Shown one piece after another: positions 1-64,000 of a DNA stretch of 64,000 nucleotides (position 1 is the stretch's first letter; the number at the start of each line of letters is the position of its first letter). The translations under genes and the position numbers were made by a program. The stretch lies in NCBI GenBank assembly GCA_045595285.1, contig JAZOAC010000135.1, forward strand, positions 23,822 through 87,821. Direction: 5' to 3'. This stretch comes from Kiritimatiellia bacterium (lineage in GTDB: Bacteria > Verrucomicrobiota > Kiritimatiellia > RFP12 > UBA1067). The notes beneath the pieces are model-generated. The model saw only the letters and a program-made list of their open reading frames with translations. It was not told the DNA's origin and did not search any database.

Positions 1-1
1 T

Positions 2-997
2 GAAAACAATTTCGGCAGTATCCCCGCCGTATTTCTCGACTGCAATCCCGACGACTTCAACTGCAATGTAAACATGGTTTGCCACGATTCAACGGCGACC
101 GGCACTCTTGCGGCAAAGGAACTGATGGTTCTCGGAAGAACTCACTTCGCATATGTTCCGTTCCCCGGATCATTCCGATGGTGCAGCGAACGTTACACCG
201 CATTCAAAAAAGCGCTCGCGATAAACGGATTTAACTGTTCACTGTTTTCTCATGCCGACAAAACATTCACGCTCCGTCGTCAGCGCCGTCTGACGGAATT
301 TCTCCTGCAATTACCTAAACCATGTTCAATTTTTGCGGCAAACGACCGTACTGCGGAGGAAATTTCCGCAGCGGCAACCTTTTCAGATTTGTCAATCCCG
401 GGAGATATAGCCTTGCTTGGCGCCGACAACTTTCTTGAAATATGCGAAAACACAGCACCCAACCTAAGCAGTATCGAACCTGATTTCCGACAGGGAGGCA
501 TTCTTTCCGCACTGCTGCTCGAGAGTGTCATCCATTCGAAAAACACCGCGAAGACTCAATGTCTTACATTCGGTCCGCTGCAAACCATCCGTCGCAGATC
601 AACAACGACAGTTTCATCGAACAAAACCGTCACTGATGCACTTGCACTTATTTCCGACATGGCATGCGGCGGATTGACGGCGGCAGACGTTGTCAAACTC
701 TTCAACTGTTCCAGAAGAGCGGCTGAAATCCAGTTCAGAAAGGCAACCGGCAAAAGTATTCTTAACGTAATCCACGAAACGCGACTTGAACGGACAAAGG
801 TTCTGCTTACAAACCCCTATCAGCAATTGAAGTCCATGTCCGACTTCTGCGGTTTCAAAAGTCAAAATTCCCTTCGCCGATTTTTCCGCAAGCAGACCGG
901 CATGACACTCTCTAGCTGGCAGAAGTCTATAGCGTCGAAATCATCGATGCGAGGCGGACGAACCGCAAACGCTAAAAAGGATCGGCCTCCCAGATAA
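2..997 (+). CDS. AraC-family transcriptional regulator with periplasmic-binding-protein-like sugar-sensor domain (XylR-like); 5' end runs off the window
   Basis: ORF 74..997. The frame stays open back to nt 2 (ENNFGSIPAVFLDCNPDDF...). C-terminal AraC HTH: FNCSRRAAEIQFRKATGKSILNVIHETRLERTKVLL ... SLRRFFRKQTGMTLSSWQK. TAA stop at 995-997. Confidence 0.8.
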   Translation, partial: ENNFGSIPAVFLDCNPDDFNCNVNMVCHDSTATGTLAAKELMVLGRTHFAYVPFPGSFRWCSERYTAFKKALAINGFNCSLFSHADKTFTLRRQRRLTEFLLQLPKPCSIFAANDRTAEEISAAATFSDLSIPGDIALLGADNFLEICENTAPNLSSIEPDFRQGGILSALLLESVIHSKNTAKTQCLTFGPLQTIRRRSTTTVSSNKTVTDALALISDMACGGLTAADVVKLFNCSRRAAEIQFRKATGKSILNVIHETRLERTKVLLTNPYQQLKSMSDFCGFKSQNSLRRFFRKQTGMTLSSWQKSIASKSSMRGGRTANAKKDRPPR

Positions 998-1003
998 CAA
1001 GCT

Positions 1004-3418
1004 TCAGAAAAGCGTCATCTGCCCTGGAATGTCGGAGAGCTTCTTGCGCGGGCGGCGCACGATCTTCTGCGCATCGACGTCAAGGTCGTTCGCTTCAAGA
1101 TTCGCGAGTATCCGCCCCGCACGGTCCACCACCGCCTTCGGCAGACCAGCCATCGCCGCGACATGGATGCCGAACGACTTTTCCGCCACGCCCGGCACGA
1201 TACGGCGCAAAAACACAATCCTCTCCCCATCCTGCTTGACGCGGACGGTCCAGTTCTTGACCCCGGAAAATCTGTCCGCAAGGTCGGTCAGTTCATGGTA
1301 GTGCGTAGCAAACAGGGTTTTCGCCTTTACCTGCGGATTCTCGTGCAGATACTCCGCCACACTCCACGCGATGGAGATTCCGTCAAACGTCGATGTGCCG
1401 CGTCCGATCTCATCCAGCACAATAAGCGACCGGGGCGTCGCATTGTTCAGTATGTTCGCCGCCTCCTGCATCTCCACGAGGAATGTCGAGCGCCCACGCG
1501 AGAAATCGTCGCCAGCACCGATACGGGTGAAGATGCGGTCGAGCGAACCGATTCGCATCCTTGCGGCGGGAACGAACGATCCCGCCTGCGCCATGGCGGC
1601 TATCGTCGCAACCTGACGGATGTAGGTGGATTTGCCGGCCATGTTAGGACCGGTGATGAGCATTATCTGATCGCTGGTGCAGTTCAGCGAAGTTGAGTTG
1701 GGGACGAACGGCTCGGCATCAGGAAGCTGCTCGATGATCGGGTGGCGGCCATCCTCAATCTCCAGCACATCCGAATCATCGACCTCCGGGCGCACATATC
1801 CGGCCGCAAGCGCGCGGTCCGCAAAGGACAGCACCGCATCCAACTCGCCTATCGCAACGGCGGTCCGCTGCACAGCGGCCGTCCGTTCCGCAATCCGGGC
1901 GACAATCCCCTTGAACAGTTCCTGCTCGAGCGCACAGGACTTGTCCTGAGCGCCTACGACCTTCTGCTCGTACTGCTTGAGTTCGGGCGTAATGAAGCGT
2001 TCGCCGGTGGTAAGTGTCTGGCGGCGCTCGTACTCCGGCGGAGCCTGATGCACAAACGTCTTGGATATCTCAATGTAGAAGCCGAACACGGAATTGCGGC
2101 GCACCTTGAGAGTCTTGATGCCTGTACGCTCAATCTCGCGCGACTGATATTCCGCGATCCAGCGATGCCCTTCAGCGGCGAGATTGCGCAGTTCATCAAG
2201 CTCCGGGCTGTAGCCTGGAGCGATCAGGTTGCCTTCTGAGAGGATGATGTTGGGCTCTTCGGTGATGCCGCGGTCTATCAGATCGACAATCTCCGTTTCC
2301 GGCATAAGGCGTGACCGGATATCCGACAGCGCCGCGCATGCAGACTCTAACGAGTCCTTCAGGTCCGGAACAGGACGCAACGACGCCGCAAGCGCCTTCA
2401 AGTCACGTGCGTTCGCCCGGCCCGAATCGACCTTTGCGATAAGGCGTTCAAGATCCCTTACACCATCAAGCCTGGACTGAAGAATCGACAGCGTGGTGCG
2501 ATCCCTCACGAATGCCTCTACGGCGTCAAGACGTGCATTGATCTCCTCCTGACGGCTGAGTGGCTGACGCAGCCACGCCGCCAGACGACGCGCTCCCATG
2601 GGGGTCTTCGTCGCATTGAGAGCACCGAAGAGCGATGCCTCGCGCGTAACGCCATCGCCGGGCAGAAGCGCCAGATGCCGTATCGTTCCCGCATCCAGGG
2701 CAAGCGAATCCGACGACTCCCGCAGACGTACGGAACGGATGTGGTCGACCGCATGGTGAAGCGTGGTGTGCACATAATAGAGCAGAGCTCCCGCCGCGGA
2801 GACAAGCGCCCCCTTCCCTTCCAATCCAAAACCGTCAAGCGATGCCACATTGAAATGCCGCCTCAGTTCTTCGGTTGCGGCGTCAAGCGAAAACGTCCAG
2901 CGGTTGGAGTCGTCCGGACGCAAGATTTCGGCGGGACGGTAGCGTGCCAGAGCATCGTCAAGCTGAAGCTCCGTCCCAAACCCCTCCACGAAAAATTCAC
3001 CTGTGGACAGATCGAGAACCGCAATGCCAAGCCCCGACACCGCCGCAATGTAGTTGTTGGAGCAATCTTCAAGCAAACCGTCTTCCGTAACCGTGCCGGG
3101 GGTGATAATTCTGGTCACCTCGCGCCTGACAAGCCCCTTCACGGTTTTCGGATCTTCGATCTGATCGCACAACGCCGCCGTCATTCCGGCACGTATGAGT
3201 TTCGATAGATGGTTGTTGAGAGCGTGATGGGGGACTCCGCACATCGGCATGTTTCCACGACGGGTGAGAGTCGCCCCCAGAACAGGCGAGGCAACGACGG
3301 CGTCCTCGCCGAACATTTCGTAGAAATCGCCCAGACGGAACATCAGTATCGCGCCCTTTGGTATCTCCGACTTGATCCGGAGATACTGGCGCATCATTGG
3401 TGTTAGTTCTTCTGCCAT
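1004..3418 (-). CDS. mutS: DNA mismatch repair protein MutS
   Basis: 804 aa. N-terminus TPMMRQYLRIKSEIPKGAILMFRLGDFYEMFGEDA, Walker A ITGPNMAGKSTYIRQ, and STFLVEMQE / LVLDEIGRGTSTFDG motifs. ATG start and TGA stop checked in the DNA. Confidence 0.97.
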   Translation of the reverse strand: MAEELTPMMRQYLRIKSEIPKGAILMFRLGDFYEMFGEDAVVASPVLGATLTRRGNMPMCGVPHHALNNHLSKLIRAGMTAALCDQIEDPKTVKGLVRREVTRIITPGTVTEDGLLEDCSNNYIAAVSGLGIAVLDLSTGEFFVEGFGTELQLDDALARYRPAEILRPDDSNRWTFSLDAATEELRRHFNVASLDGFGLEGKGALVSAAGALLYYVHTTLHHAVDHIRSVRLRESSDSLALDAGTIRHLALLPGDGVTREASLFGALNATKTPMGARRLAAWLRQPLSRQEEINARLDAVEAFVRDRTTLSILQSRLDGVRDLERLIAKVDSGRANARDLKALAASLRPVPDLKDSLESACAALSDIRSRLMPETEIVDLIDRGITEEPNIILSEGNLIAPGYSPELDELRNLAAEGHRWIAEYQSREIERTGIKTLKVRRNSVFGFYIEISKTFVHQAPPEYERRQTLTTGERFITPELKQYEQKVVGAQDKSCALEQELFKGIVARIAERTAAVQRTAVAIGELDAVLSFADRALAAGYVRPEVDDSDVLEIEDGRHPIIEQLPDAEPFVPNSTSLNCTSDQIMLITGPNMAGKSTYIRQVATIAAMAQAGSFVPAARMRIGSLDRIFTRIGAGDDFSRGRSTFLVEMQEAANILNNATPRSLIVLDEIGRGTSTFDGISIAWSVAEYLHENPQVKAKTLFATHYHELTDLADRFSGVKNWTVRVKQDGERIVFLRRIVPGVAEKSFGIHVAAMAGLPKAVVDRAGRILANLEANDLDVDAQKIVRRPRKKLSDIPGQMTLF

Positions 3419-3437
3419 TTTTCCAAAGAGTATCCTA

Positions 3438-6158
3438 TCATCTACCAGTCGACACCGAGAAAGAATGGGTGCCGCACGAAAGCTTCCTGTCAGGAGAGTC
3501 CGGCAGACGCAAAGTGGCTGTTGAGTTAGCCGGCACCGTCACCTGCACATGGACTGTTCCACCCTCTCGACGCCATTTGACGGAGATACGCCCATACATG
3601 CTCATTACGCTTGCAGACACATGATTGAGCTGTGGGATGAAATCAGGCGCAATGAGAAACTCCTTGAATGCGCAGACCTCTGGATCAGGCGTAGCCGCAG
3701 TGCCTCCATCAGGCAACCGTATGCCGGCGAGCCACTGATACGCCCAGCAGACAAAGTCGCCAAACATGATGTGGTTGCGCGAAGCGCCATCCTCCCAGTC
3801 TTCCCAAAGCGCCGTACCGCCCTTTCTCTGCCATGCGGCAGGCGACGGCTCTTCCGGATGGACAATCATGGCATAAGCGATATCGCTTCTTCCAGCCTCG
3901 CTCAACGCGCGAAGAGAATGCTTCATGCCCAGAACCCCCATCTGCGTCTTGCCGCCTGTTTTTTCAAACGAAGCGACAAGCTGCGCCCGTGCGGCGGCAA
4001 GATACTCTCCGGGAACGACCCCAAACGACAACGCCATGCCCTGCGCGGTCTGCCCACCGTTATCATACACGCCAGACGTTTTCATCAGCTTTGCGTTTAT
4101 GGAAGCTTTCGTTGCCGCAGCACCGGCGGCGAAGCGTTCCGCGTCATCCTTGAATCCCTTAAGCCCGGCAATTTTCGCAGCAATCTCCTGCGCCTGCATA
4201 TAGTAGCATGACGAAGTTAAAAGGGTTGATGGCATTGCCTTTGGATCCGCCGGCACCCAATCCCCAAGACCATGCTTTACAAGGCCATCCGTCGCTTTTG
4301 TCGCAGTGTAGGCCAGATAGCGCACAAGCGCAGGATATATCTCGTCGAGAACACGGCGGTTTCCGCGATAGATGTAGAGGTTCCATGCAATCACGGGCAA
4401 TGCTGAATCCCATGCGGGACCATTTCCCCACGCAAACCCCCACCCTGCCGAGGGAACTATCCCGGGGAGGTCTCCTTTTTCATTCTGCGCATCACAGATA
4501 TCCCGCAACCACTTTTCATATCCGCTTGTGTTTCCATAGCAATACTGGGCAAGCTCACATGCAAAGGACGCATCACCCATCCATCCGTTCTTTTCGCGAT
4601 GCGGACAATCCGTCGGGAATCCGTCCGTATAGTTTGACCTGAACGCGATATCGGCCATGTCCATCAGGCTGTTGAACACCGGATCGGAACATTCGAACGC
4701 CGCTTGACGAGGGAATGCGGTATGAATGAACTTCGCAACAATGTCATCTTTACGCAATTTGGTGCGCAGCCCGCGTATCACCACATACTGAAAACCGTTG
4801 TAGGTAAACTTCGGCTCGTACATCTCTACTTCAGAACCGGAACAGACTATTCGGTCGGTCTGAAACCCGGTATCGACGGTACATATGTTTGTGGAGGCGG
4901 AAGCGTCGAAATAGCAGTCGATCCGACGACGGTCCGGCCCGGATGCCGGCTTGCGAAGATCCCTGCTGTTTCCAGGTGAAGGCGCCACCGGAGAGAAATC
5001 CTTGTTGACACGCTCATCATAGCGAACGGAAACCACGTCCCCCTTATGTGCGCCACGTATCGCCAGACGCACCCAACCGGAAATATTCTTCGGAAATGCG
5101 ACCACCTGCACGTTCCCGGTGAATGAATGGATGGCAACAGGCCGAAACTCCTCGACAGCTTCTGCCGCATGATGCGACTCGGCAACAAGACGGCCAGATG
5201 GTCCTTTCACCACTACGGCAGGTATGACACTTGCACGATAATCGGGAAGAGATCCATCACAAACCCCAATTACCTCACCTTCACGGAAGTCGTCATATCC
5301 AATCGGACTCGGCATCTGCCTCCATGTACCGTCAGAAACAACGGTTTCAAATGAACCATCCGCATAAGTAAGTTCAAGTCGTGCAATCATGCATGGAGGA
5401 GCTTTCCAGGGCGCCTTCTCAAACCACCAGTGCGACAGTGCCCGCACGCAGTAAAGCCCGTGTCCGACAAGGACGGAAAGCGTATTTTCACCTTTCTTTA
5501 TCCCATCCTCAATCTGGTACGTAGAATACAGAACCGTTTTGCAGTAGTCTGTCGGAGACGGATCAAGCAATTTGGTACCGATGCGTCGTCCGTTCAATGA
5601 AGCCTCATAGTAGCCCAGACCGGTAATATGCAGGTCAGCCTTCACAGGCTTGGCTTTTGCCTTGAAGCTCTTCTCAAAGCAAGGTGTCGGAACCATGCTT
5701 CCGGATGAAATCCATTTTGCGCCCCAATCTTCTCTGAGCATCCCCCACTGCCATTTTGCAGGATAGCTCCAATCGCTCTCCCCTTCAGCAGTCCAGGTCT
5801 TTACCTGCCAAAAGACACGTTGCGATGGCTCAGGTGTCTTACCGGAGTAGGCTATGCCATATGTTTCACGTCCGCATATCCTACCTGAGTCCCAAAGATC
5901 CGCATTGCCGGACAAAAGACGATCTTCCGTGGACGCCGCCCGAATTCTCCATGCGACCTGCCCTTCACCCGACTGCCATGAAAGTCTCGGACGGGCAGTT
6001 TCAAGGCCGATCGGATCAGTGCGGTATTCACACTTCAACGACACAGGCCTGCCTCCACCGTAAACGGTAAAGACAACCAATACCGCAAGCATGCCGAAAA
6101 GGCCGCGCTTTGCCTCTTTGTCAAAATTCACGCATTCGCCAGATATGGATATTTTCAT
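3438..6158 (-). CDS. alpha-L-rhamnosidase-like glycoside hydrolase (GH78-type)
   Basis: 906 aa. N-terminal membrane/signal segment, then the typical GH78 N-domain opening LKCEYRTDPIGLETARPRLSWQ. Size and multi-domain layout fit bacterial rhamnosidases. Confidence 0.8.
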   Translation of the reverse strand: MKISISGECVNFDKEAKRGLFGMLAVLVVFTVYGGGRPVSLKCEYRTDPIGLETARPRLSWQSGEGQVAWRIRAASTEDRLLSGNADLWDSGRICGRETYGIAYSGKTPEPSQRVFWQVKTWTAEGESDWSYPAKWQWGMLREDWGAKWISSGSMVPTPCFEKSFKAKAKPVKADLHITGLGYYEASLNGRRIGTKLLDPSPTDYCKTVLYSTYQIEDGIKKGENTLSVLVGHGLYCVRALSHWWFEKAPWKAPPCMIARLELTYADGSFETVVSDGTWRQMPSPIGYDDFREGEVIGVCDGSLPDYRASVIPAVVVKGPSGRLVAESHHAAEAVEEFRPVAIHSFTGNVQVVAFPKNISGWVRLAIRGAHKGDVVSVRYDERVNKDFSPVAPSPGNSRDLRKPASGPDRRRIDCYFDASASTNICTVDTGFQTDRIVCSGSEVEMYEPKFTYNGFQYVVIRGLRTKLRKDDIVAKFIHTAFPRQAAFECSDPVFNSLMDMADIAFRSNYTDGFPTDCPHREKNGWMGDASFACELAQYCYGNTSGYEKWLRDICDAQNEKGDLPGIVPSAGWGFAWGNGPAWDSALPVIAWNLYIYRGNRRVLDEIYPALVRYLAYTATKATDGLVKHGLGDWVPADPKAMPSTLLTSSCYYMQAQEIAAKIAGLKGFKDDAERFAAGAAATKASINAKLMKTSGVYDNGGQTAQGMALSFGVVPGEYLAAARAQLVASFEKTGGKTQMGVLGMKHSLRALSEAGRSDIAYAMIVHPEEPSPAAWQRKGGTALWEDWEDGASRNHIMFGDFVCWAYQWLAGIRLPDGGTAATPDPEVCAFKEFLIAPDFIPQLNHVSASVMSMYGRISVKWRREGGTVHVQVTVPANSTATLRLPDSPDRKLSCGTHSFSVSTGR

Positions 6159-6165
6159 GGTGCAA

Positions 6166-6171
6166 ATTATA
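6166..6171 (-). promoter_or_regulatory. candidate -10 box (TATAAT) only 7 nt upstream of the GH78 ATG
   Basis: Minus strand reads GCGGTATAATTTGCACCATG. No Shine-Dalgarno between box and ATG. Confidence 0.2.
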
Positions 6172-6234
6172 CCGCAACCACCCCAATCAGAGCAATAGCA
6201 TGCGCAAAAGACAATAAATCAAGGGCAAACAGAT

Positions 6235-7260
6235 TTATCGCTGCACGCGACCGGTGCCGTTCCCCGCGGCGAGAGCCTCCACCTCTGAAACGGCAACGAG
6301 ATTGAAGTCATGCTCTATCGAATGCTTCAAACAGGATGCCGCCACTGCAAAATCGATGGCGGACTGATCACCACGCTTTGTAGCAAGCGCATATACGAGT
6401 CCGCCTCCGAACGAATCTCCGCCTCCTACACGGTCCACTATATGCACCTTGTATTCGGGAGAGAAGAACGCCTTGCCGGACTTTGCATCGTAAAGCATAC
6501 CAGCCCATAGATTGTCGAACGCCGACAGGGACGTACGCAACGTGATTGCAACCTTCTTGCACCCAAAGCGCTCAACCAACTGTTCAGCGACGGATACGTA
6601 GCCTTGCTTGTCGAGAGTCCCGTTTTCAACATCCGACCCCTCTCCGACAATGCCAAACACATCCGCAGCATCGGCTTCATTTGCAATGAGTACATCTACA
6701 TATGGCACAAGTTTCGCCATGCAACGTCCCGCCTCAGCTTTCGACCAGAGTTTTCCGCGGTAGTTGAGGTCGCAACTTACCGTGATCTTGTGTGCTCTGC
6801 AATATTCAAGAGCATCAAGGCATATCTCCGGCAGTTCGCCGCCCAACGCTGGCGTGATGCCGGTAAAATGGAACCACTTGACTCCTTTCAATATCTTCGC
6901 CCAATCGAAATCGGCACGCTTGGCACTTGCGATTGAACTTCCGGCACGGTCATAGACCACCTTTGACGCCCGCTGGGATGCCCCTTTCTCGACAAAATAC
7001 AGTCCAAGACGCGGTCCACCCCAGACTATATCCTTCGTATCCACACCGAAATGGCGCACTGCATTTCGCGCGGCCTCGCCAAGGGGATTGGACGGCAGCT
7101 TCGTCACAAACGAAGCGTCAAGTCCATAGTTCGCAAGCGAAACCGCAACATTCGCCTCGCCACCGGCATACGTCGCCTCAAATCGTTCCGCCTGTACAAA
7201 TCGCAGATACCCCTCCGGGTTCAGGCGCATCATGATTTCTCCAAAACAAACCACCTTCAT
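6235..7260 (-). CDS. kdgK: 2-dehydro-3-deoxygluconokinase / 2-keto-3-deoxy-sugar-acid kinase (PfkB family)
   Basis: 341 aa. MKVVCFGEIMMRLNPEGYLRFVQAERFEATYAGGEANVAVSLANYG and the PfkB C-terminal motif VDRVGGGDSFGGGLVYAL. Confidence 0.85.
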   Translation of the reverse strand: MKVVCFGEIMMRLNPEGYLRFVQAERFEATYAGGEANVAVSLANYGLDASFVTKLPSNPLGEAARNAVRHFGVDTKDIVWGGPRLGLYFVEKGASQRASKVVYDRAGSSIASAKRADFDWAKILKGVKWFHFTGITPALGGELPEICLDALEYCRAHKITVSCDLNYRGKLWSKAEAGRCMAKLVPYVDVLIANEADAADVFGIVGEGSDVENGTLDKQGYVSVAEQLVERFGCKKVAITLRTSLSAFDNLWAGMLYDAKSGKAFFSPEYKVHIVDRVGGGDSFGGGLVYALATKRGDQSAIDFAVAASCLKHSIEHDFNLVAVSEVEALAAGNGTGRVQR

Positions 7261-7317
7261 TGCTTTCTCCTTTCTTCAGATGGGGCGTTGAGAACAATGC
7301 GCCCTGACATTCTGAAC

Positions 7318-7968
7318 TTAGACATTTACATTTTTAACAAGTTCTCTGGCTGCATCGGCTATCTTATCCCATGCGGCCGATGCAATCCACTCCTTGTTTG
7401 TGAGATTGCCGCCAACTCCAACGCCGACACATCCTGCCCGCATGAAGTCAGCCGCATTTTTCACCGACACACCTCCCACGGCAAGAAACGGAATGTGCGA
7501 AAGCGGGGCGCGGACGGCCTTCACGTAATCAGGGCCAAGCGATCCCGCCGGAAACAGCTTCACAAAACTCGCTCCCGCCTCCCAGGCTTCAACCGCCTCA
7601 GATGGGGTAAAGGCGCCAGGCAGGGCCGCAAGACCGCGCCCGACAGCAGTTCTGATAAGGCATGGCTTTACATTCGGAGTTACAATGTATTCGCCACCGG
7701 CATCCTCACACATGGAAAGTTGCTCTTCTGTGAGCACAGTACCCGCACCGACACGCATCTCGTCAGCGAACTCTCTGCGAATTGCCTTGATCGCCGCTGC
7801 GGTATCCTTCCACGTGTCTGGAGCTTTCTGGTTGAACGTGACCTCAACAAGCCTTATGCCGCCCTGTCTGTAGGAGTCAGCAAGTTTCAGGCATATATCC
7901 GGAGCGAAGCCGCGAACAATGGCGACGACCTTCGTATCCAGCACAATCTTTTCAATCTCTTCTTTCAT
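7318..7968 (-). CDS. eda: KDPG/KHG (or KDPGal) aldolase
   Basis: 216 aa. VVAIVRG ... GGIRLVEVTFN ... GAGTVLT ... FVKLFPA (Schiff-base Lys context) ... FLAVGGV. The start lies 1 nt after the symporter stop. Confidence 0.85.
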   Translation of the reverse strand: MKEEIEKIVLDTKVVAIVRGFAPDICLKLADSYRQGGIRLVEVTFNQKAPDTWKDTAAAIKAIRREFADEMRVGAGTVLTEEQLSMCEDAGGEYIVTPNVKPCLIRTAVGRGLAALPGAFTPSEAVEAWEAGASFVKLFPAGSLGPDYVKAVRAPLSHIPFLAVGGVSVKNAADFMRAGCVGVGVGGNLTNKEWIASAAWDKIADAARELVKNVNV

Positions 7969-7969
7969 A

Positions 7970-9460
7970 TCAGACCTTCCCTTCTCGAGCTGCGAACACC
8001 GCCATCTGACGTTCTTCCCAGGATGCCGAACTGCGCGGCGTAATCAGCGAAACCGCCACACCAGCAGCAACTGCAATAGCCGTGGATGGAATGGCGGGGC
8101 CTCCGAACGCAAGCTTCACCCAATCTGCAAATGCAGGAACAAGCAATACGACAAGCCCGAACATAGTACCCGAAAGGACAGAGGCATATGCACCCTGCCA
8201 TGTGGAGCGCCGCCAGAAACGTCCGAGCAGCATCGTAACGCCAACCCCGGGCAAGAGCGACCCAACAACTTTCTGGAAATATGCAATCACGTCACCGACG
8301 AAAAGTGTGATGACGAACGCGAGCGCGAGCGCAATAATCAGCGCAATGCGACTCGCAAACGCATAGTTCTTCTCAGCTATACGTCGTCCTGTGAGCGAAG
8401 GAATCACATCCGTAAGCAGGATCGTCACCCCTGAAATCGCGTCCGAACCTCCCGAACTCATCGTTGCCGACATTCCGCAAATGAGGAACATGAGACCTAT
8501 CGCAGGACCAAGAACATTTGTCGCCATATAGGAGAATGCATAATCCCCGGATTCGAGCGTATGCCCGTTCTTGACCATGATCGCGTAAGCGCTCATGCCG
8601 ATAAGTGCGGTAACAAAACTCCATACGAACATCATTCCGCTCTGTCCAAGAAACGCGCGACGAGCCACCCCTTCATCCCTGGAGGTGTATATCCTGGTTC
8701 TGTATGTCGGGGTGCCTACCACACCCATCACTGTGGAGAATATGAGCGCCACCGCCGCCAGGAGCCCATAACTGCCAAGTCCATAGAACTCCATTGCGCC
8801 CGGCTTGCCCGCCGCCGTGAACGTCTGCACGATAGCGTCATATCCGCCCGCGAGCGGCAATGCCTTGATCGCGATGAAGGAAAATCCGCCGATTATCGCA
8901 CAGAATTGAATCACATCAGCCTTGACCACCGCGACATATCCGCCGATGAACACATATGCCCCGAATCCGCAGACTGTTATCAGCTTGCACCATGTGGGAT
9001 CGATTCCAAGTACATATGAAAGGTACTTAGAGCCTCCGTTCACATGGTTTCCGATCCAGATGATTTCAATAACGAACATCATGAATCCCATCAACTGCCG
9101 CACCCGTCTATCTCCGCCATAGTAGTATTGAGCCTCTTCACTCATTGTGATGAAGTTCTTGCTGCGGATCGGTACAAACAAGGAAAGCAGCAGCAGTCCA
9201 AGTGCGCTTCCAAGACCGAAGATCGCTCCGCCCCAACCATGATTGAATCCGTCCCCGATGGCACCGATCGACGAACCCGTGCCGATAATCGTCGCGCCGA
9301 GCGTGCAAAAAATGAGAAAGAGACTCATGTCGCTGCCGCCGGTCAGAAACTTCTCTCCTTCACGCTTACCACGGCTTCCCCAAAAGCCCACACCTATGAT
9401 AAATATCATCCAAATGATGAACCCGCCCAGAAACAGCGGTATGTATTTTGCATCAAGCAT
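7970..9460 (-). CDS. sodium:solute symporter family (SSF) transporter
   Basis: 496 aa, highly hydrophobic with about 13 predicted TM segments. SSF-like N-terminus (FLTGGSDMSLFLIFCTLGATIIGTGSSIG). Confidence 0.85.
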   Translation of the reverse strand: MLDAKYIPLFLGGFIIWMIFIIGVGFWGSRGKREGEKFLTGGSDMSLFLIFCTLGATIIGTGSSIGAIGDGFNHGWGGAIFGLGSALGLLLLSLFVPIRSKNFITMSEEAQYYYGGDRRVRQLMGFMMFVIEIIWIGNHVNGGSKYLSYVLGIDPTWCKLITVCGFGAYVFIGGYVAVVKADVIQFCAIIGGFSFIAIKALPLAGGYDAIVQTFTAAGKPGAMEFYGLGSYGLLAAVALIFSTVMGVVGTPTYRTRIYTSRDEGVARRAFLGQSGMMFVWSFVTALIGMSAYAIMVKNGHTLESGDYAFSYMATNVLGPAIGLMFLICGMSATMSSGGSDAISGVTILLTDVIPSLTGRRIAEKNYAFASRIALIIALALAFVITLFVGDVIAYFQKVVGSLLPGVGVTMLLGRFWRRSTWQGAYASVLSGTMFGLVVLLVPAFADWVKLAFGGPAIPSTAIAVAAGVAVSLITPRSSASWEERQMAVFAAREGKV

Positions 9461-9486
9461 TCTTATTTTCTCTCATTTGAATGGTT

Positions 9487-10878
9487 TTATATCCGTTTCG
9501 TTGCATTTGCAGCCTTACGAGGGGAAAATTCCAACACCTTGACGATTTTTTTGTTGTAGATGTCATGCACTGTCACTTTTAATTTTCCGTTTTCCGTCTT
9601 TCCCTCTATGACCGTCTGAAACTGTCCGCGGGCATTGTTCCATCTCCATCCTCCCGCAACAAGATGCGCCCAAGGACGGTCTTCGACGGGAGCATCATAA
9701 CGATATTTGTGGGTGTGAGCCGTCACAACAAGCTGTACGCCAGCCTTGATGAACAACGGTCCCCACATTTTCGAACAGGCTCTCTGCCAACTTGCAAAAT
9801 CCGTACGGTAGCGCGGGTCAGTATCGTTTGGATAGATGTCACCGGGGTTGCTTGTCGGATCGGAATCGAACAGCGGTATGTGGCAGAACGCGACAATGTA
9901 CGGGGCTGACTTTATCTCGGGACGTTCCAGCGCGTCGGCAAGCCATGCGGTCTGAGCGACACGATACGGCTCACTGCAGAAAAGCCCAGCGAACACATCA
10001 CGGGAATCAAGCTTGTCCTCGGCGGTATCCAACCCTATCAAAGCGATGTCGCCCTGCCGGAAAGCGAAATTTCTCCCAAGATCCCAGTCACGTGAAAGCC
10101 GCTCCTCCGGCTGGCGGAACATCACCACCTTCTCCAGTCTGCGGCATGCCATGCCTCGCATGTCATGATTGCCTGGCACGAAGCATACCGGCATCTCCGA
10201 AGCATAATCGCGACGTTCGATCGGAGGCGCGAGAAAAATATTGCGAAGGCTTTCGATCGTTTCCTGGGTATTACAGGCGTCACCATTCCAAATTACCACC
10301 GCAGGATTCAATTCCGCAACTTTGTCCGTCACCTGGGCGAACTCTTCCCATTTCGCGTGGGTATCGTTGTACACGCAGAAATGAGACCTTGCATCCTCCC
10401 CGGACGTGGTGAACGTATAAACCCGCGGATCCTGTTCAACGCCTATGATGCGCATCTTGTATCCGCCGCCGTAGAATATGCGGTCAGCCCCGATGCGGTA
10501 GAAATACTTTGTTGACGGTTTGAGACCGGTAAGCCTGACCAACATGACCTTATCGTTCATGTCTGTCACGCGGAATCCTCCGCACTTGACCTTGCGCGCA
10601 TTCCTCATATCCGCAAATTCCGAATACTCGACGAAACCGTTGGCCATCGCACTCACGGCAAATGCGACACCCATGGAAGTCGGCGCCGGATTCTGGAGCA
10701 TCGGAGCGGAAATTATCAGTTTTCCGGATGCGGACCGGGAATATCCTGTGTCTATTTCCGCGACAGCTTTGACACTCGCTCCGCCTGAGTGATCTACACT
10801 CCTTTGCGACACGCATCCAACACCTGCAACCGATGAGGCAACGGCGGCAAACGACTTTACAAAATCACGTCTGTTCAT
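9487..10878 (-). CDS. Tat-exported metallophosphoesterase (purple-acid-phosphatase-like)
   Basis: 463 aa. Twin-arginine leader MNRRDFVKSFAAVASSVAG. Metallophosphatase motifs NDTH, GDACN, GNHDMRG, CHIPLF, AHTHKY. N-terminal beta-sandwich-like region. Confidence 0.75.
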   Translation of the reverse strand: MNRRDFVKSFAAVASSVAGVGCVSQRSVDHSGGASVKAVAEIDTGYSRSASGKLIISAPMLQNPAPTSMGVAFAVSAMANGFVEYSEFADMRNARKVKCGGFRVTDMNDKVMLVRLTGLKPSTKYFYRIGADRIFYGGGYKMRIIGVEQDPRVYTFTTSGEDARSHFCVYNDTHAKWEEFAQVTDKVAELNPAVVIWNGDACNTQETIESLRNIFLAPPIERRDYASEMPVCFVPGNHDMRGMACRRLEKVVMFRQPEERLSRDWDLGRNFAFRQGDIALIGLDTAEDKLDSRDVFAGLFCSEPYRVAQTAWLADALERPEIKSAPYIVAFCHIPLFDSDPTSNPGDIYPNDTDPRYRTDFASWQRACSKMWGPLFIKAGVQLVVTAHTHKYRYDAPVEDRPWAHLVAGGWRWNNARGQFQTVIEGKTENGKLKVTVHDIYNKKIVKVLEFSPRKAANATKRI

Positions 10879-10890
10879 AATGTCCTCTGG

Positions 10891-11403
10891 TTATTTCAGG
10901 ACGGATCGGCCACGCTTTACGAACTGAAGCGGTATTCCCGAGGGATCCCGCATCATGGCACCGTCAAATCCCTGAGCCTTCTCATGAACCACCAATGTGG
11001 CGCCCGCCTTCAGCATCCGCTCGATGTCGGCATCAACATCCTCCGAAACAAAGGCGAAATGCAACTGCAAAGGGCTCATCGACCGGTAGTCAGGGGCCTG
11101 CGGAGCATCCTTCGCCCGGTAGAGTTCAATGGCGACCTTGCCGGTGGAATCCACGATGAAAGTGGTATGTGTTGCATCCGTTTTCTGCATAGTGACGGAA
11201 AAACCGAGATTGTCGCACCACCATTGCGCCGTCGCGACGGGATCCGCCACGTCAATCGCGGTATGTTCAAGCTTGTATCCTGTCGGAGAGGCGCATCCTG
11301 CGGCCAGTGCGGCAAACACGATTCCCGCAAGTAATCGGCAACATGCCCAAAGCGGCGAGCGAGGCATGCAATCTGCAACGGATGATTTTTCTGAGGTTTT
11401 CAT
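10891..11403 (-). CDS. VOC/glyoxalase-fold lipoprotein
   Basis: 170 aa. Lipobox LAAGC, then a single VOC-like module (HTAIDVADPVATAQWWCDNLGF ... LHFAFVSEDVDADIERMLKAGATLV). Confidence 0.6.
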   Translation of the reverse strand: MKTSEKSSVADCMPRSPLWACCRLLAGIVFAALAAGCASPTGYKLEHTAIDVADPVATAQWWCDNLGFSVTMQKTDATHTTFIVDSTGKVAIELYRAKDAPQAPDYRSMSPLQLHFAFVSEDVDADIERMLKAGATLVVHEKAQGFDGAMMRDPSGIPLQFVKRGRSVLK

Positions 11404-11472
11404 TTCCTTTTCCTTTCCATTTTCATCTTCATTATAGTTGTTTAGACTCGGGAAGCGTTGAATGCAATCATG

Positions 11473-12933
11473 TCAAACACTCATCTGCCCTTTGATTCTG
11501 CCTACGTTCTTGAAATCAATCTTAGAGACATCCATCTCTGCATCCATGAGATTGCAATTGCATTTCTTCTTCCATGCGCCACGCGTAAAATCGGGGATGT
11601 CCAGAGCCTTCGAACGATTTCTTGCGCTTCGTTCGGAAAGTTCGCAGATCGCGCACCAGGACGCAAGGTCATACACATCCATGTCGAGAGGGAGCCCTCT
11701 CTGCATGCAATATGCCCAACGAAGGTCCATCATGAAGTCCATACCACCATGTCCTCCGGCCTTTTTGACAGTTTCGCCCAGTGCCTTCTGCAACGGATGG
11801 CGATATTTCTCCCTGAGCCTCTCCGTGACATTTTTGTCATAGCATGTGTGTGCCGCCTTCTTCGGCCACTTGTCAAGTTCTTCGAGGCACACCTCAAGAT
11901 GCGGATAACTGCGCATCATCCCTTTTGTCCCGGCAATGAGATTTATACGGGAATATGGACGCGGCGAGGTCACATCGTGCTGAAGCATGATGGTACGGCC
12001 AAGCGCGGTGCGGATCGTCGTCACATTCATGTCGGCCATTGCAAAGCGCTGCGCCCTCCCCGGATTGCCGTCAGGGAGAGTTGCTGCGGCAAACGCCTCG
12101 TACCCCCGCTGCATTCCATCCACGGAAACGAGATAGTCAAAGCGGTCACCTCGGTTTATGCCCATATCCAAGGCTATAGGTCCCAATCCATGAGTGGGAT
12201 ACTGGTTGCCGCCGTGCTTTTCGTTCCAGTAGTTGCGCCAACGCTTTCCCGGCACCTCTTTCCAGGAGAAATCATTGAATATCTGCCAGCGACGGTCGTG
12301 TATGTACGCGCCTTCACCATGGAGAAGATCTCCCAGCATGCCAAGCTTGCAGAGATTGAGCGCCAGCATCTCATACTCGCCATAGCAGCAATTCTCAAGC
12401 TGCATGCAGTGCCGTTTTGTCCGTTCGGCGGTTTCCACAAGTTCCCAGCATTCATCTACGGACATCGCGGCGGGAACTTCGATGAGCGTGTGTTTGCCCG
12501 CTCTCATTGCATACAGCGAAACCGGCGCATGCGCATTCCACGAAGTACAATTGTACACAACATCCACATCCGGATGGTCACACAGCTTCTTGTACGCCTC
12601 TGCGCTCCCGGAATACACCACAGGCCGTTTTCCGGAACGTTCCTCGATGGCTTTTGCACATCTCTCGGCGAACCATGTCCTGATGTCACAAAGCGCGACA
12701 ATTTCAATGCCCGGAATGAAAGGAAGCCGCCGTGCGGCGCAATACCCGCGTTCCCCCAGACCTACAATGCCAACACGGATTTTATCTATCGGAGCACACC
12801 TGAAATTCCGCATCGGCATCCCCTGAACACCGGAGACGCAGGATTGTCCGGCGGCAAACCCGCTCACCACTCCCGACCCCCCGGCCGCCATGGCGATTCC
12901 TTTTATGAATTCGCGTCTATTTGAGTTTTGCAT
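11473..12933 (-). CDS. Tat-exported Gfo/Idh/MocA-family NAD-dependent enzyme, GH109-like
   Basis: 486 aa. Leader NRREFIKGIAMAAGGSG and Rossmann start IRVGIVGLGERG. Size and Tat leader are typical of GH109-type alpha-N-acetylgalactosaminidase-like proteins. Confidence 0.7.
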   Translation of the reverse strand: MQNSNRREFIKGIAMAAGGSGVVSGFAAGQSCVSGVQGMPMRNFRCAPIDKIRVGIVGLGERGYCAARRLPFIPGIEIVALCDIRTWFAERCAKAIEERSGKRPVVYSGSAEAYKKLCDHPDVDVVYNCTSWNAHAPVSLYAMRAGKHTLIEVPAAMSVDECWELVETAERTKRHCMQLENCCYGEYEMLALNLCKLGMLGDLLHGEGAYIHDRRWQIFNDFSWKEVPGKRWRNYWNEKHGGNQYPTHGLGPIALDMGINRGDRFDYLVSVDGMQRGYEAFAAATLPDGNPGRAQRFAMADMNVTTIRTALGRTIMLQHDVTSPRPYSRINLIAGTKGMMRSYPHLEVCLEELDKWPKKAAHTCYDKNVTERLREKYRHPLQKALGETVKKAGGHGGMDFMMDLRWAYCMQRGLPLDMDVYDLASWCAICELSERSARNRSKALDIPDFTRGAWKKKCNCNLMDAEMDVSKIDFKNVGRIKGQMSV

Positions 12934-12945
12934 GTCACCATCTCC

Positions 12946-13998
12946 TTACTTTTCCATTGCCACCGCAAGCTGATCCATACCTGCGTAGTTAAAACGAAAC
13001 GCACTCTCGCCCTTGCAGTCGGTCCAGGAGGCCATCATGAACCCCTTGAGTCTGCTATGGGAAATATGTGCGCGGCAGAACTCCACCACCTTTCCGGCAC
13101 AGTCGGAATTATCCGTCCTGCCAGACTTCTTAAGTTTGCCCGACATCCAATTCGAGGAACACGGCACCTGGTCAAACCCGGCCCTGTCCAGATCACAGAA
13201 CAGGCGCAGTTTAGGCTTGAACCACTCCTTCATCTTGTCGATTTCATAGCCCTGTGCATCTTCGTTATAATACCAGTTGCTTTGAAGAACGCTCTTGGGG
13301 CATTTCTGGACAAACTCAGGATGCCTCCAGCCGTAGTCACTGAATATCCATGCGCGTGAGCCTGTCTTCTCAACCTCGTTCACAAACCAAAAGAGGTCGT
13401 GCCACCACAATTCGTTCTGTCTCAAGATCACAAAAGAGCGCTTGCGCTGATTTTCGGTTTTCTCCTCATCGAAACCAAGATGGATGTAGCGGGGGTGCTC
13501 AAATATCTCCGACACATCCTTGATGATATCCGAACAGACGCGGTAATATATCTTCGTGGACACCATACGTCCATATTCCTTGAGCCACTGATGATGGGAT
13601 GCGGAGAAATTCACTTTCGGGATCGGCTCCAGTCCCATAGCCTTAAGGCGACGGACCTCCGTGTGCATGCGGTCTGCGCTCCAGCTGCCCTTCACTGCGA
13701 GTTCCGGATGGCTCGGATACGCAAGAAACTCCCCCAGATCCATCACCACCATGTTGTAGCTGCACTTTACGGCATGATCAATCGTACGCTTCCAGATGTT
13801 TTCCGAAAAATATATCGCATCCCGCGTATAGCGTTTGCCGTCGATTCTGGGTTCACCCGGAGCGATCCACTCGCCCCACATGTTCATGCCCATATGAAGA
13901 AGCACCGCACGGATATCCTCCGGCTTCTTCGCGAATGCGGGTGGTGAGATGAGGGCCGACGCGGCAACAGCCGATTTAATAAAGTCACGTCTGTTCAT
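12946..13998 (-). CDS. Unassigned TIM-barrel-like glycan enzyme, paralogue P1 (Tat leader)
   Basis: ORF 12946..14010 starts at a GTG. The ATG at 13998 gives MNRRDFIKSAVAASALISPPAFA. Family motifs: LLHMGMNMWGEW, AYPSHPELAVKGSWS, VNFSASHHQWL, YIHLGFDEE. Confidence 0.7.
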   Translation of the reverse strand: MNRRDFIKSAVAASALISPPAFAKKPEDIRAVLLHMGMNMWGEWIAPGEPRIDGKRYTRDAIYFSENIWKRTIDHAVKCSYNMVVMDLGEFLAYPSHPELAVKGSWSADRMHTEVRRLKAMGLEPIPKVNFSASHHQWLKEYGRMVSTKIYYRVCSDIIKDVSEIFEHPRYIHLGFDEEKTENQRKRSFVILRQNELWWHDLFWFVNEVEKTGSRAWIFSDYGWRHPEFVQKCPKSVLQSNWYYNEDAQGYEIDKMKEWFKPKLRLFCDLDRAGFDQVPCSSNWMSGKLKKSGRTDNSDCAGKVVEFCRAHISHSRLKGFMMASWTDCKGESAFRFNYAGMDQLAVAMEK

Positions 13999-14009
13999 GA
14001 TCCACCGCA

Positions 14010-16634
14010 CTACCTTATCGAAATCTGGAATCCGGGGATGAACGGTTCAAGACCGCCATCAGCACCCACGCGTACGCGGAGCCTGTCGGCGCCGCAGCGT
14101 ATTTTGGAGATTGAACCGCTTTCAATGCGCAATGTCGCGCCGCTTCCGAGATTGTCCGAAACAAGAAGCGACGCACCTTCTTCGAAGGAGCAGGATACAA
14201 GCGTAAGCGTGGAACCATTCCCGAGAACCAACGGGGAATCCGCCTCCTTCACCACAAGTGCGCCGATGCTGTTCACGGTGCCTGACGCGGTCTCCAATCC
14301 ACCGCCGGCCAACCAGATCGCCGCCCTGGTGTTTTCGCCGGATTCCTGACGTTTGCGGCTTACCTTGAACTGGTCGCTTGCAGCAAGCCGCAAGACACCG
14401 TTGCTAACGCATATTTCGTTCGGAAGCGTGACATCCCCCGAGAGCTCCAATGTTCCGGTGCCATTCTTGACAACATGCACATTCCAGTATCCGTTCGCCT
14501 CCGTATTAAACGAATGATAATCAACGATATTCCCTGTGACGAAGAAATCCGAGCCGTCAGAAACATCATTTACGTTGAAAGTAAACGTCCTCTCTCCGTC
14601 ACCGCCCGCAGCCAAGATGACCAGACCACTCTCGCAAATGGATGGAGAATCGCCGGTCACTATCCAGTTAGCACGTTGTGCGTCATTCAGGACTCGTGCC
14701 GGCTTGCCCTTGATGTTTGCGCCATCCATAAACGTAACATAGTTCAAATATGTATCGGACTCCGTTGCACTTTCCTCCTCCTCGCGAATTGAGAGCGTCC
14801 CGCCAACAAGATCAATCTGATCTGTTGTAGCAGTCTGCAAAGCACCTTTCAGTTTAAGAACGCCATTTGTCATTACACGATATTTCGTCCAACGGGGATT
14901 TTGCACATGGCCGGAAAGTGTCAATGAGGCGTATGGATTTACGGTGACGACACTGTTGGAAGGAAATACAGTTGTGTCTACTGACCGCACCGCAAGCGGA
15001 GAGCTTTCACTTCCGCCGAATGTCAGGTTTCCGCCATTCACGGCGGTGCTTACAGCAGCATATACCACTCCTCCAGTAGCAAATCGCAGACGCAAATTTT
15101 TAATGCCCCTTGATGTTGCCGAATCCGACACCCCGAACCCTCCCAATGTCGTACGAGATGCCGTGGTATATTGTTTGTAGTTGTAAAAATCCAACCCGTA
15201 TGCAATCGATGGATCATCGACTTTCTTTATATACCAATTCCGATATCTTCCAGTGCGAGCCTCAATGTCGTTTCCATTCTGCTTCAAATCCAGCCCGATG
15301 CAATAGATATTGTTTTCATTTTCATCCTGAAACTGTACCGAACCGGCATTACCTGAAATATTCAGATTCACTCCATGCACATAATGCCCTTTATTGGCAT
15401 CATTATGATAGAAAGCATCCACCTCCACAAGATCCGAAAGATCATGGTTCTTTGCAATCGACGTGTAATAGTTTACTCCTCCGTCATCATATGCGTTAGG
15501 CATGTATTCCTCTCTTGCAACCGTAGCACGAGACCGGAATCTCAGGCCAATGTCTTTCACCCCGTGGCTGCCGCTTTCATCGGACGTCGCAAGGCTCCCA
15601 TATCGTCCCAACAAAGGCGAAGAACCTGCATCCGTGCTGAAATGCTCGAAGTCCATGCCCAAATGAACCTGATCGGCAAAGTAATCGTCTACAAGAACGC
15701 CATCCACATAATTTGTGGTAGAAATCTTATAGGTACGATATTTGCTCGTGTACGCTTCCACGTTTTCGCCGTTTTGCCTGAACTCCACAAGCACTCCCGT
15801 AACCAACGTGGGAGATGACTGCAACTGGAACTGGCATGTTTTTTCGCCAAAGCGACTACTTACGTGAGTATATTTAAGATTGTATGCCTGTTGTTCATCA
15901 AAGAGGTTTTTCCCGAAATGGTATTTCCCGGAAACCGAATCAAGATCGGCAAGGCTGCAGTTTTCCGCGACTACAACCCATTCAGCATCCGGGAGGTATC
16001 CGGCTCGAAAATGCGATGCGACTACGGCGTTTGTCACAATAATGTCGCCATTGCCTACTATCGTTTCGCCAATCGAGTCTCCCTCATATACGGAGTATTC
16101 GACCGGTGCGGCAGGCTTGCGCATGGCTATGAAACTTATGTTGAATGCTGAACGGGTACCTGCGGTGAGCGGACGTGGCAACACCCGAGGATTTTTCGCA
16201 TCAACCATTGCGTCAAGGTCCATGCCAAGTTCCACGTCAAGCGGGTTGAGCGAAGCCGCCCTAACAGTATAGGCTATAATGTCGTTTCCGCTTTGCACAA
16301 ACTTAACTGTGACCGAAGCTGTGTACGGCGTCGGCGTAGATGTGCGCGTTACACCCTGAAACTGCACAGTCGCCGACTCCACCCCATTTTCTGACGACCT
16401 GACGATGTTGTATGGTCGCAGAATCTCGTTGTGGAGATCCTGATTTATCTGCCACCGTTGCCCGGAAGACGAACCTTTATTAAAATAGGCGTATGCCGGT
16501 TCATAATCCGAAAGCTTCATACCTGTGAACACCGTATCCGGCTTGTCTGGATCCGATGAGAGCACCTCGTTTGAGGCAGCCTCAAAGGTAATGAAATCGT
16601 CCGACTGCTGAGCATTTGCAAGCAGCATAGTCAT
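14010..16634 (-). CDS. Large secreted beta-helix/PATR-like exoprotein, paralogue 1; signal peptide is encoded upstream of the first in-frame start (see poly-A tract)
   Basis: 874 aa. Three internal repeats of an unrecognised module, then a PATR-like segment (VKNGTGTLELSGDVTL ... NGVLRLAAS). Ends PGFQISIR. The frame is open upstream to TGA 16677-16679 and encodes KKKKIHLGLCVACSMTMLLANA. Confidence 0.8.
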   Translation of the reverse strand: MTMLLANAQQSDDFITFEAASNEVLSSDPDKPDTVFTGMKLSDYEPAYAYFNKGSSSGQRWQINQDLHNEILRPYNIVRSSENGVESATVQFQGVTRTSTPTPYTASVTVKFVQSGNDIIAYTVRAASLNPLDVELGMDLDAMVDAKNPRVLPRPLTAGTRSAFNISFIAMRKPAAPVEYSVYEGDSIGETIVGNGDIIVTNAVVASHFRAGYLPDAEWVVVAENCSLADLDSVSGKYHFGKNLFDEQQAYNLKYTHVSSRFGEKTCQFQLQSSPTLVTGVLVEFRQNGENVEAYTSKYRTYKISTTNYVDGVLVDDYFADQVHLGMDFEHFSTDAGSSPLLGRYGSLATSDESGSHGVKDIGLRFRSRATVAREEYMPNAYDDGGVNYYTSIAKNHDLSDLVEVDAFYHNDANKGHYVHGVNLNISGNAGSVQFQDENENNIYCIGLDLKQNGNDIEARTGRYRNWYIKKVDDPSIAYGLDFYNYKQYTTASRTTLGGFGVSDSATSRGIKNLRLRFATGGVVYAAVSTAVNGGNLTFGGSESSPLAVRSVDTTVFPSNSVVTVNPYASLTLSGHVQNPRWTKYRVMTNGVLKLKGALQTATTDQIDLVGGTLSIREEEESATESDTYLNYVTFMDGANIKGKPARVLNDAQRANWIVTGDSPSICESGLVILAAGGDGERTFTFNVNDVSDGSDFFVTGNIVDYHSFNTEANGYWNVHVVKNGTGTLELSGDVTLPNEICVSNGVLRLAASDQFKVSRKRQESGENTRAAIWLAGGGLETASGTVNSIGALVVKEADSPLVLGNGSTLTLVSCSFEEGASLLVSDNLGSGATLRIESGSISKIRCGADRLRVRVGADGGLEPFIPGFQISIR

Positions 16635-16663
16635 GCTGCAGGCAACGCAAAGACCAAGGTGTA

Positions 16664-16673
16664 TTTTTTTTTT
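16664..16673 (-). repeat. Homopolymer A10 (T10 on + strand) between GTG/RBS and the signal peptide of exoprotein 1
   Basis: Counted directly: gtaTTTTTTTTTTctttcac. GGAG at 16691-16694 and GTG at 16678-16680. A9 or A12 would fuse the GTG to the long ORF. Confidence 0.95.
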
Positions 16674-16714
16674 CTTTCACAACACCATTTCTCCTTTCTA
16701 ATGTTTGGAAACGA

Positions 16715-17863
16715 TTACCATTCGGCAACGGAGCCATCGGCATGACGCCAGACAGGGTTCTTCCAGTTGTGGGGATTCTTATTTTCCTCCATGACAAGCT
16801 CTTTGTTCACTTCGACACCGAGACCGGGGCGCTTCGGCAGCTCCACCGTGCCGTCAGTAAACTTGAAGTCATCCTTGTTGGTCACGTAATCGAGAACCGT
16901 CTTTCCGACATTGTAGTGGATGCCGATGGACTGCTCCTGGATAACCGCATTGTAGCTGATCGCATCGACGTGTAGGCACGCCGCAAGCGCAATCGGTCCG
17001 AGCGGACAGTGCGGAGCGAGCGCCACATCGTACGCCTCCGCCATAGCGGCAATCTTCTTGACTTCTGTAATGCCGCCGGCGTGCGAAAGGTCGGGCTGGA
17101 TGATATCCACGCCGCCAGAGGCAAGAAGCCTCTTGAAGTCATACTTGGTGAAAAGACGCTCTCCGGTCGCGATCGGCACATTGCATGCGGCGGCGATCTC
17201 CTTGAAGTCCTCCATGTGCTCGCAGAGAACAGGCTCTTCGATGAACATCGGGTCAAACTGTTCAAGCTTCTTCGCGAGCACCTTCGCCATTGGCTTGTGG
17301 ACGCGTCCATGGAAATCTATGGCGATACCGAAGTACTTGCCGCAGGCGTCTCGGATCTCCTGCACACGGGAGAGGACCGCATCCACCTTGTTATAAGTGT
17401 CGATCATCTGCAGCTCTTCGGTCGCGTTCATCTTCACCGCGGAGAATCCGGCGTCCATCTTCTCCTTCGCGGCGCGCCCGGTATCGCCGGGACGGTCACC
17501 GCCGATCCAGGAATAGACCTTCATCCTGTCGCGGCAACGTCCGCCCATCAGCTCATAGACGGGGGAGTTGAACACCTTGCCCTTGATGTCCCACAGCGCC
17601 TGATCGATACCGGAAAGCGCACTCATCAGCACGCCGCCGCCGCGGTAGAATCCGGCACGATAGATTGTGCTCCATATATCCTCGATGCGGGAAGGATCCT
17701 TGCCGATGAGATAGTCGTGGTATTCCTCCACGCAAGAGAGAACAGCCTTGGCATGTCCTTCAAGCACAGCCTCGCCCCATCCGGCCAGACCGGTATCAGT
17801 TACGATCTCCACAAATCCCCAGCGGGGACGGACAAAATAGACGTTTACCTTATCGATTTTCAT
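16715..17863 (-). CDS. dgoD: D-galactonate dehydratase (enolase superfamily)
   Basis: 382 aa. WGFVEIVTDTGLAGWGEAVLEGHAKAV ... YLIGKDPSRIEDIWSTIYRAGFYRGGGVLMSALSGIDQALWDIKGK closely parallels the DgoD N-terminal region as I remember it. Confidence 0.9.
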   Translation of the reverse strand: MKIDKVNVYFVRPRWGFVEIVTDTGLAGWGEAVLEGHAKAVLSCVEEYHDYLIGKDPSRIEDIWSTIYRAGFYRGGGVLMSALSGIDQALWDIKGKVFNSPVYELMGGRCRDRMKVYSWIGGDRPGDTGRAAKEKMDAGFSAVKMNATEELQMIDTYNKVDAVLSRVQEIRDACGKYFGIAIDFHGRVHKPMAKVLAKKLEQFDPMFIEEPVLCEHMEDFKEIAAACNVPIATGERLFTKYDFKRLLASGGVDIIQPDLSHAGGITEVKKIAAMAEAYDVALAPHCPLGPIALAACLHVDAISYNAVIQEQSIGIHYNVGKTVLDYVTNKDDFKFTDGTVELPKRPGLGVEVNKELVMEENKNPHNWKNPVWRHADGSVAEW

Positions 17864-17890
17864 AATGATTCCTCATTTATCTTATGTTTT

Positions 17891-19342
17891 TCAAGAAAAT
17901 TTCCATTCGGTGAAAATCGGATCACCTTTATTACCGAAACTGTCGCAGGGGCGCACGGAAAAACGGTAGCGGCGGCCACGCGAAGGATCAAGCCTCCCGT
18001 TCGGCGCGGGCAGGTCCGAAAGCGCAAACGGACAGACGACCGTTTTCGCGTCCGCCGCCTCGCCCTTGTAGAAACCGGACGAATACACGCGCTTCGTGCG
18101 CCGCACCTTCACGGCATCAACATCCATTTCCTGCAGCTGCACCTCGAAATCGAACGCCCGGGCTCGTCCACCGGCGGCAAAAACATTTGGGAACGAAACG
18201 AACAGCGCCCGCACGGATTCGCCCTTGCGGTCGGCCGCAAACCCCTCTCCGACCGATATCTCCGCATCATCGGCAAACTCCGGAGGCTTCGAGCGCAGCG
18301 CCCGTTTGACGAGCGGATCGACCCTGCCCGGAATCGGCACGATCCAATCGTCCCCGAGCGAAAGATCATTCGCGAAATCACGCCGTTCGAAGGCGATTCT
18401 GTCCCGATAGACGCGGCAGACCATTCCATGCTTGCCGTCTTCCGGGCGAAGCCTCGGCAGAAGCTGATCACCGGTATCGACAGCACCGTCGATCTCTGAG
18501 TTTTCGCGTCCCCCGAACGGTATCAGAAACCGCAGAGCCGCCGTTCCGACCGATGTGAATTCCCCGCGCCAGAGAGTACGCTCGTCGTTGAGCGGCGTGT
18601 GCGAATGCCCTGAGACGGCAACCGCATTGGAAAATTTCGACAGCGCTCTGGTTGCCGTGCCGTCATCCTGTCCCCACGTCCACGGCGCACTGCACGTACC
18701 CCGCGGATGCATATGCTGAACAAAGAAAAACACATCCTCTCCGGCAAGTTCGGATTCCATCCCGGCAAGATATTCCGGAAGGTCCGTCTGTCCGGGCGGC
18801 GCAGTGCGGCGCTGACGGTCGTTCCGGTACTGGTAGCTGGAGCCGACAAAACAGACGCCGTTGATCCGCTTTTTCCACAACGGCTCGTATTCGCAGCCGA
18901 AAAGACGCTTCCATTCTCTGCGCAAACGATCATCGGCATCAAGATTCTCGGCGACAACGCGATCCCACGGCATTTTGATTTCGTCCGCCCAGTCACGGCT
19001 CCAGCGCTGAAGGTCGTGATTGCCGAGGACCGTAAGCAGTTCGACCCTGCGGCCGTCAGCCCCACGACCGTCGGGGAATACGGAGAACCACGCATTCGCA
19101 AGATGCTCCAGTTCGCCGGAGAGTCCGTTGTCGATCATGTCTCCCGCCATGACTACAGCGTCCACCTGCCGGTCGCGGAAATACCTGAGCGCATGGACGG
19201 TCTCCTTCGCCGACTCCGCATCGACGATGTGCATGTCGCTCAGGATTCCGAACACGAGCCGAGGCCGCTCCGCCGCAAATGACGGCATCGCAACCGCGGC
19301 CACAGCTCCGCCCAAAAAACCTCTGCGGGAAACCGCGTTCAT
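17891..19342 (-). CDS. Tat-exported metallophosphoesterase
   Basis: 483 aa. Leader VSRRGFLGGAVAAVAMPSFA. Motifs LSDMHI, AGDMIDNG, GNHD, VQHMHP, GHSHTP. Extra C-terminal beta-rich domain. Confidence 0.75.
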   Translation of the reverse strand: MNAVSRRGFLGGAVAAVAMPSFAAERPRLVFGILSDMHIVDAESAKETVHALRYFRDRQVDAVVMAGDMIDNGLSGELEHLANAWFSVFPDGRGADGRRVELLTVLGNHDLQRWSRDWADEIKMPWDRVVAENLDADDRLRREWKRLFGCEYEPLWKKRINGVCFVGSSYQYRNDRQRRTAPPGQTDLPEYLAGMESELAGEDVFFFVQHMHPRGTCSAPWTWGQDDGTATRALSKFSNAVAVSGHSHTPLNDERTLWRGEFTSVGTAALRFLIPFGGRENSEIDGAVDTGDQLLPRLRPEDGKHGMVCRVYRDRIAFERRDFANDLSLGDDWIVPIPGRVDPLVKRALRSKPPEFADDAEISVGEGFAADRKGESVRALFVSFPNVFAAGGRARAFDFEVQLQEMDVDAVKVRRTKRVYSSGFYKGEAADAKTVVCPFALSDLPAPNGRLDPSRGRRYRFSVRPCDSFGNKGDPIFTEWKFS

Positions 19343-19346
19343 TCAA

Positions 19347-20303
19347 TCAATCCTCCACTATATCAAACACGCGGATGTAATCGACGGCGAAGTCGTCGCC
19401 GAGAGCCTCGTCCAACCGAGGATCTTTCGTGGCGTTCTTCTTGTAGTTCATCGCTTCGGTAGTGATGTAGATGAACTCCTTCGTCTGGGAGACGACTTCG
19501 CCTTTACCCTTGCCGACCTTCTCACCGTGCTGTCTGCCGTCGACAAAAATCGTAAATCCGTCGCTCTCCCACAGCAATCCGTACGTATGGAACTCCTCGG
19601 AACCGAGCTTGAGGATGTGCGGACTCGTCTTCGGCTTTTCGCCCGGCTTCATGCGCGGAGTGACGAACACTCCGTAGTCTGGACCGTAGCCGTTGTAGTG
19701 GAAGCAGTGCGGAATAACCTCGCCCGGGACGAACGACTCCATCACGTCAATCTCCACTCCGCTCCGCGCCGGATCGAGCGTCGCGCCAATATCCACGGAA
19801 TTGAGCCAAAACGCGCTCCACCAGCCGGGCTTGCGCTGAAGGCGGCACCGGCATTCGTAATAGCCGTACCGATGCTCGAACTTCGGCGCTTCACGTTTCC
19901 GGTACGCCCAGCGGCGGAATCCGTTCTGTCCACGGTCGCTCAGTTCGGGATCGACCGGTTCGTCCCAGATGCGGTTGCCCGTCTGGAGACTCGCGGAGCA
20001 GAACTGACCGTCCGGACGTTTCTTCAGCTTCATGTACATTATGCCGTCCTTGAACTCGAGCGTGTCGTCTTCAGGACCTGCAAACCAGCTCGCCCGCTCG
20101 CCCATGTAGTTCGTGCGGTACATCCATTTCGAATCATCCAACCTGTCGCCGTTGAATTCATCATTCCATATGAGCTTAAAGTTCTTGCCCGGCGGCAAAA
20201 GCGAAACCGCCTCCCCTTTTACAGCCTCAACCGTCTGTGGCGGTCTTGCATCCCAGACGATCGCCGAAGCGAACGCCAGCATCGAAACAGTCAGAACGTT
20301 CAT
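19347..20303 (-). CDS. GH16-family endo-glycanase
   Basis: 318 aa. Signal peptide, WNDEFNGDRLDDSKW, and the catalytic ExDxxE block GVEIDVMES. The ATG overlaps the upstream stop (ATGA at 20300-20303). Confidence 0.85.
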   Translation of the reverse strand: MNVLTVSMLAFASAIVWDARPPQTVEAVKGEAVSLLPPGKNFKLIWNDEFNGDRLDDSKWMYRTNYMGERASWFAGPEDDTLEFKDGIMYMKLKKRPDGQFCSASLQTGNRIWDEPVDPELSDRGQNGFRRWAYRKREAPKFEHRYGYYECRCRLQRKPGWWSAFWLNSVDIGATLDPARSGVEIDVMESFVPGEVIPHCFHYNGYGPDYGVFVTPRMKPGEKPKTSPHILKLGSEEFHTYGLLWESDGFTIFVDGRQHGEKVGKGKGEVVSQTKEFIYITTEAMNYKKNATKDPRLDEALGDDFAVDYIRVFDIVED

Positions 20304-21295
20304 ATCTGATCCTTCCCTTCAAACATTGCACGAGCAACATCGTTCATGTCGCAACCGGCCATAAACTTAAAGTCTCCATCCTTGGTGGAAGTGCACCATG
20401 GCACCATGAAGAATCCCGAAATCCGTTCCGGTGGGATATGCTTTCTGCAGAACATCGCAAGATTCGGATGATTCTTCACGTTGACTGCAAGACCTCTCGC
20501 CTTCAGTCTGCCGCTGCACCATACGCTGCCGCACGGGACAAGGTCGAATCCTTTCTCCGCCATGCGCGTAAACACGTCGCTGCGCGAATGGTCGGAATCA
20601 ACCGCCGCTTTTGGATCCGTGAATCGTTCCGCATAGCTCCACGGCGAATGCAGAAAGGATTTCGGCAGACGCGCATAGAATTCCTTCGGATCACGGGTTC
20701 CCGGATTGGAGAACATCCACGGACGGCTGTTGTTCTTCTCCAGGCACTTTGCGTAGAATCCGATGTCATGCCACCACAGATCACCCTCACGGTACACGCA
20801 GTACGCATTGCCGCTGGACCACTTGTACCCCTCTTCATCCATGCCGATGTGGAAATAGGGAGGATTGTCGAATATCTCGCAGGTGTCGTCGATGAGATCC
20901 TTCACCACCTTGTAGTATGTCGGCGATGAGATCATACGCGCGTAATCGCCCAACCAGAAGTCGTGGCAGGTGGAGAAATTGAGTTTCGGCACCACCGTAA
21001 GCCCGCCCGCCTTGAGGCGCTTGACTTCCCTGTTGAGCTTCTCCGCGCTCCAGCTTCCCTTGACGGCGATTTCGGGATGGGACGGATAAACCACACCCTC
21101 TCCGACGTCGATGACAAGCGTATTGGTACCGGATCCCGGCTCCAGCAGGCGCTTCATCCGCAGATTCCAGGATGCATCCGTGCACAGCAGACGGTCCGTA
21201 CAGAAATTAGACCATTTCATGCGGCCGGGACCCCGCCAGATCGCCTCGTCATGCCACATGTTGTAACCCAGATGCTGCATCACTGCCCAGATCAT
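20300..21295 (-). CDS. Unassigned TIM-barrel-like glycan enzyme, paralogue P2 (no signal peptide)
   Basis: ORF 20300..21394 is over-extended. The ATG at 21295 forms an ATGA overlap with the stop of P3. Motifs: MQHLGYNMWHDE, VYPSHPEIAVKGSWS, LNFSTCHDFWL, YFHIGMDEE. Confidence 0.7.
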   Translation of the reverse strand: MIWAVMQHLGYNMWHDEAIWRGPGRMKWSNFCTDRLLCTDASWNLRMKRLLEPGSGTNTLVIDVGEGVVYPSHPEIAVKGSWSAEKLNREVKRLKAGGLTVVPKLNFSTCHDFWLGDYARMISSPTYYKVVKDLIDDTCEIFDNPPYFHIGMDEEGYKWSSGNAYCVYREGDLWWHDIGFYAKCLEKNNSRPWMFSNPGTRDPKEFYARLPKSFLHSPWSYAERFTDPKAAVDSDHSRSDVFTRMAEKGFDLVPCGSVWCSGRLKARGLAVNVKNHPNLAMFCRKHIPPERISGFFMVPWCTSTKDGDFKFMAGCDMNDVARAMFEGKDQI

Positions 21296-22104
21296 ATCGT
21301 CATCTCCTTGAGAGTGCCCAAAACACGGGAAGACGGCAATTTCCCCACGATCACCGCATCTCCGTCCGTACGGATGAACGGGACAGAGTCGCATCCGGCC
21401 TTAACCACCTGCATGAAACGGTCCGCATTGCGCCTTACCGTCAGCGGCTTCAGATTGGAATACACGATGTCCCGCGGACAGTCCGCCAGAAAATCCTTCA
21501 TTCCCCACGGATAATCGAACCATGCCCATGTCCGCGCCCCCGTCTCCTTCACCCAGTCGGAGGTCTTGGCAAGATAACGCATCCAGAGATCTCCTTGGCG
21601 CATCACCGCATACCCTCCTGACGGATGTTGCGTTTGCCCCTCATCCGAGAATCCGATGTGAATGAACCGCGGAGAACCGAATATTCCATACGCGTCCTTC
21701 AAGAGGTCGCGGACAAGGGCGTCGTACGGCTTTGAACACACCATACGGTCGTAGACGCCAAGCCACGAATCCCGTGCAGTGCAGAAATCAAGGAGCGGAA
21801 CGACTTCGATCCCGCCATCCTTCAACCCTTTGACCAACGCCGAAGCCTTCTCCGGTGACATGGAACTCTTCGTTGCTATTTCGGGATGGGATGGATAAAC
21901 GACGCCGTCCTGGACATCCACCAAAGCCACATTGAAACCGCCGGCGCAAAGCTTCGCTTTCAATGCCGATGCGGAAGCTCCGCCGAAAAAGGATTTTCCC
22001 GCAAGCAAAGCCGCCTTGAACGGTCGCTTATCCGAGGCAAATGACGGGAAAGTCAGACCGGCAACCACCGCGGAAGCTCCTGACATGAACTGTTTGCGTG
22101 TCAT
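21292..22104 (-). CDS. Unassigned TIM-barrel-like glycan enzyme, divergent short paralogue P3 (Tat-like RK leader)
   Basis: The ATG at 22104 is preceded by GAGGAG and gives MTRKQFMSGASAVVAGLTFPSFA. Motifs: VVYPSHPEIATKSS, LDFCTARDSWL, FIHIGFSDEG. Lacks the LLHxGxNMW block. Confidence 0.65.
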   Translation of the reverse strand: MTRKQFMSGASAVVAGLTFPSFASDKRPFKAALLAGKSFFGGASASALKAKLCAGGFNVALVDVQDGVVYPSHPEIATKSSMSPEKASALVKGLKDGGIEVVPLLDFCTARDSWLGVYDRMVCSKPYDALVRDLLKDAYGIFGSPRFIHIGFSDEGQTQHPSGGYAVMRQGDLWMRYLAKTSDWVKETGARTWAWFDYPWGMKDFLADCPRDIVYSNLKPLTVRRNADRFMQVVKAGCDSVPFIRTDGDAVIVGKLPSSRVLGTLKEMTI

Positions 22105-22114
22105 TGGCAACTCC

Positions 22115-24442
22115 TCACCGTACGATAACCCTGAAAGCGACCGGACGAAGATATCCGGCGGAATTCTGCGCAACCATCTTTCCGTTCACCCGAATGGCTC
22201 CAAGATGCGCGGAGGAAAGAGAGGCAGATTCACCAAACCTGATCGAACTGCGAGATGCAATGTCGGAAACGACAAAATTAACTGAACCATTCTCCGGCCA
22301 ATCCGTCGCAGGAGGCTTGATTGTGACGGAAGATCCTTCACCGAGTGTAATTGTCGATGCAACACCGGGAATCACCTCGCCCATCGTCAATGCGATTCCG
22401 TCCGCAATCTCAAGATTGCCGCCTGACAGCTTGAAATCCGTCGATTCGCTTGCCGATTTTGGATGGGCGAACCGCCATGTCCCGTCTGCAATCACGGTGG
22501 GCTGATACGGGGTGTACGCCGCCTCCATGCTGACGGTTCCGGGACCTTCCTTGCGGATGTAAGCGGATTTGTAGGCTTCAAAATCAGCATCGCCGACAGG
22601 ATAGAAAAGCCGTATCGGATTCGTAATCCTGAAATCAGCCTCCGCGTTGCCGGTCACGTCCTCGACCTCCATCACGATCGCGCTTGGATCTGCATCCTTC
22701 GCCGGAAACAGAGACATTCCGGTCGCACACACCGATGGAGCGGTGCCTGTAACATACCATCTGGGGTTCATGCCGTATCCGACACGCGGCGCCGCACCTA
22801 AAAGCTTCGCGCCATTCTCGAAATGCATATAGTTGAGATACAATCCGGCATCATCGTAATTCTCCTTGACGGACGTTCTCCCGCTCCAGTATCCGACCAC
22901 AAACGTACCTCCGTTCAGGCATACGCCGTATGTCGATGCCGCCGGAATGCACATTGACGCTCCCTGATACAGGAATCCGCCGTTCTCCACGACAAGTCGC
23001 CCCGTCTCCAATGAACCTGAAAGCACGGCATGACCACCACGCCCTACGACAAGCTGGCCTGACGACGGAATGCTTCCGGCGGAGAACTGCACCATCATAG
23101 GGGACTTGTCGCCACCGCTGACACGAACGACCGATCCCGTAGACATGGAGCTGCGTCCTTCAACCACGGCAACATGCGTCAACGCACCTTCCGCGAAGAA
23201 CAGCTTGAGACTGTGAAGCCCTACTTGTCCCCTATCGGTATAGGAACCGTCTTCATTCCTTTGTTCCGGTATTGTCATCCCCTGACACTCGGAGGACATC
23301 TTCTCAAAATCAATGTCGCCATATTGATAGGAACTTTCAGAAAAACCGTTCGCCCAAGGGGAATTGAACGAATAGGACGCTATGCAGGCCTGTATGTCAC
23401 GCCCCATCTGACGCAATCTGAGCAGACACCCCGTCTGGTAGCTGGAACTTACTTTGTTGTATATCTGCAAAGCGGCATAGGCACCGTTGTTCCGCCAATG
23501 GCTATATGCGGCGGGATCTTTATCGCCGCCTGTTCTGCTGCCGCACAGAATGGCGGTAACATTGGTCAAAGAGGACAGCAATCGGTCCTTGGAAACGGTT
23601 TTCCATTTATCATTGAGAAAGACATCTTTGCCGCACTCAACATCCAACGCCGAATCCGTACGCATCTGTGAAGCCTCGTAGACAATGTCCCCGTCGCCAG
23701 ACACCGCGCCGGAATACGTCTTCTCCTGAGGATTGCGTATGGTCATGACGCCGTCCACACGAAGGTTCCCGGAATATGTCCCCGGAGACTGTACGATTGC
23801 GGAAGCGCCCGTCGCAATGTATTCCGTATCGGAAGGGACTTCAATATCGCCTTCTATCGGAGAGGCCGTCTCTGTCGTTTCAGAAAGCCCTCCCAAACGG
23901 CGCAAAGCGATGAAGTCAACGCCGTATCCCTTTTCAAAGCCACCGCCTGCATCCTCAAGATCGTATCCGGCGCTGCCTTTCACAACTGTCTTGCCGTCGA
24001 AAAGCGATTCCATGTCCCTGCCGTACAGATGCGTGCCGGCCGCCACATAAACGCCGGACAGCCAGGCGTAGACATCGGCATCGCGCTGTTCAAGAATGAC
24101 ATCGAACTGATATGTCGTGTATTTACCGTCATATTTTCTGGCCGCCTGAAGAATGGTTTTCACCCTCTTCTTCCCGTCGGACTCATACCTTCTTTCTGCG
24201 ATGGGCATAAAATCGAACCGTCCGGCACCGTGCAGATAAATGTAATTACCCTTATATTTACTGTAAGATGCGTTTGCCGCAGCCCTTACGGCATAGTCGT
24301 CGACAGAAATGTTTTCAAACACCTTGCGGGCATTTGTCTTGGAGTTGTTTATCATCAATCCCCTATATGTCAAGGTGTACGGGGCTCCTCCCCGCAGGAA
24401 AAGCGGGACACTTGCGGCAATCAACAGCAACATAATTCGCAT
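22115..24442 (-). CDS. Large secreted beta-helix/PATR-like exoprotein, paralogue 2
   Basis: 775 aa. AAGGAG RBS, signal peptide MRIMLLLIAASVPLFL, and two copies of the module seen in paralogue 1. The C-terminal half is homologous to paralogue 1 (LYLNYMHFENGAKLLGAAPRV vs TYLNYVTFMDGANIKGKPARV). Ends VAFRVIVR. Confidence 0.8.
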   Translation of the reverse strand: MRIMLLLIAASVPLFLRGGAPYTLTYRGLMINNSKTNARKVFENISVDDYAVRAAANASYSKYKGNYIYLHGAGRFDFMPIAERRYESDGKKRVKTILQAARKYDGKYTTYQFDVILEQRDADVYAWLSGVYVAAGTHLYGRDMESLFDGKTVVKGSAGYDLEDAGGGFEKGYGVDFIALRRLGGLSETTETASPIEGDIEVPSDTEYIATGASAIVQSPGTYSGNLRVDGVMTIRNPQEKTYSGAVSGDGDIVYEASQMRTDSALDVECGKDVFLNDKWKTVSKDRLLSSLTNVTAILCGSRTGGDKDPAAYSHWRNNGAYAALQIYNKVSSSYQTGCLLRLRQMGRDIQACIASYSFNSPWANGFSESSYQYGDIDFEKMSSECQGMTIPEQRNEDGSYTDRGQVGLHSLKLFFAEGALTHVAVVEGRSSMSTGSVVRVSGGDKSPMMVQFSAGSIPSSGQLVVGRGGHAVLSGSLETGRLVVENGGFLYQGASMCIPAASTYGVCLNGGTFVVGYWSGRTSVKENYDDAGLYLNYMHFENGAKLLGAAPRVGYGMNPRWYVTGTAPSVCATGMSLFPAKDADPSAIVMEVEDVTGNAEADFRITNPIRLFYPVGDADFEAYKSAYIRKEGPGTVSMEAAYTPYQPTVIADGTWRFAHPKSASESTDFKLSGGNLEIADGIALTMGEVIPGVASTITLGEGSSVTIKPPATDWPENGSVNFVVSDIASRSSIRFGESASLSSAHLGAIRVNGKMVAQNSAGYLRPVAFRVIVR

Positions 24443-24460
24443 GGCGTTTACTCCTTTGTT

Positions 24461-25552
24461 TCAGATTTTAAGATCCGTTTTTGCAGGCTGTGCATCCATT
24501 GCATCCGCAATCTGGTCTATGGCGCTCTGCCAGTAGTATTGAAGATCGGGCTTGATTTCGCCCCACGGTGCGATCATCATTCCCATGAGCTTTTCATCGG
24601 CGAAGTGGGATCTGGCGTACTTCCACATCCATTCCGCCGCCTTCGGGTCCTGCGGATAATCCTTTCCTGTCGGCCACGGCTTGGGCATCTCGCCCTTCCA
24701 TACCCAGTTGCTGGTGAGGGCGAGGACTTCGAAACCGGCCTCATTCAGCTTTTCCATGGTCTCGAAGGTCTTCACCTTGCGCACCAGATGTTCCGTCGGA
24801 CGCTGAGGATTGCATTTAAGCCGTCTTTCGATATCGGCGCGAATCGCGTCCACATCATGTCCGTGTCCATAAAGCCCGATGTTCTGAACCACCGATTTCG
24901 GCATGCGCGAATAGAAATACTCCGGATATGTGCCGGCGACATAACTGGAGAATACAACGGCCCGCGTCCGGTGCTTTTCGAGACAGTCGAGATAGTGGAA
25001 GAAATCCCTCCACCACAGCTCCGCCCGGCGTATGATGACGAGAGGAAACTTCTTCTGCATCTCAAGATTCTCCTCATCCAATCCGAGGTGCATGAACCTA
25101 GGATTTCCGAACACCTCGCAGACGTCGTCGATAATCTCCTTCACCGCCTTGCGGTATATGTCGGTGGAGACCATGCGCCCGTATTCCTTGAGCCATCCGT
25201 CATGGCACGTGGAGAAATTGAGCTTCGGAACCGCCTCAATCCCCATGGACTTGAGTCTCCTGACCTCGGCGGCAAGCTTTTCCGCGCTCCAGCTTCCTTT
25301 GACCGCGAGTTCGGGATGGCTCGGATAGACAAGCCCTTCACCCACATCGATGACTGCCATGTTGAGGCGCCGTTCCCGCATCCGTTCCGTAAGGGCATGC
25401 CATACATTCCCGTCGGTCCGAAGATGTCCGCATGTGTATGTGAGTCCTTTTTCCCTTTTCTCGCCGGGAGCAAGATACTCCCCCCACATGTTCTGTCCGA
25501 GATGAAGAAGTATCGCCCTGATCTTTTCCTTATGTGAAGCGCAGTCTGCCAT
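24461..25552 (-). CDS. Unassigned TIM-barrel-like glycan enzyme, paralogue P4 (no signal peptide)
   Basis: ORF 24461..25582 begins at a TTG overlapping the tannase stop. The ATG at 25552 gives MADCASHKEKIRAILLHLGQNMWGEY. Motifs: VYPSHPELAVKGSWS, LNFSTCHDGWL, FMHLGLDEE. Confidence 0.7.
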   Translation of the reverse strand: MADCASHKEKIRAILLHLGQNMWGEYLAPGEKREKGLTYTCGHLRTDGNVWHALTERMRERRLNMAVIDVGEGLVYPSHPELAVKGSWSAEKLAAEVRRLKSMGIEAVPKLNFSTCHDGWLKEYGRMVSTDIYRKAVKEIIDDVCEVFGNPRFMHLGLDEENLEMQKKFPLVIIRRAELWWRDFFHYLDCLEKHRTRAVVFSSYVAGTYPEYFYSRMPKSVVQNIGLYGHGHDVDAIRADIERRLKCNPQRPTEHLVRKVKTFETMEKLNEAGFEVLALTSNWVWKGEMPKPWPTGKDYPQDPKAAEWMWKYARSHFADEKLMGMMIAPWGEIKPDLQYYWQSAIDQIADAMDAQPAKTDLKI

Positions 25553-25578
25553 AATTCGCGTTCCCTTCCGTTCTTCAG

Positions 25579-27168
25579 TCAATAGAGACCGTCCGTTTTC
25601 GTTTCAAGGCAACGCCCGTCGATTCTCGCCGCGCCTCGCGGCGTCTCTTTGCGCACCCATCCGCCATTTGCGTCATGGACAAACAATCCGGGATAGGCGG
25701 CGACGGGCAGAGTCATCCTGCGCGAGGTCCAATTGCAGACGAGACGCTCCGGAGCGACGCCGCGTTCACACCAGTCCGTCAGCATCCGCCGCACCTGCGC
25801 ACCGCCCGGAGACGCCGTCATCACCCTCCCCTTTCCTCCGCCGTGCGCGCAGCCGGGGATGCAGAATAAACGGAAATATCCAAGCGTCTTTTCAATTCCG
25901 CCGTCCTTCTCGCAGACACGCTCGTAATAATCGATGATCGGATTCGGCGGAATCGTCTGATCCTCCCATCCGGCGGTCATTATGATCTTGCCGCCGCGCC
26001 GGCGGAATGCGGAAAGGTCGGGCGAACAGGCGTTGAACCGCGGCCCGTATTCCTTCAGATAGCCGTCGATCACATTCCATCCGATCTTCTTCCAGTCACG
26101 GTATCCGATCCCTTTCGACATGAGGTAGCTGCGAAGATTCACAATCCCCATCCATGTCATATTCTTGCCCAGATACGAACCAGGGGCGAAACCGTTGAAA
26201 CAGCATCTGCCGTCATGGACGAGAGGAATGTACAATCTCCTGAGGCGGGCAAGTTTATCCCCGTCCTTGATCGAAGGACAACGCTCTGCCGCCAATGCAA
26301 GAAAACCGTCAATGTCGGTTTCCGACAGACGTCCATCGGAAATGGTGTGCCCGGCGAAAGGCTCCGGCTCCTTCGACCTGCGGTAATCGACGGCCGCATC
26401 CGCCACCACACGCATTTCGTTCGTGGTGAACAGCAGTTTTCCGTCATCGCCGTGCGTCTGCCGCCAGAGATGCCATACCGCCATCTCGTTCACGGCGGCG
26501 TTGTTGTCCGGCAGAATCGAAATTATTCCGTCGTAGTCCTCCGGGAAACGGATCGCCTCGCTCATCGCCTGGCGGCCGCCTGTGGAACCACCGCAGAAAT
26601 ACGCCTTGTCGCAGGGACGGCCGTAGAACGCCTTGACGATCTTCCTGCCGTAAACCGTCATCAGATGGGTGGCGCGCCATTCGAAATCACGCCTGACGCT
26701 CTCCGGCCATATTTTGGAATTGGTCTTTCCGCAATCGGTGATCTTCCAGGTTCCGAGATCGGTAGCAACCCCCGCCGTGCCCGCGGCGGTGTATGCAGTG
26801 AGCGACGGCAACACTCCGCCGTGTCCACTATTGCCCTGCCCCCACATACGTCCATCCCACAATTTCGGCGGCGGCAGTTCAGCACGACAACGGATATCAC
26901 TTCCTTCTTCCGGTTTAAGCACAAAATCGACGCGAACGAAAAAGCCCTTCTTCGCATTCGCCTTTTCCTCCTCCTGAATCGCCGCCCACATCGCAAGCGG
27001 ATTTGGAGTTTTCTTAGAACCGCGCTCAATGAGCACAGCATTCGTCACAAAGCATATAGCATCCGAAACCCCTTTGACGCGTTTAAAACGCACTTCAAGG
27101 TCATCCCCGAACCCACTCAGGGCAAGAATGGTCATGAAGAATCCTGTAAATGCAATCCTTGCTTTCAT
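25579..27168 (-). CDS. tannase/feruloyl-esterase-family alpha/beta hydrolase
   Basis: ORF 25579..27210 starts at a TTG. The ATG at 27168 gives the signal peptide MKARIAFTGFFMTILALSGFG. Family nucleophile block YFCGGSTGGRQAM. Confidence 0.8.
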   Translation of the reverse strand: MKARIAFTGFFMTILALSGFGDDLEVRFKRVKGVSDAICFVTNAVLIERGSKKTPNPLAMWAAIQEEEKANAKKGFFVRVDFVLKPEEGSDIRCRAELPPPKLWDGRMWGQGNSGHGGVLPSLTAYTAAGTAGVATDLGTWKITDCGKTNSKIWPESVRRDFEWRATHLMTVYGRKIVKAFYGRPCDKAYFCGGSTGGRQAMSEAIRFPEDYDGIISILPDNNAAVNEMAVWHLWRQTHGDDGKLLFTTNEMRVVADAAVDYRRSKEPEPFAGHTISDGRLSETDIDGFLALAAERCPSIKDGDKLARLRRLYIPLVHDGRCCFNGFAPGSYLGKNMTWMGIVNLRSYLMSKGIGYRDWKKIGWNVIDGYLKEYGPRFNACSPDLSAFRRRGGKIIMTAGWEDQTIPPNPIIDYYERVCEKDGGIEKTLGYFRLFCIPGCAHGGGKGRVMTASPGGAQVRRMLTDWCERGVAPERLVCNWTSRRMTLPVAAYPGLFVHDANGGWVRKETPRGAARIDGRCLETKTDGLY

Positions 27169-27337
27169 GCTCGCAAGTGTATCAAAACCGCACACGAACA
27201 ATGTACGCAAAATAAAATATAAATTACACGTACAAATTTATGCTAGGCAAATACAGATCGCACTCTTGCCAGAACCTTGTCCGCCATCCCGATGCCAAAG
27301 CGTTCTCCGATAACCGTTGTGGAGAACTGGCACATGA

Positions 27338-28246
27338 CTATTTGCGGCACATGCTAGGAGATATGCCGGTGATGCGCTTGAATACTGTCGCGAAATGTTG
27401 CGGCGACGGGAAACGGTAGCGGCTTGCTATTGCGGCTACGCTCAATTTCGGATTGGCGAGATCGGCACGCGCACGCTTTACCCGCACATCAAGAAGATAT
27501 GCATGAGGCGTAAGACCTGTCGCGCGCTTGAACGCATCAATAAATGCAACCGTCGACAACGCTGCCTCTACCGCCATGTCCTCAACCGAAAAATCGGCCT
27601 CAGGAGTTTTCTCCATTCGTGCAACAATCGTCTTCACCTTGGAATTCGGCCTTCCAAGAGGCGATGGCGGCAGTTTCGGCAGCTCAATCAAAGCAAGCAG
27701 AAGCTCCAATGCCGCGGACTTCATCGCCAGCCTTCGCATCAGCGTACCGCGTTCTTCCTGATCGTACAGCCTGAACAACCGTTCGAAAGCGACGCGAACC
27801 CGCTGCGAAGAAGGACAGATCATATACGGAAATGCAAGCAATCCCCGTGATATCAGAGAACTTTCACTTGGTGTCAAACCAAGAATCGACGAGCCTTTTT
27901 TCGGCATCTTGAAAAGCAGCCTGTAAAGACGCATCCCCTTGGGATTGTTGCATCTCCGATGCGGCTCACCCGGTTTGGACACAAACAACTGCCCCGGAAG
28001 TATCTGACATTCGCCATTCGCGGTGTCATATCGTATGTTCCCTTTAAGGCAGAGACTTATTTCCACATGTTCAGGGTGAATATGCAGATCCACACCATTC
28101 CGCAACGACCTGAAACTGCTGCTGGCAAGCACGGGAATGCAATCGCATCCGTCGGGACGCAAATCGATTATGCGCCAATCATCGCCATCATCATACCTGA
28201 TTGGCTCGATGCTTATGCCGTCTTTTTTATTTGGAAGACGGCTCAC
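27338..28246 (-). CDS. AraC-family transcriptional regulator with N-terminal cupin sensor
   Basis: The C-terminal double HTH ends FATVFKRITGISPSMCRK. The cupin region is VDLHIHPEHVEISLCLKG ... LFVSKPGEPH. The ORF-track start 28453 would overlap lacZ by 227 nt. A GTG at 28244-28246, preceded by GGAG at 9-nt spacing, is the most plausible start. Confidence 0.75.
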   Translation of the reverse strand: MSRLPNKKDGISIEPIRYDDGDDWRIIDLRPDGCDCIPVLASSSFRSLRNGVDLHIHPEHVEISLCLKGNIRYDTANGECQILPGQLFVSKPGEPHRRCNNPKGMRLYRLLFKMPKKGSSILGLTPSESSLISRGLLAFPYMICPSSQRVRVAFERLFRLYDQEERGTLMRRLAMKSAALELLLALIELPKLPPSPLGRPNSKVKTIVARMEKTPEADFSVEDMAVEAALSTVAFIDAFKRATGLTPHAYLLDVRVKRARADLANPKLSVAAIASRYRFPSPQHFATVFKRITGISPSMCRK

Positions 28247-31200
28247 CGGAATACGGCTCCATGCGCAAGGTCCATTCCTCCCTGGATGCCGGAAGCATAT
28301 ATTTGCCCATTGGCTTTGGACCGCACGATGCGCCGCCAAGGCCAAGCTGGCGGATGTCGAGATTGAGGCACACCTCATCACGCTTGACCAATGGCGCATT
28401 GATCCTCTGCTGGTCTCTACGATGACGTGCGAACTCAAGATCCTCAACTCCATAATGGAGCGCCTGCATGAACATCGGAACCGAACCGGAGAACTTCACG
28501 CCCTTGCCGTCCGAACCGATGAATGCCGCCCAGCGGACGTCGCTGCGGTAGCCGTTATCCTGAGGACGCACATACGCTTCATACTGCTCCGTGACCGTGG
28601 AATCGTACACGCCGAAGAACGATGCCGTCTTGCGGTCGATGTAGTTCTCGCGAGGTCCGCGGCCATAGTAGCGCATCTTCTCGAGATCCTTGTCGAGCTT
28701 GAAGGAGAGCCCGAGACGCGGCAACGACTCCGGCATCGTACCGAACGGCTCCACAGTGTTTTTGACGGATACGTCTCCATCGGCAGCGAACGTCCAGACG
28801 GTTTTGTGCCTGAATCCTGCGGACTTCGCTCCGAACACGCTAACGTCGAAGCTTATGCTGTCCTTGCCGATCTTGACGGGACGCGCATGGTAGCGAAGCT
28901 GGGTAAGGCCGGTCAGGTAGAAGTTGCCCTTGTCCTCAACGCGACGTCCGCGCAGCCAGATGTCGTTATCGGTGAATGCGCGCATGCATGTAAGCTGAGG
29001 GCCGGCCACAACACCAGACACCGGATCCTTGAGAATCGTCTTTCCGTTCATCACAAGCTCGCAGAGCGTACCGGACTTGCGGCAGAACACGGCCTTCGTA
29101 CCGCCAACCGAGGCGGTAACGGTCCTATCATCCTGAGTGAACTCCGGCGCAACGGCCTTGACCGCCATGCACTTTGCATCCTCGGGAATGAACGCAATCT
29201 GGTTGCGGGAAACCTTCCAGCCCTTCTTCGCCCAGATCGTGTCGGTCTTGAGAGAGAAGTCGACATTCACAAAGTACTCATGCCCGGCCTTTCTCTCGAA
29301 CTCAGGAAGCTCGAGGCGGCATTTGGACAGCGGCGCCAGGTGTGGAACCGCGAACGTTCCGCTCTTTACGATTTTGCCGTCCTCGACAAGCTCCCAGGTG
29401 CCGTCAAACTCATCGGCATAGGTGAAGCCGAAGCGGTTCTCAAGGGTGAAGTCGCTGGACACTACGAGGTTCCTGTGCACATGACCGACCTCGACCAGCT
29501 TGGCCGTCACATTGCGGAAGGGATCGACGACGCCATTGTTGTTGAACGGACCGTCGTTGGGCTGTTCATCCCAATCGCCGCCGTACGCAAGGAAGCGCTC
29601 GCGCTTGCCGTCCGCGCCAACCCTGTCGGTGTATTTCCAGACTGCCTGGTCGACCCAGTCCCAGATGCAGCCTCCGGTGAGGGAATCGTATTTGTAGAAC
29701 ACATCCCAGTATTCCTGGAAGTTACCGATGGAGTTGCCCATGGCATGGGCGTACTCGCACATCCAGAACGGTTTCCCTGAGGTCTGCCAATTCTCCTTCG
29801 GCCATCCGTCCTCACGCTTGGAGTCTCTAGGCAGGTCTCCGTGCTTGCCGCGCCACTCGCACCATTCAACGCTGGGATACATGCGGCTGTCAACATCAGC
29901 ATCGGGATTCCCGCGCTCCCAATGGACTGGACGTGACGGATCGAGCTTCTTGACCTCTGCGATTGCGGTCTTGAAACACACGCCATGCCCCGTCTCATTG
30001 CCCATCGACCAGAGAGAGATCGAAGCGTGGTTGCGGTAGAACACCACATGACGCAGGTTGCGCTCGAGAATGGAATGCGTCCATTCGGGGAAGCGACCAA
30101 GCCCATTTTCATTGTATCCGGCCTCATGTCCTTCGACGTTCGCCTCTGCGCAGACATAGATGCCGTACCTGTCGCAGAGATCATACCACAGGTGATGATC
30201 CGGATAGTGGGCGGTACGGACGGTGTTGATGTTGTATTTCTTGAAAAGAAGGATATCAGCCATCATGTCATCCATCGAGACGGTACGCCCGTTGTCGGGG
30301 TTGGTCTCATGGCGATTGACACCCTTGAACTTGATCTTGCGTCCGTTTACGAGAATCGTGTTCCCTGAGACCTTGACCTCCTTGAAGCCGATCTTGCGCG
30401 TACGGATGTCAGAACCCTTCCTGACAATGAGAGTGTAAAGGTTGGGCTTTTCGGCGCTCCAGAGCTTCACGTCGCAAATCTCGACCGCGCCCCTGGAGCC
30501 CGATGCGATCTCTCGTCTGGCGGCATCGTACAGCTTCCACTCGACACCCTCGCAGCCGAGCACTTCCATGGTGGCATCGTGGTAGTCGTTCTTGAGAGAT
30601 GTCTTGACCTCAAAATCCCAGATGCCGTCCTTCGGCATGGACCAGATGGAGACATCACGGAAGATACCGGAGAAACGGTACATGTCCTGATCCTCGAGAT
30701 AGCTGCCGTCGCACCAGCGGTAGACCTCGACGGCAAGAAGGTTTTCACCATCCTTGAGAAACTTCGTGATGTTGAACTCAGACGGAAGCTTGGAGTCCTC
30801 GGCATAGCCTACCTTCTCGCCGTTCACCCACACATAGTAGGCGGAATACACGCCATCGAAGCGAAGGAATACCTCGCGCCCCTTCCAATCCGTCGGCACG
30901 GTAAACGTACGGCGGTAGGACGAGACCGGATTGTAGTCGCCCTTGCCCGACTGCCGGTCCTTGATGAACGGCCATTCCATCTTGTGCGGATAACGGACGT
31001 TCACATATCCCGGGGAGCCGAAACCGCGCATCTCCACACAGCTCGGAACGTCAATGGTGAACCAGTCCGCATCGGAGTAGTCAACACGATAGAAATCCTT
31101 TATGCGCAGATCGGGATTGCCGGCCCAGGATATCTTCCATGTGCCGTTGAGCGACTTGCGGTACGGGGATTCAGGCTCAATGGCATCCGTGAATGCGGCA

Positions 31201-31343
31201 TCCTCGGATGCAAGCGGCATCGTGTATGCCCGCGCCGGCTCGCGGTTGATGGAATTAACCAGAAGGTTTTCCCAGTCGTTCGCCGCAAACGTCGGAAACA
31301 TCATTGAGACAACAGAGGCTGTCAGCAGGAATTTCATAGTCAT
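28227..31343 (-). CDS. lacZ: beta-galactosidase (GH2)
   Basis: 1038 aa. Signal peptide MTMKFLLTASVVSMMFPTFA. GH2 blocks NTVRTAHYP, SISLWSMGNETG, MCEYAHAMGNSIGN. Confidence 0.92.
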   Translation of the reverse strand: MTMKFLLTASVVSMMFPTFAANDWENLLVNSINREPARAYTMPLASEDAAFTDAIEPESPYRKSLNGTWKISWAGNPDLRIKDFYRVDYSDADWFTIDVPSCVEMRGFGSPGYVNVRYPHKMEWPFIKDRQSGKGDYNPVSSYRRTFTVPTDWKGREVFLRFDGVYSAYYVWVNGEKVGYAEDSKLPSEFNITKFLKDGENLLAVEVYRWCDGSYLEDQDMYRFSGIFRDVSIWSMPKDGIWDFEVKTSLKNDYHDATMEVLGCEGVEWKLYDAARREIASGSRGAVEICDVKLWSAEKPNLYTLIVRKGSDIRTRKIGFKEVKVSGNTILVNGRKIKFKGVNRHETNPDNGRTVSMDDMMADILLFKKYNINTVRTAHYPDHHLWYDLCDRYGIYVCAEANVEGHEAGYNENGLGRFPEWTHSILERNLRHVVFYRNHASISLWSMGNETGHGVCFKTAIAEVKKLDPSRPVHWERGNPDADVDSRMYPSVEWCEWRGKHGDLPRDSKREDGWPKENWQTSGKPFWMCEYAHAMGNSIGNFQEYWDVFYKYDSLTGGCIWDWVDQAVWKYTDRVGADGKRERFLAYGGDWDEQPNDGPFNNNGVVDPFRNVTAKLVEVGHVHRNLVVSSDFTLENRFGFTYADEFDGTWELVEDGKIVKSGTFAVPHLAPLSKCRLELPEFERKAGHEYFVNVDFSLKTDTIWAKKGWKVSRNQIAFIPEDAKCMAVKAVAPEFTQDDRTVTASVGGTKAVFCRKSGTLCELVMNGKTILKDPVSGVVAGPQLTCMRAFTDNDIWLRGRRVEDKGNFYLTGLTQLRYHARPVKIGKDSISFDVSVFGAKSAGFRHKTVWTFAADGDVSVKNTVEPFGTMPESLPRLGLSFKLDKDLEKMRYYGRGPRENYIDRKTASFFGVYDSTVTEQYEAYVRPQDNGYRSDVRWAAFIGSDGKGVKFSGSVPMFMQALHYGVEDLEFARHRRDQQRINAPLVKRDEVCLNLDIRQLGLGGASCGPKPMGKYMLPASREEWTLRMEPYSGEPSSK

Positions 31344-31363
31344 ACGCCTTTCGTGTTAAACGC

Positions 31364-32527
31364 TTATTTGCTCATCGCAGGATTCATCCAGTTGCCGGAA
31401 TTATGGAACATCTGCACAGGATTCGAGTCTCCATCGGGATCGGAGTCCACGATGAAGATCGCCTTGTCGCGCGCCGCCACGATATGGCGGCTGTCCGCCG
31501 CCCACGTCGGATCCTGCCACGAACCCGGTTTGGTGACCGCACGGGCGGTGGACTCGCCTCCGTTCGGGGCGGATACCATCACGCACCACTGCCCGGCCTG
31601 AAGGGAGGACCAGCAGAGCTTGCCGTCCTGGGCCCAGTCGGGACGGGTGTTTTGGCGGCCCTTCGATGTGTAGCGGGTGGATTTGCGGGTTGCAACGTCG
31701 CAGATGTATATCTGAGGGTTGCGCGTCTGATCGGAGACATAGGCGATCTTGCGTCCGTCGGGGCTCCAGCACGGGCTGGACTCGGCGGCAGCGGCCGTTT
31801 TTGTCAGACGGATGATTGTACGCTTCGCGAGATCCATCACATAGAGTTCCGGATTTCCCTGGTAGGAAAGGATGATCGCCGCCGAACGTCCGTCAGGCGA
31901 GACCGCCGCGCCAGAGGCGCCGTTCTTGAACGCGCCGAGGCATTCGCGCTCGGACGTTTCCGTATTGATCCTGTACACAAGTTGCTTCTCGTGAAGGAAG
32001 CCGGTGTAGTAGATGTCGCGCCCGTTAGGCGCCCAGCGGGGACCGACCGCCGCACGACCGTCGGAGGTGATCTGCTTCATGTCAAAACCGTCTGGATAGC
32101 AGGTATAGAGCTCCGCATTGTTGGATCCCTTGCGGTTCACGAACGCGAGACGGGTGGTCGCAAAACCCTTTCCTCCGTCGGAGAACGCCTCTACGATCGC
32201 ATCCGAGAAACGGCGCGCCGCCATTCTTGCCGACGGATCGCCGGACACCGCCTCGTTCGAACGGACCACTTTCCCCCGCCCGGCCGCAGTGACGGCGCCG
32301 CCGGCCAGACCTGTCACCGTGATCGTCCCGGACGGAGCCACCTTGAATATACCGGAAAGCTCAAGATTCCTCTTGAGGCACTTCTGATACCATGCGCTCC
32401 CCTGCACGTTGACGGAAACGGTGATCTTCTCGGCCCCCGCCTTTTCGACCTTGACGACAGGGGCGGCTCCGCACACGAGCGAAACGACCAACGCGCACAC
32501 AACAGCAATGTTCTCCATTCTTCTCAT
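31364..32527 (-). CDS. TolB-like periplasmic beta-propeller protein
   Basis: WD40-like TolB repeats (SPDGRSAAIILSYQGNPELYVMD, SPDGRKIAYVSDQTRNPQIYICD). The likely start MRRMENIAVVCALVV at 32527 gives a signal peptide; the ORF track begins at 32578. Confidence 0.7.
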   Translation of the reverse strand: MRRMENIAVVCALVVSLVCGAAPVVKVEKAGAEKITVSVNVQGSAWYQKCLKRNLELSGIFKVAPSGTITVTGLAGGAVTAAGRGKVVRSNEAVSGDPSARMAARRFSDAIVEAFSDGGKGFATTRLAFVNRKGSNNAELYTCYPDGFDMKQITSDGRAAVGPRWAPNGRDIYYTGFLHEKQLVYRINTETSERECLGAFKNGASGAAVSPDGRSAAIILSYQGNPELYVMDLAKRTIIRLTKTAAAAESSPCWSPDGRKIAYVSDQTRNPQIYICDVATRKSTRYTSKGRQNTRPDWAQDGKLCWSSLQAGQWCVMVSAPNGGESTARAVTKPGSWQDPTWAADSRHIVAARDKAIFIVDSDPDGDSNPVQMFHNSGNWMNPAMSK

Positions 32528-32581
32528 TTCAACTGACCTTTCAGCTTCTTCTTGATGGGGTGTATAGATCAATGGCATCCA

Positions 32582-33364
32582 TCAGCAGACGCCACGGGCA
32601 GAATCGCGGTAGAACTGAACGAGCTCCTTCACCTCGTCGTACTGTTCGACATCGTTCTCGACGCGCTCCAGAGCCTGCGAACGGTTCATGCCGGAGTGGT
32701 AGATGAAGCGGAACGCCTCCTTGAGCGCGGCGATGACGTCATTGGAGAAGCCGCGACGCTTGAGGCCGACAACATTAGGACCTATAACCTTGAGCGAGCC
32801 TTCGACCATGTCGCCCAGCATGAACGGCGGGAAATCCTGGCGTATCTTCGACATGCCGCCGACCATCGCATGCCGGCCCACGCTGCAGAACTGATGCGCC
32901 GCCGCGCAACCGCCGACAATCGCCCAGTCGTTGAGATGGACGTCGCCCGCAAGCTGCACGGAATTGGAGCAGATGACATGGTTGCCGAGAATGCATCCAT
33001 GCGCGGCATGGCAATAGGCCATGAACAGACAATCGGATCCGATGATCGTCTTCTCTCCATCCTTCGTCCCCAGATGCACGGTCGCAAATTCGCGAATTAC
33101 GGTGCGGTCGCCGATCTCCACATAGGAAATCGATCCCTCCTGGTATTTCAGGTCCTGCGTCTTCATCCCGATCAGGGCGTACGGGAATATCTGGCACTTT
33201 TCCCCGATTGTCGTATGTCCGTCGATTATGGCACCCTGCCCGACAGTCGTACCTGCGCCAAGCCTGACATTGCCACCGATGGTCACATACGGACCGATCT
33301 TGACACCCTCGCCCAACTGGGCGGCCTTGTCCACCATTGCGGTGGGATGAACTTCAATAGACAT
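32582..33364 (-). CDS. lpxA: acyl-ACP--UDP-N-acetylglucosamine O-acyltransferase
   Basis: 260 aa. Left-handed beta-helix hexapeptide repeats from IHPTAMVDKAAQLGEGVKIGPYVTIG, plus the LpxA-type C-terminal helical domain. Confidence 0.92.
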   Translation of the reverse strand: MSIEVHPTAMVDKAAQLGEGVKIGPYVTIGGNVRLGAGTTVGQGAIIDGHTTIGEKCQIFPYALIGMKTQDLKYQEGSISYVEIGDRTVIREFATVHLGTKDGEKTIIGSDCLFMAYCHAAHGCILGNHVICSNSVQLAGDVHLNDWAIVGGCAAAHQFCSVGRHAMVGGMSKIRQDFPPFMLGDMVEGSLKVIGPNVVGLKRRGFSNDVIAALKEAFRFIYHSGMNRSQALERVENDVEQYDEVKELVQFYRDSARGVC

Positions 33365-33381
33365 GGGACTGTTCTCCTATT

Positions 33382-34497
33382 TTAAAGGTTTTTGGGTACA
33401 AGATATGAAGCCAGCAGCATGCATGCCAGCACAGGAAGCCAAATGAGATACTCGGGCTGCACCCTGAAGTTCTTGGAGAGACTCGACATCAGGATGATGA
33501 CCATATAGTACGAAAGCGCGACGACAAGCGATATCGCCATGCCTATCGAACTCTCCTTACGCTGAGCACGAATCCCCAGCGGAGCCCCGACCAGCACAAA
33601 GCATATCGAGGCGAATGCAAACACCCACCGCTTCTGGAACTCTGTTTGGATATCGCTCAGATGGCGTTTGGCGAAATAGCGAGCTGTCCCCTTCTTGGAG
33701 GTCCCTTTGGCGTTGGCGACATTGGCCTTGGCCTTCGATATGGCCGAAGTCATCTCGAAGAAGCGGAAGTCCTTCTCTTTGCGGTTGTACTTGCCTGACT
33801 TCAGGGCGTCGACAATACGATGCTGGTAGCGGGCCGCACGTGCCATTCCGGGATGAGCCTCATCCATCGGATCGACCGTAAGGTTGTACAGGTCAAGACA
33901 GATGTCACGCCCTTCACTGGTGACAAGCGCCTTGCGGGCCGTTATCTCCCGGTCGAATTTCGGATTCGACTGATCGAGCACGATCAGATTGTGAAGCCAG
34001 TTGCCCTCCTTTGACGAAAAATACAGCTTCATCTTCGGAAAATCGTCTATGACACGTCCCGGCTCCAGCAGCTCAAGGCCCGACCCTACGGTAATTCGCT
34101 TTGCGAGACTGCGGCGAATCTCATGCCCACGAGGAACGATTTCGTTGTTTATGTACAATCCAAGAACCGTCATGGAGACCGCAAACACCAACGGCCAACG
34201 CATGACAGACAGCAGATTGACCCCGCACGCCCGCATGGCGGCTATCTCTGAATCGGCAGACATGCGGGAGAACACCAGCACCGATGAAACCAGGAGCGCG
34301 AGCGGTATCGTCCACTGCATTGTCTCGGGAAAGCATACAAGCGCAAACTGACCGACAAGCTCTATCGGCACACCCGAGAGGATGTAACTCACCACCTGAA
34401 CCATCAAACCAATGGTCAACACAAACGACAGCACGAGAAACGCCATGAAAAACGACGTTAAAAACGAACCGAAAACATATCTTTGAAGGGTTTTCAT
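33382..34497 (-). CDS. LptF/LptG-family (YjgP/YjgQ) permease
   Basis: The ORF track starts at TTG 34518. The ATG at 34497 gives MKTLQRYVFGSFLTSFFMAFLVL, the typical family N-terminus. Six TM segments with a large periplasmic loop. Confidence 0.8.
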   Translation of the reverse strand: MKTLQRYVFGSFLTSFFMAFLVLSFVLTIGLMVQVVSYILSGVPIELVGQFALVCFPETMQWTIPLALLVSSVLVFSRMSADSEIAAMRACGVNLLSVMRWPLVFAVSMTVLGLYINNEIVPRGHEIRRSLAKRITVGSGLELLEPGRVIDDFPKMKLYFSSKEGNWLHNLIVLDQSNPKFDREITARKALVTSEGRDICLDLYNLTVDPMDEAHPGMARAARYQHRIVDALKSGKYNRKEKDFRFFEMTSAISKAKANVANAKGTSKKGTARYFAKRHLSDIQTEFQKRWVFAFASICFVLVGAPLGIRAQRKESSIGMAISLVVALSYYMVIILMSSLSKNFRVQPEYLIWLPVLACMLLASYLVPKNL

Positions 34498-34558
34498 TAA
34501 TTGCACGAATTCTATCAAAACATCGGCCCAAACTCAAGCCAACGTCACTTCGCGCCCG

Positions 34559-35293
34559 TCATTGCGCAGAATCGAGGATTCCGGCCTGCCGCCTCTGCGC
34601 AAGCGCCCGCGCAACGTCCGGAACGGCGACAAGCAGACGCCTTGTGTAGTCGCTCTGCGGACTCTCGAACACGTCCGCAGCGTTACCGGCATCGACGAAA
34701 ATCCCCCTCTGCATCACGCACACGCGGTCGCACACGTTCTTGACGACCGCAAGATCGTGCGCAATCAGCAGAATGGAGAGATCAAGCTCATGGCGGAGCT
34801 CGCGGAGAAGGTTCAGTATGCGCGCCTGGACGCTCACGTCCAGCGCGCTCACAGGTTCGTCGGCGATAAGCACATCCGGCTCGCACGCCAACGCACGCGC
34901 TATGCTGACGCGCTGGCACTGTCCGCCGGACATCTCACGCGGATACTGCTCAAGGACTGCGGAACTAAGCCCCACAATATCAAGCAATTCACCGACCGTG
35001 CGCCTTGACAAACGCTTGACCTTCAGCACCTCCTCAAGCGTCTGCCTTACCGTCATGCGCGGATTGAGCGAACCCACCGCATCCTGAAACACCATTTGGA
35101 CGGACTTCGCGTTGCACACGACCCTTCCCGAAAACGGCTTTTCCAATCCGATGAGAGTCCTCGCTATCGTGGACTTTCCGCTGCCCGACTCGCCGACAAT
35201 ACCCAGAGTCTCGCCTCTGCGGAGAGTGAAACTCACACCCTTCACCGCCTCCATCGCGCCATAACGCACCTTAAGATCGGTCACTTCAATCAT
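34559..35293 (-). CDS. ABC transporter ATP-binding protein (oligopeptide/dipeptide DppF/OppF-like)
   Basis: Walker A GESGSGKST, signature MSGGQCQRVSIARAL, Walker B LIADEPVSALD. Likely start is MIEVTDLKV. Confidence 0.85.
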   Translation of the reverse strand: MIEVTDLKVRYGAMEAVKGVSFTLRRGETLGIVGESGSGKSTIARTLIGLEKPFSGRVVCNAKSVQMVFQDAVGSLNPRMTVRQTLEEVLKVKRLSRRTVGELLDIVGLSSAVLEQYPREMSGGQCQRVSIARALACEPDVLIADEPVSALDVSVQARILNLLRELRHELDLSILLIAHDLAVVKNVCDRVCVMQRGIFVDAGNAADVFESPQSDYTRRLLVAVPDVARALAQRRQAGILDSAQ

Positions 35294-35346
35294 TTTCGCG
35301 CACCATATCATTCACGGAGCCGGTTGGTTCGCAGCCGAAGGCCCGG

Positions 35347-36048
35347 CTATACCTCGTACTTCAGTATTCTCCCGTCCTTCACGACAATGTGGCTCTTTGC
35401 ATATGCATCGATGTCCGGCTCGTGAGTGACGACAATGACAGTCTTGCCCTGTTCGTAGAGCTCCTGGAAAAGACCCATGATCTGTACGGACGTCTTGGAG
35501 TCGAGATTGCCTGTAGGCTCGTCGGCCAGAAGCACGGCAGGGTCGTTAGCCAAGGCGCGGGCGACGGCCACACGCTGTCGCTGACCGCCGGAGAGCTCGG
35601 ACGGAAGATGCATAAGGCGGTGGTCTATCTCGACCTTCTCCGCAAGCTCCTTTGCGCGGCGTGTCCGTTCGGCCTTGGGGACGCCGAGATAGAACATCGG
35701 CATTTCGATGTTGTCCAGCACCGTCAGCTGCGGAATGAGATGGAAACTCTGGAACACAAAGCCGAGATTCTTCAGCCGATGGTCCGAGAGCGCGTTGTCG
35801 CTCATGTTCGAGACGTCCGTGCCGTTCAGATGGTAGGATCCGGACGTCGGACGGTCCAGGCATCCGAGAATGTTCAGCAGGGTCGATTTGCCGGATCCTG
35901 AAGGCCCCATTATCGCCACATACTGACCCTTCCGGATCGTGAACGACACGCCGTCAAGAGCCTTCACAGTTTCGCCGCCGACTGTATAGTGGCGGCGCAC
36001 GTCATTGAGCACTACCACTTCCTCTGCCATCTGAATCATCTCCGCCAT
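35347..36048 (-). CDS. ABC transporter ATP-binding protein (MacB/LolD/FtsE-type ATPase only)
   Basis: 233 aa. GPSGSGKSTLLN, LSGGQRQRVAVARAL, LLADEPTGNLD. No fused FtsX permease domain. Confidence 0.85.
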   Translation of the reverse strand: MAEMIQMAEEVVVLNDVRRHYTVGGETVKALDGVSFTIRKGQYVAIMGPSGSGKSTLLNILGCLDRPTSGSYHLNGTDVSNMSDNALSDHRLKNLGFVFQSFHLIPQLTVLDNIEMPMFYLGVPKAERTRRAKELAEKVEIDHRLMHLPSELSGGQRQRVAVARALANDPAVLLADEPTGNLDSKTSVQIMGLFQELYEQGKTVIVVTHEPDIDAYAKSHIVVKDGRILKYEV

Positions 36049-37504
36049 TCACTTCTTCGTCCTTTTCCTCCTGAACCGGCGGCGCAGTCATTACGACTTC
36101 GCCAGGCTTCACGCCCTTGAGGATGTGGATCATGCGATTGTTGTCCAGTCCAACCTCGACCTTGCGCAGTTCCCACTCCGAATCGTCCTGCACATACACA
36201 TAGGCGTCATCATCAATGCGCACCACGCACTGGATCGGACAGTACACAGCCTTGGCGAACGTCTCCTTCACGAGCTCGACGTCACAGCTCATGCCGGGAC
36301 GCACGACGGCATCGCAGAAGTCGCATTCCAATTCACACTTGAACATCTTCAGATCGGGATTGAGGCGCGTAGACTGCGCATCAGGAAGGATGCCGATCTT
36401 TGTGAGCCTGCCCGAGAACACCTGATCGGGGAATGCATCCACCTTGACCGTCGCGGACATCCCCACCTCAAGCTTGTTGAGCGAGGATTCCGGAACCATT
36501 ATCTCCACGATCATGCCGGTGTCCAGCGGAATGTATATCAGCTCCTGGCGCTGGACGGCGGATTCTCCGGCCGCAATCGGATTTTCCCACCAACGGCGCT
36601 TGGCGGTCGCGGCGTAGAGGACGATGCCGTTCGTGGGCGCGAATATCTTCGACTTAGAAATCTGGAAGTTGAGCTCCGCCAGTCGGTTCGTCGCCCGGTA
36701 GTACTCGCGGCTGCGCTGGACGATCTCCGTCTCGCCCTGGCGAATCTGCGACTTGTTCTGCCAAACGGTGCGCGCAACGGCGCGCGTGGCCTTGCGGACA
36801 TTCGACTGAAGCGTGGCGCGCTTCTGGTGAACCGTATAGTTCGTGAGAACGTTCATCTTGGTCTTCGCCATTTCGAGATCGATCTCCTTGCGGCGCAGGG
36901 CCAACTCGTCCGCCTGCAGTTCGGTGCGGGTGAGAAAGCCCTCCTTGGCAAGCTTGCGGCTCCACTCCAGCTTCTCGGCGGCGCGCTGAAGCTCCTCGTC
37001 CGCAAGGGCGATATCGGCTTCACGCTGGCGCTTCTCCTCGGGGAAGTCGCCCTTCTCGTACTTCTCGAGCTCCATCTTCGCGAGATCAAGCGTCACCTCG
37101 CGCTCAAGCAGATTGCCTTCGCACTCTCCCTTCGTCACCCCAAGACGCTCCTCCGCGATGATGAGGTTGCCGTGGGCCGTGTTCGCCGTTATCTCCTGGT
37201 CGTTTCGCTTCTCCACCAGCGCAGCCGCGTCAAATTCGACGAGGAGATCGCCCGTCTTGACGTTCACGCCGTCCTCCACGACCCACAGGATCGTGTTGCG
37301 CCCCTCTAGCTCACTGCGCAGAATCACCTTGTCACGGCTCTGCACCGAACCGGACGCCGTAATGCCGATCGTGAGCGGGCCTTCCGTCACGGTGAACACC
37401 GGCGTGGTGTCGTCAGCGGCGTCGCCGCCGCCAAACAGCCATACGGACAGCACGGCGGCCGCCAGCGCCGTCACCAGAATCCAAAACCATTTTTTCTTGA
37501 TCAT
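36002..37504 (-). CDS. efflux periplasmic adaptor (HlyD/MacA-type membrane fusion protein)
   Basis: The ATG at 37504 gives MIKKKWFWILVTALAAAVLSVWL (TM anchor). Lipoyl-like VKTGDLLVEFD and a long coiled-coil. The ORF-track N-terminal 170 aa overlap the TolC gene and were discarded. Confidence 0.8.
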   Translation of the reverse strand: MIKKKWFWILVTALAAAVLSVWLFGGGDAADDTTPVFTVTEGPLTIGITASGSVQSRDKVILRSELEGRNTILWVVEDGVNVKTGDLLVEFDAAALVEKRNDQEITANTAHGNLIIAEERLGVTKGECEGNLLEREVTLDLAKMELEKYEKGDFPEEKRQREADIALADEELQRAAEKLEWSRKLAKEGFLTRTELQADELALRRKEIDLEMAKTKMNVLTNYTVHQKRATLQSNVRKATRAVARTVWQNKSQIRQGETEIVQRSREYYRATNRLAELNFQISKSKIFAPTNGIVLYAATAKRRWWENPIAAGESAVQRQELIYIPLDTGMIVEIMVPESSLNKLEVGMSATVKVDAFPDQVFSGRLTKIGILPDAQSTRLNPDLKMFKCELECDFCDAVVRPGMSCDVELVKETFAKAVYCPIQCVVRIDDDAYVYVQDDSEWELRKVEVGLDNNRMIHILKGVKPGEVVMTAPPVQEEKDEEVNGGDDSDGRGSGSAQ

Positions 37505-37532
37505 CTTGTTGCACCCCCAAAAGAAATGAAAA

Positions 37533-39152
37533 CTATCTCCAGGTCCCGTCACGCCGTATCTCCAGACCTCCCGTCGCACAGCGGAGCTCAAGATCGCTCG
37601 TCCACCAGTCGATGACCGCGGAGCAGAGCGCGTTGCGCGCCGAAAGAAGTGCGGATTCGGCCTCGAGGATGTCGCGCATGGAGCTCCGTCCCGACTGCAT
37701 GAACAAATCGTTCGCCTCGACGCGCATGCACGCAGTCCTGTACGCCTCGACCTTGTTTCCGTAGAGAGCGCGCATGGCGACAAGATCCCGGTATCCGGCA
37801 CGTACCTCGTTCTTGACATTGTCCTCGCTCTCCGTGTATTCTCGGATGGCCTGGTCGCGGGACACAAGCGCCTGCCTGTACTGATTGCGTTCGCGGCGGC
37901 GATCCCACGGCATAGAGAACTTGATTTTGGCGCGTGTATCGGTGGAATCCTGAACCGTATCACGTTTAGGATCACCGCCGTGGCGGTTACCGTTGTAAGA
38001 AGCTCCGCCCTCAATGGTCAAATCGGCTCGAAGAGCGTCCGCCTTGATCTTCACCTGACGCTCTGCATCCTCCGACTCGCCGCGGGCCACCGCCAGATCG
38101 CGTCGGCAGCGCACCGCAGAGATGAGAGCCTCGGACTCCATAGGATAGTTTGCGAGCGCGTCGTCCGTCGCGGCGGCCAGGGACTCCATGCGCTCCTCAA
38201 GGGCGCGCAGTTCCTCTGCCCGCAATTCCACCGGCGTCTCCGGCGGAAGGCCTAGCGTGATCTTGAAATTGTCCAGGGCATCCTGATAGCTCTGCTTGGT
38301 GGTGATCATGGTCTGCCTGGCGTTGAGAAGATCCGTCTTCGCCTGGTCGGTCTGGATGCGATCCATGCGGCCGGCCTCGAACATCATCTCCGCGCGGGAG
38401 TAGTTCTGCTCAAGGCGCTTCACGTTGTCGCCGGAGTTCAAGTGGTTCTGGTAGTATTTCAGCACGTTGAAATAGGCTTTCGCAAGAGACAGCGCGAACG
38501 TCTGCCGATAGCGCTCGAACGTCCAGATCGAATAGACGAGATTGCGCTCAGCCTGCGTGAGAGGCTCGCGCACAATGTCGCGCCCGGCGCCGCGCATCAG
38601 CGGGATGGACATAGTGATGTCGCCGGTCCACGCGAAGCTGTGCCAGTCGTCACGGATCATCTTCGCTATGTCGACGGCGGCATTGCCCGTCATCACGGCG
38701 CCCTGCTCGAACTTCCGCCTTGCGAGGCTCGAATCGCCGCCCGCCGAGACGGACTCCTTGACTATCTCGGGTTCGCCTGACAGGGCCCCCAGTATCATGC
38801 CCGAAAACGTGGTGGAGAAGGCGTACTCCTCGGAATCCAGCGAGAGCGCACGGACGAAAACCGTCTCCTTGTGCCTGCGGAACTGGCGGTTGTTCTTCGC
38901 CCCCACGCGCAATGCGTCGTCAAGGGAAAGCCGGACGATTCCGTTCGTGTCCGGAACGAGCGGAGCGATCGGATCTCCCTCGTAGGCTATGCCGAAGATG
39001 TTCGTGACGCCCATCGCCTTCTCCCACGCGGCGATGGCGAGCCGGTCGGCGGCATTGTCCGCATCCCTCTCCGCCTTCTCCGGGGTCATGCACCCCGCCA
39101 AAGCCAGAAGCACCGCCATTGCGGGCGCAACGACAGAGGACGCCGACGGCAT
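37533..39152 (-). CDS. TolC-family outer-membrane efflux protein (lipoprotein form)
   Basis: The ATG at 39152 gives MPSASSVVAPAMAVLLALAGC (lipobox). Two OEP-type helical repeats. Confidence 0.8.
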   Translation of the reverse strand: MPSASSVVAPAMAVLLALAGCMTPEKAERDADNAADRLAIAAWEKAMGVTNIFGIAYEGDPIAPLVPDTNGIVRLSLDDALRVGAKNNRQFRRHKETVFVRALSLDSEEYAFSTTFSGMILGALSGEPEIVKESVSAGGDSSLARRKFEQGAVMTGNAAVDIAKMIRDDWHSFAWTGDITMSIPLMRGAGRDIVREPLTQAERNLVYSIWTFERYRQTFALSLAKAYFNVLKYYQNHLNSGDNVKRLEQNYSRAEMMFEAGRMDRIQTDQAKTDLLNARQTMITTKQSYQDALDNFKITLGLPPETPVELRAEELRALEERMESLAAATDDALANYPMESEALISAVRCRRDLAVARGESEDAERQVKIKADALRADLTIEGGASYNGNRHGGDPKRDTVQDSTDTRAKIKFSMPWDRRRERNQYRQALVSRDQAIREYTESEDNVKNEVRAGYRDLVAMRALYGNKVEAYRTACMRVEANDLFMQSGRSSMRDILEAESALLSARNALCSAVIDWWTSDLELRCATGGLEIRRDGTWR

Positions 39153-39318
39153 CAATCCGCCGGGGCCATCTGTTTTTTCTCTCAGAAATGTGTTTCCTCT
39201 AAACATTGTCTGCATGCACAACCACACAAAAATACGGTCCACATTTTACCATAAAATCAATGTCGCACGATTATCTGAAGGACCCTTGCATGTTTCTCGT
39301 TTGCGCCTTCAAAATCCC

Positions 39319-39336
39319 GTGCTGAAAACTCAGCAC
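39319..39336 (-). terminator. weak hairpin overlapping the nudix stop codon
   Basis: Minus strand reads GTGCTGA-GTTT-TCAGCAC followed by GGGATTTTGAAGG. The stem is 7 bp and the T-tract is short and interrupted. Confidence 0.2.
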
Positions 39337-39767
39337 TTGAAGTATACGTCCGGCCAACCAGAAAGCGCACGGAATCCTTCCGGAAGAAGGTTTGCCGATT
39401 CAAGATCATCCATGTCCTGCCACACGAACTCAATCCAGTCTTCGCACGACTTCAATCCATCCGCATCCACACCGTCGGCGAGCTTGAGTTCATAGACGAG
39501 ATTTATCTCTGCATGCGGCCTGCCGTTCTGGATGAACGAATTCTCAAGTACCCCCAGAAAAGAGCCTGTCGACGAATCGACGCCTAGCTCCTCCTTCACC
39601 TCGCGGACTAGCGCGGCGCGTCCTGTTTCGCCGAACTCGATGTGACCGCCCGGAAGGTATGTAGATCCGCCGCCCTTGGCCCGGCAGAGGAGCAGTCTTC
39701 CATCCTTCACGCACACACCGCGCGCGATCGTCTCAATTCCGGCCAGTTCATATTCCTTGCGAACCAT
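39330..39767 (-). CDS. NUDIX hydrolase
   Basis: Nudix box GGHIEFGETGRAALVREVKEELG. The ATG at 39767 lies 2 nt after the lpxB stop. Confidence 0.8.
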   Translation of the reverse strand: MVRKEYELAGIETIARGVCVKDGRLLLCRAKGGGSTYLPGGHIEFGETGRAALVREVKEELGVDSSTGSFLGVLENSFIQNGRPHAEINLVYELKLADGVDADGLKSCEDWIEFVWQDMDDLESANLLPEGFRALSGWPDVYFKC

Positions 39768-39769
39768 CT

Positions 39770-40909
39770 TCAGCCCCTCCCCCCTGCGCACGAAATTATC
39801 TCTTCCGCCGCAATGGCGAGCGGATCTCCATCCGTCTGGAGATATCCCATCGCCATGTCAAGTCTCTTTGCCGCCTCATTGCGCAGCGATACGTCCGCAA
39901 GCCAACGCTCCAGCTGCAGCGCTACCGCATCAGGCGTGAAATCTTCCTGCAGGAGCTCCGGCATGGGCGGTTCGAATCCACACTTCTCCGCCACTACATT
40001 GGCGAGCCCGACATGTTTCACGCCTTTTATCACACGCCTTGCGAACCATGCAAGAAACGGACCTACCGCATACACCAGCACAGTCGGACAGCGCACAAGC
40101 GCCGCCTCGAGCGTGGCTGTGCCGCTCGCAACCGCCGCACAGTCCGCAATACGAAGAAGATCACGGGCCTTCCCCTTCTGCAGTTCGATTGGCGGCAGCC
40201 CGTCAAACCTCCCCATGATGCGTCGTATCTCGCGCTCTGCCGCCGTATTTGCGGCTGGGATGCAGACGCGAAGAAAAAGCGGCTCAGAGCGCTTTTTGCC
40301 GACGAGCATCTTCAAGGCTTGAAGAAGACGTGGCAGTATGCGCTGTATCTCGCCAATGCGGGAGCCGGGAAGCAGCGCAATGGTCTTCATCCCCCTGACC
40401 ATGTCTCCCGCCAAAGAAGTGGCGGACTGCTCCCGCTCGACGACCTTCACGAGAGGATGTCCGATAAACCTAGCGTCCAGACCGGTCCCGTCAAAAAGCT
40501 TCGGCTCAAAAGGGAAGAAGCAAAGAAGCTTTGTCAATGCGGCGGCAACCTTTGGAACACGTCCCCGGTGCCATGCCCATACCTGCGGACACACCATATG
40601 GACTGACGGTATCCCAAGCCCTTTGGCGAAGGCCCCCAACTTGAGATTGAGCCCGGGATAATCCACCGTGGCGACAACATCCGGACGCCATTCTCGTATA
40701 GCCCTCTTCATCGTGCGCGCAACGCCAAGAAAATAGAACAGTCTGCGCAGGACGGGCCAGAATCCCATCACGGCAAGATCCGCCGTCTTGAATCCGTAAT
40801 CGCCGTAGCCGCGGATATCCGCACCGGCCGCACGCAGATGCTCCGCAAGCCGTTCGGCATACAGAACACCGGACTCCTCTCCGGCCAACAGCAATACCTT
40901 AAATTTCAT
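39770..40909 (-). CDS. lpxB: lipid-A-disaccharide synthase
   Basis: The ATG at 40909 gives MKFKVLLLAGEESGVLYAERLAEHL. GT19-like layout (VDYPGLNLKL, LLPGSRIGEI, SGTATLEAAL). Confidence 0.9.
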   Translation of the reverse strand: MKFKVLLLAGEESGVLYAERLAEHLRAAGADIRGYGDYGFKTADLAVMGFWPVLRRLFYFLGVARTMKRAIREWRPDVVATVDYPGLNLKLGAFAKGLGIPSVHMVCPQVWAWHRGRVPKVAAALTKLLCFFPFEPKLFDGTGLDARFIGHPLVKVVEREQSATSLAGDMVRGMKTIALLPGSRIGEIQRILPRLLQALKMLVGKKRSEPLFLRVCIPAANTAAEREIRRIMGRFDGLPPIELQKGKARDLLRIADCAAVASGTATLEAALVRCPTVLVYAVGPFLAWFARRVIKGVKHVGLANVVAEKCGFEPPMPELLQEDFTPDAVALQLERWLADVSLRNEAAKRLDMAMGYLQTDGDPLAIAAEEIISCAGGRG

Positions 40910-40946
40910 CGCCGCAATTATACCACATTTCGCAATGCCGAAGACA

Positions 40947-41627
40947 CTATCCGTTGAAACACCCGCCCTGGTTGCGCTCAAATGCAAGACAGCATTTGAA
41001 ACGGCCGCAGGTTCCGTTCATGAGTGACGGCAATGAATTCGACGTGCGCCTGTCCGGCGCCAGTTTGGACGGATAGCGTCTCTGCCAGCTGCAACAGCAG
41101 CAGACGCGTCCGCACGGTCCCAGACCGCCTATTTCCGAGACCTCGTCGCGCGGTCCCATCGCCCAAAGGCTGACCTCGACGGCGAACTGGCGCCTCAGCG
41201 CTTCCTGCGCCGCCGAAAGGTCGATCTTCAACTGATCCGCCGCATAGCGGAGAAAAAGCTTCTTTCTGCCGAATGAAAGCCTTGCGACTGGTATGCGAAT
41301 GTCCGGCGCAGCATCCTTCGCGAAAGAGAGGAACGCGTTCCTCATGGCGGCGGCCAAGGTGTCATTCTCCGCCAACGTCTTCTCGTCCTGTTCGTCCAGA
41401 GGTCGAACGATGCGGAAACCGGGGATCCTGTCACCATGAACGGACGGAACGTATGGTCTAACGCCGAACACCCTGCCTACATCCTCACCGTAGTCCAGTG
41501 CGACAATGAAACGTCCGCCTACGCCCTCCCCGACCACGCCTGAAGACACAAGCCGATCATCCACCCTGACGGTGAACACGCCCCTTTCTGGCATGAGCAC
41601 CTGCGCTACGAGAATTTCACTTTCCAT
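40947..41627 (-). CDS. PSP1 C-terminal domain protein (RicT/YaaT-like)
   Basis: 226 aa. Cys-rich PSP1 signature CGRVCCCCSW ... GTCGRFKCCLAFE. Confidence 0.75.
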   Translation of the reverse strand: MESEILVAQVLMPERGVFTVRVDDRLVSSGVVGEGVGGRFIVALDYGEDVGRVFGVRPYVPSVHGDRIPGFRIVRPLDEQDEKTLAENDTLAAAMRNAFLSFAKDAAPDIRIPVARLSFGRKKLFLRYAADQLKIDLSAAQEALRRQFAVEVSLWAMGPRDEVSEIGGLGPCGRVCCCCSWQRRYPSKLAPDRRTSNSLPSLMNGTCGRFKCCLAFERNQGGCFNG

Positions 41628-41658
41628 CCGCCATTCTCCATCTTCTCAATCAGAGGCA

Positions 41659-42384
41659 TCATTGCATGACATGGGCTTCCCCTGCGGATATCGCCTCCCC
41701 CGCGACATCAAGCATCCCGTCACGCCGTATCCCGCCGCATCTGCCAGACGCAGGCTCGCCGTCATCATCAGTGCGACGCACTGCAACATGGAGCCCCTTC
41801 AGACAATCGAACTCCGTCAGACGCGGCAAAAGCGACGGAAAGCCAGCCATGCGCCATCGGGCAACATTCTCCGCAAGGACGGACAGAACCGCATCCCGTA
41901 CATCATCGACATTCAGAGCCTCACCGGTCTCAAGTCTCACAGATGTCGCACGGTCCGATATCTCGGGAGCAAAGACGGTCTGGTTGACGTTCACGCCGAT
42001 ACCGACAATGACACTGTCACCATTGCGTTCGCAGAGGATTCCGCAGATCTTGCGTCCGGCGACAAGGACATCATTTGGCCACTTGACCTTCACGCCGGAG
42101 CAGAGCGGATCCGCACCATTGGAAGTGAAGATTCCGCATACCGCCTCGGCGACGGAGAGCCCTGCGACCAGCGGGAGAGTCACGACCTCATGCGGCGGCA
42201 TGTCGGCGACATCCACAACCGCGGACATCATGAGATTCTCTCCCGGCGGAGAAAGCCATTTGTGGTCAAGCCGTCCACGACCGGCGGTCTGCATCCCCGC
42301 AGTAAAGACATCGCCCGGCTTTCCGCCGAGCGCATCCCTGTTTGTGGATTCCGTTACGGCGCTATGCCGTATCCGCCAGTCCAT
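41659..42384 (-). CDS. birA: biotin--[acetyl-CoA-carboxylase] ligase (class I, no HTH)
   Basis: 241 aa. GRGRLDHKWLSPPGENLMMS and KWPNDVLV motifs. Confidence 0.85.
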   Translation of the reverse strand: MDWRIRHSAVTESTNRDALGGKPGDVFTAGMQTAGRGRLDHKWLSPPGENLMMSAVVDVADMPPHEVVTLPLVAGLSVAEAVCGIFTSNGADPLCSGVKVKWPNDVLVAGRKICGILCERNGDSVIVGIGVNVNQTVFAPEISDRATSVRLETGEALNVDDVRDAVLSVLAENVARWRMAGFPSLLPRLTEFDCLKGLHVAVRRTDDDGEPASGRCGGIRRDGMLDVAGEAISAGEAHVMQ

Positions 42385-42395
42385 ATCGATGGATC

Positions 42396-43175
42396 CTATT
42401 TGCCGATGATGGGTGCAAGCGCCTCCATCCAGATGTCGTATCCTGCGGCGGTCGGATGTATCTCATCGCGCATGATGGACTTCGGCACCCAGCCGGACGC
42501 ATCGACAAGCCTGTCGTTGAAATCGATCCAGATGATCTTTCCGTCCTTTTCCGCAAACTGTTTGAGAAGCGCGTTAGTCTTGCTGTTTCGGACGCTTGCT
42601 TCCGCGTGGCGGACAGACTGAGCCGAATTGCCGCGCGGGAAGATCGGATGTAGGATGATCTTGGCGTTCGGCTGCTTTTCGCGGATCTTCGAGACGATCA
42701 GCTCGATGGCGCCGGCGACATTCTCCGGCTTCGAGGTCTTGGACGAATTGTTGTTCGTGCCGATCATGAGCACGATGCACTTCGCCTCGTAGCCGTCGAG
42801 TTCGCCGTGGGCGATGCGCCAGAGGACATGCTGCGTACGGTCTCCGCCGTAGCCGAGATTGAGGACCGTGCGGTTTGCGGTGAACTTCTTCCAGCTTTGG
42901 GGATGCTTCCACTCCCAGAAATGCATGATGGAGTCTCCGAGAAGCACAACATCGACGGACTTGCCCCTGAACTTCTCAATCTCCATATGGCGGCTGAGAA
43001 AACGGTTCGCCCACCAGTGCGCACCGAAAAGCCCCGGCTCGCGCTTCTTGTCTTTCGTCAGGTTTCCGACGCGGGATTCCGGCGTCGTCTCGACGGTCAC
43101 GCCCGACTTGCCCTGTGCGCTTCCCGCAACCACAAATGCCGCAGCAACGGCAACGATCAATGTCTTCACGATCAT
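42396..43175 (-). CDS. SGNH/GDSL esterase (PAF-acetylhydrolase-Ib-like / sugar O-acetylesterase-like)
   Basis: The ATG at 43175 (AAGGAG upstream) gives the signal peptide MIVKTLIVAVAAAFVVAGSAQG. The four SGNH blocks are LLGDSI, GYGGDRTQHVLWRI, IGTNN, DEIHP. Confidence 0.8.
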   Translation of the reverse strand: MIVKTLIVAVAAAFVVAGSAQGKSGVTVETTPESRVGNLTKDKKREPGLFGAHWWANRFLSRHMEIEKFRGKSVDVVLLGDSIMHFWEWKHPQSWKKFTANRTVLNLGYGGDRTQHVLWRIAHGELDGYEAKCIVLMIGTNNNSSKTSKPENVAGAIELIVSKIREKQPNAKIILHPIFPRGNSAQSVRHAEASVRNSKTNALLKQFAEKDGKIIWIDFNDRLVDASGWVPKSIMRDEIHPTAAGYDIWMEALAPIIGK

Positions 43176-43341
43176 TTCTGACTGTCTCCTTTTTTGAAAC
43201 CTCAATGTTATGCCGCCCTGATAATTCTTCACACCATATGGGCAGCAATCTCTTGCTATGCCGCCAATTATATCACAACTAGACTCCCCAAAGTCACTTA
43301 ACTGCACAAAATACAGAGACGGCAAATGCCCGGCGGAATGG

Positions 43342-44298
43342 TCACACCTCCACCACGCCTTTCCTGTACGGACCGATCGTGGTAGCTGCTGCGGCGGCGC
43401 TGAGACCTGCGCCAAACCCGGCAAACAGCACGGGGGTACGCACTGATTCCGTCAGTACGGCATCGATTCCATCTGCCATCGTGAGCGCCGCCGAACAGGA
43501 ACCGGTGTTCGCATACTTCGCGCCGCTTCCGAAAACACGTTCCTTCAATCCAAGCGCATCCGAAAGCTGGCGCACCATGTACATGTTCGCCTGATGCGGC
43601 ACAAATGCAGGGTCTGTCCCCACAAGAAGTTCAGATGACTGAATGAAGGACGCAAGAAATTTCCTGACAGGCCCGGCGACAAAGCGGAACACTCCAAAAC
43701 CATCCATGTGAATGGATTCGCGGCAGCGAAGTGCGTCAGCACCGGAACCGTCCGTATGGAATCCGAAATCCCAGACACCATCGCCAGGCGCAAGCAGAGT
43801 GGCCGACGCGCCGTCACCCATCACCGCAAGCGTATTCGGGTCGGTCCGATCCGTCCATGCACTCTGCACGTCGCCATCGACAAGCAGCACTTTCCTGTCC
43901 GTTGCGCGCACAAGCTGAGCGGCGGAGTAGAGTCCGTATATCCAGCCGCTGCACGCCATCGAAATGTCGTATGCTACCGTGCCGGTCGAGAGTCCAAGCT
44001 CATGCTGGAGACGGGAGGAAAGGGCCGGGAAGCGGTCGCGGTTCGAGAAACTCACCGCTATCACGCCGCCGACATCCGCAGGGTCTGTCCCCTCAAGCGC
44101 GCATTTCGTCGCCGGAAGCGCCAGATCGATGACGTCCTGACCTTCTGCGGCGACACGCCTGGTCGTGAACCCGGTGGCCCTCACGATCCCTTCGGCCTTT
44201 TCGGCTCCGACCAGTCCCGCGAGTTCGGCAAGGCTGTCCACGGCGTTCGCCGGAACACCGCCAAACACTGCCTCGATATCAACGCCTTCAATTCTCAT
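43342..44298 (-). CDS. 3-oxoacyl-ACP synthase III-like (FabH/KAS III family)
   Basis: The ATG at 44298 gives MRIEGVDIEAV. Catalytic triad contexts: ISMACSGWIYGL (Cys), VPHQANMYM (His), YANTGSCS (Asn). Confidence 0.8.
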   Translation of the reverse strand: MRIEGVDIEAVFGGVPANAVDSLAELAGLVGAEKAEGIVRATGFTTRRVAAEGQDVIDLALPATKCALEGTDPADVGGVIAVSFSNRDRFPALSSRLQHELGLSTGTVAYDISMACSGWIYGLYSAAQLVRATDRKVLLVDGDVQSAWTDRTDPNTLAVMGDGASATLLAPGDGVWDFGFHTDGSGADALRCRESIHMDGFGVFRFVAGPVRKFLASFIQSSELLVGTDPAFVPHQANMYMVRQLSDALGLKERVFGSGAKYANTGSCSAALTMADGIDAVLTESVRTPVLFAGFGAGLSAAAAATTIGPYRKGVVEV

Positions 44299-44839
44299 GC
44301 GACACCGTCTTGACAGTAAACTCATACCCATACACCGCATTGCGGAAGTACACGTCGCCGCCGGGGAGAATCTGGCGCACGGACTGGAGTTCGCCCCGCT
44401 TCACGTCAAATACCGTGCGCCGTTTCCCGTCTGCTGTTTCATCGACGCGATACCCGTCGCCCAATGCCTTTGCGAGCGCATCGGTCGGCAAGGTGACAAG
44501 CGCAATATCGAAAATCACGTATTCGGGATCGAGCGAGGACGGCAGCTGCGGAGCGCGTTCCCAACGGATTGTCCGGGGCTTCGCTATCGTGAGCGTTGCG
44601 AGACGCATCTGCGGCGCAAGGAGAACAGCCGTCAACTTTTCTCCGTTTCCCTTGAGGACACATTCCGCGGCGAACGCCTCATCCTTCCATGCGCCGTTCA
44701 CGGACTGGACCGTCACGCCCTTCACGCCTGCAAGCAGAGCCTCGGCGATATCCGGATTGTCGGGGTCCTCCCGCACGACCACAGTCGCACAGCCGCAGCA
44801 AAGTGCCAGAAGCGCGCATACGCTCAACAACCGGCGCAT
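44288..44839 (-). CDS. small lipoprotein of unknown function
   Basis: The ATG at 44839 gives MRRLLSVCALLALCCGC (lipobox). 183 aa. Overlaps the KAS III start by 11 nt. Confidence 0.55.
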   Translation of the reverse strand: MRRLLSVCALLALCCGCATVVVREDPDNPDIAEALLAGVKGVTVQSVNGAWKDEAFAAECVLKGNGEKLTAVLLAPQMRLATLTIAKPRTIRWERAPQLPSSLDPEYVIFDIALVTLPTDALAKALGDGYRVDETADGKRRTVFDVKRGELQSVRQILPGGDVYFRNAVYGYEFTVKTVSHEN

Positions 44840-44844
44840 ACCGT

Positions 44845-46674
44845 TCACACCCGCTTTCTGACGGCGATCAGGCACACGGCGAACGACACTGCGACGAACG
44901 CCAGCGCGCAAATCCTGTGCGCCCAGAGAAGAAACTCCTGTCCGTCGCTTCCGAACACCGACATCATCGGCATCACGGCGGTGAACACCGTTGCGGCGGC
45001 GAGCACCAGCCAGAACGTCCACGCCACGGCCGACACAGGACACGCCGTACGGTCACCGTGCCGAAGGACCGCCATCACCGCAACCGCCGCCGCCAAAGCG
45101 CCGCCCGCGACCATGTGGAGCATCAGCCACCACCAGGTCATTCCGCCGAAATACCAGCCCGCTACTCCAGACGCGGCAAGGTAGAGAGCGGCAAGTACGA
45201 ATCCGGCATCGACGATCCACTTGAATGCGCCCCAGAGGAAATGCGTGGTGGAACCGGAAACCTTTGAGGAGACTCGGTTTATCGCATGTGCGGCGCCTGC
45301 GGCGACAAATAGGCAGAGAAGCGCAAACACGCACCAGAGCACAACCTTGAACATCGGCCTTCCAAGGAAAGCAAGGTTGAATGCGCTGAAATACACAGGG
45401 TCGTCGTATCCATCGAAGAAATCGCTCTTGATTGAATGGCACGCGGCGCAACGGTCAGGAGCGGCGCCCCTCGCCATGCGTGCGGGCTTCACGTCATGGG
45501 CGAACGCCCAATACACGTAATTCGATCCCTCTAGCGCGGCACGACGGCAAAGCTCAACCTGTCCTTCGGCATTCTTGCGGACGAACGGCTCCTCGATGAA
45601 CGGAAGATCCGTCGCCCACTGCGCACGGCCGTAGATGCCGATGCGGTTGGCGCGCATTGTACGGATCTGGGCGCGCCTGCCATCCTTCGTGACACCTGAA
45701 TGGCAGACGGCGCAGGAAAGCTTCTTGAAGTGCACAAGCGGGATTCCGGCGTGATCCGGCTTCGGTCCCTCGCCATTCTTGTCCATGTGGCAGGATGCGC
45801 AGCTCTTCGTCTCAACGCGATGCTTCATGCCGTTCTGGTGGCAGTCGACGCAGCGCATTCCGCGCTGAAGATGCACGTCAACGGTCATCCCCTTCGAACC
45901 GGCGCCGGCCTCGGCGACGGAATGGCACGCAAGGCAGTTCTCGTTTCTGGGCTTGCCCACGCGGAACGTTGCACGGCCCTTGTCGTCGTACTTCGCCGGT
46001 TCATACGTGATGTTCTCAGGAACCTTGAAGAGATGGTCGTCAGGGTTTTCGGCGATGTGCGGATCCCAAGCGGCGTCAAGACGCTCGTTCATGCCGTCCA
46101 CGCGCGCATATCCAGCCGCGGCGATGGCGGCGCCGCTCCAGTTCTCGCGCAGGACCTGCTTTGCCCATTCGCTCACATCGTAGTCATCCTGCGAATGGCA
46201 GGCAAGACAGTTCATTTCAAGCGCACCGGTCACGAACCAGCGCTGACGGTCACCAGCCGCCTCGGACATTGCGACAGGGCACGAGGCGAGTCCACCGCCT
46301 GGGAACGCCCAACCAAAAGTCTTCGTCCATTCCCAGGCCGAAAGTCCACCGCGGTCGGCAAGCGAGACCGTGCGGCAGGCACCGTTTGTGGAGCAGAGGA
46401 ACCAAGGTTCGCGGTTCACCTTGTTCACCACGTCGTTAGTGCCGCCGGAGCGGAAGTGCGATCCGCCGCGCATCTTACCGACATCATGGCACTGCGCACA
46501 GGTCTTCTCCTGCGACATGGCAGCGGGCATGCGCGCGCGAACGGACACTTTGTCCCCTTCGCGGTCCACAGGCACAAAACGATGCACGGGTACCGTACGG
46601 CCCCCGTTGAACTCACTGGCCAGTGCTGCAAGCGAAAAGGCCAGCGCTGTCAAAAACGCTGATGTACTCTTCAT
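44845..46674 (-). CDS. heptahaem c-type cytochrome fused to a C-terminal 5-TM, His-rich membrane domain
   Basis: 609 aa. Signal peptide MKSTSAFLTALAFSLAALA. Seven CxxCH motifs: CAQCH, CLACH, CLACH, CVDCH, CASCH, CAVCH, CAACH. The last about 170 aa form 5 hydrophobic helices carrying conserved-looking His residues. Confidence 0.85.
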   Translation of the reverse strand: MKSTSAFLTALAFSLAALASEFNGGRTVPVHRFVPVDREGDKVSVRARMPAAMSQEKTCAQCHDVGKMRGGSHFRSGGTNDVVNKVNREPWFLCSTNGACRTVSLADRGGLSAWEWTKTFGWAFPGGGLASCPVAMSEAAGDRQRWFVTGALEMNCLACHSQDDYDVSEWAKQVLRENWSGAAIAAAGYARVDGMNERLDAAWDPHIAENPDDHLFKVPENITYEPAKYDDKGRATFRVGKPRNENCLACHSVAEAGAGSKGMTVDVHLQRGMRCVDCHQNGMKHRVETKSCASCHMDKNGEGPKPDHAGIPLVHFKKLSCAVCHSGVTKDGRRAQIRTMRANRIGIYGRAQWATDLPFIEEPFVRKNAEGQVELCRRAALEGSNYVYWAFAHDVKPARMARGAAPDRCAACHSIKSDFFDGYDDPVYFSAFNLAFLGRPMFKVVLWCVFALLCLFVAAGAAHAINRVSSKVSGSTTHFLWGAFKWIVDAGFVLAALYLAASGVAGWYFGGMTWWWLMLHMVAGGALAAAVAVMAVLRHGDRTACPVSAVAWTFWLVLAAATVFTAVMPMMSVFGSDGQEFLLWAHRICALAFVAVSFAVCLIAVRKRV

Positions 46675-46712
46675 AAAACGGAAAATGGAATACCTGTCAT
46701 GAAATGATGGAG

Positions 46713-46721
46713 ATTATACCA
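46713..46721 (-). promoter_or_regulatory. candidate extended -10 promoter TGGTATAAT upstream of the cytochrome gene
   Basis: Minus strand reads GAATTATGGTATAATCTCC, about 40 nt upstream of ATG 46674. The same nonamer occurs upstream of lysS. Confidence 0.3.
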
Positions 46722-46952
46722 TAATTCACCGATTCTCCATTGGACAATCTGGATGATTCATGACACAAGGCAACACCTCCCCATAACGTCTCGAAATCGC
46801 GCAGGTGAGCATGTAGCCCTTTCCTACACTTTCTACACTTCTTGCCTGCAACTTGATTTAAATTTAGATTTTTGCTTTCGCTACTTGGAGTTTTGGAGAT
46901 TCGGTGTTTAGGAGAGTTTTCAGAATCTATTCTCCCTATCTTCCAGTCTCCA

Positions 46953-46967
46953 AATCTCCCGGAGATT
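46953..46967. promoter_or_regulatory. perfect 15-bp palindrome AATCTCC-C-GGAGATT in the 325-bp holB-cytochrome intergenic region
   Basis: Read directly. The half-site GGAGATTCG also occurs at 46895-46903. Confidence 0.25.
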
Positions 46968-46999
46968 CGCCCGCGCCTCTGCCTATCCTTCGCCACCGG

Positions 47000-47881
47000 T
47001 CAGAATCGGGTGCGGTCCATGAAGAACGACAGGACGGCAAGTTCGTTCATGTTGCGGTCGAAGGAGCGAGCCATGTCCTCGACCGCCTCGACGTTGCGGA
47101 ACGCCGAAAAACCGGGATCCTCACGCATTCGCTTCGCGAAGAAATCCATGAGAGTGAACAGGAAATCCCGACGGTATTCGCGATATCGGGATGATATCAG
47201 CGCATCCTCCTCGCTGTCGGAAAGTTCGGCGCCATCCTGGGCCGATGCCGTCAACTCCGAAGAGACCTCCTTCTCGGCCTGCTTCTTCAGGGATTCCAGT
47301 ACGTCGGCAAGTCGCTCGGCCGCAATGGCCTTTTTGACAAGACCCGCCGCCGTAGCGTCGGCGAGATCGGGGTCGGACAGGATGCCGAGCACATTCGTGC
47401 GCCACGGATCTCCGAGTTGATGCTCATGCGCATCCGGAAGGTCTATCCGCTGGCAGCGGGAGACTATCGTCGGCAGGAGCTGTTCGGGCGCATCGGTGAG
47501 CAGAAGAAACACTGCCTTGGACGGAGGCTCCTCGAGCGTCTTGAGAAACGCATTCGCTCCGGCGGCGTTGAGCCGGTCCGCTCCGACAAGCACACCGACC
47601 TTCCATCCGCCCGCAAACGACGTCTGCGACATCGGATCGATGAACTTGGTGTGCACGGACTCCACGGACACAATGCGAGTCTTCTTCTCCGGATAGAGCC
47701 AGTGGATGTCCGGATGCGTCTTGAAATTCTCTTCCGGAACGCCGGGGAAGAGATCCCTCAGCACAGCCATCGCAAGGTCACGCGCCATGCCGCGGATTCC
47801 GCCGACGACAAGATATCCGTGCGCCGGTCTGCCGTCCGCAATGGCTTTGGCTATCAGAGCATGGGCTGAATCGAGTTCCAT
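47000..47881 (-). CDS. holB: DNA polymerase III subunit delta prime
   Basis: 293 aa. RPAHGYLVVGGIRGMARDLA and the clamp-loader motif ANAFLKTLEEPP. Confidence 0.85.
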   Translation of the reverse strand: MELDSAHALIAKAIADGRPAHGYLVVGGIRGMARDLAMAVLRDLFPGVPEENFKTHPDIHWLYPEKKTRIVSVESVHTKFIDPMSQTSFAGGWKVGVLVGADRLNAAGANAFLKTLEEPPSKAVFLLLTDAPEQLLPTIVSRCQRIDLPDAHEHQLGDPWRTNVLGILSDPDLADATAAGLVKKAIAAERLADVLESLKKQAEKEVSSELTASAQDGAELSDSEEDALISSRYREYRRDFLFTLMDFFAKRMREDPGFSAFRNVEAVEDMARSFDRNMNELAVLSFFMDRTRF

Positions 47882-48492
47882 ACGGCCTCTCCAACCTCCT
47901 CAACTCCGCCATCTGCCTGGATCACCGAAAACCGCTCCGGCTCTGCGGCGGCAAGTTCCAGAAAGCCCCGCCTGAGCCTGAAATGAAAATCGTCGCCCGC
48001 CTTCTCCATGCGATCGGCTCCGGTGTTGGTCGCCGCCTCGCGCGCACGCATGCGCTTTGCGGAAACCTCAGGCGAGACATTCAGCAGAATCGTCCTGTCC
48101 GGCGCAAGTCCGCCCGTTGCAAACGAATTGATCCGCCTGAGCTCATCGAGGTCCAGACCGCGTCCATACCCCTGATAGGCGAAGGTTGAGTCGGCGAAGC
48201 GGTCGCACAGCACCCATGTGCCGGACTCGAGAGCGGGACGTATCACGCCCTCGACGACCTGCGCTCGGCTGGCGAGAAAGAGAAGCGTCTCGGCTCGCGA
48301 ATTCGGCGGATCGTCCGACTCCTCGCGAACGAGGGTTCGTATCTTCTCGGCAAGCGCGGTTCCGCCCGGTTCACGAGTAAGCAGAACCTCCTTGCCGGCC
48401 GCGCGCAGACGGTCCGCAAGCAGACGGATCTGAGTGGATTTTCCGCACCCTTCTCCGCCCTCAAACGTAATGAACCGTCCTGCCGCAGCCAT
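47854..48492 (-). CDS. tmk: dTMP kinase
   Basis: The ATG at 48492 gives MAAAGRFITFEGGEGCGKSTQ (P-loop) and LTREPGGT. The ORF-track N-terminal extension overlapping lysS was discarded. Confidence 0.9.
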   Translation of the reverse strand: MAAAGRFITFEGGEGCGKSTQIRLLADRLRAAGKEVLLTREPGGTALAEKIRTLVREESDDPPNSRAETLLFLASRAQVVEGVIRPALESGTWVLCDRFADSTFAYQGYGRGLDLDELRRINSFATGGLAPDRTILLNVSPEVSAKRMRAREAATNTGADRMEKAGDDFHFRLRRGFLELAAAEPERFSVIQADGGVEEVGEAVWNSIQPML

Positions 48493-48503
48493 GACTCCGC
48501 GCC

Positions 48504-49958
48504 TCAGGCCTTCTTCATCTGCGGGAAGAGAACCACGTCGCGGATTCCGTCCACGCCCGTAAGGAGCATCACCAGACGGTCCACGCCGATCCCAAGACCA
48601 CCGGTCGGCGGCATCCCGCATTCGAGTGCGGAGATGAAGTCCTCGTCGATCTTCTCGGTATCCTCACCTGCCTGGTTCTCAAGGGCCTTGCGCTGCTCGA
48701 GCGGGTTGTTCTGCTCGGTGTATCCCGGGCAGAGTTCTCGTCCGCCAACGACGAATTCGAAAACGTCCACGAGCTTAGGGTCATCCTCGCAGGCCTTGGC
48801 GAGCGGCACGAACTCGTGCGGAAGACGCGTCACGAACGTGGGCTGACGGAGATTCTTCTCGATGAGCTTGTCATAGACCTCATGCGTGAGCATGAGCGTA
48901 TCGGAAATGCCGTCGAGTTCAAGATTCGTCTCCGACTCCGCGCCCTTGGCCTTGGCTTTCTCAAGCTGCGTCTCGAACGGGAGATCGAACCAGTCGTCGC
49001 CCATCTTCTCCTTCACGAGATCGGAGTACGCCACACGGCGATAGGGCGGAGTGAAGTCGATGATCTCCTTGGCCTCTCCGTACTCGATCTTGCGTGTGCC
49101 GATCACGGTGTCGCAGAGATGGGGGATGAGACCTTCGATGATGTTCTCCATCGACTTGCGGTCACCGTACGCCTCGTATACCTCAAGGACGGTGAATTCC
49201 GGGTTGTGGCTGCGGTCGATGCCTTCATTGCGAAAATCCTTGCCGAGCTCAAACACCTTGTTCATGCCGCCGACGATGAGTCGCTTGAGGTAGAGCTCGG
49301 GAGCGATGCGAAGCACCATGTGCTGGTCAAGCGCGTTGAAATGCGTCTCGAACGGCTTTGCCGCAGCGCCGCCGGCCTGGGACTGCAGAATGGGCGTCTC
49401 AACCTCGTTGAAGCCCTTGCTCCAGAGATACTTGCGCGTCTCTGCGAGAATCTTCGAACGCGTGAAGAATCGGTTGCGCGATTCGTCATTCGTCATGAGA
49501 TCGACATAGCGGCGGCGGTAGCGCTCCTCCTGGTCCGTAAGGCCGTGGAACTTCTCCGGCGGCTGCTCGAGGGCCTTAGCGAGAAGCTCCCATTCCTTGA
49601 CGACGATGGACTTCTCGCCGCGCTGGGTCGTGAACGACACGCCCTTCACGCCGATTATGTCGCCGAGATGAAGCTGCTTGAAGCCCGCGAAAAGACGCTC
49701 GTCCAGTTCGTCGCGCTTGAAGATCAACTGGAAACGGTCGGTGCCGTCGTTCATTGTGCAGAAGTTCATCTTGCCCATGCGACGGATCATCAGGAGACGT
49801 CCGGCGGCGGACACCTCCCTGCCCTCCTCGAACTCCTCGCGGATCTTTGCGAGATCATCGTGCGGATAGGCCCGGCCATAGGGCCTGAAACCGAGCTTTT
49901 CAAGTTCTGCCATCGCCGCGAGACGATTCTCGCGGTATTCGTTTGTCTCAACTTCCAT
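48504..49958 (-). CDS. lysS: lysine--tRNA ligase (class II)
   Basis: 484 aa. OB-fold N-domain and class II motifs (DFRNEGIDRSHNPEFTVLEVYEAY, GGLGIGVDRLVMLLT). Confidence 0.95.
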   Translation of the reverse strand: MEVETNEYRENRLAAMAELEKLGFRPYGRAYPHDDLAKIREEFEEGREVSAAGRLLMIRRMGKMNFCTMNDGTDRFQLIFKRDELDERLFAGFKQLHLGDIIGVKGVSFTTQRGEKSIVVKEWELLAKALEQPPEKFHGLTDQEERYRRRYVDLMTNDESRNRFFTRSKILAETRKYLWSKGFNEVETPILQSQAGGAAAKPFETHFNALDQHMVLRIAPELYLKRLIVGGMNKVFELGKDFRNEGIDRSHNPEFTVLEVYEAYGDRKSMENIIEGLIPHLCDTVIGTRKIEYGEAKEIIDFTPPYRRVAYSDLVKEKMGDDWFDLPFETQLEKAKAKGAESETNLELDGISDTLMLTHEVYDKLIEKNLRQPTFVTRLPHEFVPLAKACEDDPKLVDVFEFVVGGRELCPGYTEQNNPLEQRKALENQAGEDTEKIDEDFISALECGMPPTGGLGIGVDRLVMLLTGVDGIRDVVLFPQMKKA

Positions 49959-49983
49959 CTTATCTCCTTCAGAAAACCCGGCA

Positions 49984-49992
49984 ATTATACCA
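49984..49992 (-). promoter_or_regulatory. candidate extended -10 promoter TGGTATAAT upstream of lysS
   Basis: Minus strand reads ATATGGTATAATTGCCGGGTTTTCTGAAGGAGATAAGATG. The box lies 26 nt upstream of the ATG, with a GAAGGAG RBS between them. Confidence 0.3.
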
Positions 49993-50020
49993 TATTCACA
50001 TAATGCCGCGGACCGGGTCG

Positions 50021-52351
50021 CTATTCCCTGTTGAGCCAGCGAGAAAGACGGGCGGAATCAACCTTGCTCGGCGAATGTCCGAAACCGATGCTTCCGACAA
50101 TCCCCTTGTCCTTGGAAGGACAAGCGTTGAACGCGGCAAATCCGGCGTGCGGCGGCGCGACGGTGTCCGTGAAGCCGACGGAGAAGCGGATCGGACAGGT
50201 TATGAGCGACGCGAAATGCACTCCGTCGAAATACGGCGCGTTGCGCTCGGCTGCGGCGACGTTCTCCGGCAGCTGCGACTTCACGAGATTCGGCCAGCCG
50301 GACTGTCGCCCGTCTATCTTGTGGCACAGATGCACGGTGATCGCGGGGACGGCGATTGTCGCCTTGCGGAACCCTCCGTTGAGAGCGACAAGCGCAAGCC
50401 CCATTCCGCCGCCCTGACTTCCGCCGGAGTATATGAAATCGTCCCTCTTCACCTCCGGGCGGCGCTTGAGCCAGTTCACGGCGCGGTTGATGGCGAGAAT
50501 CGCGCCATAGTAGAAATACTCCTCGCGGCTGGCGGCGATGCCGGTGCGCGTATAGCGCGGCGCCAGCACGGGATAGAGCTTCGAATAGTGGTCGTCCTCC
50601 ACCTTCTGGAGCGCATTATGCTCGGGACCGCGTTTCGCCGCCCCCGGCACCGGGCGGTAGTAGTGCACGTTCATGAGAAGCCCCACGGTAGAGGCGTCCC
50701 CGATGGACGTTGTTCCCATCGACGGACCTGCGCCCGGCACATGGACCCGCACGGGGAACGGCCCCTTGGAGAGGTCCTTCGGCTCCTTGAGGAACCCGTA
50801 CACGGTCCTTCCGCGCGGATCGCTCAGCGAAAGCATGTACACGTCGCATCCGTTGGTGGACATGGACGGCAGAAGCTCCAGCTTCACGTCCTCCGAAACC
50901 TCACGGTCATAGCGTGCGATCGCATCACGCCAGAACTTCTCGAAATCTGCGGGCCGCTCATCGCCGCCCGTGATGAGTTCCTTCGAAAAGACCGCGCCCC
51001 AGCGTTTCACGTGCTTGCCGCACTTGACTGTGAGGAGCAGGAACCCCGGAATGTCGCGTCCGCCCTTCACCGTGAACTCACGCTGCCTGGAAAGGTCCAC
51101 GTCAAACTCAGACAGCACCTTGTCGCCGAAATTGTCGAGGCGCACCTTTGCAATGCCGGACGTGAGCGACGAGCGCACGGTGAACACGGCTTCGTCGCCG
51201 CAGCGGTAGTTGGAGTCCGGATCGTCGCACCACACGGAGAACGGCGCAATGCCCGACTTCACGTTCTCTATCTTGAGGGAGTCGATGTTCTTCGCGATCG
51301 GCTCGCCGCGCGATGGATTCTTCATCTCGCAGTTGCGGAGCGCTATGTTCTTCGGCGGGCATGCCGGATCGCCGCGCAGCTCGTAGGCGTACCATCCTTC
51401 ATCGCACACCACATTTTCAACCGTCACGTTTTCTATCGGAGTGTACACGATTTCAGGATTCGTGGGCTTGTCGCGCCTCAGCCACTGGTAGTCCGGCATG
51501 ATCTCGAAGATCGAACACTTCGCGCGCGCCGCCGTGACGTTGCGCACCGTGATGTTGCGGGCGTAGCCGCCGCGCGCCGCGTTAGTCTTGATGAACAGCA
51601 CACGCCAAACCTCACCTTCCACACGGCAGTTTTCAAGCGTGATATTCTCAATACCGCCTGAAAGTTCACTGCCGATGCCGAGAAGCGTATGGCCGTTCAC
51701 GACCGTGCAGTTTCTGATCGTGATGTCCTTTGTGGGCCTGGCGCGGCGACGGCCGTCGGCGTTCTTGCCGCTCTTCATGCAGAAGCCGTCGTCCCCCTGG
51801 TCAAGGCGGCAATTCTCAATCAACGCGCGTTGCACAGAATCGAGGTCGATACCGTCGGTGTTAGGGCCATCGCACCGCAAATCAAGATTGCGAATCGTCA
51901 CGTCATCCGTGCAAAGCAAATGAATCGTCCAGTTCGGGGAATTTCTTACACGGAATCCTTCAAAACGGACATTTCCGCAATCTTTGAACTGGAAGAAACG
52001 CGGACGCGTAATCTTCTTGCTGAAAGCCTCGCCGTGCCAATAGTCGACCTTCGCCTCGAAAGTACCCGCACCCGTCACCGACACATTGGTCGCTCCGACA
52101 GCCATGACCAGCGCTCTCGCGTCAGGATACAGTGAAGGATCGTCGGAGAAAACGAGTCGTGCACCATCCTCAAGATGCAGTTCGACACCGCTTCCAAGAG
52201 TCAGCGGACCGGTCGTCCATTCTCCGGCAGGAACAACGACGCGCCCACCGCCGGCTTTCGCCGCCGCATCAAGCTTCGGCTGCAGTTCAATCGGCGCGGC
52301 CGCCGCTGCCGAAAACAATCCAAAAACAAAAAACAGAATATTATTTTTCAT
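50021..52351 (-). CDS. secreted GH28 (polygalacturonase-like beta-helix) fused to a CE7-type acetyl esterase
   Basis: The ATG at 52351 gives MKNNILFFVFGLFSAAAAAP. GH28 blocks: NSPNWTIH, GPNTDGIDLDS, QGDDGFCMKSG, NGHTLLGIGSE, RVLFIKTN. The C-terminal CE7-like part carries YSGGSQGGGMGLAL, PYFDGVHFA and GFGH. Confidence 0.8.
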   Translation of the reverse strand: MKNNILFFVFGLFSAAAAAPIELQPKLDAAAKAGGGRVVVPAGEWTTGPLTLGSGVELHLEDGARLVFSDDPSLYPDARALVMAVGATNVSVTGAGTFEAKVDYWHGEAFSKKITRPRFFQFKDCGNVRFEGFRVRNSPNWTIHLLCTDDVTIRNLDLRCDGPNTDGIDLDSVQRALIENCRLDQGDDGFCMKSGKNADGRRRARPTKDITIRNCTVVNGHTLLGIGSELSGGIENITLENCRVEGEVWRVLFIKTNAARGGYARNITVRNVTAARAKCSIFEIMPDYQWLRRDKPTNPEIVYTPIENVTVENVVCDEGWYAYELRGDPACPPKNIALRNCEMKNPSRGEPIAKNIDSLKIENVKSGIAPFSVWCDDPDSNYRCGDEAVFTVRSSLTSGIAKVRLDNFGDKVLSEFDVDLSRQREFTVKGGRDIPGFLLLTVKCGKHVKRWGAVFSKELITGGDERPADFEKFWRDAIARYDREVSEDVKLELLPSMSTNGCDVYMLSLSDPRGRTVYGFLKEPKDLSKGPFPVRVHVPGAGPSMGTTSIGDASTVGLLMNVHYYRPVPGAAKRGPEHNALQKVEDDHYSKLYPVLAPRYTRTGIAASREEYFYYGAILAINRAVNWLKRRPEVKRDDFIYSGGSQGGGMGLALVALNGGFRKATIAVPAITVHLCHKIDGRQSGWPNLVKSQLPENVAAAERNAPYFDGVHFASLITCPIRFSVGFTDTVAPPHAGFAAFNACPSKDKGIVGSIGFGHSPSKVDSARLSRWLNRE

Positions 52352-52353
52352 GA

Positions 52354-55300
52354 TCAACGCACACCTATTTTAAGATTCCTGATTCTTCCGGCGAAGAATT
52401 CGCCGCCTTTAGCGCCGCCGCCGACAGCGGTGTACAAGGGATAGAAAAGATCGCCGGAAACCGGCATCGCCTCTCCGCGCACTCCGTCGACCTCCACATG
52501 GGCCGTCCTCTGGTCGCACACGATCTTGACCTTCTGCCACTTGCCCGCCGCAATCTCCGGACCTTTCACGGTGACGGAAGCGGCTCTTCCCGACACTCGC
52601 ATGAACTTGTTGCGCAGGAAGAAGTGAGCGTACACCCGACCGTCGGCGACATATATCGATGCGCTGGTGGGACCGGTGAACACCAGCATCTGCCTGCGCT
52701 TCACATCGTCCGGATTGACCTCCATCTCAAGTTCGAAGCTGGCATGCACAGGCCAGATCTGCTGCGGAAGGCTCACATATGAGCATCCGGAGAACTTGAG
52801 CGCCCACGAGCCGTCCGGTTCCTTTACAAAATCCGGCGAACTCTTCTCCCAGTTCGGCGTCTTGGCGTTCAACGCAAGCACCGCACTGTTGCCGTAGCCG
52901 GTCTCACCCTGACCGAAACCGGTGACGAGCGGCACATTGCCGCCGAGGATGCCCCAGAGATTGCGGCCGCCCGGACACGGTATTACCGACCCACGGGATG
53001 GAGTAAACTCATATTTGACATCAAGAAAGCGCGAGCTGTCGGCGGAAATTTCAGACACCTTTTCGGAGTCGCGTTCAAACACATGGAACTTCACCCTCCT
53101 GCCCGAAGCTTTGCCGAGAACGAACGGCTTGGAACGCCAGACCTTATAGTTTTCATCAATCGTCTCAAGTCGCAAAATGGAATTGGGAAGCCCCGGTTTT
53201 AAGCGGAAAGTAAAATCGGCATTCTTCACCATCTGCGGATCAGGTATGCGTTCCTGCGAAAGGTAGCGCGTAAAGACAAGGTTAGTCCCCTTCTTTCCCG
53301 GCAAACCGACAACTTCGTCGCGTTCAAGATCGGCAACTGAAACCTTACCCTTGAAGTAGTCCTTCACATCCGCTTCAAAGACGGCGCTGTCCGCCTCCGC
53401 ACGGGGGATTTCGATCAATAGATAGTGAGGCCAGTTGTTCGCCATCGCGCCGGTGAGCACGAAGCTCGTCCCTTCGATTGCGATGTTTCCGCGAGTGCGG
53501 AACATCGACAGCTTTGCGTTCGGAGCGCCGGCAAGCTTAATCTTGCCGAACAAATGCTTCCCCTTGCCGTTGATCGCGTATCCCTGGAACGCGATGCGTA
53601 CGCGCACCGTGTCCGCATCGCGCACACTCTTTCCGTCGTACATGTAGATGGTATCGGTCTCGTCGATGACGGCAATCGACCTGAGACGCGCATCGCTCTT
53701 CACGCTTCCGCAAATCTCACGAACGCCATTTGCATCGGGCTCGCCGATGTTCAGCGTCCCCGCCGTACCCTTGGGCAGATCGCGCAAAGGATGCTTCGCC
53801 CACTTGTACTCAATGCAGCGCGTAGGACGCAGACCGACCGGCCACATGCCGTCCGAATGCACGCTGCGAAAGCCATTCGCCCAAACGGTGAGTTCCGGAA
53901 CGAGCGCCGGATTATCTATCAGCCGCGAGACATCCTCCTTGAACCATGCCGCCGCCAATCTGCCGCCCTTCAACTTCTGCGGCGGGAAACTGCGCACAAC
54001 TTTGCCATCGGGCGTCTTCCAGGCGAACGCCACGGTGATGTCGGCATTGTCAAACGTTCCGTCGGGAATATTGAGCACTTCGACTTCAAGCGGCTCGCCC
54101 GCCATCAGCTCCTTGCGGTAGGATACGATGAGGTTCGGAACAGACGCATCGTCGCCGGGGAACATATCGGGCTTAAGACCGTTTGCGATATCATGATAGT
54201 AGCGCATTATGCGCTGATTCGTGAAACCATGCGCGACCATCGGACGGAAACTCGTGTTCTCGTTTTCCTCATCCCATTCACAGCCGATCATGAAATCCGC
54301 ATTCATAGCCGCCATTGATCCCAGCATGTCGCGTAGCATGCGCGTACCGGTGCAGTCAAGTCCGTAGTTCCAACGATAGGAGTTCTCATGTCCAGCCGTG
54401 GCCAAATAACCCAGACATTTCTCCTTGAACTCAGGCTTGGAGAACACGTCATGCACCATAGGCACTAGCACCTTGTCGAAAAGCCACGGATTGTAACGAC
54501 GGTTGAAGATAGTCTCGCGCCCGTTATAGCACAACCCATCAAGAACCTTGAGTGCGCGTTCAAGCCGCTCTCGCATTTTCCGGAGCACATCGGCACTGTA
54601 GCCTTCGGTCGTCTCCTTGCGGTCTTCCAGACAGAGCATATAATACGGCATCACCAGGAATCTGTCGCCGAAACGCGATGTCAGTTCCTTCTTCAGCTTC
54701 GCATAGTGAGGAAGGTCATTTTCACGGATGGCGGGATAGCTGGTAATCACCACCTTCCCATTGATGCGGAAACTGTTCGGGGCATCCAATGCCTGCTTTG
54801 CACGGAAGATGCACTCTTCAAGAGGCAGTCCGCGCAAAAGCTCAACCAGTATTTTTGTCTCACAACCCGGTTTCACTGACGCAGGTAAAACCTCCTCGCG
54901 ATTCTTCGTGCATGTAAAGACTGCAAAACCGGTCTGCTTGCCCAAGCGCCCTATCTCAACTGTCTTCTGCCATCCCTTTTCATTGAGCCACGGGCCTTTT
55001 TCCACATCCTGGTTCACATATTTCAAACTCGAATCCTGCAAAAGCGGACGATCGTACCAATGGTGCAGAAAATCACTGCGATTGATACCGTACTTAAGCT
55101 GCGCCCGGACAAAGAAATCCGTTCTGCCGTTTTTGCGCACATAGCGGCTCTTCGACCATTCTGAGAGCAGTTTTTCCGCGTCGGCTGTAAGCTTCCAGTT
55201 TTTTGCCAAAAGACCATATTCGTCCGGAGGTGCGTATTCTGCGGAAGGCGCTTGTTCCCGGGCCCCCTTTGGAACGGAGCACGCAGAGTTTCTGCCAGTA

Positions 55301-55359
55301 CAGTCCTGACAGCACGATGCGAAGGAAGATACGACAGCGGCGACTAAAAGTGTTTTCAT
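52354..55359 (-). CDS. 1001-aa lipoprotein with C-terminal LamG/concanavalin-A-like domain; central region unassigned
   Basis: Lipobox SSFASC. The C-terminal about 200 aa are LamG-like (LKFSGCSYVSL ... FFAGRIRNLKIGVR). I recognised no catalytic family in residues about 50-750. Confidence 0.6.
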   Translation of the reverse strand: MKTLLVAAVVSSFASCCQDCTGRNSACSVPKGAREQAPSAEYAPPDEYGLLAKNWKLTADAEKLLSEWSKSRYVRKNGRTDFFVRAQLKYGINRSDFLHHWYDRPLLQDSSLKYVNQDVEKGPWLNEKGWQKTVEIGRLGKQTGFAVFTCTKNREEVLPASVKPGCETKILVELLRGLPLEECIFRAKQALDAPNSFRINGKVVITSYPAIRENDLPHYAKLKKELTSRFGDRFLVMPYYMLCLEDRKETTEGYSADVLRKMRERLERALKVLDGLCYNGRETIFNRRYNPWLFDKVLVPMVHDVFSKPEFKEKCLGYLATAGHENSYRWNYGLDCTGTRMLRDMLGSMAAMNADFMIGCEWDEENENTSFRPMVAHGFTNQRIMRYYHDIANGLKPDMFPGDDASVPNLIVSYRKELMAGEPLEVEVLNIPDGTFDNADITVAFAWKTPDGKVVRSFPPQKLKGGRLAAAWFKEDVSRLIDNPALVPELTVWANGFRSVHSDGMWPVGLRPTRCIEYKWAKHPLRDLPKGTAGTLNIGEPDANGVREICGSVKSDARLRSIAVIDETDTIYMYDGKSVRDADTVRVRIAFQGYAINGKGKHLFGKIKLAGAPNAKLSMFRTRGNIAIEGTSFVLTGAMANNWPHYLLIEIPRAEADSAVFEADVKDYFKGKVSVADLERDEVVGLPGKKGTNLVFTRYLSQERIPDPQMVKNADFTFRLKPGLPNSILRLETIDENYKVWRSKPFVLGKASGRRVKFHVFERDSEKVSEISADSSRFLDVKYEFTPSRGSVIPCPGGRNLWGILGGNVPLVTGFGQGETGYGNSAVLALNAKTPNWEKSSPDFVKEPDGSWALKFSGCSYVSLPQQIWPVHASFELEMEVNPDDVKRRQMLVFTGPTSASIYVADGRVYAHFFLRNKFMRVSGRAASVTVKGPEIAAGKWQKVKIVCDQRTAHVEVDGVRGEAMPVSGDLFYPLYTAVGGGAKGGEFFAGRIRNLKIGVR

Positions 55360-55378
55360 CTTTGATTATTTTCTCTTA

Positions 55379-57751
55379 TCAGCGAATGGATATTGCAAAA
55401 CCGTACTTCTTCAGATTGGCGATCAGAGTTACGGTACCGGCTTCAGTGACCTTGTCCAATTTGACCTTGTAGGAGGATAGCACGGAAGGACGAATAACCT
55501 CCAACAGATCAAGCACTGCCGCGCAACCGGAATCCACAGTCATCACGCCGAACGAATACTCATTCGCAGGCGTTTCATCGGCACATTCGACATATACCGG
55601 GATCTTCTTGGACGGATTGTCGTCAAGGAATGCAAGCGGCGAAGGCGATTTCACGTTGCAGATACCCTTCATCCGTGGTGTGCAGATCAAGCGCAAAACC
55701 GACTTCAAGCTTGGAAGTCTTGTTTGAGAACACGACATCCAGACCATCCAGTGCATGTGCGCTCAAAGGCTTCACCATGCCGCCCGCCACATAGAAAGTG
55801 CGCTTTGCGGCATCTTCAGGGATTTCGTCTGTTACTGTTCCTTCCGCATCAATAAAACGCAGATCGCCGCCAAGAGCAAGAGTACCGGAGCCTTCCTTGT
55901 ACATTTCTCCGTCAACCGTCAATTGCTGGAAGATCGCAAGTGACTTGTCTTCAGGCACGAGAAAACGTCCTTTCCAACGAATGAAGATGCCGCGGGTAAG
56001 CTCGGCTAGCGACATGCTATCCAGCACTTCCAATCTACTGGCTGAGTCAAGCGTCAAAGCATCATATGCAAATTCATTGCGGGGACCGCCAAGATTCTCC
56101 GCCCGCCGAACGACCAGGGAGGTGAAAGGATAGTTCATCTTAACATATGCTCTCGCATTCGTCGCACAGATTCTGCCGGCGAACCCCCTGTTGTCTCCAT
56201 CTAGACAAATTGTGGCGCCACATCTTGTTTCGGCGAAACCCTGCACTTGCAAAACCGACGCTTCATCGCCGGAGATTGGCCCGACAAGCCGGATTGTTCC
56301 GCTGTATTTTGGGGTCACTATTGTTCTGCCGGATAACATGAAATTGCTTCGTAAAGTCAAGTCACATCCGTCAAGACCTTGAATTTCCACACCGCCTTTC
56401 CCTCCGTCCAAAAGGAGATATGGTATCGTGTAATCTTTAATCCTGAAATATAATTTGGACGGATTTACAAATCGCATGGAACGTCCTGCAAACGACAGAG
56501 TGCCCTCAGGTGCATATCTTGTCGCGAAGCAACCTGTACCAGAACCTATTTTCCCTGTCTGGTATCTTATTCCGTTGCGAACCGGCTGACCATCACTCCA
56601 GTAATTGCCGTCTGTCTCCGCGACCACGGCGTCCTGCATTGTCATATCTATTTTATTGTTCTTAGTCTGCGTCACAAGAGGATAATAAGTAACATATATT
56701 GTCTTGGTCTTCCCATCATCGGAAACTTTCATTTCCACCGATGTTCCAGTCCTTATGTCGTAAGCCTCCTCCAGGATAAAGTCATCCAATGAGCATTGAC
56801 TGTCAACCGGCAGTGTCAGCAATGCATATCTGGTAGCCTCTTCAGGAGCCGAGGTCGGAGCGGTAAAATGTAAAACTGTACCTTTCCCCACCGTCAAACC
56901 ATTTAGAACCGCAAGCGAGCAATCGACAGAAGTCTTGAGCGTCGCACCTGTTTCAAGAGTAAGATTATCACGCACCTCAAAATTAGATACAGCAGACAAG
57001 TCGAGCGTTGCCCCACGCTTCAATATAATCGATCCAACAGATGTATTAACCTCAGCTTTAAAGACAGCGCCATTATCTGCGACAATCGAACCTCCAAAAT
57101 AAGTAGCCTTATCAGCAAGAGTGAATGTTGTGGTCAGAAGAGTTCCTGCTGAATTATATTGTGATGTTACAACCACCTCTCCAAGAAATTCACTTGCATC
57201 ACCCGAGAATTTCAACCCAAACGGACAACTTCCAAATTTGCCATTAACTCCTGAATGAACAATAATTCCACAATCTGATGCTGCATGAACATCATCTTTA
57301 AACGTTAAAGTCTCCTCTTGTTTACCGCTAAAAAGAACAAACGGAGCTGACTTCGGAGACGTAAAAGTCACTTTCCCACTTATTTTCGAACTCGCTGCAT
57401 TTACATGTAACGTACCATTTTCAAGAATCAAGCCACCACTGCCGGAATACGTCGCACTATAATAAGCAAAATAATCTCCAGCCTTTTCCTTATCCCCCAA
57501 TTTTCCAATCGTAAGCGAGCGAGCAGGTATGATCTCTCCACTAGATGTATAATATGTGTAACCTGACACTAAATAATCGCGATTCTTAACATCTTCTCCC
57601 TCTACCTCTGGCTCCCATGTAGCCCCTGCAAAACCAGTATCATGCGAATTATTCTCCTTAAGTCTCACATAATCCTCGCCTTCAGCAAATGCGAAGAATG
57701 GAATGAATGACATTGACAATGCCATAAGTACATTTTTTTTTCGCGGAACAT
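55379..57751 (-). pseudogene. beta-helix/PATR-like exoprotein, paralogue 3, disrupted twice (A9 tract after the start codon; +1 shift near 55665)
   Basis: ORFs 55623..57725 (700 aa) and 55379..55756 (125 aa, ending YGFAISIR like paralogues 1 and 2) form one gene. GGAG-N8-ATG lies at 57749-57763, followed by GAAAAAAAAA, and is out of frame with the 700-aa ORF. Confidence 0.75.
57733..57741 (-). repeat. Homopolymer A9 (T9 on + strand) between ATG/RBS and the signal peptide of exoprotein 3
   Basis: Counted directly: caTTTTTTTTTcgcggaacat. A10 would give MFREKKNVLMALSMSFIPFFAFA-EGEDY. Confidence 0.95.
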
Positions 57752-58009
57752 TTCAAAAACTCCTTTATTACCAAGAACTGGCGCTAATTATATCATATTT
57801 TGTCCGAGTGTGCCCGGGCAGACATGCACCGACTCAAGAACTTAAGAACTCACGACCTATCACACAAGTTGTTTCGCTGCCATACACAAGTCATTCTATT
57901 CATTTCGGCAGTCATGCGTCCCTCAACCTGTTATTTCGCCATAGTCTTGAACTTCTCAGTCACAGTGCGGACAACAAACTTCGGCCGCTGGAGCATAAAA
58001 TACACATTA

Positions 58010-58531
58010 TCATCGATAGACCTCCTCTTTCCATTCGTATGGTTCGGAATATGATTCACCAAGCATCGTCTCAACCATGAACCTGAGAACGCGCGCACCG
58101 TTGAAGAGTTCATGGTATCTTACACGTCCGGCAGATGCAACCGCCGCCCGTTCCGTGTCGTGAGCCTGATATTGCAGGATCTTCTCGGCGAGATCCACCG
58201 CGTCATCGAACCATACGGTCTCACGGTCCGTGAAGAATCGTTACATCTGGTTCTTCGAGGACTGGAACGTAAGTATCCCATAACCCATCAGATGTGCGAT
58301 GCGATCCGACGAATACCACTTGTCCCCTTCCTTGCGGTTCAGGTTGAGCGACATCTTGCTCGTGGCGAGAACATCTTCATAGTCCGCACCCCAAATGGAC
58401 GGCCTGTCCGCGCCAAATATGTCAATGCGCAGCTTGCCTTCAAGCTTTGGCCTAAGTTCCTTCCAAAAGCAAGACAAATAATAATCGACCAATTCAGGTT
58501 TACAGCATTTGATATTATCCCAATCCTGCAA
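58010..58531 (-). pseudogene. 3' remnant of a CgeB/Glyco_trans_1_2-like glycosyltransferase with an in-frame TAA
   Basis: ORFs 58241..58531 and 58010..58198 share one frame, separated by TAA 58241-58243 (…LTFQSSKNQM*RFFTDRETVWFDDAVDLAEKILQYQAHDTERAAVASAGRVRYHELF…). Only the C-terminal about 170 aa are present. Confidence 0.7.
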
Positions 58532-58537
58532 ATCTTG

Positions 58538-59896
58538 TTAATCCTGTCCTATTAACACTTCCCAATGGCCGTTTTTTGCAGCTCCAACGCGCCGTATTCT
58601 GCCGGCATCGGCAAGCTCCTTTATACGACGTGCGACCGTTCGACGCGGCACACCCATAAGCTTCGACAATTCGTCATAGCTGACAAACGGATCGGCCTTG
58701 AGGTTTGCGATAATTTGCAGTGCCAACGATTCGTTATTTACAGGATTTACAGTGCCACATTTTGTTGGTATCTCAAATATATCATCTGCCCTTTGAGTAA
58801 GTTCCTCAATTTTCATAATGCGGCTTTGCAGAAACCTCTCTATTGAGCGCAGTCTGTCTTGCGGCAAGTTATGGTATTTGTGCCGTTTGAAGCGGAAACC
58901 CTTCAACGCCTTCATGCGCTCAAGCATGCTTTTCGTAATGCCACCCGGAAATCCCAGCCACTTTGAGTATAGCGCAGGCTTTACTCGCGAAACATATTTA
59001 GCCAAATCCCAAAACTCGTCAAGTTTATCGCCAGGACGATAAAGTGCCGGCGAAAACAGTCCGTAACCATTATCGAATATGGGAGCTGCACCAACTATCT
59101 CATTTTTATCATTATCAACCAAATACCCAAAATTTCCGAGATGACGGTCGGTGTTGAAAATGAGTGCGTCAAAGAAGAAAATGTCGGCAAAGCGTTTGTC
59201 TTCCAGAGCTTCTGCCACGTTCATTATTCTTCCCGCTGGCAGATATCCAAACTTATCGCTAGTAAAAATATTGCAGGTCGAACACAAATAGCCTTTAAAC
59301 TTGCTTAGCGAATATTCGACATGATCAAGCCCCATCGCAGCAGCAATCTGTGAAGCATAATATTCGGAATAAGGCTCAAATCCCGTATTGGCAGCTCCAT
59401 CCGTTCCAGATTTGTAAAGAACGACCCTTCCATCGATTCTCCGCCAGCATTTCGCGAGCATTCCATTCGTCGAAAATTCAGGCGAAGATATCCAATCAAG
59501 GCACTCAATGGCAGACCCCATTCCGTTAAAAGCAGTGAGCGCAATCACCTGTGAAAATTCATTATCGTAAAGATTGCAATCCTTCCACGATCCCTTAAAA
59601 TCATTCGGCACCACCCAATGAACATCATTAAGCGATAAGCCGCGGCATATCTCGATTATGCCTCGAACATTTCGTGCATCAAGACCCGTCGCCGCCATTA
59701 ATGCGTCTATGTTACGGCGATTACGTGGCACCACACGACGAGACAGCCACCTCCAAAGATTTTCGTCAGAAACATCGCCCTTAAAATCAAGGGGCAGATA
59801 GCGATTATTCCCTTCATCTACCGAAACAATACGAACTCCTTGCGGTTCAATCCATTCAAACCGCAACAGTTCTTTATCTCGATGCTTCAGAATCAT
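58538..59896 (-). CDS. HipA-like Ser/Thr kinase fused to a C-terminal winged-helix DNA-binding domain
   Basis: 452 aa. Kinase core FNTDRHLGNFGYLVDN and PIFDNGYGLF. The C-terminus SYDELSKLMGVPRRTVARRIKELADAGRIRRVGAAKNGHWEVL is wHTH-like. Confidence 0.75.
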   Translation of the reverse strand: MILKHRDKELLRFEWIEPQGVRIVSVDEGNNRYLPLDFKGDVSDENLWRWLSRRVVPRNRRNIDALMAATGLDARNVRGIIEICRGLSLNDVHWVVPNDFKGSWKDCNLYDNEFSQVIALTAFNGMGSAIECLDWISSPEFSTNGMLAKCWRRIDGRVVLYKSGTDGAANTGFEPYSEYYASQIAAAMGLDHVEYSLSKFKGYLCSTCNIFTSDKFGYLPAGRIMNVAEALEDKRFADIFFFDALIFNTDRHLGNFGYLVDNDKNEIVGAAPIFDNGYGLFSPALYRPGDKLDEFWDLAKYVSRVKPALYSKWLGFPGGITKSMLERMKALKGFRFKRHKYHNLPQDRLRSIERFLQSRIMKIEELTQRADDIFEIPTKCGTVNPVNNESLALQIIANLKADPFVSYDELSKLMGVPRRTVARRIKELADAGRIRRVGAAKNGHWEVLIGQD

Positions 59897-60212
59897 TTAA
59901 CTAATCAACTTGAACTTACCCCGTCAAACATGCACATCTCAAATCATCTTTCACGAAAACATGGCGAATAATAGCACTTGCAGATATCAAAAGCAAGCGG
60001 GAAGTTGACGACTTTTGGATGACAAGGCAAAGTGAATGCGACAGCAAACTCTACCATGCCAAGACAACGGGCTTTTTGCCAGTTGTCTTTGATGAGAATA
60101 TGATTCGGACCGATTCTCAACCGATATTGTGCAAGGTAAGGACCCAAAGGCTATTGTAGCTCGCTAGGCATGCGTCCTTGCGCGTTCTTCAGCGGATTGG
60201 GGTTGCGAAGGT

Positions 60213-60470
60213 TCATGTTCCACGACCTGTGTTCGCCCCGGTATGGACATCGGCGTTCTCCTGCCGCCATTTTCCGGCGGCTTCGTCGATCGGATCGAAA
60301 ATCTCCGCCTTCATGAGCGCGACCCTTCTTCCTTCAAGACTCTCGGGATCGACCGATGCGGCGGCACGTTTGAGTATGCGTTCAAGACCGTTGAGAAAGT
60401 CCGCCGTGTATATTTCGCCCATGAGCTTGGCGACAGGCGGCCCGCGCCGCAGTTCCCTGGGCTCATGGCG
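60213..60470 (-). pseudogene. 3' fragment of an unidentified gene
   Basis: The frame is open from 60470 (RHEPRELRRGPPVAKLMGEIYTADFLNGLERILKRAAASVDPESLEGRRVALMKAEIFDPIDEAAGKW…). It has no plausible N-terminus and is fused out of frame to the fragment upstream. Confidence 0.4.
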
Positions 60471-60824
60471 TTATCGAGAATGACCTTCCCATAAAGTTCT
60501 TCCTTGTCGCTATTGTAGCACATTATTGCATTGTTCGCCGAATATGGAGAGTCGTCAACACCACAAGTTTTTCCCTCGGCAATGTACATGCCATTCATGT
60601 CGGTTACACCCCTTAAGACAGTGTCCGTTAGGGCGAAAATTCATGCCGAAAAACACACTAACATCGGCATTTGACACATTGTGGCCTAAATCGTCTACAA
60701 CGTGTATTTTAATTTTTGCCAATGCTCCAGACCTTCTCGCTTCGCGGCAAGAAGAATCTTTGCTTAAAGCAAAAGCAGATGTTGCTGTAATTATCAATAT
60801 TGCAATCACAAAAAACATTCTCAT
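60311..60824 (-). pseudogene. small secreted CarboxypepD_reg-like protein, frameshifted
   Basis: ORF 60555..60824 (signal peptide MRMFFVIAILIITATSAFA … KIKIHVVDDLGHNVSNADVSVFFGMN) continues in the +1 frame as FALTDTVLRGVTDMNGMYIAEGKTCG… (ORF 60311..60598). The shift lies near a T4 run. Confidence 0.5.
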
Positions 60825-60843
60825 TTAAGACCGCCTTTCTCTA

Positions 60844-62337
60844 TTACTTTTTCATAGAATCTAAAATTAAAGCCTGTTCGACTGAAATCTTGTTGACACC
60901 AAACCAATTTTCTTCAATATTCCATCCAGACCAATCGGTTGCACCCAATCCTACACCAAGCCCACGTCCTTTGAATAATTCCTGTATTTTCCAGGCTCCG
61001 CCAGATAATGTAAGCTGCCCGACTTCCGCATTTGCCAAAACATCCTCTGTCGGGGAATAGCAGTTTACGGCATTGGCGATCCCGGCAAATCTTCCACGCC
61101 ACGAAAGTGATGCACGGAAATCATTTGCCGGGAAAAGCTTGCTCCAATTGGCTGCCAAATAATTGGATGGAACCTTCTCCCATTCTTCATCGCACATGAC
61201 AGAAGAAAACGATCCGTTATCATACGCCTCCATCGAAACTGCCGCATTTAGCATGTAATACTTTGAATAATTGAGTCCGTGATCTTTCGCTGCGGACGAC
61301 ACAAGCATATTGCCAAGAGAATGTGCGAGCATCACTTTCTCTCCGGGAAGATCACGGCAGGACTGCACAAGCGCAGGTGCAGACTGAAAAGCATTCTTCA
61401 CATTGACGTAATAATCTGGCGATATCTGCTTATCCGAGAACATCAACGAGAACTGCGACCCGTCACCTTTCCAGTTCACCGCCGTGAACATGGACTTCAT
61501 GCCCGAAAGCCGCAGGCGCTTGAACATCTGATCGCCCCATTTGCGGGCATCTGCAGGATTTACGTTGTAACCGTGCACAAATACAAAGTGTTGTCCATCG
61601 CATTCCGAATCGGGGAGGTTGTTCGGCTCGTAGAGCCGTGACGGTTCGCCGCCGGTGCCGCCGCAGACGCTGCGGATGTTGAGCCACCGGTACATTTCCC
61701 TTACCGAAGAAATTGATATCGGCATCGGGAATGAGAGGATTGTCTCATCGCCCAACTTCACCCCAAGCGTGACATTCTCATGCGATGCCGCTGCCTCGAA
61801 TGCAAGGATGCCAGGCGCGTTGTCTTCGCCCAAAAGCTCCGATGGATTTATCTGCATTGCGTCATACTGAAGCGCGGTCAATGGCGCGGAATGCAAAGGC
61901 GTGTCAGCGTTTTTCGTAAAAGTATCGTCAGTATATATCTTGCCTGCTTCATTCGGATTCACATCCACGGCACAGTAGCGCATGGCATTTTCGCCGTGTG
62001 CGGAGAGCTCGAACTTGACCGACGATCCCCACGCATCGATGAACGGCTTCAGGTCGAGCCTTGCGGCAAAAAGGTTCACAAGGTCGTACCTTCCATTCAC
62101 AACGCCGTCGGCGGCGTTTCGCGCATTATATGCATAACGGACAAGATAGATAGTACCCCATTCTGAAAGAATGTTGTCGAAAGAATCGTATGTGTGGAAG
62201 ATAGTGTTGCATAGTACATCAATTGTTTCGACACTATTGCCGAATTTGTCGTATGCATACGATCCAAGGACAATTAAATCATCATTGGCACCCGTAATTT
62301 TATTATGCTTGATGCAACCTCTGCAAAACATGTCCAC
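60844..62337 (-). CDS. YD-repeat-containing protein with C-terminal alpha/beta-hydrolase (lipase/esterase-like) domain; possible orphan polymorphic-toxin module
   Basis: 497 aa. N-terminal YD repeats SYAYDKFGNSVE and HTYDSFDNILSEWG. The hydrolase part carries HFVFVHGYNVNP and the nucleophile elbow LAHSLGN. The ORF-track start is a GTG; ATG-TTT-TGC follows 2 codons later. Confidence 0.65.
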   Translation of the reverse strand: MDMFCRGCIKHNKITGANDDLIVLGSYAYDKFGNSVETIDVLCNTIFHTYDSFDNILSEWGTIYLVRYAYNARNAADGVVNGRYDLVNLFAARLDLKPFIDAWGSSVKFELSAHGENAMRYCAVDVNPNEAGKIYTDDTFTKNADTPLHSAPLTALQYDAMQINPSELLGEDNAPGILAFEAAASHENVTLGVKLGDETILSFPMPISISSVREMYRWLNIRSVCGGTGGEPSRLYEPNNLPDSECDGQHFVFVHGYNVNPADARKWGDQMFKRLRLSGMKSMFTAVNWKGDGSQFSLMFSDKQISPDYYVNVKNAFQSAPALVQSCRDLPGEKVMLAHSLGNMLVSSAAKDHGLNYSKYYMLNAAVSMEAYDNGSFSSVMCDEEWEKVPSNYLAANWSKLFPANDFRASLSWRGRFAGIANAVNCYSPTEDVLANAEVGQLTLSGGAWKIQELFKGRGLGVGLGATDWSGWNIEENWFGVNKISVEQALILDSMKK

Positions 62338-62381
62338 ATTATATCAAAACATTATCATTATCTCCTTAAAACAACTCTACA

Positions 62382-63554
62382 TCACCCATTCCCCTTGACG
62401 CGATTATGGTGTTTGCAGAGCATCTGGCAGTTCTTCTCGGATGTATCACCACCTTTCGACCATGCGGTGACATGATCAGCCTCCATCTCTCCAAATGCGT
62501 AGATACGCTTTGCATTCGCCCCGTGCGCCAGTACACAATCTGGGCAATTCGAAATTCCTTTCTCAACGGCGTCTTCTGTCTGTCTTCTGTAAACACGTTT
62601 AGCAACCGCTTCCTTGAATATTCTTATCCTTAAAAGCCTACGATCGGTTTCGCCGCCAAGGATATACTCAAAAATATTTCTCCTGTTCTTGATGATGTCA
62701 TTGTCTGCATCCGCATAAAGAGCCTCCACTCGTGCCCACACTTCGTCAGGAGAGTACGGCTTATCATGATAAACTTCGTAAAGACGCCCCCATTCAACAC
62801 CACGCATTTCATTTTTCACATCCTTGAACACCCCATCAATCCAATTCATCACACTGTTGAAATATGCCGTAATCTCGGCAATATCCGCATTATACTGATG
62901 ATCTTTCATGTAATCCTTAACATGACCTTTAGAGACCCATTCCAAAGCCTTTGCCAAGATGGCCTGTCTTTTCTCGTCGCCATCGACGAAATGTTTCCAC
63001 TTATTCATATTCGCATTGGTCGAATTGCTGAATACTGCTTTAGCGGCAGTTACAAAGGGCCCAGAATATGTCGCATTCAGAAGTTCCTGATCGTTAAGCG
63101 GTTTTCCCGCAATATTGATAGTCCTGAACCAGTCCTTTATTTCAGACTCCGGGTCATCGCCTTCCCCTTCGCAGATATAAATCGTAAGCGGTGTTTTTAG
63201 CAACCATCCATGGTGTGCAGGATCAAACTTGTGCGGCATCCCGTTTGCATCCAAAACATCCAGTTGTCCTGTCACGAACCGCCCAAAACTCGTTATGCGC
63301 TGTTGACCATCCAGAACTTCGTACTCGTCACCGTTCTTCAAAAAGTAAATGAGACCAATTGGGTACTTCTTCAATAGCGACTCGACGACCGCAACATCAT
63401 CCTTACCGTTCGCATAGATGTAATTGCGCTGATACTCCGGCTGAATGACGAGTTTCCCGCTCCAGCCTCTAACACCTTTACCTTCCAGCGTGTTGTAGTA
63501 AAAACCTTTACAGATATCTCCTACGGTTATGTCGGTGCGAAGTTCAGTTTTCAT
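62382..63554 (-). CDS. DUF262 (ParB-like nuclease superfamily) protein fused to an HNH endonuclease
   Basis: 390 aa. IQPEYQRNYIY and VLDGQQRITSFGRF (DUF262 DGQQR motif). C-terminal CPDC … EADHVTAWSKGGDTSEKNCQMLCKHHNRVKGN (HNH with CxxC/CxxH zinc ligands). Confidence 0.8.
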   Translation of the reverse strand: MKTELRTDITVGDICKGFYYNTLEGKGVRGWSGKLVIQPEYQRNYIYANGKDDVAVVESLLKKYPIGLIYFLKNGDEYEVLDGQQRITSFGRFVTGQLDVLDANGMPHKFDPAHHGWLLKTPLTIYICEGEGDDPESEIKDWFRTINIAGKPLNDQELLNATYSGPFVTAAKAVFSNSTNANMNKWKHFVDGDEKRQAILAKALEWVSKGHVKDYMKDHQYNADIAEITAYFNSVMNWIDGVFKDVKNEMRGVEWGRLYEVYHDKPYSPDEVWARVEALYADADNDIIKNRRNIFEYILGGETDRRLLRIRIFKEAVAKRVYRRQTEDAVEKGISNCPDCVLAHGANAKRIYAFGEMEADHVTAWSKGGDTSEKNCQMLCKHHNRVKGNG

Positions 63555-63610
63555 ACAGACTATCCTTTCTTTGAAATTTATCTCCTACAGAAAATGCTGA
63601 GGACTACGAA

Positions 63611-64000
63611 TCACTTTTTATGACGAATAAGAATACGGAAATACGGATACTCACCTCCAATATTCAAATCTTTATTATCATCTCCAATACGAAACTTTAT
63701 TATCTCAAACTGTTCCGGACAGTACTTATCAAGAAATGAGATCGGAACTCCCATAGCTCCATTGTAATCAGATGGAATCGCATCCGTAAATGGCACTTCG
63801 ATAGCATCATAGTTGTCGTATTTCCGATATCCTTTACCCTTCACCTCCTTGTGACGCGAATACTTGATGTTATCCGCCATAGACATAAGTTGCAAGGGCA
63901 AATGCCGCCGACCATGCTCTACATTGGTAAACCATCTGACGCCCGGCACACGAATAAATCCTTCCCGATAGTCGTGTGAATTATAGTAACTGAGAGATTT
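63611..64000 (-). CDS. M.EcoRI-family N6-adenine DNA methyltransferase, 5' end outside the window
   Basis: The frame is open to nt 64000. The C-terminus YRKYDNYDAIEVPFTDAIPSDYNGAMGVPISFLDKYCPEQFEIIKFRIGDDNKDLNIGGEYPYFRILIRHKK closely parallels the M.EcoRI C-terminus as I remember it (…YPKYDNYDAINV…DYNGVMGVPITFL…PEQFELIKFR…PYFRILIKNK). Confidence 0.75.
   Translation of the reverse strand, partial: KSLSYYNSHDYREGFIRVPGVRWFTNVEHGRRHLPLQLMSMADNIKYSRHKEVKGKGYRKYDNYDAIEVPFTDAIPSDYNGAMGVPISFLDKYCPEQFEIIKFRIGDDNKDLNIGGEYPYFRILIRHKK

What the first reader, a model, noticed from the sequence alone, without database searches (positions are those of the whole stretch)
57720..57770. A second start-proximal homopolymer (A9) at the same position of the third exoprotein gene, again one nucleotide out of frame
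The minus strand reads AAAGGAG-TTTTTGAA-ATG TTC CGC GAA AAA AAA ATG TAC. GGAG is at 57760-57763, the ATG at 57749-57751, and the A9 tract is T9 at 57733-57741.
This well-placed ATG terminates after about 30 codons. The 700-aa ORF is open upstream of its first ATG (57725) only as NVPRKKNVL, with no start codon in that stretch.
With A10 the RBS-linked ATG gives MFREKKNVLMALSMSFIPFFAFA|EGEDY, a canonical signal peptide.
It has the same architecture as 16664-16673, but the correction needed is opposite in sign (+1 here, -1 there). That argues against a single systematic basecalling bias. It is what independently switching contingency loci look like.
Caveat: this gene carries a second frameshift (next finding), so it may simply be decaying.
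Basis: partly seen in the sequence, partly recalled or inferred. Interest (0 to 1): 0.7.

Follow-up and report, generated by a model that had tools for sequence, protein, structure and literature searches.

The report
Poly-A on/off switch in secreted-protein gene
A run of nine A's at codons 4-7 of a secreted-protein gene in a herbivore-gut Kiritimatiellae bacterium is one base short of the working length, and related strains carry 9, 10 or 11 A's, so it looks like a slippage-driven on/off switch; this genome's copy is off and also broken by a 14-base deletion.

Summary
On the minus strand, AAAGGAG, 8 nt, ATG (57751-57749) and then an A9 run (57733-57741) put the start codon out of frame with a 700-codon ORF.

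Related metagenome contigs from Kiritimatiellae carry the same gene at the same locus. I read the tract directly on 22 related contigs:
- A10 (in frame) on 14 contigs.
- A9 on 5 contigs, in three allele clusters; the window is a fourth A9 background.
- A11 on 1 contig.
- A8, where A9 is needed, on 2 contigs with a diverged leader.

In pairs of loci 98.5-99.4% identical over about 3 kb, the tract is the only indel. The all-A spelling goes against the genome's Lys codon preference (AAA 28%).

This fits a homopolymer phase-variation switch of the Mycoplasma hominis vaa type, in an uncharacterised, highly variable, mosaic beta-rich secreted protein.

The window's copy also has a 14-nt deletion with microhomology at 55667-55671. 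It removes the conserved C-terminus, so this copy is decaying.

The link to the gene at 16634 is weak. The two proteins are not homologous, and relatives of the other gene lack its tract.

Reversibility and mixed lengths within one sample were not tested.

The parts
57787..57795 (-). Extended -10 promoter element TGATATAAT, about 36 nt upstream of the ATG
   Evidence: Read. TATAAT at the same distance is kept in all three leader types of related loci. The consensus scan did not call it because no -35 element matches. Promoter function is inferred.
57760..57766 (-). Shine-Dalgarno AAAGGAG, 8 nt before the ATG
   Evidence: GGAGTTTTTGAAATG is identical in leader types A and B. Similar AAGGAG motifs precede other genes in the window.
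57754..57756 (-). TTG 5 nt upstream of the ATG. It is in frame with the gene body only when the tract is A11 (or A8, A14). It lies only 3 nt after GGAG, so it is probably a weak start.
   Evidence: The sequence is. The A11 locus L013 is open from this TTG. Its use as a start codon is inferred.
57749..57751 (-). The real start codon, ATG, of the secreted-protein gene
   Evidence: Homologues P0001-4 and P0008 start MFREKKNVL here. The DNA of 14 loci confirms it.
57733..57741 (-). A9 homopolymer covering codons 4-7 (GAA AAA AAA A..). The in-frame length is A10.
   Evidence: Census of related contigs: A10 x14, A9 x5, A11 x1, and A8 x2 in a leader that needs A9. It is the only indel between 98.5-99.4% identical loci.
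57665..57751 (-). The 28-codon dead-end reading frame translated from the ATG in the A9 state (MFREKKMYLWHCQCHSFHSSHLLKARIM, then TGA)
   Evidence: (frame 1).
57684..57751 (-). Signal-peptide coding segment, split between two frames by the missing A. The restored sequence is MFREKKNVLMALSMSFIPFFAFA, with cleavage expected after AFA.
   Evidence: Its nucleotide sequence is nearly invariant across alleles whose bodies are only 42-49% identical in protein. The cleavage site is inferred from the n-h-AxA pattern; no predictor was run.
55623..57725 (-). Body of the gene as a 700-codon ORF (mechanical start MALSMSF). It is a beta-rich, allele-variable passenger region.
   Evidence: The AF2 model of the 90%-identical P0001 has mean pLDDT 80 and is almost all beta strand. 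Only weak beta-helix matches were found in the PDB.
55667..55671 (-). Junction of a 14-nt deletion. Relatives read GAT-GAAGAGCTCCGCAC-GAAGGG, with GAAG microhomology at both ends. It shifts the frame and ends the ORF at 55623.
   Evidence: DNA alignment with L001, L010 and L018; sequence. All homologues read DEELRTKGICNV here.
55379..55670 (-). Stranded C-terminal coding segment (about 97 codons, ...KGICNVKSPSPLAFLDD...LKKYGFAISIR), now out of frame with the body
   Evidence: (frame 1). It is conserved in all full-length homologues.

Best explanation
The A-run is a hypermutable homopolymer in the signal-peptide coding region of a single-copy gene in a herbivore-gut Kiritimatiellae lineage. The gene encodes a highly allele-variable, beta-rich secreted or surface protein.

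How it works:
- Slipped-strand mispairing during replication changes the run by one base.
- A10 links the ATG, which has a good ribosome-binding site, to the full ORF. This is the ON state.
- A9 ends translation after 28 codons (OFF).
- A11 ends the ATG frame after 23 codons and leaves only a badly spaced TTG in frame (OFF or very low).

The genome in this window carries the OFF (A9) allele. It has also lost 14 nt near the 3' end, which removes the conserved C-terminal ~95 residues. This copy is therefore a switched-off gene that has begun to decay, and regaining A10 would give only a truncated protein.

Shown: the tract, the frame arithmetic, the true N-terminus, the length polymorphism among strains, and the deletion.
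Inferred: a high, reversible switching rate, an adaptive role, and surface exposure of the product.
For: (1) Anatomy and frames.
(2) Homologues at the same locus start MFREKKNVLMALSMSFIPFFAFAE. In each case a 1001-aa Laminin_G_3 gene follows 20 nt downstream, then GH28-AXE1.
(3) Tract lengths read on DNA:
- A10 in L001-L012, L014 and L015.
- A9 in L016, L017, L018, L021, L022 and the window.
- A11 in L013 (MAG RGIG9083).
- A8 in L023/L024, where the in-frame form (P0031, MFREKKIALV) needs A9.
(4) The off-state genes other than the window's are intact through ...GFAISIR (P0012, P0014, P0027, P0045).
(5) The tract is the only indel in three close pairs:
- L017 vs L011: 99.0% over 3025 nt.
- L018 vs L010: 99.4% over 2944 nt.
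- L018 vs L013: 98.5% over 3145 nt.
(6) A9 occurs with both ATGTTC and ATGTTT leaders and on four allele backgrounds. Together with A11 and the type-C A8, this implies at least four separate slippage events.
(7) The all-A spelling goes against codon bias. AAA is 28% of Lys codons, and KK is written AAA-AAA in 1 of 39 cases. Yet the run is unbroken even in a leader that differs at the flanking codons (AGA GAA AAA AAA ATA).
(8) The gene body is hypervariable: 42-49% protein identity and unalignable DNA. The flanking gene is 74-98% identical in DNA (86-98% over alignments longer than 1.4 kb). Alleles are mosaics. This is typical of surface antigens.
(9) The Mycoplasma hominis adhesin gene vaa has the same design: a 5' poly-A, A8 ON and A7/A9 OFF, switching at 10^-3 to 10^-4, a single gene, and exchangeable cassettes (PMC524362).
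Against: - No reads were available. Mixed lengths within one population, reversibility and switching rate are untested.
- All data are consensus assemblies of short-read metagenomes, and long homopolymers are also where assemblies err. Other long runs near this gene vary among near-identical contigs too (T8/T9/T10 and T8/T6). That fits either real hypermutability or noise.
- The census is not unbiased. Most A10 loci were retrieved through in-frame protein calls.
- Two proteins starting at MALSMSF turned out to be A10 with a different gene-caller start (L014, L015).
- The window's own copy is broken independently of the tract.
- Surface exposure is not shown. There is no family hit and no significant structural match.
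Confidence: 0.65

Rival explanations
1. Sequencing or assembly error: the true tract in this genome (and in the other off-state contigs) is A10, and A9, A11 and A8 are homopolymer miscalls.
For: - Homopolymers of 9-10 nt are the classic site of indel errors.
- Among near-identical contigs the only indels are in long homopolymers, including non-coding ones.
- The window also differs from its closest upstream relative by A4/A3 and G3/G4 runs.
Against: - The off lengths recur in 8 related contigs plus the window, 9 of 23 tracts read. They come from different samples and assembly pipelines, and L016/L017 and L021/L022 are distinct strains carrying the same A9.
- Consensus errors at A10 in short-read assemblies should be rare, not roughly 10% of contigs. 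That figure is my estimate from the contig counts plus the lengths read.
- The 874-aa call of the other frameshifted gene in the NCBI record is identical to the window's ORF, so the window reproduces a deposited assembly.
- The second lesion here is a 14-nt deletion, not a homopolymer. This genome therefore carries genuine inactivating mutations in the gene.
Confidence: 0.12
2. Plain mutational decay with no switching role. The A-run is a by-product of a Lys-rich signal-peptide n-region, it is a mutational weak spot, and off-frame copies are simply dead or dying alleles.
For: - The window's copy has a second, irreversible lesion.
- More distant homologues (P0005, P0007, P0032) have ordinary N-termini without the run. 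The run is therefore not needed for the protein family.
- The upstream flank is rearranged. A HipA-like gene and a truncated glycosyltransferase remnant lie there.
Against: - All other off-state genes are intact over 763-831 codons. Their nearest relatives are A10 and differ by 1% or less, so the slips are very recent and repeated.
- The run is spelled against codon bias. It is preserved uninterrupted in 22 related contigs and three leader versions. Selection against a harmful weak spot would favour an AAG interruption.
Confidence: 0.2
3. Recoding rather than mutation: the A9 allele is still expressed. Either RNA polymerase adds an extra A on the run (transcriptional slippage), or the ribosome shifts -1 on A_AAA_AAA. 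Both routes would yield exactly MFREKKNVL...
For: - Runs of nine A or T are the length at which bacterial RNA polymerase slippage becomes significant. Thermus dnaX (A9) and Shigella mxiE use this (PMC1088944).
- The frame arithmetic fits: the body is in the -1 frame relative to the ATG in the A9 state.
- An 8-bp hairpin starts 7 nt after the run.
Against: - The commonest state in relatives is the in-frame A10. Standard decoding is therefore the norm and the out-of-frame layout is not conserved.
- The downstream RNA fold is no better than shuffles (z = -0.48).
- Recoding would rescue only a fraction of product. In this genome the product would still be truncated by the 14-nt deletion.
- At most, this makes the OFF state leaky.
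Confidence: 0.15

Closest known systems
Mycoplasma hominis vaa (variable adherence-associated adhesin), a poly-A translational phase switch
   Same: - A poly-A run in the 5' end of a single-copy surface-protein gene.
- One length is ON (A8 there, A10 here) and plus or minus one is OFF.
- The gene body varies between strains through exchangeable blocks (PMC524362; mosaic alleles here).
   Different: - A different phylum: a wall-less Mollicute versus a diderm Kiritimatiellae.
- The proteins are unrelated. Vaa is a lipoprotein with coiled-coil cassettes; this one is a beta-rich protein with a type I signal peptide.
- Switching rate and adhesion were measured for vaa. Nothing has been measured here.
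Neisseria pilC (poly-G) and opa (CTCTT repeats), both in the signal-peptide coding region. I name these from general knowledge; the review PMC3960869 was listed but I did not read it.
   Same: The repeat sits inside the leader-peptide coding region of an outer-surface protein gene, so frame changes abolish the whole mature protein. The genes are antigenically variable.
   Different: G or pentamer repeats rather than poly-A. These are multi-copy families (opa). The bacteria are pathogens with many such loci, whereas only this one is substantiated here.
Haemophilus influenzae lic1A: a repeat tract with start codons in different frames, giving strong, weak or no expression (general knowledge)
   Same: Two potential starts in different frames (ATG, and a TTG 5 nt upstream), so different tract lengths could give high, low or no expression.
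   Different: The repeat there is a tetranucleotide. The TTG here is only 3 nt from the GGAG and its use is unproven.
Programmed transcriptional slippage sites (Thermus thermophilus dnaX A9, Shigella mxiE T9; PMC1088944)
   Same: An A9 run on the coding strand at which RNA polymerase can add or drop an A and restore the frame.
   Different: In those genes the slippery layout is the conserved, functional state. Here the in-frame A10 is the common state and A9 is a variant.
Long mononucleotide repeats at gene termini in Akkermansia muciniphila, another PVC-superphylum gut bacterium
   Same: Long homopolymers are enriched at gene 5' ends, and phase variation was proposed for a gut PVC bacterium (PMC3048395).
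   Different: That paper only proposed phase variation from one genome. Here the length polymorphism is seen directly across strains.

Membership tests
Homopolymeric-tract contingency locus (translational phase variation) | A mononucleotide run of hypermutable length (8 or more) inside the 5' coding region | tested here: met
   A9 at 57733-57741, codons 4-7.
Homopolymeric-tract contingency locus (translational phase variation) | Changes of plus or minus one base toggle between the full-length ORF and early termination | tested here: met
   A10 gives the full ORF with the MFREKKNVL leader. A9 stops after 28 codons. A11 stops the ATG frame after 23 codons.
Homopolymeric-tract contingency locus (translational phase variation) | Tract length differs among very close relatives while the rest of the gene is intact | tested here: met
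   A8, A9, A10 and A11 were observed. The tract is the only indel in pairs 98.5-99.4% identical. Off-state genes are intact.
Homopolymeric-tract contingency locus (translational phase variation) | Mixed tract lengths within one clonal population, and reversible switching at a high rate | not testable with these tools
   No reads or cultures were available. Only consensus contigs were examined.
Homopolymeric-tract contingency locus (translational phase variation) | The product is surface-exposed or secreted and under diversifying pressure | tested here: inconclusive
   - The signal-peptide pattern is clear and conserved.
- Alleles are 42-49% identical while flanking DNA is 74-98% identical, 86-98% over alignments longer than 1.4 kb.
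- The fold is beta-rich, with only weak beta-helix matches.
- Localisation has not been shown.
Programmed recoding site (transcriptional slippage or -1 ribosomal frameshift) | The out-of-frame arrangement is the conserved state in orthologues | tested here: not met
   14 of 22 related contigs are in frame at A10.
Programmed recoding site (transcriptional slippage or -1 ribosomal frameshift) | A stimulatory RNA structure downstream of the slippery run | tested here: inconclusive
   A small hairpin lies 7 nt downstream, but the folding energy is no better than shuffles (z = -0.48).
PATR / autotransporter-associated beta-strand repeat proteins (TIGR02601), and paralogy with the gene at 14010-16634 | A match to the repeat model, or detectable homology to the other 'exoprotein' gene | tested here: not met
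   There are no Pfam or NCBIfam hits for this protein. tblastn finds only the gene itself. hhalign probability is 0.6%.
Pseudogene in this genome | An inactivating lesion that tract slippage cannot reverse | tested here: met
   A 14-nt deletion at 55667-55671 strands the conserved C-terminal ~97 codons.
Pseudogene fixed in all relatives | The same lesions are present in orthologues | tested here: not met
   All homologues read DEELRTKGICNV through to GFAISIR, and most are A10.

The most novel reading that the evidence does not exclude
This would be the first documented simple-repeat contingency locus in the phylum Kiritimatiellota, and the first in the PVC superphylum to show population-level length polymorphism.

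It consists of a conserved 'leader cassette' (RBS, poly-A and signal peptide, nearly invariant in DNA). The cassette drives a hypervariable, mosaic beta-helix-like surface protein.

The switch may have three settings:
- A10: ATG start, high expression.
- A11: TTG start, low expression.
- A9: off, leaky through slippage.

In one leader type, a variable promoter T-tract (T8-T10) may add a second control.
Probability: 0.45. Interest if true: 0.55.

Novelty: new member of a known kind. Interest (0 to 1): 0.45.

Why it matters
Phase variation through repeat slippage is textbook biology for a few host-adapted pathogens. It is almost undocumented in uncultured gut commensals, where invertible promoters get most of the attention.

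If confirmed, this locus would show that a ruminant-gut Kiritimatiellae lineage randomly switches a fast-evolving secreted protein on and off, perhaps in response to phage or host pressure.

It would also mark this uncharacterised protein family, and its conserved C-terminal tail, as likely surface determinants.

There is a practical point too. Frameshifts at such tracts in MAGs should not be 'corrected' automatically, nor annotated as simple pseudogenes.

Tried and rejected
- A pattern scan of metagenome contigs for the leader with a variable-length run found nothing. A protein-guided scan returned only two distant loci without this leader. An unbiased census from that collection was therefore not possible.
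- The genome-contig scan gave a single hit, L013.
- An exact look-up of the window's neighbouring 1001-aa protein, meant to identify the source and its sister strains, found no record.
- I assumed that every homologue starting at MALSMSF marks an off-state tract. This is wrong: L014 and L015 are A10 with a different gene-caller start. Only tract lengths read on DNA were counted.
- Pfam and NCBIfam gave no family for the protein or its stranded C-terminus.
- The structural search of the PDB gave no significant match. The best E-value was 0.05, and all the weak hits are beta-helix proteins.
- Homology between this gene and the 16634 gene was rejected.
- The consensus promoter scan did not flag the conserved TGATATAAT, because no -35 element matches.
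- A strong frameshift-stimulating RNA structure downstream of the run was not supported.
- A literature search for Kiritimatiellae together with phase variation found no paper.
Full report
**1. What is in the sequence**

The minus strand between 57800 and 57660 reads TGATATAAT (57795-57787), then about 20 nt, AAAGGAG (57766-57760), TTTTTGAA, and ATG (57751-57749). It continues TTC CGC G, A9 (57741-57733), TG TAC TTA TGG....
- From the ATG the frame is MFREKKMYLWHCQCHSFHSSHLLKARIM, ending at TGA 57667-57665.
- The long ORF (55623-57725, 700 codons) lies in the -1 frame relative to the ATG.
- Upstream of its first ATG that ORF is open only as NVPRKKNVL behind a TGA, with no possible start codon.

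**2. Is it more than chance?**

A run of nine A/T in 64 kb of 55% G+C DNA is only mildly unexpected. There are 3 overlapping matches against 0.61 expected, and 7 of 100 shuffles do as well. The placement is what stands out.
- Of 17 A/T runs of six or more, only two exceed seven: T10 at 16664-16673 and this T9.
- Both are poly-A on the coding strand, just after the start of large genes with signal peptides.
- In 153 kb of related loci, long homopolymers lie almost only at this gene's 5' end and in its upstream spacer.

**3. What the gene is**

The protein has no Pfam or NCBIfam family. A search of 5.8 billion proteins found only nine clusters. The only hit that carries a name is from a Kiritimatiellae MAG, and named cluster members and the one genome hit, MAG RGIG9083, are also Kiritimatiellae. 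RGIG9083 comes from water-deer rectum.

The homologues sit at the same chromosomal position as in the window. A 1001-aa Laminin_G_3 protein follows 20 nt downstream, then a GH28-AXE1 enzyme. They are therefore alleles of one locus.

Five of the nine clusters begin MFREKKNVLMALSMSFIPFFAFAE, which is exactly the predicted A10 reading.

The alleles have an unusual conservation pattern.
- The first ~100 nt are 91-95% identical in DNA, and the last ~700 nt are 73-85% identical.
- The middle cannot be aligned as DNA and is 42-49% identical as protein.
- The neighbouring gene is 74-98% identical in DNA, 86-98% over alignments longer than 1.4 kb.
- Blocks near the C-terminus are shuffled among alleles, and a ~20-residue insert comes and goes.

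An AlphaFold model of the 90%-identical P0001 has mean pLDDT 80 and is almost entirely beta strand. The PDB search gave no significant hit, but every weak hit is a right-handed beta-helix: autotransporter passengers, phage tailspikes, and a capybara-gut beta-helix domain. I read this as a secreted or surface beta-helix-like protein under diversifying pressure. Localisation is inferred, not shown.

**4. Tract lengths in relatives**

I read the run directly on 22 related contigs.

| Length | Contigs | Notes |
|---|---|---|
| A10 (in frame) | L001-L012, L014, L015 | most were retrieved through in-frame protein calls |
| A9 | L016, L017 | allele cluster 4; two different strains |
| A9 | L018 | allele cluster 8 |
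| A9 | L021, L022 | allele cluster 2; two strains; upstream flank 99% identical to the window |
| A11 | L013 | MAG RGIG9083 |
| A8 | L023, L024 | diverged leader ATG TTT AGA G-A8-TA GCA; the in-frame form needs A9 (MFREKKIALVAV..., P0031) |

- Every one of these off-state genes is otherwise intact through the conserved ...KKYGFAISIR end.
- In three close pairs the tract is the only indel:

| Pair | Tract states | Identity | Aligned length |
|---|---|---|---|
| L017 vs L011 | A9 vs A10 | 99.0% | 3025 nt |
| L018 vs L010 | A9 vs A10 | 99.4% | 2944 nt |
| L018 vs L013 | A9 vs A11 | 98.5% | 3145 nt |

- A9 occurs with both ATGTTC and ATGTTT leaders and on four allele backgrounds. Adding A11 and the type-C A8 gives at least four independent slippage events.
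- From contig counts per protein and the lengths read, I estimate that about 10% of assembled copies are out of frame. This is a rough figure. The sampling is biased towards in-frame calls, and two MALSMSF-start proteins proved to be A10 (L014, L015).

**5. Signs that the run itself is maintained**

In the window's genes AAA is the minor Lys codon (28%), and Lys-Lys is written AAA-AAA in 1 of 39 cases. The chance of spelling E-K-K-N as GAA AAA AAA AAT from codon frequencies is about 1.5%. Yet the run is unbroken in all 22 related contigs. That includes the type-C leader, where the codons on both sides differ. A single AAG would remove the instability, and none is seen.

**6. Mechanism**

The best reading is a homopolymer phase switch.
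- A10 joins a well-spaced SD-ATG to the ORF (ON).
- A9 gives a 28-codon dead end (OFF).
- A11 gives a 23-codon dead end from the ATG. It also puts a TTG, 5 nt upstream of the ATG and 3 nt after GGAG, in frame, which is probably weak.

The OFF state may leak. In the A9 state the ORF lies in the -1 frame, so two events would each yield the exact A10 protein: a -1 ribosomal shift on A_AAA_AAA, or one extra A added by RNA polymerase. Nine A/T is the length at which polymerase slippage becomes appreciable in many bacteria (PMC1088944).

Two facts argue against programmed recoding. In-frame A10 is the common state, and the downstream RNA fold is unremarkable (z = -0.48).

**7. The window's own copy**

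Besides A9, it lacks 14 nt (GAAGAGCTCCGCAC) that all relatives have. GAAG microhomology flanks the deletion, at 55667-55671.
- The deletion shifts the frame and ends the ORF at 55623.
- The conserved last ~97 codons (55379-55670) are left stranded in another frame.
- This lesion is not a homopolymer, so it is a real mutation.
- Regaining A10 would give only a truncated 709-residue protein.

The copy fits the usual fate of a contingency gene left OFF: secondary, irreversible damage.

**8. Relation to the 16664-16673 tract**

The arithmetic is right: that tract needs A9 and has A10.
- The two proteins are not homologous.
- Every close relative of the 16634 protein (96% identical cluster) starts (V/M)KERIHLGL with no poly-Lys.
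- Only P0091 starts after the tract. It is identical to the window's ORF and comes from an NCBI contig of 90,545 bp.

That tract therefore appears private to this genome, and I saw no polymorphism for it.

**9. Rivals**

- Assembly error (about 0.12). It is disfavoured because the off lengths recur across samples, strains and assemblers, and because this genome carries a genuine deletion. It cannot be excluded without reads, because other long runs also vary among near-identical contigs.
- Decay without a switching role (about 0.2). It is disfavoured by the intact off-state genes, their A10 nearest relatives, and the codon-bias argument.
- Recoding as the main mode of expression (about 0.15). 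It is disfavoured because A10 predominates.

**10. Comparison with known systems, and novelty**

The design is nearly the same as Mycoplasma hominis vaa. That gene has a 5' poly-A, A8 ON and A7/A9 OFF, switching at 10^-3 to 10^-4, a single copy per genome, and exchangeable cassettes (PMC524362). It also resembles the Neisseria pilC and opa repeats in leader-peptide regions (general knowledge).

Homopolymer phase variation was proposed for Akkermansia from a single genome (PMC3048395). I found no paper linking Kiritimatiellae to phase variation.

The verdict is a new member of a known kind. The mechanism is ordinary. The lineage, the protein family and the population-level support from metagenomes are new. 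Interest is moderate.

Noticed in passing
L001:5928-5936 and the equivalent position in L003, L004, L005, L006, L009 and L015 (about 73 nt upstream of the ATG in 'type B' leaders): A T-run over the -35/UP-element position of the promoter is T8, T9 or T10 among contigs that encode the identical 796-aa protein. L001 and L006 have 0 mismatches in 2929 nt and differ only by this indel. It may be a second, transcriptional, variable tract for the same gene.
   Followed up: partly
window 14010-14030, 22115-22135, 52354-52374 and 55379-55399 (C-termini of four secreted proteins): Four large signal-peptide proteins end in a similar alternating hydrophobic tail closed by Arg...GFQISIR...AFRVIVR...NLKIGVR and ...GFAISIR. 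The 16634 family ends NLEPYxxGxxISI[RK] throughout. This may be a lineage-specific C-terminal sorting or anchoring signal; no family matched.
   Followed up: partly
window 16664-16673: The A10 run at the start of the 16634 gene is absent from all close relatives, which start (V/M)KERIHLGL. Only the NCBI protein identical to the window's ORF (P0091, 90,545-bp contig) starts downstream of it. The tract looks private to this genome.
   Followed up: partly
window 57752-60000: The upstream flank of the locus differs among strains, with at least three contexts: a complete glycosyltransferase gene, a DNA pol III tau/DHOD-B electron-transfer subunit context, or, as here and in L021/L022, a HipA-like kinase-HTH gene (58538-59896) plus a truncated glycosyltransferase remnant (about 58241-58531). 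The locus sits at a rearrangement boundary.
   Followed up: partly
P0044 (JGI contig, allele cluster 8): One allele has its first ~100 residues replaced by an unrelated N-terminus (MTLRPIQTFYKGYKFRSRLEARWAVFFDACGVKWEYEPEG...). This is either an insertion or rearrangement in the gene, or a chimeric assembly.
   Followed up: no
window ~57797-57800, and the glycosyltransferase remnant about 720 nt further upstream (near 58520): Compared with the 99%-identical upstream flank of L021, the window has A4 instead of A3 just upstream of the -10 element, G3 instead of G4 in the glycosyltransferase remnant, and lacks one copy of an 8-nt tandem repeat (TCCCGCTG). These are small slippage-type differences in non-coding or decaying DNA.
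   Followed up: no
window 57707-57725: An 8-bp hairpin (AUGGCAUU-GUC-AAUGUCAU) begins 7 nt after the A-run and covers the internal ATG at 57725. The region as a whole does not fold better than shuffles.
   Followed up: partly

What the first reader, a model, noticed from the sequence alone, without database searches (positions are those of the whole stretch)
58538..59896. Solo HipA-like kinase with a winged-HTH fused in cis and no HipB/HipS partner
The 452-aa ORF has a HipA-type kinase core: the catalytic loop FNTDRHLGNFG and the Mg-binding PIFDNGYG. Its last about 60 residues (SYDELSKLMGVPRRTVARRIKELADAGRIRRVGAAKNGHWEVL) form a winged helix-turn-helix.
Canonical HipA toxins depend on a separately encoded HTH antitoxin immediately upstream. 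Here the 316 nt upstream (59897-60212) contain only a Cys/Pro-rich 67-aa ORF with no HTH character, and downstream lies a glycosyltransferase remnant.
A kinase carrying its own DNA-binding module, located in an AT-rich island next to a nuclease/methylase pair and a toxin-like gene, could be a self-contained toxin-regulator or an abortive-infection/defence effector rather than a classical TA pair.
Basis: partly seen in the sequence, partly recalled or inferred. Interest (0 to 1): 0.65.

Follow-up and report, generated by a model that had tools for sequence, protein, structure and literature searches.

The report
Solo HipA-like kinase fused to wHTH
A gut Kiritimatiellae bacterium carries a stand-alone, apparently active toxin-type protein kinase joined to its own DNA-binding domain, with no antitoxin gene beside it; this is a new arrangement of a known theme, not a new kind of system.

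Summary
ORF 58538-59896 (-) is a real, conserved 452-aa gene. It has three parts: a HipA-like N-subdomain, a HipA/CtkA-fold kinase core whose catalytic residues are invariant in 80 relatives, and a C-terminal winged HTH. A variable linker joins the core to the wHTH.

No partner gene is conserved. In 28 related PVC-bacterial loci the neighbours differ (glycosyltransferase operons, a glycoside hydrolase, an rnf operon). Intergenic gaps are often 0-40 nt. Homology to relatives of 79-81% nucleotide identity stops at the ORF ends. The gene has lower GC than its flanks in 26 of 26 loci.

The wHTH fusion is a small clade inside a large, uncurated family of ~375-aa kinases. Other members carry an N-terminal XRE HTH, or have an overlapping Phd/YefM antitoxin gene, or lie near TA and defence genes. 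The wHTH is the type found on SoFic-type Fic enzymes.

The best reading is a self-contained, toxin-like kinase-regulator, analogous to HipH/YjjJ, HipL and SoFic. Toxicity, DNA binding and a defence role are untested. The defence-island setting seen in this window is not conserved.

I rate it a new variant of a known kind, of moderate interest.

The parts
58538..59896 (-). Whole gene: 452-aa HipA/CtkA-superfamily kinase with a C-terminal winged HTH
   Evidence: The ORF is listed. There are 3484 homologues. Foldseek gives CtkA at E 1.6e-7 and HipA at about 1e-5. dN/dS is 0.03-0.13 in the folded parts.
59537..59896 (-). N-terminal subdomain (residues ~1-120), equivalent to HipA N-subdomain 1 and to HipS, present in cis
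   Evidence: The AF2 model has pLDDT about 90 for residues 1-50. The Foldseek alignment to full-length HipA spans 450-475 columns. R54, P57, R60 and G86-D91 (GLSLND) are conserved in at least 95% of 80 relatives. dN/dS is 0.05-0.13. There is no Pfam Couple_hipA hit, so the equivalence rests on fold only.
58802..59536 (-). Kinase core (residues ~121-365)
   Evidence: CtkA aligns to residues 175-319 at E 3e-11 with the family profile. HipA_C matches residues 225-275. PADLOC PDC-M03A gives E 8e-15. dN/dS is 0.03-0.11.
59438..59482 (-). Gly-rich (P-loop-like) motif P139-E-F-S-T-N-G-M-L-A-K149-C-W-R-R153. S142/T143 lie at the position of the HipA S150 autophosphorylation site (inferred).
   Evidence: P139, E140, T143, G145, M146, L147, K149, W151 and R152 are invariant in 80 relatives. 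Position 142 is always S or T. The correspondence to HipA S150-x-x-G-x-x-x-K157 was made by eye against the known HipA motif and not by an alignment tool.
59126..59158 (-). Catalytic loop F247-N-T-D250-R-H-L-G-N255-F-G257
   Evidence: N248, D250, R251, H252, N255 and G257 are invariant in 80 of 80 relatives. hhalign aligns the loop to HipA ...TDGHAKNF... (D309/N314 region) and to HipH ...SDMHAGN....
59060..59083 (-). Mg-binding DFG-equivalent motif P272-I-F-D275-N-G277-Y-G
   Evidence: P272, F274, D275 and G277 are invariant in 80 of 80 relatives. The motif aligns to CtkA APIFDCG.
58727..58801 (-). Flexible interdomain linker (residues 366-390)
   Evidence: pLDDT is below 50 for residues 370-386. 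dN/dS is 0.3-1.0, against 0.03-0.13 elsewhere. It carries an 8-residue indel in alignment A1. The ~375-aa relatives end here.
58553..58726 (-). [quoted passage not shown]
   Evidence: Pfam HTH_24 gives E 1.4e-7, above cut-off. The model shows three helices and a beta hairpin. dN/dS is 0.05-0.12. It resembles the wHTH of Fic proteins: PDB 7cb8 at E 0.0015, PADLOC SoFic at E 4e-4, and an HMM of it hits a Fic-wHTH protein at E 3.5e-10.
59897..59999 (-). About 105-nt upstream segment that travels with the gene. It contains a promoter-like TTGCTT-17 nt-TATTAT (about 59967-59995) and AAGTT repeats just before the ATG.
   Evidence: Homology to L014 (94% nt) extends to window 59999 and then stops. The promoter reading is by eye on the sequence and is inferred. 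The consensus scan did not list this site.
58010..58531 (-). Downstream glycosyltransferase C-terminal remnant. It is not part of the system and is broken by a nonsense codon at 58241-58243.
   Evidence: Glyco_trans_1_2 gives E 2.1e-5. The ORF is 160 aa in sister contigs. The window has CAA->TAA.

Best explanation
The gene encodes a self-contained, horizontally acquired protein kinase of the HipA/CtkA superfamily. It is toxin-like and carries its own DNA-binding module.

Shown:
- It has a HipA-like two-part kinase (N-subdomain plus core) with every catalytic residue conserved.
- A near-neutrally evolving linker follows the core.
- A selectively constrained wHTH of the SoFic/Fic-associated type sits at the C-terminus.
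- It has no conserved partner gene.
- It is compositionally foreign.
- It sits as a single-gene unit in unrelated operons.

Inferred:
- The kinase phosphorylates a Ser or Thr on a host protein, probably a translation component as for HipA, HipT and SoFic, and slows or stops growth when active.
- Activity is restrained in cis. One route is autophosphorylation of the S142/T143 loop, as at HipA S150. Another is the N-subdomain and the wHTH.
- The wHTH, probably as a dimer, binds DNA and supplies the autoregulation or tethering that a separate HipB gives in hipBA. HipH/YjjJ does this with an N-terminal HTH, and SoFic/CccR do it with a C-terminal wHTH.

The evidence does not say whether the pay-off for the element is addiction or persistence, or phage exclusion.
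For: **Fold and family**
- Foldseek gives CtkA at E 1.6e-7, then HipA of E. coli and S. oneidensis over 450-475 columns.
- The family profile hits CtkA at E 3e-11.

**Active-site conservation**
- P139, E140, T143, G145-L147, K149, K162, E174, E178, N248, D250, R251, H252, N255, G257, D275 and G277 are invariant in 80 relatives. These come from PVC bacteria, Clostridia, Beggiatoaceae and spirochaetes.

**Selection**
- dN/dS is 0.03-0.13 in the N-domain, the kinase core and the wHTH. It is 0.3-1.0 in the linker.

**Solo status**
- No neighbour family is shared beyond syntenic subgroups.
- An 85%-identical copy lies between a GT8 gene and a hexapeptide transferase gene, with gaps of 40 nt and 0 nt.
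- A 66%-identical copy starts 2 nt after a glycoside hydrolase gene.
- Another copy lies between rnfB and rnfC with gaps of 0 and 3 nt.
- DNA homology to relatives of 79-81% nt identity covers exactly 58551-59897.

**Foreign composition**
- GC is below the flanks in 26 of 26 PVC loci, by a mean of 7.6 points.

**Toxin character of the wider family**
- A Phd/YefM antitoxin gene overlaps the kinase start by 4 nt (1 nt in L082) in L056, L064, L065 and L082.
- HTH_17 or XRE genes lie just upstream in L090 and L058. A ParE toxin gene and a PIN-domain fragment lie immediately upstream of the kinase in L067 and L054, respectively.
- Plasmid copies sit next to zeta toxin, MazEF and Fic genes.
- About 12 of 94 immediate neighbours hit defence models.

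**Repeated recruitment of DNA-binding domains**
- An N-terminal XRE HTH is present in P0143, P0151, P0161, P0169 and P0198. P0270 carries an Arm DNA-binding domain.

**Precedents**
- HipH has an N-terminal HTH and HipL a C-terminal HIRAN domain, both in monocistronic operons (PMC8262856).
- Dimeric SoFic binds its own promoter through its wHTH (bioRxiv 10.64898/2026.07.09.737422).
- A HipA-like kinase acts as the toxin in a validated defence pair (PMC12548924).
Against: - No experiment bears on toxicity, substrate or DNA binding.
- Many copies lie inside operons with almost no intergenic space. A role for the wHTH in repressing its own promoter cannot be general.
- No conserved operator was found. 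The 12-nt inverted repeat at 60061-60089 lies outside the segment shared with L014.
- One PVC-clade member (L038) lacks the wHTH altogether. Most of the family manages without any DNA-binding domain. The wHTH is therefore not needed to hold the kinase in check.
- The sequence relation to HipA and HipH is confined to the catalytic loop.
- The model is of only moderate confidence (pLDDT 72.9). The Gly-rich loop region 123-147 is below 50.
Confidence: 0.5

Rival explanations
1. It is a single-gene abortive-infection or defence effector, a kinase counterpart of SoFic. The kinase stays inactive until phage infection. The trigger might be sensed through the wHTH, for example foreign DNA or a phage protein. 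The kinase then phosphorylates a translation factor and stops the cell.
For: - In this window the gene lies in a low-GC island 2.5 kb from a type II R-M pair. That pair is a GmrSD_N+HNH nuclease (PADLOC REase_II, E 3.6e-67) and an EcoRI-like methylase.
- The best PADLOC hits are the HipA-like PDC-M03A models (E 8e-15).
- The wHTH is homologous to that of SoFic-type Fic proteins.
- SoFic is a validated defence gene, and a HipA-like kinase with DUF3037 is a validated defence pair.
- About 12 of 94 immediate neighbours of the wHTH-less relatives are defence genes.
- In L031 and L016 the gene is accompanied by other accessory genes (DUF4062+HATPase_c_4, T5orf172).
Against: - Only about 3 of 51 immediate neighbours in the wHTH clade hit true defence models.
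- Many copies sit in housekeeping-type operons.
- The PDC-M03 partner, a HIRAN protein, is absent, and the PDC-M03A match covers only residues 233-281.
- No enrichment statistic against a genomic background could be computed.
- Only 11 relatives, none carrying the wHTH, are on IMG/VR viral contigs.
Confidence: 0.25
2. It is a non-toxic one-component signalling protein. It would be a transcription factor whose HipA-like domain phosphorylates itself or a specific target to tune gene expression, for example of surface-polysaccharide loci, and would have no toxin or selfish character.
For: - NCBI and JGI annotate members as wHTH, ArsR-type or BirA-type regulators.
- The gene lies within or next to glycosyltransferase clusters in the window and in L007-L011 and L016.
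- It holds a conserved syntenic position in the rnf operon across seven species.
- Both domains are under strong purifying selection.
Against: - Contexts are unrelated to each other, so there is no common regulon.
- GC is consistently foreign.
- Kinases in the rnf position are only 55-88% identical to each other, while the flanking Rnf gene segments are about 85-96% identical.
- The wider family is linked to Phd/YefM, ParE, PIN, MazEF, zeta and Fic genes and to plasmids.
Confidence: 0.15
3. It is a classical two-component TA or defence pair whose small partner was missed. The partner could be a short ORF or an RNA, like the AS1 antitoxin found late downstream of SoFic.
For: - SoFic was thought to be solo until a short downstream antitoxin gene was found (PMC12249575).
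- My ORF survey used cut-offs of 50-60 aa.
- The 316-nt upstream gap in the window holds unannotated short ORFs.
Against: - tblastx of 400 nt on either side across all PVC loci found nothing shared beyond syntenic subgroups.
- Many loci have 0-40 nt on both sides.
- Homology to the 79-81% nt relatives ends at the ORF boundaries.
- Rfam finds no RNA family in 57600-60900.
- A partner nested inside the ORF or encoded elsewhere is not excluded.
Confidence: 0.07
4. It is a small-molecule (sugar or lipid) kinase acting in polysaccharide biosynthesis, and the HTH is incidental.
For: - It lies next to glycosyltransferase genes in several loci.
- Foldseek also gives weak hits to PI4-kinase II alpha (E about 1e-3).
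Against: - The glycosyltransferase context is not conserved.
- The closest structural and sequence relatives are protein Ser/Thr kinases (CtkA, HipA, HipT).
- The S/T-bearing Gly-rich loop typical of autophosphorylating Hip kinases is conserved.
Confidence: 0.03

Closest known systems
HipH (YjjJ) of E. coli K-12, a monocistronic Hip kinase with an HTH in cis
   Same: It is a solo HipA-superfamily kinase with no adjacent antitoxin gene and with a DNA-binding HTH fused to the kinase. The HTH has been proposed as a possible cis-acting antitoxin or regulator (PMC8262856).
   Different: In HipH the HTH is N-terminal and of the simple Cro/XRE-like type. Here it is a C-terminal winged HTH behind a flexible linker. 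Sequence relation is limited to the catalytic loop (hhalign probability 5.8%). The NCBIfam YjjJ model scores 22.6 bits against a cut-off of 401.
HipA of the hipBA type II toxin-antitoxin system
   Same: It has the same overall two-part fold, an N-subdomain plus a kinase core (Foldseek over 450-475 columns). The catalytic D/N/D residues are equivalent, and a Gly-rich loop carries S/T at the autophosphorylation position.
   Different: There is no HipB gene. The Pfam HipA_C score is below the cut-off. Structural-alignment identity is 10-14%. An extra wHTH is present. The target is unknown.
CtkA (JHP0940) of Helicobacter pylori, PDB 3akj
   Same: It is the closest solved relative by both sequence (E 3e-11 with the profile) and fold. 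It is a solo kinase gene on mobile or variable DNA. Relatives of the family studied here are on Helicobacter and Campylobacter plasmids.
   Different: CtkA (325 aa) aligns only to residues ~175-319. The match covers neither the N-subdomain nor the wHTH of this protein. From my own recollection of the literature, not checked here, CtkA is described as a secreted, host-cell-translocating kinase. Nothing suggests secretion of this protein.
SoFic / CccR-type class II Fic enzymes with a C-terminal wHTH
   Same: The layout is the same: a toxin-type protein-modifying enzyme, then a helical connector, then a C-terminal wHTH. The wHTH modules are detectably homologous (7cb8 E 0.0015; PADLOC SoFic E 4e-4; Fic-wHTH hit E 3.5e-10). 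SoFic binds its own promoter as a dimer, targets EF-Tu and acts in phage defence.
   Different: The enzymatic domain is a kinase, not an AMP-transferase. A short downstream antitoxin (AS1) is known for an E. coli SoFic homologue and has no counterpart here.
HipL, and the PADLOC candidate PDC-M03 (HipA-like kinase plus HIRAN protein)
   Same: These are HipA-like kinases combined with a DNA-binding domain, in cis (HipL) or in trans (PDC-M03). PDC-M03A models are the best PADLOC hits (E 8e-15; composition from PMC13245101; HipL from PMC8262856).
   Different: The DNA-binding domain there is HIRAN, not a wHTH. HipL lacks the N-subdomain and has an internal HipS-like domain. The PADLOC match covers only the catalytic region 233-281. 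No HIRAN gene is nearby.

Membership tests
HipA/CtkA kinase superfamily | HipA-type kinase fold | tested here: met
   Foldseek of the AF2 model gives CtkA at E 1.6e-7 (TM for the target 0.57) and HipA at E about 2e-5 (TM about 0.5).
HipA/CtkA kinase superfamily | Catalytic Asp and Asn in the D-x-H-x-x-N loop, the Mg-binding Asp, and the ATP-binding Lys are conserved | tested here: met
   D250, H252, N255, D275, K149 and K162 are invariant in 80 relatives. The loop aligns to HipA and HipH.
HipA (Pfam HipA_C, PF07804) | Score at or above the Pfam gathering threshold | tested here: not met
   The score is 26.9 bits against a cut-off of 30.5, and only residues 225-275 match. Some relatives pass, for example P0133 at 41.7 bits.
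hipBA type II toxin-antitoxin module | An adjacent, co-transcribed HTH antitoxin gene (hipB) | tested here: not met
   There is no HTH ORF in the 316 nt upstream. No neighbour is conserved in 28 PVC loci.
hipBA type II toxin-antitoxin module | The kinase is growth-inhibitory and phosphorylates an aminoacyl-tRNA synthetase | not testable with these tools
   This needs expression and phosphoproteomics.
hipBST tripartite module | A separate HipS gene and a HipT kinase that lacks the N-subdomain | tested here: not met
   The N-subdomain is part of the polypeptide (residues 1-120). There is no adjacent small gene.
HipH / YjjJ | Membership of the YjjJ equivalog (NCBIfam NF007297) and an N-terminal HTH | tested here: not met
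   The score is 22.6 bits against a cut-off of 401. The HTH is C-terminal. hhalign probability is 5.8%.
PADLOC PDC-M03 (HipA-like kinase + HIRAN protein) | Both genes A and B present | tested here: not met
   The A model gives a partial hit (E 8e-15, residues 233-281). No B (HIRAN) gene is found among the window neighbours or among 145 neighbours in related loci.
SoFic-type Fic-wHTH enzymes | Fic (HPFx[D/E]GN[G/K]R) catalytic domain | tested here: not met
   There is no Fic hit in Pfam. Only the C-terminal residues 354-439 resemble Fic-wHTH proteins.
Winged HTH (Pfam HTH_24, clan HTH) | Score above the gathering threshold, and a three-helix plus wing topology | tested here: met
   The score is 31.4 bits against a cut-off of 21.9. 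The model shows H391-401, H407-414, H418-430, E434-437 and E444-447.
Winged HTH (Pfam HTH_24, clan HTH) | Sequence-specific DNA binding | not testable with these tools
   No conserved operator was found. EMSA or ChIP is needed.

The most novel reading that the evidence does not exclude
The kinase-wHTH is a one-polypeptide toxin-immunity or sensor-effector module. It would be the kinase counterpart of SoFic. The same mobile C-terminal wHTH cassette would have been joined to two unrelated toxin enzymes, Fic and a HipA-like kinase. The wHTH would sense or tether to DNA (its own promoter or invading DNA) and gate a translation-targeting kinase. This would let a toxin live without an antitoxin gene and insert as a single ORF into essential operons such as rnf.
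Probability: 0.25. Interest if true: 0.65.

Novelty: new variant of a known kind. Interest (0 to 1): 0.45.

Why it matters
How a toxin kinase is kept harmless without an antitoxin gene is still open for HipH/YjjJ and HipL. This clade offers a compact natural test case. It has a kinase, a neutral linker and a wHTH. It has natural wHTH-less relatives (L038 and the ~375-aa family). It also has relatives that use a trans antitoxin (Phd/YefM) or an N-terminal XRE HTH instead.

It also exposes a large family that current annotation misnames. There are 4179 clusters at 50% identity with E<=1e-3. Members are labelled 'XRE family transcriptional regulator', 'wHTH transcriptional regulator' or 'biotin operon repressor', and the kinase goes unnoticed. 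No Pfam or NCBIfam model reaches its cut-off for the window protein (a few relatives pass HipA_C).

The same type of wHTH sits on both Fic enzymes and this kinase. That suggests domain shuffling between toxin classes on a common regulatory scaffold.

Tried and rejected
1. **Conserved partner gene.** All-against-all BLASTP of ORFs of at least 50 aa within 2.5 kb in 80 loci. Pfam and PADLOC scans of nearest neighbours. tblastx of 400-nt flanks. Nothing is shared beyond syntenic subgroups.
2. **Separately encoded homologue of the wHTH next to the ~375-aa kinases (gene-fusion origin).** An HMM of residues 386-452 against all ORFs of 91 loci found none. It hit only a Fic-wHTH protein and a DUF4062/HATPase_c_4 protein.
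3. **Operator.** The inverted repeat 60061-60089 lies outside the segment conserved with L014. I rejected it as a conserved operator.
4. **Upstream RNA element.** Rfam found nothing in 57600-60900.
5. **Direct sequence link to HipA or HipH.** hhalign covers only the catalytic loop, at probability 17.6% and 5.8%.
6. **Taxonomic names for divergent full-length clusters.** The cluster look-up returned none.
7. **Campylobacter plasmid paralogues of ~450 aa.** They looked like the same fusion, but their C-terminal extension is not a wHTH.
8. **Phage origin.** Only 11 IMG/VR contigs and 11 GenBank phage records carry relatives, all without the wHTH.
9. **The 67-aa Cys/Pro-rich ORF as a partner.** It has no family hit, was not called in sister contigs, and lies mostly outside the conserved upstream segment.
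Full report
**1. The observation**

The 452-aa ORF at 58538..59896 on the minus strand exists as described. It contains FNTDRHLGNFG (residues 247-257) and PIFDNGYG (residues 272-279). Pfam places a winged HTH (HTH_24) at residues 393-435, above its threshold. HipA_C matches only residues 225-275 and falls just below its threshold, at 26.9 against 30.5 bits. NCBIfam has no family for it. The YjjJ model scores 22.6 bits against a cut-off of 401. PADLOC's best hits are the HipA-like PDC-M03A models, at E 8e-15, again over the catalytic region only.

The 316 nt upstream hold only short ORFs with no family match. Gene callers did not call these ORFs in six sister contigs. Downstream lies a C-terminal glycosyltransferase fragment. 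It is 160 aa in sister strains and is cut by a CAA->TAA change in the window. The region 57-64 kb has 46% GC, against 56% for the rest of the window.

**2. What the protein is**

An AlphaFold2 model built on a 25-sequence alignment has pLDDT 72.9 and pTM 0.67. Its best PDB match is the H. pylori kinase CtkA at E 1.6e-7. HipA of S. oneidensis and E. coli follow, aligned over 450-475 columns at TM about 0.5, and then HipT. The match to full-length HipA includes the N-terminal subdomain. The HipS-equivalent part is therefore in cis, as it is in HipA.

A profile of the family finds CtkA at E 3e-11 in PDB sequences. Profile comparison with E. coli HipA and HipH aligns only the catalytic loop. This is a deep, separate branch of the HipA/CtkA superfamily.

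In an alignment of 80 relatives from several phyla, the following are invariant:
- the Gly-rich loop P139-E-[FL]-[ST]-T-x-G-M-L-x-K149-x-W-R;
- K162, E174 and E178;
- the catalytic loop N248-x-D250-R-H-x-x-N255-F-G257;
- P272-x-F-D275-x-G277.

Position 142/143 carries Ser/Thr. By my own comparison with the known HipA motif, this is where HipA S150 is autophosphorylated.

The model's C-terminus is a three-helix bundle plus a beta hairpin. Pairwise dN/dS is 0.03-0.13 for the N-subdomain, the kinase core and the wHTH. It is 0.3-1.0 for residues 366-390, which also have low pLDDT and an indel. The protein is thus two constrained modules joined by a free linker.

**3. Family and distribution**

The word-indexed search returned 3484 homologues. 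The exhaustive search of 50%-identity representatives returned 4179 clusters at E<=1e-3 and 421 at E<=1e-30.

In one genome per GTDB species, more than 586 loci encode a relative. The 28 closest (L014-L041) are from Kiritimatiellae or Lentisphaerae MAGs, or from bins likely to contain such contigs. They are mostly from ruminant and human gut. Their ORFs are 451-508 aa with the wHTH. L038 is the exception and ends at residue 375.

All others are about 375 aa, 42-45% identical over residues 2-365, and lack the wHTH. They come from Clostridia, Erysipelotrichales, Beggiatoaceae, spirochaetes and other groups. Public names for them are 'HipA domain-containing protein' or 'XRE family transcriptional regulator'. 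The wHTH forms are named 'winged helix-turn-helix transcriptional regulator', 'ArsR family regulator' or 'biotin operon repressor'.

Other members of the family carry different additions. P0143, P0151, P0161, P0169 and P0198 have an N-terminal XRE HTH. P0270 has an Arm DNA-binding domain. P0253 has a KfrB domain.

An HMM of the wHTH finds it only on the PVC kinases, on a Fic-wHTH protein and on a DUF4062/HATPase_c_4 protein. It never appears as a separate gene beside a short kinase. Residues 354-439 resemble the C-terminus of Fic-wHTH proteins (PDB 7cb8 at E 0.0015; PADLOC SoFic at E 4e-4).

**4. Is it really solo?**

No neighbour family recurs beyond syntenic subgroups, by three tests:
- clustering of all ORFs of at least 50 aa within 2.5 kb in 80 loci;
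- Pfam and PADLOC scans of nearest neighbours;
- tblastx of 400-nt flanks.

The contexts differ from locus to locus:
- An 85%-identical copy sits in a polysaccharide gene cluster. It lies 40 nt after a GT8 gene and directly abuts (0-nt gap) a hexapeptide transferase gene.
- A 66%-identical copy starts 2 nt after a glycoside hydrolase gene.
- In seven species the gene lies between rnfB and rnfC with gaps of 0-3 nt.

DNA similarity between the window and the 79-81%-identical copies covers 58551-59897, which is the ORF and nothing else. With the 94%-identical L014 it extends about 105 nt upstream and about 16 nt downstream. By eye, that upstream segment contains TTGCTT-17 nt-TATTAT. The consensus scan did not list this site.

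The kinase gene has lower GC than its flanks in 26 of 26 PVC loci, by a mean of 7.6 points. In the rnf position the kinases are only 55-88% identical to each other, while the flanking Rnf segments are about 85-96% identical.

Together these results describe a single-gene accessory unit of foreign composition.

**5. Evidence on function from relatives**

In a Clostridia subclade (L056, L064, L065, L082) a 65-67-aa Phd/YefM antitoxin gene overlaps the kinase start by 4 nt (1 nt in L082). Elsewhere an HTH_17 gene (L090) or an XRE gene (L058) lies just upstream. ParE and PIN genes are adjacent in L067 and L054.

Plasmid copies in Campylobacter and Helicobacter lie next to zeta toxin, MazEF and Fic genes.

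About 12 of 94 immediate neighbours of the short kinases hit defence models. These include PDC-S01, PDC-S04, mad3, a type I restriction enzyme, BrxA, PbeA, a type IV restriction enzyme and SoFic. In the wHTH clade the figure is about 3 of 51.

Only 11 relatives are on IMG/VR contigs and 11 on GenBank phage records.

**6. Mechanism**

Shown:
- an intact HipA/CtkA-type kinase with a cis N-subdomain and a cis wHTH;
- purifying selection on each folded part;
- no conserved partner gene.

Inferred:
- It is a protein Ser/Thr kinase that is growth-inhibitory when active.
- It is held in check within the same polypeptide, by loop autophosphorylation and/or domain contacts.
- The wHTH provides DNA binding.

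The precedents are as follows:
- HipH/YjjJ has an N-terminal HTH in a monocistronic operon (PMC8262856).
- HipL has a C-terminal HIRAN domain (PMC8262856).
- SoFic and CccR are Fic-wHTH enzymes that bind their own promoters. SoFic AMPylates EF-Tu (bioRxiv 10.64898/2026.07.09.737422).
- A HipA-like kinase with DUF3037 forms a validated defence pair in which the kinase is the toxin (PMC12548924).

Three cautions apply. Copies embedded in operons have no promoter of their own to repress. L038 and the whole short family do without the wHTH. For an E. coli SoFic homologue, a short downstream antitoxin was found only later (PMC12249575).

**7. Comparison and novelty**

It works like HipH, HipL and SoFic but is not a member of any of them (see the membership table). 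I found no paper in the searchable library that describes a HipA-like kinase with a C-terminal wHTH. It is a new variant of a known kind: a lineage-restricted domain fusion within a large, uncurated Hip-like kinase family.

**8. Verdict**

- Interest is moderate (0.45). The concept of a solo Hip kinase with a cis DNA-binding domain is already known, and the defence-island context does not generalise.
- Points in its favour are the Fic/kinase swap on a shared wHTH, the insertion as a bare ORF into operons such as rnf, and the natural series of variants. These make it a usable model for cis-regulated toxins.

Noticed in passing
L031:5182-12312 (also L030, L033-L035, L037, L039): An rnf operon is interrupted by accessory genes, with gaps of 0-3 nt around the kinase gene. 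The order is rnfB, then the kinase-wHTH, then rnfC, then a DUF4062+HATPase_c_4 gene, then a T5orf172+DUF5655 gene, then rnfD and rnfG. The kinase holds the same position in seven species. It is far more divergent (55-88% identity) than the flanking Rnf segments (about 85-96%).
   Followed up: partly
L056:601-801, L064:643-840, L065:892-1089, L082:5795-5989: In a Clostridia subclade of the wHTH-less kinases, a 65-67-aa Phd/YefM antitoxin gene overlaps the kinase start codon by 4 nt (1 nt in L082). This is an apparently undescribed Phd-Hip-like kinase bicistron.
   Followed up: partly
window 62382-63554 (-) and 63611-63949 (-): A type II restriction-modification pair. One gene is a 390-aa GmrSD_N + HNH nuclease (PADLOC REase_II, E 3.6e-67). 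Next to it is the C-terminal part of an EcoRI-like adenine methyltransferase, whose ORF probably runs on towards the window end.
   Followed up: partly
window 60844-62337 (-): A 497-aa protein with a borderline DUF900 / alpha-beta hydrolase match (20.5 bits, exactly at the cut-off). I did not characterise it further.
   Followed up: no
window 58241-58243: The downstream glycosyltransferase fragment is 160 aa in sister strains. In this window it carries a CAA->TAA nonsense change, which splits it into ORFs of 96 aa and 62 aa.
   Followed up: yes
window 55623-57725 (-) compared with L001:3311-5653: The 700-aa protein next to the island is 780 aa in sister contigs. Nucleotide identity drops from about 99% to about 82%, with a gap in the alignment between 57665 and 56003. 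This looks like a strain-variable protein with no Pfam match.
   Followed up: no
L021:757-2139 and L021:3696-5075: Two full-length kinase-wHTH paralogues lie within 3 kb in one Kiritimatiellae MAG.
   Followed up: no
L108:2631-5329 (Campylobacter helveticus plasmid NZ_CP037749.1): Two tandem paralogues of the kinase family (451 aa and 447 aa; the stop of the first overlaps the start of the second by 1 nt). They have a non-wHTH, charged and probably helical C-terminal extension. A 67-aa ORF and a zeta-toxin gene follow. On an H. cinaedi plasmid (L109) a family member directly precedes a Fic gene.
   Followed up: partly
window 60061-60089: A 12-nt inverted repeat (AAGACAACGGGC / GCCAGTTGTCTT, 5-nt spacer) lies about 165-190 nt upstream of the kinase start. 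It is outside the segment conserved with L014, and its function is unknown.
   Followed up: partly
L038:917-2503: A PVC-clade kinase, 60% identical to the window protein, ends at residue 375 and has no wHTH. A 140-aa ORF follows 36 nt later and encodes a predicted C-terminally membrane-anchored protein.
   Followed up: partly

Follow-up and report, generated by a model that had tools for sequence, protein, structure and literature searches.

The BanLI-type pair of an EcoRI-family methylase and a DUF262-HNH nuclease in a Kiritimatiellia bacterium, and the variable cassettes of the methylase

The nearest described counterpart of the locus reported here is BanLI of Bifidobacterium animalis subsp. 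lactis (O'Connell Motherway et al. 2014), which is encoded by BALAC2494_1401 and BALAC2494_1402. M.BanLI (first codons MATPLNR, last codons EEAQGK in the supplementary primers) methylates RTC(m6A)GG on one strand only, R.BanLI restricts phage and plasmid DNA weakly (~10-fold), and BanLI methylation increased transformation efficiency 1.8-fold; its authors viewed BanLI as a degenerate Type IIS system without a second methylase (PMC3990576). The gene for the RTCAGG endonuclease is annotated as a DUF262 domain-containing protein, and this BanLI-type nuclease is listed in REBASE as a Type II restriction endonuclease (PMC13091528). On the methylase side the reference is the Type IIP system EcoRI (GAATTC), where the gene for a PD-(D/E)XK endonuclease precedes that for M.EcoRI, and where residue H235 of M.EcoRI governs specificity as well as intercalation into DNA (PMC2396439). 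On the nuclease side, SspE, GmrSD and BrxU tie the sensing of modified DNA to cleavage of the HNH type and to the binding or hydrolysis of NTP (reviewed in PMC12707154).

The gene pair and the systems it resembles

The window, by which we mean the whole stretch of 64,000 nt that was analysed (contig JAZOAC010000135.1, assembly GCA_045595285.1), carries at its end a complete nuclease gene and the 3' part of a methylase gene (Table 1). The 390-aa ORF with its DUF262 and HNH domains and the exact length of the intergenic gap, as given in an earlier note on this DNA, were confirmed by ORF calls and by Pfam (GmrSD_N/DUF262 PF03235, 1.2e-18; HNH PF01844, 2.1e-6). The nuclease is intact and full-length (family range 385-391 aa), with an N-terminal DUF262/ParB-like domain (best Pfam stretch at residues 36-96), a helical middle domain and a C-terminal zinc-ribbon HNH domain (SNCPDC...EADHVTAWSKGGDTSEKNCQMLCKHHNRVKGNG; PF01844 covers residues 356-389). 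It is matched over its full length by the PADLOC profile REase_II (PDLC03418, 3.6e-67, profile positions 8-371 of 372), and weakly by those of other DUF262 defence proteins (NsnA, PD-T4-2_A, HEC-05 and HEC-06). The QPEYQR and DGQQR motifs and the zinc-ribbon HNH signature (CPDC...DH...N-C...C..HHN, comprising C337, C340, D360, H361, N375, C376, C380, H383 and N384) are invariant in 46 nuclease homologues. A search of PDB by sequence gave no homologue, and Foldseek searches with the nuclease model (AlphaFold2, pLDDT 85) and the methylase model gave nothing below E 0.02; the weaker matches of the DUF262 core were to ParB/Noc/KorB CTP-binding domains and sulfiredoxin (E 0.07-1), and those of the HNH domain to the Gme and Cas9 HNH domains.

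Table 1. Features of the gene pair within the window
Feature	Position	Strand	Basis or remark
Nuclease gene, 390 aa + stop	62382..63554	-	ORF; restriction component of the module
HNH nuclease domain, CxxC...CxxxC zinc ribbon, residues 335-390	62385..62552	-	PF01844 + translation
ParB/Srx-like DUF262 core, ~residues 30-130, presumed NTP-binding switch	63165..63467	-	Pfam + invariant motifs
DGQQR motif	63297-63311	-	Position checked by translation
QPEYQR motif	63426-63443	-	Position checked by translation
56-nt spacer, methylase stop to nuclease start	63555..63610	-	Sequence
EcoRI-family N6-adenine methyltransferase, 3' part (last 129 codons + stop)	63611..64000	-	Open-ended ORF
V2 cassette, methylase residues 319-338, IKFRIGDDNKDLNIGGEYPY, type U4	63641..63700	-	Cassette typing, alignment
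V1 cassette, window-resident part, type T5	63938..64000	-	Cassette typing

The combination of an N-terminal DUF262 ParB/Srx-like domain carrying DGQQR with a His-Me finger nuclease is shared with GmrSD, BrxU and SspE, and makes an NTP-regulated activity likely, as in those enzymes. Of the kinship with these systems drawn in the earlier note, it is the N-terminal fold that stands, whereas at the C-terminus there is a zinc-ribbon HNH domain of the classical kind (PF01844) and not DUF1524 (PF07510, for which a Pfam search of the nuclease gave no match), the protein is much shorter (390 aa vs ~550-700), and nucleases of this type are always coupled to an EcoRI-family m6A methylase, where the Type IV family of GmrSD, BrxU and SspE acts on modified DNA and either stands alone or goes with BREX or phosphorothioation genes; BrxU ranks 25th in the fold search with the nuclease model (E 1.3).

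The partial gene upstream, which had been noted for its resemblance to the M.EcoRI C-terminus, is indeed a member of that family: the fragment within the window matches PF13651 (EcoRI_methylase, 1.2e-34) and PADLOC MTase_II (PDLC03297, 1.4e-29), and it has a C-terminus (...FEIIKFRIGDDNKDLNIGGEYPYFRILIRHKK) of the M.EcoRI type (...FELIKFRKGVDEKDLSINGKCPYFRILIKNKRLQK in M.EcoRI). Reading past the window end on the adjacent contig sequence recovered the full methylase of 347 aa (window coordinates 63614-64654; contig C135, locus L086:7436-8476), which is 45% identical over its whole length to genuine M.EcoRI, the reference being the Escherichia coli plasmid copy adjoining a gene annotated 'type-2 restriction enzyme EcoRI'. 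It contains the DEFYTQ motif and, at residues 155-158, the catalytic motif NPPF, and thus has the EcoRI_methylase domain and NPPF that characterise the methylase of a BanLI-type module; the nuclease likewise has the characteristic length, N-terminal DUF262, C-terminal zinc-ribbon HNH and full-length REase_II match. The difference from EcoRI lies in the partner, a DUF262-HNH protein and not a PD-(D/E)XK EcoRI-type endonuclease, and in the gene order, which is methylase-then-nuclease here; the 'EcoRI family type II restriction endonuclease' found upstream of the methylase at genuine EcoRI-type loci is absent from this one.

With BanLI the locus shares the two-gene organisation with the methylase first, a low GC content relative to the host, mobile contexts, a methylase which aligns with M.EcoRI, and a nuclease of similar size (R.BanLI ~43.5 kDa, 390 aa here). 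This likeness is one by description, drawn from PMC3990576, PMC13091528 and the shared architecture, and no Bifidobacterium was among the matches of a protein search that started from a related subclade. Judged by its sequence, with all catalytic motifs present in both proteins, this is an intact restriction-modification cassette of two genes and belongs to the BanLI type.

Linkage of the two genes was followed in 80 loci, which represent more than 14 phyla, and in ~74 of the 76 informative ones the gene directly upstream, on the same strand, encodes an EcoRI-family methylase. Nuclease homologues that are only 33-41% identical show this linkage as well; the window and isolate plasmids alike have the methylase immediately 5' of the nuclease. 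An ATGA overlap of 4 nt is frequent, and spacings in related loci are most often -4 or a few nt. The longer spacer of the window locus contains the purine runs GGAG and AAGGA 5' of the nuclease ATG; promoter and terminator scans found no signal above chance, and as both flanks differ from those of the nearest relatives, with nothing conserved upstream or downstream, there is no conserved leader at the locus. A concatenated methylase-nuclease query retrieved four apparent fusion proteins (730-771 aa, all three domains), which were set aside since all were products of frameshifts or deletions at the junction, and these give no evidence for an interaction between the two proteins.

Given the near-universal synteny, its persistence at 33-41% identity and the activity of BanLI, the suggestion of the earlier note that the genes belong together in an R-M-like system holds, and neither of the outcomes it had named as contrary, a lack of synteny elsewhere or an orphan methylase that happens to adjoin an ordinary Type IV enzyme, was encountered. 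The novelty it implied for the pairing did not survive, as the pair is already catalogued and not new as a kind: the REBASE-derived PADLOC models (PDLC03418 and MTase_II) cover both proteins over their full length, and REBASE lists the BanLI-type nuclease as Type II. A literature search for the prototype behind PDLC03418 found no paper on the pair, after which BanLI was checked in PMC3990576 and PMC13091528, and for the family as a whole the literature search returned a single, weak phenotype, that of BanLI.

Variable cassettes of the methylase

The family methylases contain two variable segments, V1 and V2, which fall into at least 12 and at least 26 types, respectively, in 70 modules and are freely combined. 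In the window methylase, V1 comprises residues ~201-239 (63938-64054, extending beyond the window end) and is of type T5, which is common only to loci L003-L005, whereas M.EcoRI has T7; the V2 type U4 is that of M.EcoRI, so the T7 and U4 combination of EcoRI does not occur here. Since T5 was seen only in the nearest relatives of the window copy, its methylation motif probably differs from that of BanLI.

The nuclease is in comparison uniform, with a mean identity of ~70% and constant length across the same 70 modules, and V1 and V2, when mapped on the nuclease tree, show nearly random reassortment (V1, 40 changes vs 44.5 +/- 1.9 when shuffled; V2, 51 vs 54.5 +/- 1.6). In loci L027 and L038 the methylase cores are 94-100% identical and the nucleases 94% identical while both V1 and V2 are wholly different, and in L053 and L055 both cassettes differ between modules with 99% identical nucleases. 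Most loci were taken from metagenome bins, and reads may conceivably have been joined there into chimeras across a conserved gene, but reassortment was also found in complete isolate plasmids, though at lower nuclease identity (81-83%). As a positive control, all five methylases with EcoRI-family endonuclease partners (endonucleases 63-91% identical) keep T7 and U4, and thus fixed cassettes where the DUF262-HNH-linked family shuffles them. Identical V2 types recur in methylase cores which are just ~38% identical; the cassettes are, on this sequence evidence, ancient functional modules.

By alignment with M.EcoRI, where V1 ends 11 residues before H235, both cassettes lie in a part of the protein next to residues to which intercalation into DNA and specificity have been ascribed in that enzyme, and we infer that V1 and V2 set the DNA specificity. 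A search for a solved structure placing V1 and V2 on DNA found none, and without a Foldseek match below E 0.02 or a PDB homologue there was no DNA complex onto which the cassettes could be mapped; the Nanomotif supplements, searched for motif assignments to PF13651, contained none. A further segment, a 10-residue insert (LMxMxDNxKFS) present in the main-clade methylases and missing from the EcoRI-endonuclease-linked ones, was considered as a nuclease-docking motif and rejected as a general determinant because it is also missing from a distant DUF262-HNH-linked subfamily.

Choice of the DNA target

As the nuclease is constant while the methylase swaps two recognition-like segments, it is probably the methylase that chooses the DNA target. 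We give an even chance to the full form of this reading, in which the methylase alone reads DNA and the nuclease is an NTP-gated effector without sequence specificity of its own. The EcoRI-family methylase would then be the sole sequence reader, placing m6A on host DNA at a site determined jointly by V1 and V2; by analogy with BanLI, this site may lack symmetry and carry the methyl group on a single strand. At unmethylated sites the DUF262-HNH protein would be recruited or licensed by the methylase, with its ParB-like domain acting as an NTP-operated switch (dimerisation, clamping or sliding) and its HNH domain performing the cut. Such a logic would be nearer to Type I and Type III systems, with their constant R subunit and exchangeable specificity in Mod or S, than to classical Type II. 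The likeness to Type III (e.g. EcoP15I, Mod and Res) is in working only; it comprises the constant nuclease/NTPase with the putative specificity module in the methylase, the two-gene operon with the methylase first, and the one-strand methylation of an asymmetric site reported for BanLI. The parts themselves differ, as the restriction protein has no SF2 helicase or PD-(D/E)XK domain (Pfam, NCBIfam and PADLOC searches of the module proteins for helicase/ResIII gave no match), and the methylase is of the gamma-class EcoRI family and not a beta-class Mod. It is plausible, if somewhat on the doubtful side, that BanLI-type pairs are not Type II at all and constitute an unrecognised R-M class, in which a monomeric two-cassette methylase is the sole specificity subunit and directs a nuclease made of a ParB-fold NTP switch and an HNH domain. 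The methylase of such a class may mark one strand of an asymmetric site, and the class would represent a Type III-like solution assembled from entirely different parts in hundreds of species.

Against the methylase as reader stand the weak correlation between the identities of nuclease and methylase core (rho 0.28), the lack of genuine fusion proteins, and the filing of the nuclease as Type II by REBASE and PADLOC, which usually implies recognition by the nuclease itself. In a classical Type II (IIP or IIS) system the nuclease would recognise a fixed sequence which all family methylases protect, and V1 and V2 would be tolerant surface loops; the full-length REase_II match, the REBASE label and the uniformly high conservation of the nuclease, which fits a single shared specificity, are all in keeping with this. 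We nevertheless consider it unlikely, as the cassettes are discrete, conserved within type across phyla and common to cores that are 38% identical, which argues for function, and as M.EcoRI (GAATTC) and M.BanLI (RTCAGG) have different motifs within one methylase family. Moreover, the EcoRI-endonuclease-linked methylases keep one cassette pair over 35% divergence, whereas those linked to DUF262-HNH proteins change cassettes at 1-6% nuclease divergence, and one-strand methylation of an asymmetric site, as in BanLI, would leave one of the daughter duplexes open to a Type IIS enzyme that acts on its own. The presence of one methylase throughout suggests that this is the normal state for BanLI-type modules.

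A constant nuclease beside varying cassettes, and the lack of genuine fusion proteins, would also be compatible with an SspE-like sensor, which scans DNA without contacting the methylase, is switched off or on by m6A through its NTPase domain, and nicks or cuts unmarked DNA non-specifically; SspE, GmrSD and BrxU provide precedents for such coupling. If any m6A were protective, however, there would be no selection for a wide diversification of cassettes, common Dam-type methylation would disarm the system, and any m6A methylase would do, leaving the exclusive and deep linkage to one methylase family unexplained, so that this possibility appears distinctly improbable.

That translation is tightly coupled with the methylase gene in front, that small plasmids and mobile islets frequently carry the module, and that BanLI restricts only ~10-fold would fit a guard or addiction module, where the methylase protein restrains the nuclease, and its loss or inhibition (by plasmid loss or phage anti-restriction) frees a toxic enzyme, leading to post-segregational killing or abortive infection. 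We regard this as very improbable, as it leaves cassette diversification unexplained, the 1.8-fold effect of BanLI methylation on transformation means that the methylation status of DNA is read, and post-segregational killing is found with ordinary R-M systems in general and calls for no mechanism of its own.

The GmrSD_N family domain and the weak PADLOC matches could point to a DUF262 enzyme of the usual modification-dependent Type IV kind that happens to lie beside an unrelated orphan methylase. This is hardly credible and was rejected as contradicted by synteny: in nearly all loci, across phyla and at nuclease identities as low as 33%, the gene adjoins that of one methylase family and is often coupled to it by ATGA. 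Moreover, DUF1524 is absent, the protein is half the size of GmrSD and BrxU, and a nuclease that depends on m6A would kill its own host if it were translated together with an m6A methylase.

Should specificity lie with the methylase alone, the family would constitute a naturally modular restriction enzyme, re-targetable by swapping V1 or V2 while keeping the nuclease; it would represent a new use of a ParB-type nucleotide switch, and would explain why a single methylase marking one strand suffices. M.EcoRI would then be one member of a cassette-shuffling family usually partnered by an endonuclease not of the EcoRI type.

Genomic setting and spread

In this genome the module is single-copy, with a GC content of 44.4% against 55.1% for the genome, and among related genomes 19 of 61 have a copy, some holding up to five. 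From the low GC content, the flanks unlike those of the nearest relatives and the patchy presence among relatives, the module is by sequence foreign to the genome and horizontally acquired. For the bacterium it represents one more mobile R-M cassette and a likely barrier to DNA uptake, and its identification is useful for annotation.

The family as a whole is among the most widespread R-M modules: the protein search for relatives gave at least 8000 matches, just two peptide patterns were sufficient to find relatives in more than 581 species, and the module occurs across phyla, frequently on small plasmids and mobile islets and in a few phages. Some of the module-bearing plasmids carry resistance genes, and in a B. 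choerinum plasmid the copy is truncated beside the cmx resistance gene.

The methylase-nuclease unit and its spread

At the end of the window, two genes in the same orientation on the minus strand, methylase first, encode an EcoRI-family m6A methyltransferase and a nuclease (see table). ORF and Pfam analyses confirmed what the earlier note had described here, a partial methylase gene, a short gap and a DUF262-HNH protein, and the likeness of the methylase C-terminus to that of M.EcoRI proved literally true on alignment. The rest of the methylase, which was to be recovered from adjacent sequence, was read from the same contig: the full protein of 347 aa runs up to window coordinate 64654, starts with MADSTS, contains DEFYTQ and NPPF, and belongs to the EcoRI family. 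From end to end it is 45% identical to authentic M.EcoRI, whose sequence was taken from an E. coli plasmid with 'type-2 restriction enzyme EcoRI' as the annotation of the adjoining gene. Among 46 homologues of the nuclease there is no variation in QPEYQR, in DGQQR or at the HNH positions C337, C340, D360, H361, N375, C376, C380, H383 and N384. Both genes are intact.

Coordinates of the two genes, their surroundings and comparable loci
Feature	Position	Strand	Details
Methylase gene, 3' part	63611-64000	-	last 129 codons, runs off window; Pfam EcoRI_methylase PF13651, 1.2e-34
Spacer	between methylase 3' part and nuclease gene	-	56 nt, from ORF coordinates
Nuclease gene	62382-63554	-	390 aa; Pfam GmrSD_N/DUF262 PF03235, 1.2e-18; HNH PF01844, 2.1e-6
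Flanking paralogous cassettes	60555-62337; beyond window, 65101-66722		each alpha/beta-hydrolase (DUF900-like, N-terminal YD-like repeats) and small lipoprotein-like protein
HipA-like protein gene	58538-59896	-	452 aa; HipA-like kinase core (HipA_C 4.6e-6); C-terminal winged-helix HTH; PADLOC candidate PDC-M03A, 8e-15
Genes inserted between methylase and nuclease, related loci	L027:2962-3999; L038:3651-3989; L039:3135-3980; L040:3156-4004; L025:2246-3595
Tandem methylases, related loci	L016:1525-4001; L098:788-3511		L098, Variovorax sp. SRS16 plasmid

The proposal that the pair forms a restriction-modification system was right in substance, as the methylase and nuclease are a conserved unit, but the pairing is not new: it is already catalogued, one member has been studied, and the window locus is a further member. 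The nuclease matches the PADLOC profile REase_II PDLC03418 (3.6e-67, profile positions 8-371 of 372) and the methylase MTase_II PDLC03297, both derived from REBASE, while neither the nuclease nor the methylase fragment had a match in NCBIfam or in a PDB sequence search. A protein search returned at least 8000 matches, all 8000 listed being significant, and at least 581 species encode a relative, a lower bound obtained by scanning a single genome of each species with just two peptide patterns. Among about 50,700 phage records, 7 had any match, the module being rarer in sequenced phages than in plasmids; Flavobacterium phage vB_FspS_laban6-1 (records H131/H132, 11439-12575) has a full-length nuclease homologue of 58.5% identity.

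In essentially all of the 80 related loci retained that had enough upstream DNA, the nuclease gene is preceded on its own strand by an EcoRI-family methylase, most commonly with a 4-nt ATGA overlap. This arrangement also occurs on isolate plasmids of Pediococcus, Enterococcus faecium, Lactiplantibacillus, Rhodococcus, Arthrobacter, Gordonia, Yimella and Pseudarthrobacter, and is kept by distant nuclease homologues (33-41% identity) in Variovorax, Mammaliicoccus, Aeromonas, Gordonia KTR9 and Sulfitobacter. The genes, for which the earlier note had allowed that synteny might fail in other genomes, are syntenic in all three sets, and they form one unit. A few loci have extra genes at the junction (a second EcoRI-family methylase, RhuM-like, Bro-N-like, or T5orf172 plus DUF3800-like, the last four labels given by eye from translations), and this site looks like a hotspot of accessory-gene insertion. 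In some modules (L016 and L098) one nuclease follows two EcoRI-family methylases in tandem, an arrangement that an asymmetric target would predict, with one methylase for each strand. On Bifidobacterium choerinum plasmid pBC (L101/L102) the nuclease gene stops after about 120 residues, beside a cmx chloramphenicol-efflux gene, and the methylase is intact; here a module has decayed to an orphan methylase.

Two hypervariable cassettes in the methylase

Across 70 modules nuclease length is 385-391 aa and mean identity about 70%, spread evenly along the protein; in the methylase (345-426 aa), two hypervariable segments break up a core of about 72% identity. V1 is bounded by the conserved motifs WLG and WFTN (about residues 201-239 of the window methylase) and V2 lies between CPEQFEI and Y.RILIKHK (about 319-338), with at least 12 and 26 discrete types respectively, which combine freely. 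The methylases of loci L027 and L038 have identical first 120 residues and a 94% identical core, but very unlike V1 and V2, beside nucleases 94% identical; loci L053 and L055 have different cassettes beside nucleases 99% identical. Having a V1 (0.717 vs 0.699) or V2 type (0.7045 vs 0.7015) in common makes no difference to mean nuclease identity, and on the maximum-likelihood nuclease tree V1 changes 40 times (shuffled 44.5 +/- 1.9, minimum possible 11) and V2 51 times (shuffled 54.5 +/- 1.6, minimum 25). Complete isolate plasmids show the same reassortment, which argues against a metagenome-assembly artefact: two plasmids of Pseudarthrobacter psychrotolerans YJ56 (L096, L097) carry modules differing in both cassettes, with nucleases 71% identical. 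V2 types recur in cores only about 38% identical, and are therefore old, functional modules.

Indirectly, V1 and V2 are candidate specificity determinants. M.EcoRI has V1 type T7 and V2 type U4, both kept by all five methylases partnered with an EcoRI-family PD-(D/E)XK endonuclease (E. coli, two Klebsiella, Leuconostoc, Staphylococcus; endonucleases 63-91% identical), so the cassettes stay fixed beside a partner that reads the sequence itself. The window methylase has the same V2 but another V1, T5, seen only in its closest relatives (loci L003-L005). In M.EcoRI, H235, which controls DNA intercalation and discrimination (PMC2396439), is 11 residues after V1, and C223 and W225 are at the V1 edge. 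PDB sequence and Foldseek searches found no solved structure for an EcoRI-family methylase; the AlphaFold2 model (pLDDT 84.9) is confident except in V1. Residues about 256-266 (LMSMADNIKYS, window about 63857-63889) hold a 10-residue insert kept in main-clade methylases and missing from the EcoRI-endonuclease-linked methylases and a distant DUF262-HNH-linked subfamily.

BanLI and the mode of target recognition

The studied member is BanLI of Bifidobacterium animalis subsp. lactis, to which the window pair appears related, a link taken from literature descriptions rather than sequence comparison. M.BanLI, aligned with M.EcoRI, methylates RTC(m6A)GG on one strand only and its methylation raised transformation efficiency 1.8-fold, while the 43.5 kDa R.BanLI reduced P1vir plating in E. 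coli about 10-fold (PMC3990576); the RTCAGG endonuclease in REBASE is a gene annotated 'DUF262 domain-containing protein' (a 2026 paper, PMC13091528). Members of the family thus differ in motif, as GAATTC is that of M.EcoRI and RTCAGG that of M.BanLI.

In the AlphaFold2 model of the nuclease (pLDDT 85, pTM 0.66), an alpha/beta domain at the N-terminus is followed by a long middle domain of helices and then by the HNH. No PDB match by Foldseek was significant; the weak ones were to the CTP-binding domains of ParB, Noc and KorB, sulfiredoxin, and the Gme and Cas9 HNH (BrxU ranked 25), so the fold assignment comes mainly from Pfam.

The conserved order of methylase then nuclease, the shuffling of methylase cassettes and a nuclease that does not co-vary with them are the observations to be accounted for. 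We give an even chance to a mechanism in which the methylase alone would read the DNA sequence and recruit or license the nuclease, an NTP-gated effector, at unmethylated sites. Type I and Type III systems follow the same logic, which would explain why BanLI tolerates one-strand methylation at an asymmetric site. Against it counts the weak congruence of the nuclease and methylase-core trees (rho 0.28), as does the finding that apparent methylase-nuclease fusion proteins are decay products. A classical Type II enzyme with recognition of its own is the next reading, though an unlikely one. Less likely again is a sequence-independent m6A sensor like SspE, and a guard or addiction module is improbable. 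Least probable of all is a Type IV enzyme that happens to adjoin an orphan methylase, a reading ruled out by the linkage across loci, plasmids and distant homologues.

The window copy and its neighbourhood

Compositionally the module stands apart (GC 44.4% vs 55.1% for the genome); it is single-copy, its flanks have nothing in common with those of its nearest relatives, and copies occur in 19/61 related genomes, some with up to five. The window copy is foreign to its genome. The pair sits between two paralogous hydrolase and lipoprotein cassettes, which have a 116-bp segment (93% identity) and a 319-bp segment (68% identity) in common and look like an effector/immunity-type array; the lipoprotein-like copy downstream of the nuclease gene (60555-60824) is truncated. 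The nearby HipA-like gene is a possible toxin or defence gene.
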